A stretch of 10,474 bases of DNA, taken from Tolypothrix carrinoi HA7290-LM1. GTDB lineage: Bacteria > Cyanobacteriota > Cyanobacteriia > Cyanobacteriales > Nostocaceae. The stretch is taken from assembly GCA_019358935.1 (NCBI GenBank), contig JAHHIK010000179.1, positions 1-10,474 on the forward strand, in the 5' to 3' direction. The notes under the pieces are model-generated. The model was given only the letters and a program-made list of their open reading frames with translations. It did no database searches and was not told the DNA's origin. Below are positions 1 through 10,474 of the stretch, piece after piece; position 1 is the first letter of the stretch, and each line of letters begins with the position of its first letter. The translations under genes and the position numbers were made by a program.

Positions 1-1
1 T

Positions 2-61
2 GAAGACTTGCTTGATACTTTGCCGGAACCACTAAAAGAAAATATCACGGCGCTTGGTTAA
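2..61 (+). CDS. 3' end of an upstream gene, product unknown (partial)
   Basis: Open frame from the window edge, EDLLDTLPEPLKENITALG*, ending at TAA 59-61 and followed by hairpin-rich intergenic DNA. Too short to identify. Confidence 0.5.
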   Translation, partial: EDLLDTLPEPLKENITALG

Positions 62-124
62 CCCTGCATCGTAGCTTTCATCCCCTGGCTAAAGCCAAGG
101 GGTTTTCAGCATACCTCTTATAAA
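62..124. repeat. Hairpin element resembling an orphan IS200/IS605-family end
   Basis: CCCC-TGGCT-AA-AGCCA-A-GGGG hairpin at 82-102 within ttcatCCCCTGGCTAAAGCCAAGGGGttttc. It resembles subterminal hairpins of IS200/IS605-type elements. No tnpA or tnpB is adjacent. Confidence 0.45.
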
Positions 125-135
125 TCACCGAAAAT

Positions 136-254
136 CGCCCGCAGGCTAGAAGCCTGGGGCTATACGAACGAAGCCCGCCTACGCGGGCTGTAATTCTACT
201 AGGCTGCGGAGGCAGCCTTTGCTCGTATAGCCCCACCCTTCTAGGGTGAGGGCG
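136..254. repeat. Composite palindromic REP/MITE-like element (two inverted halves, each with two hairpins)
   Basis: Outer CGCCC/GGGCG pair. Hairpins at 142-156, 172-189, 201-218 and 234-248. Internal arms GGGGCTATACGA (156-167) and TCGTATAGCCCC (223-234) are exact reverse complements. Confidence 0.8.
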
Positions 255-348
255 TATTTCAATACCGTAACCTGAAAAAAATCATCAGTTACAGTTACCC
301 CAGATTGTGGCATAATAAGCCGATCGCATACACTACCACTTTCCTGCC

Positions 349-1380
349 GTGCAATCAACGGATAATATCGATGATTTGGCTGCTGCCCTACAACAGCCAG
401 CAGATTTGACTTTTGAACTGCCCGATCCGGAAGATGAAGAGATTCCAGAGTCAGATTTTTTACAACAGCTAGAAGTAGCTTGGCAGGTATGCGATCGCTT
501 TGATTTGCAAACCGAAATTTGGCGGGGTCGAATTTTACGCGCAGTCCGTGACAGAGAAAAAAGAGGTGGTGAAGGACGCGGTACCGGCTTTCTCAACTGG
601 CTGAAAGAACGAGAAATCAGCAAAAGTCAAGCTTACAGTTGGATTCAACTAGCAAACAGTGCTGATACACTTCTAGAAGATGGCAAACTTCAGCCCAGCG
701 CGATTAAAAACTTCAGCAAACGCGCTTTTGTGGAAACCTCGAAAGCAGCACCAGAAGTGCAACAAATGGTGAGTGAAGCTGCCGAAAAAGGCGATCGCAT
801 CACTCGTCGCGAAGTCCGTCAAATCAACGACGAATGGACGGCGATGTCTTCCGACTTGCTACCCGAACCAGTAAGACAAAAAGCCGCAGATAATACTCTT
901 CCTCCGCGCTACCTCGCCCCTCTGGTGAAGGAAATGGAAAAACTCCCCGAATCGCATCAAAAATCGCTACAGAAAGAAATAGCCGCAAATCCTGATGTCG
1001 ATACTCTCAAACAAGTCACCACAGAAGCGCGTAACTTAGCAAAATATCTCAAATCTGCGGCACAAGTTCAAGCCCTAGATCAAGAACAAGTTGACATCGA
1101 AACCGCTTTAGAAGAAGCGCAAAGAGTCGGCTGTTTAAATATAGCTGCCGATTTAGTTAATCAATCATCGCAAATAGAACAAACGATCGCCAAACTCTAC
1201 ATGACTTGGAAGCGCATCAATAATTTAGCCGATCGCTTGTATGTAGATACCGGTGCTTCAACACCAAACTTGCGATCGCTTCTCGATTGTTTAGAACCCT
1301 TCGGTGGTGAAGTTATGGAAATTCAACTTGGTGGGGCAATGGAGAAGACTATTCGCTTGCAAATTCAAGAGACGAATTAG
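349..1380 (+). CDS. Hypothetical protein, 343 aa, all-helical, with a possible DUF3102-like N-terminal helical/HTH segment
   Basis: Long ORF with GTG start and embedded HIP1 sites. Segment GFLNWLKEREISKSQAYSWIQLA resembles the DUF3102-type pattern GxFxxWL...SxxxAxxxMxxA (judged by eye). Confidence 0.85.
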   Translation: MQSTDNIDDLAAALQQPADLTFELPDPEDEEIPESDFLQQLEVAWQVCDRFDLQTEIWRGRILRAVRDREKRGGEGRGTGFLNWLKEREISKSQAYSWIQLANSADTLLEDGKLQPSAIKNFSKRAFVETSKAAPEVQQMVSEAAEKGDRITRREVRQINDEWTAMSSDLLPEPVRQKAADNTLPPRYLAPLVKEMEKLPESHQKSLQKEIAANPDVDTLKQVTTEARNLAKYLKSAAQVQALDQEQVDIETALEEAQRVGCLNIAADLVNQSSQIEQTIAKLYMTWKRINNLADRLYVDTGASTPNLRSLLDCLEPFGGEVMEIQLGGAMEKTIRLQIQETN

Positions 1381-1560
1381 GAATGGGGAATGGGGAATGG
1401 GGAATGGGGGACAAGGGGGACAAGGGGGACAAGGGGGACAAGGGGGACAAGGGGGACAAGGGGGACAAGGGGGACAAGGGGGACAAGGGGGAATTACCAA
1501 TTACCAATTACCAATTCCCAATTCCCAATTCCCAATTACCAATTACCAATTCCCAATTCT
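1381..1560. repeat. Compound short tandem repeat (STRR-type) block
   Basis: (GAATGGG)x4 at 1381-1408, (GGGGGACAA)x9 at 1406-1486, and (AATT[A/C]CC)x9 plus a partial unit at 1492-1560. Such heptamer arrays are typical of heterocystous cyanobacteria. Confidence 0.95.
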
Positions 1561-1562
1561 AC

Positions 1563-1591
1563 AAAAAAAAGCCTCCCGACATTGAGAGGCT
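1563..1591 (-). terminator. Intrinsic terminator of the 1041-aa gene
   Basis: Minus strand AGCCTCTC-AATGTC-GGGAGGCT (8-bp stem with one G-U pair) followed by a run of T, about 30 nt after the stop at 1622. Confidence 0.75.
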
Positions 1592-1621
1592 AAATAAGTT
1601 TAGCGGAGACAACTTTTTCAA

Positions 1622-4600
1622 CTAGGCAAGCATAACAGCGATCGCTCCTCCAAGTGCTGCGAAAATGGCAGATACAGTCGCGGTTGCAAACAACCACCAA
1701 GCTGCTGATGCTGCTGCTTTACGGGTTTCTTCTGCTTGTCGCTGCGCTTGCTGTTTCACTTCTTCCAAGCGTCGCTGTGCTTCTTGTTGAATGCGTTCAG
1801 CGCGTTGTAGCACTTTGTTACGCGCTCCTTCGATTTGGTCGATAATTCGGTTAGCGTCTTCTTCAGAGATATCCTCACGAGAACTCATAACTGCTACCAA
1901 GGTTTCGCGGTTGAAGGAAGATAGGCGATCGCGCATTGCTTCAAATCCCGCTTGCGGATCGTCGAACATCTGGCGAACATCGCGCTTGATACCATCATAA
2001 TTCAATTCCGGACGTTCCAAAGAGTTAAGGTAGTTACGAATTGTGCCAAAAATACCATCTAGCACACCTTGAATCTGGCGTTGAATACCCCGCACTTGTT
2101 CAACAAACTGCTGCTGCACTGATATCATATTATCAGCAATTTGTGCTGCTTCTTCGTCGGTAATATCTTCGCGAATTTTCAGCAAAGCGATGATTGTCGA
2201 GCGGTCAAATTGGGAAAGACGTTCAGTTATACTTTCCATTCCCACTCGCGGATCGTGCAACAGTAATTGCAAGTCGCGTTTGATACCTTCAGGATTAAGT
2301 TCTTCCTTGCCAGTTCCTCGCAGATACTCTTGCAAATAAGCTTGGAAAGTTTCTACTCTTTGCTGCGTTCTAGTAGCTAAACGACGCGGCGCACGGACAA
2401 TATCGCGAATTGAGGTTTGCACCGAATCGATGACTTGATTGACTTGTTCTTCGCTCAAGTCTTTACGTTGGCTCAGTAGTTTCACCAGCGTATCTCTATC
2501 AACTTGCGACAACCGCCGCCGTAGTGCCATCGCTCCCTCTTGGGGGTTTTCAAACAATCGATTTAAATCGCGTTGAATACCTTCGGGGTTAAGTTCTTGT
2601 TTGCCAGTATTTCGCAGATAATCGGCGATCGCACTCGTCGCTGAGTCGTATTGCTCTTTAGCTTTATCGGCTAAAGCTTGCGGTGCTTGACGAACACTGC
2701 TCCAAGATTGATCAATAGCATCAATCGCTTGATTAACTTGGTCTTCGCTCAAATCTTCTCGCTGACTCAACAATTGTACCAGCGTATCGCGATCAAAGCG
2801 AGACAACCGCGCCCGAATTGAGGAAATTCCCGCTTGCGGATCGTCCAAAAGCGTTTTCAAATCAGCGCGAATCCCATCCGGATTCAATTCTCCTTTGCCA
2901 GTGTTACGCAGATATGACTCTAAATTCAACCACAGCGTTTCTGCTTGATATTTTGCTTGATCTGCCAGTCCTTTGGACTCAATCAAAGCTTGATCGCGTT
3001 GATTTTCCAACTGGTCGAGAATTCTGTCAGCTTCCTCTGGCTGAATATCATTGCGTTGCAGCAGTATATCTCGCATTTCCTGACGGTCAAATTGAGCCAA
3101 ACGCCGAGATAAAGTTTCATAATCCGCATCAGAGTCTTCCAGCAACGGTTTGAAATTCTGCTGAATTGCTTCTGGGGTCAAATCCGCTTTTGGTGTAACT
3201 AGTAAATAACTTTCAACTCGACGTTGTAAGTCTTGTACTATTTCCCTTTCTTCCGCTGCGGTGACTTCTACCAGCACTTGTTGACGGATAACTTCAAGCT
3301 GATTGACAATCCGCTCAATTTCTGCTTGCGTTAACAATCCCCGTTCTTGGAGAATATTAGCAAAATCTTGTTTGGAAAGTCGCTCTATCTCGCGCTTTAC
3401 TGTTCCCGGATCGGCAGATGGATCGTAGAGTACATCACGAAATTCTTCCGCGATTTTTTCTCGACTTAGTTGCCAAGCATAAGTGTTGTGCAGGTAGTTT
3501 TCTACATCAGCACGAATCGGGCTGAAAGGCTGCTTTGGTGTGGGAACTCCTAATTGATCGGCTTTTTCGGTTACTTTATCTTTGGCAGTAGAAAGACTAC
3601 CTAAGATTTTTTCTACATCCAAATCTGACAAATCCGTGCGTCCCATCACTATACCAGTCAGCGCAGTGATTCCCTGTTGCAGAGTTCGCTGAATTGGACC
3701 TGGAGTAGCTTCTTGAGTTGCTCTTTGGTCAGCTTCTTTAGAAGCACGCATCTCGGACATTAACTGATCCACCTTGCGGTTCAGTTCATCTGTCTTAGTT
3801 TGTCCTGGCTGTACAGATTTGAGATATTCCATCAACTCAGCCAAGCGGTCTTGACCGGGTTTGTTACTAACAACCTGTTGCCAAACGCCATATAATGTGT
3901 CCGCAAGTCGGTTAATATCGCGTTTGGAAAGGTCAGTGCGATCGCTTACCAAACTAACAAACTTGTCCCGGTCGATGTTGCGTAAATCTGGACTACCCGC
4001 TAGTGCTTTTAATTGCGGATCGTTGAGCAATTTTTCAAACTCACCCCGAATTTTCGATAAATCGAGTTCAGGGGGACGCACCATTTCTAAGTAATCTTCG
4101 ATATTGTCTCGGATAGTACCTGGGTCAATCGCACTGCCGATTTCTCGGCGTACAGCGGCAGCTGCTGCTTCTGCGGTGGCGACAACTTGATTATTGATCG
4201 CTTTCGCCCCCAATGCGGCGGTAGCCGTCCCCATAATCGCCTGAAAGCCGGATGTTGCGGTATTTACGACCGAGCCAACTAAGGAACCTACCGTAGTTGA
4301 ACTTACCCACACCAACAGCAAAAAGTACGCACCCCAAATTACTAAACCTAAAATCGCTCCCAATCCCGGACTCAAAATTAGGAGGCTCAATTTTACCGCT
4401 AAGAAAGTGGCGATTAATAGAGCGATCGTCACCGTGACTAGCGTCCAAATCCCGACCGCAGTACCAATTTTGCGAATTGTGCCGCCTATACTATCATGAT
4501 TTGAGCTAGAATCCGAGTCTGATTGATGCCCCAGGTAAGTAATACCTGCGGCTACCGAGAGGTTTGTTAAGACTAATTGGATGGCAAAGGCTAGAATCAC

Positions 4601-4747
4601 GCCAGAAATCAAAGCCACAAAAAAGCGCGGTCCTGAAGTCACAACAGATGCCTGTGCTGGCGTAATTGTTGAGGGGTCTACTGGAACCTGTGCCAACCAA
4701 AAGAGCGGCTTGTACAGTCCCAGCATTATTTGTGTACTCTGAAACAT
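1622..4747 (-). CDS. Large membrane protein (1041 aa) with about 3 N-terminal TM helices, about 7 helical repeats and a C-terminal TM helix; function unknown
   Basis: Hydrophobic segments at about aa 42-150 and aa 1015-1040. Repeated motif YLxxTGKxELNPEGIxxDLxxLxxDPQxG...RLSxFDRxTLVxLLSQRxDLSE. RBS-like AAGGAA upstream of the ATG. Confidence 0.9.
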   Translation of the reverse strand: MFQSTQIMLGLYKPLFWLAQVPVDPSTITPAQASVVTSGPRFFVALISGVILAFAIQLVLTNLSVAAGITYLGHQSDSDSSSNHDSIGGTIRKIGTAVGIWTLVTVTIALLIATFLAVKLSLLILSPGLGAILGLVIWGAYFLLLVWVSSTTVGSLVGSVVNTATSGFQAIMGTATAALGAKAINNQVVATAEAAAAAVRREIGSAIDPGTIRDNIEDYLEMVRPPELDLSKIRGEFEKLLNDPQLKALAGSPDLRNIDRDKFVSLVSDRTDLSKRDINRLADTLYGVWQQVVSNKPGQDRLAELMEYLKSVQPGQTKTDELNRKVDQLMSEMRASKEADQRATQEATPGPIQRTLQQGITALTGIVMGRTDLSDLDVEKILGSLSTAKDKVTEKADQLGVPTPKQPFSPIRADVENYLHNTYAWQLSREKIAEEFRDVLYDPSADPGTVKREIERLSKQDFANILQERGLLTQAEIERIVNQLEVIRQQVLVEVTAAEEREIVQDLQRRVESYLLVTPKADLTPEAIQQNFKPLLEDSDADYETLSRRLAQFDRQEMRDILLQRNDIQPEEADRILDQLENQRDQALIESKGLADQAKYQAETLWLNLESYLRNTGKGELNPDGIRADLKTLLDDPQAGISSIRARLSRFDRDTLVQLLSQREDLSEDQVNQAIDAIDQSWSSVRQAPQALADKAKEQYDSATSAIADYLRNTGKQELNPEGIQRDLNRLFENPQEGAMALRRRLSQVDRDTLVKLLSQRKDLSEEQVNQVIDSVQTSIRDIVRAPRRLATRTQQRVETFQAYLQEYLRGTGKEELNPEGIKRDLQLLLHDPRVGMESITERLSQFDRSTIIALLKIREDITDEEAAQIADNMISVQQQFVEQVRGIQRQIQGVLDGIFGTIRNYLNSLERPELNYDGIKRDVRQMFDDPQAGFEAMRDRLSSFNRETLVAVMSSREDISEEDANRIIDQIEGARNKVLQRAERIQQEAQRRLEEVKQQAQRQAEETRKAAASAAWWLFATATVSAIFAALGGAIAVMLA

Positions 4748-5069
4748 GATATTTCCTTCTTAATCGTTTAATTCACTAGAAATTTAAAGATTACGTGAGA
4801 ATAAATTTAGCATCTGTTGCAATACCCAACTAGTGTAAATTTCAGAATCGTGGAATGTAGGCGTTAAGAGCATCTCTCTGAGGTTTGAATCTTCTCTACA
4901 GCGCTGGATATAATTTTGGTAAATTCTCGATGTAGATGGCGATCGCTCACTAATAATCTGCATTTATTTTGACATTAGATATTTTCACCTAGCTTCCTTC
5001 ATCTGCAAATTCCATTTATTTCTATTAACAGCAAATTTATTGCTTTAAATCTGGGCTTGTTATCGCTTC

Positions 5070-5087
5070 GTAACATTTATTTACAAT
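5070..5087 (+). promoter_or_regulatory. HLR1-like RpaB-binding direct repeat upstream of the hli genes
   Basis: GTAACATT-TA-TTTACAAT matches (G/T)TTACA(T/A)(T/A)-N2-(G/T)TTACA(T/A)(T/A) with one mismatch and overlaps a TACAAT -10-like hexamer. HLR1 sites are known at hli promoters. Confidence 0.6.
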
Positions 5088-5223
5088 TTTTGTTTTTATC
5101 ACCCTCTGAAGGTGGATTTATCCGTGCAAAACAATATTCAGACATTGTGCCCATAGACAGAAAGCATATTAGTTATATCTAGCTACATTAAAGTTAACAA
5201 GCAAAAAGTTCAGGACAAAAAAA

Positions 5224-5427
5224 ATGGAATCTCGCCCTACTACCGATTTACCACCTGTTGCTAAAGAATATAACGGCATAGACAGAAACGCTTTTAAATT
5301 TGGCTATAATCCTCAAGCTGAATTATGGAACGGTCGTCTTGCAATGATTGGCTTTCTTGCTTACTTAGTTTGGGATTTAGCAGGCTATAGCGTTCTGCGT
5401 GACGTGTTACATTTCATTGGTTACTAA
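5224..5427 (+). CDS. hli: High-light-inducible protein (HLIP / CAB-ELIP-HLIP family), copy 1
   Basis: AELWNGRLAMIGF chlorophyll-binding motif (ExxNGRxAM) in a single TM helix. AGGA upstream of the ATG. Confidence 0.95.
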   Translation: MESRPTTDLPPVAKEYNGIDRNAFKFGYNPQAELWNGRLAMIGFLAYLVWDLAGYSVLRDVLHFIGY

Positions 5428-5469
5428 TAGTTATAAAACGCAAAAACTACTTGATTTAGGAGAAAAACA

Positions 5470-5673
5470 ATGCAAACTCGTCCTACTACCGATTTACCAC
5501 CAGTTGCTAAAGAATATAACGGTGTAGACAGAAACGCTTTCCTATTTGGCTTTAATCCTCAAGCCGAATTGTGGAATGGTCGCTTGGCAATGATTGGCTT
5601 TCTTGCTTACTTACTTTGGGATTTAGCAGGCTATAGCGTTCTGCGTGACGTGCTGCATTTCATTGGTTACTAA
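5470..5673 (+). CDS. hli: High-light-inducible protein, copy 2
   Basis: Same ExxNGRLAMIGF motif; AGGAG RBS upstream. Confidence 0.95.
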   Translation: MQTRPTTDLPPVAKEYNGVDRNAFLFGFNPQAELWNGRLAMIGFLAYLLWDLAGYSVLRDVLHFIGY

Positions 5674-5724
5674 AAATTAAATATCTGAAAATACAGAAAA
5701 ACTACTTGATTTAGGAGAAAAACA

Positions 5725-5928
5725 ATGCAAACTCGTCCTACTACCGATTTACCACCAGTTGCTAAAGAATATAACGGTGTAGACAGAAACGCTTTCCTAT
5801 TTGGCTTTAATCCTCAAGCCGAATTGTGGAATGGTCGCTTGGCAATGATTGGCTTTCTTGCTTACTTACTTTGGGATTTAGCAGGATTCAGCGTCGTTCG
5901 TGACGTATTGCACATCATCGGTTATTAA
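5725..5928 (+). CDS. hli: High-light-inducible protein, copy 3
   Basis: Same ExxNGRLAMIGF motif; AGGAG RBS upstream. Confidence 0.95.
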   Translation: MQTRPTTDLPPVAKEYNGVDRNAFLFGFNPQAELWNGRLAMIGFLAYLLWDLAGFSVVRDVLHIIGY

Positions 5929-5938
5929 TTATAACTTG

Positions 5939-5963
5939 GTAGGGGCGGCGTTTACCGCCCTTA
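5939..5963 (+). repeat. GTAG-type REP-like hairpin, possible terminator for the hli genes
   Basis: GTAG followed by GGGCGG-cgttta-CCGCCC and then an AT-rich tail, starting 10 nt after the hli3 stop. Confidence 0.55.
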
Positions 5964-5988
5964 TTTAATAATCGGTTTGGCACATATT

Positions 5989-6017
5989 GTACAGACGTTC
6001 CATTGGAACGTCTCTAC
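5989..6017 (-). repeat. GTAG-type REP palindrome
   Basis: Minus strand GTAGAGACGTTCC-AAT-GGAACGTCTGTAC, a 13-bp stem with one mismatch. It overlaps the kinase stop codon. Confidence 0.75.
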
Positions 6018-7135
6018 CTAACTATTCCCACTTTTGGCAAGCGAAGCCAAAAACGCGAACCACCTTCCGGACGAGGTGAATAACCAATTTCCCCTCCCCA
6101 ACGTTCAACAGTAATCCGACAAAAATAAAGTCCCAAACCGACTCTACCGGATCTACCTCTTCCTTGAGAAAACTTTTGGAATAAATTTTGTGCCATTTCC
6201 GGTGCTACACCAGAACCCTCATCATTGACAGTTACTAAAACATATTCCCCATCTTGTTGCAAACCAATTGTCACAACAGACCCCCCAGGACTGTGACGCA
6301 AAGCATTTTCTGCCAGATTTGAAATTACTCTATCCAAACGCGATTTATCACCAACCACTTTCCAGTCTGCTGTCAAGTCAACATTGCCAGCAAGCAATAA
6401 CCGCATTTTGTTCAGCGAAAAAGTAGGGGTTAAAATTTCGATAACTTCTTGTATAGAAATTAAGGCATCCGGTGCTTTATCGACATCAACAGTGAAAGCT
6501 TCCAGCGATTGGACTTCTGCCGAAAATGCATCTAATATTTCCCTAATCAGCATTTCTTGCTTGATAGATTGTTTTCGACCAATTTGTAAACGTTCTTTAC
6601 CCTTTGGTGTCAAGTTTTCAAATTCCAGCAATGCCAAACAGCAATTAATACCGCTTAATTGACCTGCGATATCATGTATAATGCAGTGAATTAAAACTTC
6701 TTTTTTTTGATTCTCTTTTAATAACTGTTGATAAGTTAATTTATTTTCTCTAGCTTTCTGAATTATAGATTGTATCTCTTTGTATTCACCATCTAACGAT
6801 TCGATTAATAAAATTTTTTTATTATTTATACAAATTGCTGAAGCTTCAAAGTAATATTCTTCACCAGTTAAATCTATTTCAGTCCATAAACCTGATTTTA
6901 GTTTCTCTTGATTATTGCTTTGCCAGAATTCTTCAGCATCAATTAAAAAGTTTTCTATAAAGGAAAACTCTTCTTCAGGTATTAATATTTCCATCCCCGA
7001 TGTCACCCCACGACGACAAAAAGACCGCAACCAATTTGGTACGGTTCCAGTAATTCTAAAAGAGTTTACATTAAGTCTTTCTAATACTAAGATATTCAAG
7101 GCTGCGAAAACATCTGCCGTAAGAGACTCGCTCAT
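6014..7135 (-). CDS. Soluble sensor histidine kinase (N-terminal PAS-like domain, HisKA, HATPase_c)
   Basis: H-box IIHDIAGQL (His154), N-box ISNLAENALRHS, G1 DEGSGV, F-box LFQKF, G2 GLGLYFCR. No TM segment. Confidence 0.92.
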   Translation of the reverse strand: MSESLTADVFAALNILVLERLNVNSFRITGTVPNWLRSFCRRGVTSGMEILIPEEEFSFIENFLIDAEEFWQSNNQEKLKSGLWTEIDLTGEEYYFEASAICINNKKILLIESLDGEYKEIQSIIQKARENKLTYQQLLKENQKKEVLIHCIIHDIAGQLSGINCCLALLEFENLTPKGKERLQIGRKQSIKQEMLIREILDAFSAEVQSLEAFTVDVDKAPDALISIQEVIEILTPTFSLNKMRLLLAGNVDLTADWKVVGDKSRLDRVISNLAENALRHSPGGSVVTIGLQQDGEYVLVTVNDEGSGVAPEMAQNLFQKFSQGRGRSGRVGLGLYFCRITVERWGGEIGYSPRPEGGSRFWLRLPKVGIVR

Positions 7136-7217
7136 AATTTTAACTAGATAAAATAAGTATAATTTTTATTTATTAAAACTAAAAATGTATTGCTTCGCTT
7201 GCTTTGTTAGCAGTAAA

Positions 7218-7619
7218 TTACTGATTAAAAATTTTTAGTAATTTTTCCTGAGACAGGCTAGAATCGTTTACTTGTTGTTGAATGACTGAGAGTTGTGTTT
7301 CATCCTTAGTAGCATCTAACAGCAGCACCCAATCTCCTTCCTCTGTCGGGAAGATATGCACATCTGCACAAATCCCGTATTCGGTTTTCATTCGAGGTAA
7401 AAATAAGGGAAAGTCATCCAATGGCAGCAACCCTTCGAGAAAAAAAATTTGCTCTCCTACATTTGTCCCTTTTTCTAAGTTAGTAACTCCGTATGCTGCC
7501 AGCTTACCTCCCCAAGTTAATAAATAACCATCTTTACTTACTAAAAGATAAGCCAAAGAAAGTTGTTCTAACATCAAAGTAAGAACATAAGCAGCAACAG
7601 CAGCGGGGACATTTTGCAT
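7218..7619 (-). CDS. Stand-alone PAS-like domain protein (133 aa)
   Basis: ATG directly abuts the GTPase stop (TAAATG). PAS-like pattern AYLLVSKDGYLLTWG...ADVHIFP...WVLLLDAT followed by a helical tail. The CDS is well supported; the fold is inferred. Confidence 0.8.
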   Translation of the reverse strand: MQNVPAAVAAYVLTLMLEQLSLAYLLVSKDGYLLTWGGKLAAYGVTNLEKGTNVGEQIFFLEGLLPLDDFPLFLPRMKTEYGICADVHIFPTEEGDWVLLLDATKDETQLSVIQQQVNDSSLSQEKLLKIFNQ

Positions 7620-8117
7620 TTATGCCTCCAATATTTGATTAGCAAGTGTTTGAAAAACTTCTTCTACACCCAGCCCAGTTTTAGCGCTGGTTTTAATTAC
7701 AGTCCAGCCACGTTGTATAATCGCATCGATTTCTGCCGTTTCAATTTCCCATTCATCTAGCAAATCTGATTTGTTAAGTACAAGAATAAAGGGAATTTGT
7801 CCAATCGTTTCTTCTACTCTTGTTTGCAGACTGAAGGCTTTTTCTAGGGTGTTGTGTCGAGTTCCATCCACTACGATTAAATAGCCAGACGAACCTCGTA
7901 AATAAGACAGTCGCACTTTTTGAAATTCGTCTTCCCCATAAAGATCCCAAAGAATAAAATTTAACTCTTTGTCTTGAATCTTCACTACTTTTTTGTCAAT
8001 TTTTACACCCACAGTAGTTTGATAGATTTCCGAAAATATGCTATATACAAATTTGGCTACTAAACTTGTTTTACCTGTGGCAAAAGCACCTACCATGCAT
8101 ATTTTTTTTTGAAGCAT
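7620..8117 (-). CDS. Ras/Rab-like single-domain small GTPase (prokaryotic Rup type)
   Basis: G1 GAFATGKTS, G2 YQTTVG, G3 WDLYGE, G4 NKSD, G5 TSAKTG. 165 aa with no C-terminal prenylation motif. Confidence 0.95.
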   Translation of the reverse strand: MLQKKICMVGAFATGKTSLVAKFVYSIFSEIYQTTVGVKIDKKVVKIQDKELNFILWDLYGEDEFQKVRLSYLRGSSGYLIVVDGTRHNTLEKAFSLQTRVEETIGQIPFILVLNKSDLLDEWEIETAEIDAIIQRGWTVIKTSAKTGLGVEEVFQTLANQILEA

Positions 8118-8130
8118 AAAAAATTATCAC

Positions 8131-9888
8131 TTATTTAGGCTTTTCAGATAAAAATACCTTGAAAGATACCCTAGAATTAGATTTTTTTTCTGATTTTATC
8201 GATTTGATGTCTAACGACTCGTTAAAACCCCCTCCTACGGTTTGAAAATTGCTGGCGTTAATTCCAGAAGCGGTTATATAAGATAAGATTTTGTTAGCAC
8301 GGGCTTGGCTGAGTGTCATCTTTTCTTGTTTTCTAACTGCATTCTCATGTCCTATTATTTGAATACGTACATCCTGATGCAGATATTTTGCAGTATTCAG
8401 TAGTTTTTGCATTTTTACTACTAAATTCTGCATTTTATTCTCTTCGCCAGGTAAAAGCTCTGCTGTATTTTCTAAAAAAAAGAGCATATTTTCTTCTATT
8501 TCTTTTTTATATGAATTGAGTTTTTTTAATTCTGGATTTAAAAGATTATTGTATTCAAATTGAGTTATTCCGGGAATAAAATGCCATAATTTTTGTGCTG
8601 ACAAAATCCATTGACGAGGAGCAGAACCTGTAGCGTGAAGAATGCCATTTTCGTCTACATTTAATGATACAGTTTCTGGAGGTTGAAGTAATTGTGCGGC
8701 TCTTTTTGCGGTAAATTGTGGTTGTAAAGATATGTAAGGTTCCCAGTTACTGATGACTTTTTTGGGAGGTATGTTTGCTTGTTCCATTAGCGCTTTTGGA
8801 TCTACTGCTAACGGATCGCGCATTCCCGAAAGAAAATATTTACCGTGTCGCGAACTTGCTTTGGTGACTACAATTCCTGGTTGAGAGTTAAGTTTGTCTA
8901 AATAAGCATTCCAGCGAAGTTGATCTCTAATCGCAAAAAAACTTGCAATTGAGCAGGCGATCGCTATTGTACCTAAGAATGTCCAGGCATAAGTATAATT
9001 CTGTTTGCGTGGCAATTTATATTGAACTTCTAAACAAGCTTCCAGATAAGGCTTACTTGCTGAAAATGGCTGTGTTTCCCCTTGAAATTCCCCAAGTTCT
9101 TTGTTCAACTTCAGGTGAATTTTTTCTATTGCTTCTTGAAAAACTAATCTTAATTCCTCGCGTGCTCTTCCTCGAATAATTCCTGCTAATATCGCTTGAG
9201 GTCCCTCTTCAATCCAAATAGTCAGTTCTCCAAACCTCAAACTTTGCAATGATTCACCTTTTTGCACGCTGAAAGAGTCTTTAACAAAATCCCGGATAGC
9301 AGTCAACATTGCGGAAACCAAATCCGGATCTTGAGCGGCTACTTGCGGCGCTAAAATATGTTGTAGCAACAATCCCGTTTTTTTATGAATTAAAAAAACC
9401 TGCTCTACACGATAAACCATAGTGCGAAGCAGCACAATTTCCGCGAATGATTTGCCTGTACGTTGTGCTTCTAATCTCCACTTCAGGCTCTGTAATGATA
9501 AACTATGTTCCAAAGTTTGATTTAAAGATTGAATCATCTCGTCAAGAGCTGTAGACATAGCCTTGCGAGTAGCTGGTCCGATGACGGGAAAAATCGTTTC
9601 TGAAAGAGTATTTAAATCTTTTTTAACAGAATATTGAATCGCATCTTCGATGGTCGGTACCATTGCTTCACTGAGAATTTTATCTTGCATTGACCGCAAA
9701 ATAATCGCTTCTGGAAGCAAGCGACTGATATCTTCAGCTTGAACTTGAACGTCGTCTAATTTTTTGTATAGTTTGTTAACTTTGGTCGGTTCAAGACCAA
9801 GAAGCAAACTGCGAAGTTCACTTAGTTCATTGCTGGTGGCATTATTTGGGGATTCTTTCGCTATTTCATTTGTGGAATAGTCACTCAT
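8131..9888 (-). CDS. Single-pass membrane protein: N-terminal helical region plus putative longin-like domain, TM helix, two BON-like segments and a C-terminal OmpA-like domain
   Basis: TM segment AWTFLGTIAIACSIASFFAI. OmpA-C pattern IIGH...LSQARA...SGI...G.G...NSRVSF. ATG at 9888 preferred over TTG at 9894 because AGGGG lies 9 nt upstream of it. BON-like call is by eye. Confidence 0.88.
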   Translation of the reverse strand: MSDYSTNEIAKESPNNATSNELSELRSLLLGLEPTKVNKLYKKLDDVQVQAEDISRLLPEAIILRSMQDKILSEAMVPTIEDAIQYSVKKDLNTLSETIFPVIGPATRKAMSTALDEMIQSLNQTLEHSLSLQSLKWRLEAQRTGKSFAEIVLLRTMVYRVEQVFLIHKKTGLLLQHILAPQVAAQDPDLVSAMLTAIRDFVKDSFSVQKGESLQSLRFGELTIWIEEGPQAILAGIIRGRAREELRLVFQEAIEKIHLKLNKELGEFQGETQPFSASKPYLEACLEVQYKLPRKQNYTYAWTFLGTIAIACSIASFFAIRDQLRWNAYLDKLNSQPGIVVTKASSRHGKYFLSGMRDPLAVDPKALMEQANIPPKKVISNWEPYISLQPQFTAKRAAQLLQPPETVSLNVDENGILHATGSAPRQWILSAQKLWHFIPGITQFEYNNLLNPELKKLNSYKKEIEENMLFFLENTAELLPGEENKMQNLVVKMQKLLNTAKYLHQDVRIQIIGHENAVRKQEKMTLSQARANKILSYITASGINASNFQTVGGGFNESLDIKSIKSEKKSNSRVSFKVFLSEKPK

Positions 9889-10008
9889 TGCCAATATCCC
9901 CTAATTTATAGTTGATAATAAGTTGTATTATGTCGTCACTGACAAGGGGAGAAGCAAGTAAAAAAGAAAAAATAACTTTTTTTAACTTTTATCTTGTTCA
10001 TCTGGTGT

Positions 10009-10347
10009 TTATTGTTGATTCAGTCGAATGGCTAATTCTGTAAACAAGTGTGCCAAGGTAGAACGGTCAGTTTTATCTTTACGAAGTTCTTGAGTATCTC
10101 GTTCTAAAGCCGCTAAGATTTCTTCATATTTTTGGCGGATATCATCGTGTAAATTTTTCGATTGGTTGAGAATCTGCTCTCGCATCTCTCGCTGATTATT
10201 AGTAGTTTTTTCTTCAAATTGAGCAAGTTTGTTTTCTAAGGAGATAGTCATATTTTTATGTTGTTCGGTAAGTGCTTTCAATGCTTGACCGCGTTCTCCT
10301 TGCTCGTTATTTACCTGCTTGGCTAATGACGAAATCTCTGTTTTAAA
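10009..10347 (-). pseudogene. 3' part of a coiled-coil protein gene, interrupted by an IS66-family element
   Basis: The frame is open with coiled-coil character for 113 codons from the IS boundary (FKTEISSLAKQVNNEQGERGQALKALTEQ...DRSTLAHLFTELAIRLNQQ*). The TTG start at 10281 is internal and has no evident RBS. Confidence 0.75.
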
Positions 10348-10474
10348 GTAAGGATTCAGGCCTAAAGTTAAGGTATTAAAGATGGTGCTTGCATATCAGG
10401 GTTGACCATTGCTTTCATAGCTTGCTCAAAAAATTCAATTACGGAACGTCCTTGGCGACGGCAAGTTTGTATAA
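10348..10474 (-). mobile_element. Right end of an IS66-family insertion sequence (continues beyond the window)
   Basis: Terminal GTAAGGATTCAGG at 10348-10360 (IS66 inverted repeats start with GTAA), lying just after a transposase-like stop codon. Confidence 0.8.
10368..10474 (-). CDS. C-terminus of an IS66-family transposase (partial)
   Basis: IQTCRRQGRSVIEFFEQAMKAMVNPDMQAPSLIP* fits the IS66 C-terminal pattern TCxxxGxxxxxF/Y...PSLLP. Not in the supplied ORF track. Confidence 0.8.
   Translation of the reverse strand, partial: IQTCRRQGRSVIEFFEQAMKAMVNPDMQAPSLIP

Follow-up and report, generated by a model that had tools for sequence, protein, structure and literature searches.

The Group 1 Rup small-GTPase module of Tolypothrix carrinoi HA7290-LM1, a Nostocales copy with an insertion-split first gene

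By genome comparison, Wuichet & Søgaard-Andersen (Genome Biol Evol 2014/2015, PMC4316618) described a Group 1 Rup neighbourhood of the form DUFY > DUFX:OmpA > Rup > output, in which the small GTPase misses the glutamine of its G3 motif and its gene is followed by that of a signalling enzyme. In that paper, DUFX is a domain of unknown function and an MglB-type partner is not predicted; a conserved glutamine in the N-terminal region of the output proteins is put forward as a candidate for a glutamine supplied in trans, and an analogy is drawn between the Rup module and the actinobacterial conservon. The Nostocales rows of Table S2 with the order 'DUFY>DUFX:OmpA>Rup>' include all3030 (165 aa), Ava_0879 (165 aa) and Npun_F1891 (166 aa). 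Our literature search found no experimental study of the Group 1 Rup module. Three other kinds of system combine similar parts. MglA/MglB of Myxococcus and Thermus joins a small Ras-superfamily GTPase to a Roadblock-fold regulator, the free dimer MglB, with motility machinery as output; the conservon (CvnA-D; mfp conservon) brings together a histidine kinase, a Roadblock-fold protein and a small GTPase; and eukaryotic platforms (Fuzzy-Inturned/Rab23, Mon1-Ccz1/Rab7/Ypt7, TRAPP and Ragulator/Rags) place a Rab-like G domain beside a membrane-tied regulator of longin/Roadblock fold.

We analysed a window, meaning a whole stretch of 10,474 nucleotides, from Tolypothrix carrinoi HA7290-LM1, in which the ORF listing gives five minus-strand genes (Table 1). 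An earlier note on this stretch had described five co-oriented genes separated in two places by 13 nt and 0 nt, and had listed their products as a coiled-coil protein, an OmpA-like membrane protein, a small GTPase, a PAS-like protein and a histidine kinase; the layout was confirmed from the ORF listing and the sequence, and the parts list proved right (Pfam OmpA, Ras and HATPase_c matches). The 13-nt gap lies between the 587-aa gene and the GTPase gene, the TAA stop codon of the GTPase gene abuts the ATG of the gene for the 133-aa protein (P133), with GGAGG 5 nt upstream of that ATG, and the remaining two gaps measure 114 nt and 82 nt. The two hairpins behind the kinase gene (-29.8 kcal/mol, z -6.2, with 0 of 200 shuffles equally stable) are not followed by a U-run and probably mark the 3' end of the transcription unit as a putative terminator. 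ORFs and Pfam revealed no response regulator gene in the five-gene locus, no motility or secretion genes adjoin the module among the window ORFs or in a relative locus (L004), and Pfam found no nuclease, protease, toxin or other effector domain in the five proteins.

Table 1. Features of the Rup locus and of the adjoining insertion element, in window coordinates.
Feature	Position	Strand	Basis
Insertion element right end, interrupting the coiled-coil gene	10348..10474	-	Inverted repeats and direct repeat
Putative coiled-coil gene, 'DUFY', 3'-terminal 112 codons	10009..10347	-	Comparison with intact relatives
Coiled-coil ORF	10009-10281, frame open back to 10347	-	ORF listing
587-aa bitopic membrane protein, 'DUFX:OmpA'	8131..9894	-	ORF, Pfam and hydropathy
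Predicted longin/Roadblock-type domain, residues ~160-293	9016..9417	-	AF2, Foldseek and VIA
Single predicted transmembrane helix, residues 304-322	8929..8985	-	Kyte-Doolittle 19-residue maximum 1.87
Periplasmic OmpA-like domain, putatively peptidoglycan-binding, residues 473-573	8176..8478	-	Pfam OmpA 3.1e-10
165-aa single-domain Ras-superfamily GTPase, Group 1 Rup type	7620..8117	-	Pfam Ras and motifs
133-aa stand-alone protein (P133), predicted PAS fold and long C-terminal helix	7218..7619	-	Structure prediction
373-aa soluble histidine kinase	6014..7135	-	Pfam HATPase_c
Two strong hairpins directly 3' of the kinase stop codon	5943..6013	-	Folding energy against shuffles

Judged by its gene order and its GTPase, this Nostocales locus is one copy of the Group 1 Rup module that PMC4316618 (section 18 and Table S2) catalogued in 2014. 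The GTPase matches Pfam Ras (4.1e-31) over residues 5-163 and carries the motifs G1 GAFATGKT, G3 WDLYGED, G4 NKSD and G5 SAK, so that a glutamate replaces the catalytic glutamine of G3. This motif reads WD[LI][YH]GED in 81 of 81 orthologues, and in 16 more divergent copies from cyanobacteria the position is taken by E, H, Q, S, R or T (Q in 3 of the 16). The nearest solved sequences are those of Rab23, Rab6 and Rab2 (E 5e-26), and the protein ends in ...ANQILEA, with no C-terminal cysteine. The three Nostocales rows of Table S2 agree with the locus in GTPase size and gene order, the comparison being one of sizes and order and not of aligned sequences. The missing G3 glutamine and the published gene order bear out the Rup assignment of the GTPase. 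The novelty claimed earlier for the module does not hold: this neighbourhood and, in essence, this hypothesis can already be read in section 18 and Table S2 of the 2014 paper. Shared with the published system are the single-domain Ras-like GTPase without a G3 glutamine, the upstream DUFY gene for a putative coiled-coil protein, the upstream protein with an unknown domain, a transmembrane helix and an OmpA domain (DUFX:OmpA), and the downstream signalling enzyme, here a histidine kinase, with an invariant glutamine in its N-terminal region. In contrast to the description in those parts of PMC4316618, a stand-alone gene for a PAS-fold protein lies between the GTPase and kinase genes here, the first gene is disrupted by an insertion, and DUFX is given a predicted longin/Roadblock fold.

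The 587-aa protein is a bitopic protein of the inner membrane with a cytoplasmic N-terminal region, one transmembrane helix and a periplasmic OmpA-like domain, and it is the only protein of the module with a hydrophobic stretch of transmembrane grade. Its OmpA domain (40.7 bits against a Pfam cutoff of 27.2) conserves the Arg of SQARA, while the Asp of the usual GHTD is lost in this copy, which reads GHEN, most relatives having GHTD or GHTN. In OmpA-like domains, this Asp/Arg pair binds the peptide stem. Among the 64 family members scanned, 52 have an OmpA domain and 35 a BON domain, and NCBIfam gave weak matches to MotB, TssL and PorE.

The cytoplasmic part of this protein was modelled with AF2, as one model from a 39-sequence alignment that reached a pLDDT of 59.8 overall and stayed below 50 over residues 1-129. 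Following a short helix, the model contains a domain with the order strand-strand-helix-strand-strand-strand-helix-helix (E161-170, E176-181, H190-208, E218-221, E224-230, E234-241, H246-268, H275-285), for which the means of 10-residue pLDDT blocks over residues 161-290 ranged from 58 to 94, the lowest (58-67) falling at 191-220. Foldseek returned 36 PDB matches at E<=1e-3, headed by TRAPP Bet5, MglB, Asgard Roadblock3, Mon1-Ccz1, LAMTOR and Fuzzy. With residues 160-293, VIA gave Z scores of 10.5-13.8, among them 13.8 for the VAMP7 longin domain, 13.7 for Fuzzy, 11.2 for Mon1-Ccz1 and 11.4-11.7 for MglB (rmsd 2.2-2.4; at best Z 11.7 and rmsd 2.2 over 106 residues). At the sequence level, Robl_LC7 was matched neither in the five proteins by Pfam nor, with E allowed to reach 10, in 39 sequences of the partner domain, a PDB profile search with the longin-like domain gave no match (best E 0.49), and Fuz_longin_1 was matched in 1 of the 39 members (E 0.092). 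The cytoplasmic domain of DUFX is thus predicted to adopt the longin/Roadblock fold, the usual fold of small-GTPase regulators, which alone does not show function. The earlier statement that no MglB/roadblock gene is visible here stands for sequence models (Pfam, 39 sequences), but not for the predicted fold inside the 587-aa protein.

P133 was modelled with a pLDDT of 72.4 as a PAS fold, which VIA matched to the ThkA PAS domain (Z 10.8, rmsd 2.0 over 82 residues); among the structural matches listed, 50 of 50 are PAS or PAS-type sensor domains, and Pfam, PAS models included, gave no match on P133. The protein aligns with the N-termini of two larger proteins encoded after Rup genes, a 648-aa hybrid kinase (locus L111; 33% identity, E 9e-16) and a 339-aa cyclase (locus L112; 49% identity, E 1e-41), and its 39 longer homologues include 30 PF00211 proteins of ~340 aa, mostly catalytically degenerate class III cyclases, and 8 kinases. 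By these alignments, P133 is the PAS head, without the cyclase domain, of the (pseudo)cyclase adaptor present in sister Rup modules.

The kinase is built of an N-terminal domain of ~145 residues, an H-box with the invariant residues H154 and D155, and a HATPase_c domain at residues 262-368 (Pfam 7.6e-26) that keeps its motifs. Pfam HisKA gave no match, the alignment with NCBIfam kinase models starts near residue 140, and the protein has no receiver domain and, by hydropathy, no segment of transmembrane grade. A glutamine of this kinase, Q126, is invariant in 30 of 30 orthologues within a helix motif that aligns with the kinases of a second paralogue class (see below), and a pairwise alignment sets it opposite Q115 of P133, which is located in the helix that follows the PAS core and is invariant in 32 of 32 sequences; a conserved glutamine in a linker helix could equally be structural. 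Profile comparison did not support homology between P133 and the kinase N-domain (E 0.069 and 0.13), and it gave E 1.9e-4 and 1.6e-3 for the kinase N-terminal region against the paralogue N-domains.

In 80 Nostocales loci, found by a search of genome contigs, the order coiled-coil / TM-OmpA / GTPase / 133-aa / kinase is conserved nearly throughout, beyond what chance would give, with module order and strand identical wherever the genes were matched. The OmpA protein was found in all 80 (partial in 3), the kinase in 79, the coiled-coil gene in 77 and P133 in 67, of which 52 have the 0-nt junction with the GTPase gene; the flanking genes are likewise stable. P133 is dispensable, since it is missing in 13/80 loci, and a quick tree separates these absences into two losses. 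A second paralogue class, roughly 40% identical, carries the core of membrane protein, GTPase and signalling enzyme in other cyanobacteria, and the core also occurs in one distant cyanobacterium, with HK, PAS-HK-REC, cyclase and SpoIIE as the outputs across this class and that cyanobacterium. In 401 cyanobacterial genomes, which are mutually related and hence not independent counts, 65 encode the GTPase and 66 the longin-like domain, which is present in 65 of the 65 GTPase-positive genomes.

The first gene of the module is real and co-oriented, as the earlier note had it, but only a fragment of a 197-aa gene lies here, and the insertion had gone unmentioned. Compared with the gene that is intact in relatives (as in locus L004), the fragment corresponds to residues 82-197; these map to C179:10012-10359, and residues 1-89 to C74:40624-40890 on another contig of the same genome. 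Where intact, the upstream homologues are 197 aa long; Pfam gave no match on the fragment, and the coiled-coil label is putative. The right end of the interrupting element carries the terminal inverted repeat GTAAGGATTCAGGCC at 10348-10362 on the plus strand and, at 10371-10472 on the minus strand, the final 34 codons of an ORF resembling a transposase (no Pfam match on the 34-aa fragment), and the contig end falls inside the element. A matching inverted end, GTAAGGATTCAGG, lies on contig C74 from 40887, and an 8-bp direct repeat, TTTAAAAC, flanks the element on both sides as a target duplication. Going by its GTAA ends and 8-bp duplication, the element may belong to the IS66 family. The end coordinate given in the earlier note, 10347, abuts the element, whose edge is exactly at 10348, and the note did allude to 'a strain with an intact copy'.

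Apart from the split gene, the module keeps four intact open frames, which share 83-94% identity with their counterparts in Plectonema radiosum NIES-515. In a sister species whose GTPase is 98% identical, the equivalents of window positions 9939-8290 and 7575-6369 are deleted, which removes the bulk of the membrane protein together with the 133-aa gene and the N-half of the kinase. Among 45 same-family genomes sampled, 13 have GTPase orthologues (at least 72% identity) and 17 any match at E<=1e-20. Because its first gene is split by the insertion element, the module may be impaired in T. carrinoi HA7290-LM1, and this disruption together with the sister-species deletions argues for relaxed selection in this genus.

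Set against the other known systems, the locus shares with MglA/MglB the small GTPase and, by prediction, the Roadblock-fold regulator, whereas its GTPase is Rab/Ras-like by nearest sequences and not MglA-like, its Roadblock-like domain is unrecognisable by sequence and fused to a transmembrane helix and an OmpA domain, and its output is a kinase. It resembles the conservon in combining kinase, predicted Roadblock-fold protein and GTPase, but the kinase has no transmembrane segment and is thus not a membrane HAMP kinase of CvnA type, no DUF742/CvnC match was found by Pfam in the five proteins, the GTPase is of the Rup and not the MglA family, and the anchor is an OmpA-domain protein. The eukaryotic platforms provide several of the best fold matches (Fuzzy, Mon1-Ccz1, TRAPP and LAMTOR) and Rab23 the nearest solved GTPase, a Rab23/Fuzzy coincidence that may be chance. 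This likeness is at fold level only (8-22% identity), a GEF role here being conjectural; the locus has a single domain instead of a tri-longin heterodimer, and unlike eukaryotic Rab GTPases its GTPase has neither a prenylation cysteine nor the catalytic glutamine.

The wiring proposed earlier, from an envelope protein through the GTPase to the kinase via PAS-like domains, fits all the sequence and model findings, and we hold with middling confidence that the Group 1 Rup module here is an envelope-to-kinase relay. The OmpA domain would tie the 587-aa protein to peptidoglycan, and the cytoplasmic longin/Roadblock domain would likely dock the GTPase at the membrane and set its nucleotide state as a GEF or GAP platform. 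Once GTP-bound, the GTPase would engage P133 and the kinase through their presumed PAS-type N-terminal domains, altering autophosphorylation of the kinase, an orphan, toward some response regulator. P133 could act as an adaptor, a competitor or a GAP cofactor, and the conserved glutamine of its C-terminal helix and of the kinase linker would be a candidate for the trans-supplied glutamine of the 2014 proposal.

The signal could also run the other way, with the PAS-sensing kinase as input, the GTPase as output and the membrane protein as effector or anchor, for instance at the cell wall or septum. PAS domains are commonly ligand sensors, the locus has no response regulator gene, the conservon, likewise without one, has had its GTPase posited as output (PMC4316618, in its conservon analogy), and it is the output-type protein that varies while membrane protein and GTPase are constant. 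Yet the partners that vary (cyclase, SpoIIE phosphatase, receiver-bearing hybrid kinases) are output enzymes of the classic kind and sit more naturally downstream, and GTPase and membrane protein, having no phosphoacceptor, offer no evident route for kinase signalling, which makes the reversed direction unlikely. We regard as similarly improbable a polarity or localisation switch of MglA/MglB type (for pili, hormogonium motility or septal structures) with kinase and P133 merely co-regulated: it would suit the structural match to MglB (Z 11.7), the OmpA-type anchor typical of envelope machines with its weak MotB, TssL and PorE matches, and the failure of profile comparison to connect the P133 and kinase N-domains, but in both paralogue classes, as in the Group 1 neighbourhoods published in PMC4316618 (section 18 and Table S2), the GTPase is followed by a signalling enzyme with a related N-terminal Gln-helix region, the P133 gene is gapless with the GTPase gene in 52/67 loci, and adjacent motility or secretion genes are absent among the window ORFs and in locus L004.

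A decaying remnant without current function in this genome is a possibility that we take seriously while tending to doubt it. The first gene split with an 8-bp target duplication, the two deletions in the sister species, and the presence of orthologues in only 13/45 same-family genomes (17/45 for any match) speak for decay; on the other hand, the other four frames are intact at 83-94% identity to those of P. radiosum NIES-515, and the 114-nt spacer before the membrane-protein gene could hold a putative promoter of its own. A GTPase-based anti-phage or conflict system is very improbable: PADLOC matched the OmpA region weakly to ZorB (E 2.4e-5) and the coiled coil weakly to ZorA (E 6.6e-4), in both cases within a generic OmpA/MotB domain or coiled coil, Pfam shows no effector domains in the five proteins, the outputs are signalling enzymes, and the flanking synteny is stable across Nostocales, unlike that of defence islands.

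To the Group 1 Rup module as catalogued in 2014, the present analysis adds a predicted fold for DUFX, P133 as a putative adaptor head of the Rup module, a count of the co-occurrence of GTPase and longin-like domain, and the insertion-split first gene of T. carrinoi HA7290-LM1.

All five genes that the earlier note had described as co-oriented between 6014 and 10347 were found in the ORF listing, and the sequence agrees with it on the gaps of 13 nt and 0 nt on the two sides of the GTPase gene, whose TAA stop codon abuts the ATG of the 133-aa gene, itself preceded 5 nt upstream by a GGAGG. The window spans the full length of contig C179 (10,474 bases), which belongs to a Nostocales genome of 7.96 Mb. 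Among the module proteins, only the 587-aa protein carries a segment of transmembrane grade (residues 304-322), and the 133-aa protein gave zero Pfam matches. Two strong hairpins (z -6.2) lie 3' of the kinase stop codon; a scan for consensus promoters and terminators returned 8 promoter-like sites and 1 terminator-like site, and shuffled sequences give no fewer.

Features of the window and of C74, the contig of the same genome (G000) that carries the rest of the split gene
Feature	Position	Strand	Basis or remark
Coiled-coil gene fragment (90-aa ORF)	open frame back to 10347	minus	ORF listing
587-aa membrane protein	8131-9894	minus	Pfam OmpA at residues 473-573
165-aa GTPase	7620-8117	minus	Pfam Ras 4.1e-31
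133-aa protein	7218-7619	minus	ORF listing
373-aa kinase	6014-7135	minus	Pfam HATPase_c 7.6e-26
Coiled-coil residues 82-197	10012-10359		
Coiled-coil residues 1-89	C74:40624-40890		
Insertion element	10348-10474 and G000 C74:40887-41008		inverted ends GTAAGGATTCAGG..., 8-bp target duplication TTTAAAAC
Three tandem 67-aa genes	5224-5427, 5470-5673, 5725-5928	plus	Pfam Chloroa_b-bind 1.4e-5
1041-aa protein	1622-4747	minus	
Run of 9-nt units	about 1390-1500		
343-aa ORF	349-1380		

Outside the module, the three 67-aa genes are near-identical, have a chlorophyll a/b-binding motif of the high-light-inducible type and lie on the strand opposite to the module, with which they are syntenic in many Nostocales loci. 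The 1041-aa protein, without a real Pfam match, is hydrophobic at both its N- and its C-terminal end, contains some seven internal repeats, each of about 100 residues ('...ELNPEGI..DL..LL.DP...'), and is found at 72-97% identity and in synteny in many Nostocales loci. Directly after the 343-aa ORF, about nine copies of the 9-nt unit read as GQG/DKG/PCP-type repeats in all frames.

The module belongs to a type that has already been described. Wuichet and Søgaard-Andersen (PMC4316618) defined the Rup family and gave, as the neighbourhood of Group 1 Rup, a cytoplasmic coiled-coil protein, a protein in which a conserved unknown domain and a transmembrane segment precede a C-terminal OmpA domain, then rup itself and, as output enzyme, a GGDEF/EAL protein or a histidine kinase. 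In the N-terminal region of the output enzyme, a glutamine is invariant. These authors proposed that this glutamine could replace in trans the catalytic glutamine that is missing from Group 1 Rup. Their Table S2 lists all3030 (Nostoc PCC 7120, 165 aa), Ava_0879 (165 aa) and Npun_F1891 (166 aa) as 'DUFY>DUFX:OmpA>Rup>'. According to the paper, experimental characterisation was still lacking for every Rup when it was written; for the transcription of one Rup in N. punctiforme it cites Dong et al. 2007. Neither later work on Rup GTPases or on the Nostoc/Anabaena locus tags nor an experiment on any Rup GTPase was found in the literature searched, which covers papers readable without a subscription. 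In the window's GTPase family, the G3 motif is G-E-D in 81/81 orthologues and the closest solved sequences are Rab23, Rab6 and Rab2 (E 5e-26), while Q126 of the kinase is invariant in 30/30 orthologues. The window's GTPase thus fits the published Group 1 Rup description. As a computational prediction, the module has therefore been published before, with Nostocales entries of the same gene order (PMC4316618). What the window adds is one member with a pared-down adaptor and a first gene split by an insertion, and it arrives independently at the predicted longin/Roadblock fold of the partner.

Using tblastn with the window's proteins, we compared the best 80 of the 419 GTPase relatives found, all of them from Nostocales and 73-98% identical. 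In these best 80 of 419 loci, the gene order and strand of the module were identical throughout; the coiled-coil gene was matched in 77, the membrane protein in all 80 (partially in L018, L065 and L002, a locus from a sister species of the same genus), the 133-aa protein in 67 and the kinase in 79 (absent from L077, partial in L002, L022 and L033). In 52 of the 67 loci with the 133-aa gene, it starts at 0 nt from the GTPase gene. On a quick tree built from 75 kinase sequences, the loci lacking the 133-aa gene form two groups (seven Hapalosiphonaceae; three Desmonostoc/Komarekiella/Nostoc), and therefore this gene is probably old in the Nostocales module and was lost at least twice. In three relatives, a single module gene contains internal stop codons (the OmpA gene of L003, the kinase gene of L013 and the coiled-coil gene of L039), to be explained by pseudogene formation or else by errors in the assembly of metagenome bins.

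We then consider the cytoplasmic part of the membrane protein. An alignment (A3) was made of its residues 1-302 with 23 orthologues and 15 remoter cyanobacterial homologues. In the AF2 model obtained from A3, residues 1-129 are helical and of low confidence (pLDDT under 50), and residues 161-290, with block means of 58 to 94, form a short helix followed by strand, strand, helix, three strands and two helices. Foldseek gave 36 matches against the PDB at E <= 1e-3 for this partner domain, and those listed are all of the longin/Roadblock type (TRAPP Bet5, MglB, AP sigma subunits, Asgard Roadblock, Mon1-Ccz1, LAMTOR and Fuzzy). VIA gave, over model residues 160-293, Z 13.8 for the VAMP7 longin domain (rmsd 2.3, 116 residues), Z 13.7 for Fuzzy and Z 11.7 for MglB (rmsd 2.2, 106 residues). 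The partner-domain profile found nothing relevant among PDB sequences (a phage protein came top, at E 0.49), a permissive Pfam scan with the 39 partner-domain sequences gave zero Roadblock families and a single Fuz_longin_1 match at E 0.092, and the ESM Atlas returned only unnamed 'hypothetical protein' clusters for the domain. The model thus predicts a longin/Roadblock domain and, because sequence methods see none, this is a claim of predicted fold and neither of homology nor of function. The family is large: at E <= 1e-3 it counts 6,356 representative proteins, of which 2,416 remain at E <= 1e-30. Among 64 members scanned, OmpA was found in 52 and BON in 35, whereas for the cytoplasmic domain Pfam has no family.

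The GTPase and this partner domain occur in the same genomes. Of 401 sampled cyanobacterial genomes, 65 have the GTPase (E <= 1e-20) and 66 have a match to the partner-domain profile (E <= 1e-10). The 66 include every one of the 65, with genome G394 as the sole extra one, a co-occurrence given as a description rather than a statistical test because the genomes are mutually related. Window-type orthologues (64% identity or more) are present in only about 14 of the sampled genomes, the remaining positive genomes having a paralogue class that is about 40% identical. Fourteen further regions were compared, and in 13 of them an ORF with the partner domain lies within a few hundred bases upstream of the GTPase gene or just overlaps it; in L124, one such region, an 851-aa hybrid kinase is found between the two. 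There, the partner domain usually has a long N-terminal extension ahead and TM, BON and OmpA behind, and in most of these regions the GTPase gene is followed by a signalling enzyme (HK, PAS-HK, PAS-HK-REC, or SpoIIE in L123). ORFs of about 1205 aa with the partner domain (such as G156:C1:5128268-5129101 and its equivalents in genus g23) are far from GTPase matches, and therefore the longin-like domain is not always beside a Rup gene.

The 133-aa protein has 244 near-length homologues. Among the 120 listed, all source names are Nostocales-type cyanobacteria, nearly all proteins are called 'hypothetical protein' and Pfam domains are absent throughout; mean column identity in the family is 67% (32 sequences). 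The PAS-like character that the earlier note had assigned to it is supported by its AF2 model (pLDDT 72.4), in which five strands lie between an N-terminal helix and a long C-terminal one: PAS domains come top in Foldseek (E around 2e-3), and VIA gave Z 10.8 for the ThkA PAS domain (82 residues, rmsd 2.0), with PAS or PAS-type sensor domains in all 50 rows listed. Similar heads are found on larger proteins. In L111, a locus of a distant cyanobacterium, the next gene after Rup encodes a PAS-HisKA-HATPase-REC protein of 648 aa, which resembles the 133-aa protein over its first 140 residues (33%, E 9e-16), and in L112, a region of genome G095, a Rup gene precedes that of a 339-aa protein that joins a head of this type (49%, E 1e-41) to a class III cyclase domain. 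Among 39 longer homologues, PF00211 is present in 30, which measure 311-342 aa and match 79-100% of the 133 residues at 43-62% identity; 8 are kinases of 522-810 aa and 1 has no Pfam domain. When the 30 PF00211 proteins and the L112 protein were aligned, all four positions that we take to be catalytic in class III cyclases (two metal-binding Asp, an Asn and an Arg) were kept in 3 of 31, and thus the nearest homologues of the 133-aa protein are for the most part degenerate cyclases. In our reading, the 133-aa protein represents the PAS head of a (pseudo)cyclase adaptor, retained after loss of the cyclase domain.

In a pairwise comparison, the 133-aa protein and the kinase N-domain are colinear at E 0.083, with invariant Q115 opposite invariant Q126. 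Since profile-profile comparisons, with the whole kinase family or its N-domain alone, were not significant, we claim colinearity and a shared Gln helix and not homology. Both families align weakly with the N-domains of paralogue-class kinases (E 1.6e-3 and 1.9e-4), and these alignments centre on the last strand and the Gln helix.

The L112 region (G095:C13:64000-83999) holds a tandem pair of Rup modules: the first comprises a 465-aa membrane protein without an OmpA domain, a GTPase and the PAS-headed cyclase with intact catalytic positions, and the second has a coiled-coil protein, a membrane protein, a GTPase and a kinase, the 133-aa gene being absent. The Nostocales operon may have originated by a deletion between two such tandem modules, although the window's GTPase (68% versus 64%) and membrane protein (59% versus 52%) are slightly closer to the other module.

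This copy of the module is damaged. The intact coiled-coil protein has 197 aa in Plectonema radiosum NIES-515 and is here divided between the window and C74. Since both gene pieces abut the inverted ends and share the 8-bp TTTAAAAC, we conclude that an element sits in the gene and that the assembly broke there; both contigs end within the element, which is therefore probably present in several copies, the cause of the break. Ends of this kind are known from the IS66 family, of which the element is a candidate member; Pfam gave no match for the 34-aa and 21-aa transposase fragments. In L002, whose GTPase is 98% identical, blastn revealed two deletions, equivalent to window 9939-8290 and 7575-6369, with the loss of the bulk of the membrane protein, of the 133-aa gene and of the first half of the kinase. 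In this genus, the module seems to be dispensable.

In the mechanism that we propose, the OmpA domain would tether the membrane protein to peptidoglycan, its longin/Roadblock domain would dock and switch the GTPase, and the GTP-bound GTPase would act on the PAS heads and thereby on the kinase, the conserved Gln assisting hydrolysis. The earlier note's envelope-to-GTPase-to-kinase interpretation is partly supported, by gene content, motifs and conservation, which are the direct evidence, and by the two folds, which are predicted. Rival explanations are that the signal runs in the reverse direction, or that the GTPase is a localisation switch whose neighbours are merely co-regulated. Decay of this copy is a further rival, on which the insertion and the L002 deletions bear. 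A defence system was also considered, but its PADLOC matches are only generic (OmpA/MotB, coiled-coil, P-loop).

Returning to the proposed mechanism, we regard it as possible, if on balance unlikely, that Rup Group 1 as a whole pairs a Rab-like GTPase with a longin/Roadblock platform for exchange or GAP activity, anchored in both membrane and cell wall, which would feed the state of the peptidoglycan or envelope into two-component and second-messenger signalling via PAS-headed adaptors, the Nostocales adaptor having been cut to a 133-aa PAS head after loss of the pseudo-cyclase. If so, the module would be a prokaryotic counterpart of the eukaryotic longin-domain RabGEF-Rab pairs, for example Fuzzy-Inturned/Rab23 or Mon1-Ccz1/Rab7.

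Rup GTPases are the bacterial relatives nearest to eukaryotic Ras/Rab in sequence pattern, and the pairing of a GTPase with a longin/Roadblock regulator organises eukaryotic membrane traffic. For this window, the message is a smaller one, namely a further, partly broken copy of a catalogued module. If the platform truly regulates the GTPase, the GTPase-longin/Roadblock pairing would exist in bacteria too, in membrane-anchored form, the all3030 cluster of Anabaena PCC 7120 and the Npun_F1891 cluster of Nostoc punctiforme would offer a tractable system for its ancestral logic, and a GTPase-gated input would be added to histidine kinases.

Follow-up and report, generated by a model that had tools for sequence, protein, structure and literature searches.

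Group 1 Rup proteins closely resemble the eukaryotic Rab/Ran/Ras/Rho group of GTPases, and in 2014 no regulator of them was known, according to the available text of the survey that catalogued them (PMC4316618). The gene neighbourhood described there comprises DUFY, a DUFX domain that is often joined to a transmembrane (TM) helix and an OmpA domain, a GTPase that lacks the Gln of the G3 motif, and a kinase or c-di-GMP output. Supplementary table S2 of the same paper contains Nostoc and Anabaena copies. An entry of that survey is all3030 of the laboratory strain Nostoc PCC 7120. In the part of their paper that is available, Wuichet and Sogaard-Andersen noted an N-terminal region with an invariant Gln in the output proteins, and proposed that it replaces the Gln missing from the GTPase. 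They also treated the Rup GTPases as a separate family that is not coupled to MglB.

Longin domains belong to a different literature. The 2013 review by Levine et al. gave the element order that separates longins from roadblocks and, in its available text, described prokaryotes as devoid of longin domains (PMC3747258); the Asgard longins came later. Helix alpha1 is the GTPase-docking face in known longins (PMC3747258 and PMC5216073, as far as these sources are available). Mon1-Ccz1 dimerizes through its alpha1 helices, which also provide the main GTPase site; exchange is abolished when Gly and Thr on alpha1 are changed to bulky residues (available part of PMC5216073).

The stretch that we analysed (10,474 nucleotides, hereafter the window) is an entire contig, C179, of a 7.96-Mb genome that is 99.65% complete. 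The close relatives that carry names are heterocystous cyanobacteria. An operon on the minus strand contains, in order, the 3′ half of DUFY, a DUFX:OmpA gene, a Rup GTPase gene, a 133-aa gene and a histidine-kinase-type gene. The features are as follows.

10348..10474, no strand assigned: end of a multicopy insertion element that interrupts DUFY (identical copies at 6 other contig ends)
10009..10347, minus strand: 3′ half of DUFY, a coiled-coil gene (identified by tblastn with a relative of full length)
8131..9894, minus strand: DUFX:OmpA gene, whole, 587 aa (open reading frame; architecture matches that in the available text of PMC4316618)
9448..9825, minus strand: cytoplasmic N-terminal part, residues 24-149, conserved and presumably helical (conservation profile)
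9031..9420, minus strand: predicted longin-fold domain, residues about 159-288 (AlphaFold2 model with DSSP; Foldseek and VIA-align longin matches)
9271..9327, minus strand: helix alpha1, residues 190-208, which is predicted to be the face for dimerization and GTPase docking (model and conservation; role according to the available parts of PMC3747258 and PMC5216073)
8929..8988, minus strand: single TM helix, about residues 303-322 (hydropathy)
8539..8913, minus strand: periplasmic middle region, probably BON-like judging from relatives (BON matches in 4 of 16)
8176..8478, minus strand: OmpA-like peptidoglycan-binding domain, residues 473-573 (PF00691, E 3.1e-10, above the cut-off)
7620..8117, minus strand: Group 1 Rup Rab-like GTPase, 165 aa (PF00071, E 4e-31)
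7218..7619, minus strand: PAS-like protein, 133 aa (model pLDDT 91; the top Foldseek matches are PAS domains)
6014..7135, minus strand: histidine-kinase-type protein, likely the output (HATPase_c, E 7.6e-26)

The locus is a Group 1 Rup operon of the kind catalogued in 2014. Its members are a split DUFY, a DUFX:OmpA gene with a TM helix, a Rup gene and an output, and it shares with the system in the available text of PMC4316618 the gene order, the DUFX-TM-OmpA architecture, a GTPase without the G3 Gln and a kinase output. It differs in that a gene of its own encodes the PAS-like module and an insertion element divides DUFY; moreover, DUFX is an unknown domain in that text. The GTPase, at 165 aa, lies within the 150-240 aa of Group 1, and a motif survey found that the catalytic Gln after G3 is replaced by Glu. 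The loss of this Gln is not a rule for the whole family, since the residue is kept in 4 of 18 GTPases of a distant second cyanobacterial subfamily and in 2 of 4 that accompany archaeal-type relatives.

Next to the GTPase, the model of the 133-aa protein shows a PAS-like domain whose C-terminal helix is long and bears a Gln (Gln115) kept in 43 of 44 rows. Relatives often carry this protein as one part of a fusion with an output, such as an adenylate/guanylate cyclase in Mesorhizobium. There is also a weak likeness between it and the N-terminus of the kinase (E 0.083). It is a natural candidate for the Gln donor proposed in the available text of PMC4316618.

The insertion in DUFY is marked by an 8-bp duplication and matching terminal repeats at the junctions, and the 5′ half of the gene lies at the end of another contig (C74, about 40615-41008). 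We take the inserted element to be an IS66. Because DUFY is split, the operon is possibly impaired in this strain, where it may be cut from its promoter.

An earlier note, made from the DNA alone, had proposed a longin-like domain at 9031-9414, which on the minus strand corresponds to residues 161-288 of the 587-aa reading frame. All seven segments that it quoted are present (residues 166-180, 189-208, 216-223, 224-231, 234-240, 246-263 and 277-288). The AlphaFold2 model, which covers residues 150-297 and was made with an 87-row alignment, has a mean pLDDT of 85.0 and a pTM of 0.80. DSSP assigns strands at 159-170 and 176-181, a helix at 190-208, strands at 218-221, 224-230 and 234-242, and helices at 246-268 and 275-285, which is the ββαβββαα order that the note had read from the sequence. 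The model has two extras, a short helix at 151-157 before the first strand (block pLDDT about 61) and a short last strand.

Three fold searches of the PDB agree with the model on the longin topology. The check by AlphaFold and Foldseek that the note had suggested turned out in its favour: the first match is the TRAPP bet5/trs23 chain 2j3t_C (E 9.5e-5), followed by an Asgard roadblock, Mon1-Ccz1, MglB and AP-1 sigma3, with Mon1-Ccz1 and AP-1 sigma3 in the top ten. In total, 24 matches have E<=0.001. We also ran VIA-align, once as an unbiased search of 48,161 chains and once as a second look at 991 chains, with results that agree. The best matches have Z 12.6-12.8 over 125-127 residues, whereas models that lack a clear match typically peak at Z 7-8. 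In the larger search, CPLANE/Fuz (7q3d_C) reaches Z 12.6 (rmsd 2.9, 125 aligned), VAMP7 12.3, Sec22 11.8, Mon1-Ccz1 10.8-10.9 and a Lokiarchaeal longin 10.8. The TRAPP chain 2j3t_D has Z 12.7 (rmsd 2.8, 126 aligned). In the smaller search, VAMP7 has Z 12.8, Sec22b 12.5 and Ykt6 12.3, so that SNARE/coat longins tie with GEF longins. The top 12 rows of this search span model residues 12-142 or wider and include both C-terminal helices (Z 11.4-12.8, rmsd 2.5-3.7). A library of viral folds gave nothing at E<=0.001, and its best row is a synaptobrevin (4.1e-3).

We consider the domain to be a longin rather than a roadblock because of its element order, which is the one that Levine et al. assign to longins, with two helices after beta5. 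MglB aligns with Z 10.8 (rmsd 2.4, 107 aligned) and covers model residues 12-120 only; in general, alignments with roadblocks end at model residue 108-121, short of the last helix. The roadblock/LC7 profile PF03259 has no match at the locus, and membership of that family can be rejected. Named longin families also do not include the domain. Pfam has no match for it, and Fuz_longin_1 (PF19036) has none anywhere in the genome. Matches to Fuz_longin_1 below the cut-off occur in 2 of 87 and 4 of 59 family members, the best homologue scoring 24.8 bits against a curated cut-off of 26.1. When the PDB was searched by sequence, with the domain itself, with two profiles and with the best homologue as queries, no longin came up at E<=10; the few matches were unrelated and due to chance. 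Going by the model, residues 159-288 almost certainly adopt the longin fold.

Compared to the longins of Mon1-Ccz1, TRAPP Bet5/Trs23 and Fuzzy-Inturned (5ldd, 2j3t, 3cue, 7q3d), the domain has the same element order, with Z 10.4-12.7 over 123-134 residues. The small conserved residues of alpha1 are alike in eukaryotic longin GEFs, and the Fuz_longin_1 score of the best homologue points the same way. However, identity is 10-17%, and the domain of the window resides in an integral membrane protein with a wall-binding end. We liken the alpha1 helix to that of Mon1-Ccz1 as a helix, not residue by residue. The Mon1-Ccz1 and TRAPP cores each have two different longins, whereas this locus has one gene and could form at most a homodimer. 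The genome, at the completeness given above, contains a single match to the domain, in a search that a very distant second longin would escape. We therefore do not place the locus in the class of heterodimeric longin Rab GEFs.

Among prokaryotic systems, MglB/MglA (3t12, 3t1r) is similar in that MglB belongs to the same superfamily and is a platform encoded beside a small GTPase gene, but MglB is soluble and its roadblock match lacks the last helix. The Asgard longins (8yqg) align with Z 10.8-10.9 (rmsd 3.2, 129-130 aligned). In the Asgard archaeon MK-D1, GTPase genes generally lie outside longin operons (available text of PMC10933270), whereas the pairing seen in the window is tight by gene order.

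The note had also placed the domain before the sole TM helix of the protein, and this is confirmed: 19-residue windows with a hydropathy above 1.3 start only at residues 301-306. The same arrangement holds in relatives: among 80, the domain is followed by a hydropathy peak in 78 and preceded by a window above 1.65 in none. The count of positive charges is uninformative, with 3 Lys/Arg on either side of the helix. Since there is one TM helix and an OmpA-like wall-binding domain after it, the cytoplasmic location given in the note is a sound inference, with the N-terminus inside. It is further supported by relatives in which the domain follows the TM helix of a surface protein or is part of a soluble ATPase-TPR protein. 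Within the OmpA-like domain, the GHxD motif has Asn here and Asp in 47 of 73 relatives, while the Arg is kept in 73 of 73. A Pfam search of the window protein gave no BON match in the periplasmic middle region. Two Dehalococcoidia copies (L076, L081) are just 336-340 aa long; they retain the TM helix and the GTPase, and the OmpA part is absent. By eye, the N-termini of DUFX (window 9448-9894) and DUFY have a similar short motif, Arg-x-x-Leu/Ile-Leu/Phe-Gly, which could possibly be a shared assembly helix.

Across diverse copies, conservation within the domain peaks in alpha1. In a broad alignment of 59 diverse rows, mean column entropy is lower for this helix than for any other of the 8 structural elements (1.30 bits, compared to 2.67 for alpha2 and 2.74 for alpha3). 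Residues 194, 195, 198 and 199 are small; M196 and A199 are invariant, T198 is present in 55 of the 59 rows and F203 in 58. Within the close family, strand beta1 is slightly better conserved than alpha1 (0.48 vs 0.66).

Of 550 matches in GTDB, we examined the loci of the best 80. The GTPase lies directly downstream in 70 of these, so it is not true that the gene is always followed by a GTPase. One of the other ten loci has a GTPase upstream on the other strand, three have contigs that end inside the gene, and six have none across 321-4,127 bases downstream. DUFY is upstream in at least 68 of the 80 loci, i.e., about as often as the GTPase is downstream. The domain, including the distant second cyanobacterial subfamily, is carried by 28 of 201 genomes of the phylum. 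For that subfamily, we examined the loci of 18 of the 31 listed matches; a GTPase is adjacent in 16 and absent at L090 and L095. The type of about 1,205 aa has 7 listed copies, and the one examined (L095) has no GTPase.

Trees of the domain (59 rows) and of the neighbouring GTPases (43 rows) resolve the same three groups, except for one long-branch GTPase (L052). Matching groups are expected of any co-inherited operon, and co-inheritance alone suffices for them. Both trees are unrooted, without an outgroup, and the bootstrap of the domain tree is not settled, so we make no claim about the direction of transfer.

Some loci depart from the usual arrangement. L095 (4920-8528) encodes an orphan copy of 1,203 aa with two BON domains and OmpA, which has the best Fuz_longin_1 score; neither GTPase nor DUFY is nearby, and six similar copies are listed. 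At L092 (3158-4337) there are two tandem Rup genes, and L103 represents two neighbouring Rup operons in one genome. At L075 (2438-4685), the gene right after DUFX:OmpA encodes the PAS-like protein, so that no GTPase separates the two.

Gene order, alpha1 conservation and the matching tree groups lend indirect support to a role for the domain in relation to the GTPase. The earlier note had considered a GEF, a GAP or a docking site. We think that the membrane protein probably offers its predicted longin as a docking platform for the adjacent Rup GTPase. That the domain itself has exchange activity on this GTPase is possible but doubtful. In the mechanism that we propose, two copies of the domain would pair via strand beta3 and helix alpha1, as in other longins and roadblocks, and the GTPase would sit atop the alpha1 pair. 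The OmpA-like end would anchor the protein to the wall, and in this way the state of the envelope could set how the platform is presented. Most likely, such a platform would load the GTPase or hold it at the inner membrane, either in the manner of an exchange factor or as a tether. Switching off would more likely fall to the PAS-like protein, whose conserved Gln115 may replace the Gln missing from the GTPase, and the kinase, as the output, would read the state of the GTPase. Observations against docking include the six GTDB loci and the L090 and L095 loci that lack a GTPase, the tie of SNARE/coat longins with GEF longins, the single longin gene, the Asp missing from the OmpA-like domain, the broken DUFY, and the lack of a GTPase at 24 of 26 archaeal-type loci.

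A GAP resembling MglB would likewise use the domain to dock the GTPase, but would shape its switch regions or lend a residue in trans. The Glu at the catalytic Gln position implies that the GTPase needs help, the MglB fold match given above points the same way, and longins do occasionally occur in GAP complexes (available parts of PMC10933270 and PMC13408092). Position 201 of alpha1, which is Gln in 31 of the 59 rows and Arg in 26, could supply such a residue, although a catalytic residue is unlikely to swap freely between these two. Gln165 is invariant in the close family, but is replaced by Glu, Asp or Ala in distant groups. A better-kept Gln is the one in the downstream PAS-like protein, which belongs to the candidate class in the available text of PMC4316618. 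Overall, a GAP role appears quite unlikely. We also regard it as unlikely that the domain is an adaptor of the SNARE/coat type, which would bind a peptide or helix, for example the coiled coil of DUFY or N-terminal helices of the protein itself, and leave contact with the GTPase to another part of the system. The tie of SNARE longins for the best fold match speaks for this, as do the frequency of DUFY before the gene and residues 99-150, which lie outside the longin and are as well conserved. Most archaeal-type copies, moreover, have no GTPase neighbour, and some occur in STAND-ATPase-TPR proteins. However, the alpha1 conservation peak is found in all three groups, including copies without a DUFY neighbour, and GTPase genes recur beside distant, apparently archaeal copies. 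Levine et al. also noted, in the available text, that most longin or roadblock complexes hold GTPases as well (PMC3747258).

The resemblance to longins might, lastly, be superficial, and the domain a small-molecule sensor of the PAS/GAF/profilin-like class. The operon does feed a two-component-type output, and Asgard longins fused to two-component domains are described in the available part of 10.1101/2020.10.19.343400. However, the 50 rows listed from the 48,161-chain search all contain longins or roadblocks (by title or known identity), and the adjacent 133-aa protein, by contrast, matches PAS domains. We find a sensor highly improbable.

The domain belongs to a large family. Its profile finds 5,503 clusters (50% identity, E<=0.001), so the domain is more than a chance resemblance. 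The top match (P0175) has three copies of the domain, scoring 84-91 bits. Seventeen further relatives include proteins with Ig/PKD repeats, a TM helix and the domain; one of these is named, as a Thermoplasmata archaeon, and it is the only archaeal-type relative with a taxon name. A profile built from these relatives alone gives the window domain 100.8 bits, compared to at most 5.0 for 1,000 shuffles. By sequence, the domain is clearly homologous to the tails of apparently archaeal surface proteins. Nearest neighbours in a language-model atlas are archaeal hypothetical clusters (0.92-0.93); Asgard clusters follow at 0.85-0.88, which is a lead only.

Relative to these apparently archaeal proteins (Ig/PKD-TM-domain, CARDB repeats, STAND-ATPase-TPR), the window domain has the same alpha1 motif. 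However, in the archaeal type a surface module precedes the TM helix and the domain follows it, there is no OmpA or DUFY, and the copies form their own group in the tree. We collected 29 metagenome loci, of which 26 are archaeal-type and 3 are bacterial DUFX. An archaeal origin is backed for 5 loci by neighbours above the cut-off (EF-1 alpha at 2, archaeal MoaA at 1, RFAP synthase at 2) and is assumed for the rest. Rab-like genes are directly downstream at 2 of the 26 archaeal-type loci, with three at L107 and one at L108. The other 24 have no such GTPase in the available DNA, and many of these contigs are short.

To our reading, the gene cluster has been known since 2014 and apparently never tested. 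In a search of openly accessible papers and preprint texts, we found no longin assignment for a DUFX-type domain. The word "longin" is absent from the text and the searched supplements of PMC4316618, and the available parts of PMC10933270, PMC13408092, PMC3521125, PMC4915359, 10.64898/2026.10.19.760177 and 10.1101/2020.10.19.343400 do not describe such a domain. If DUFX is a longin, it is a concrete candidate for a Rup regulator, and would offer alpha1 as a target for mutation and permit an assay with three proteins. A large bacterial family with the longin order, tightly paired with Rab-like genes and related to apparently non-Asgard archaeal proteins, would also weaken longins as a signature linking Asgard archaea and eukaryotes. 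The general point about bacterial longins is not new, because a 2026 preprint already reported, in its available part, that 48% of Asgard longin/roadblock signature proteins are in structural clusters that include bacteria (10.64898/2026.10.28.762692). A more speculative reading, which we judge rather unlikely, is that a membrane-anchored, GTPase-loading longin is an old prokaryotic module, one sequence family across many bacterial phyla and non-Asgard archaea. The Rup operon would then be a working, homodimer-driven, wall-coupled and genetically tractable forerunner of Rab activation by Mon1-Ccz1 and TRAPP.

We now note properties of individual relatives and of the rest of the window. At L107 (1984-4711), three tandem Rab-like GTPases lie behind an Ig-repeat longin-like protein, with a fourth partial match at 4786-5070; L108 (2686-3537) has one GTPase in the same position. 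Each of the L107 and L108 GTPases has an unannotated C-terminal extension of about 100 residues. In AAA_16-TPR proteins (L120:4243-6984, L121, L123, L124, L126 and L127:1823-4504), the longin-like domain occupies about residues 90-235, close to the N-terminus, and comes behind the first part of the ATPase match; EF-1 alpha adjoins two of the loci. P0175 (2,171 aa) and P0325-P0328 are soluble; they consist of repeated helical-CARDB-longin units, with DUF5915 at the C-terminus.

Elsewhere in the window, positions 1622-4747 encode a repeat-rich helical protein of 1,041 aa with hydrophobic ends, for which a family search gave nothing notable above the per-stretch threshold. A short tandem repeat tract with GDK/GGQ repeat frames (1383-1625) lies between two convergent genes.
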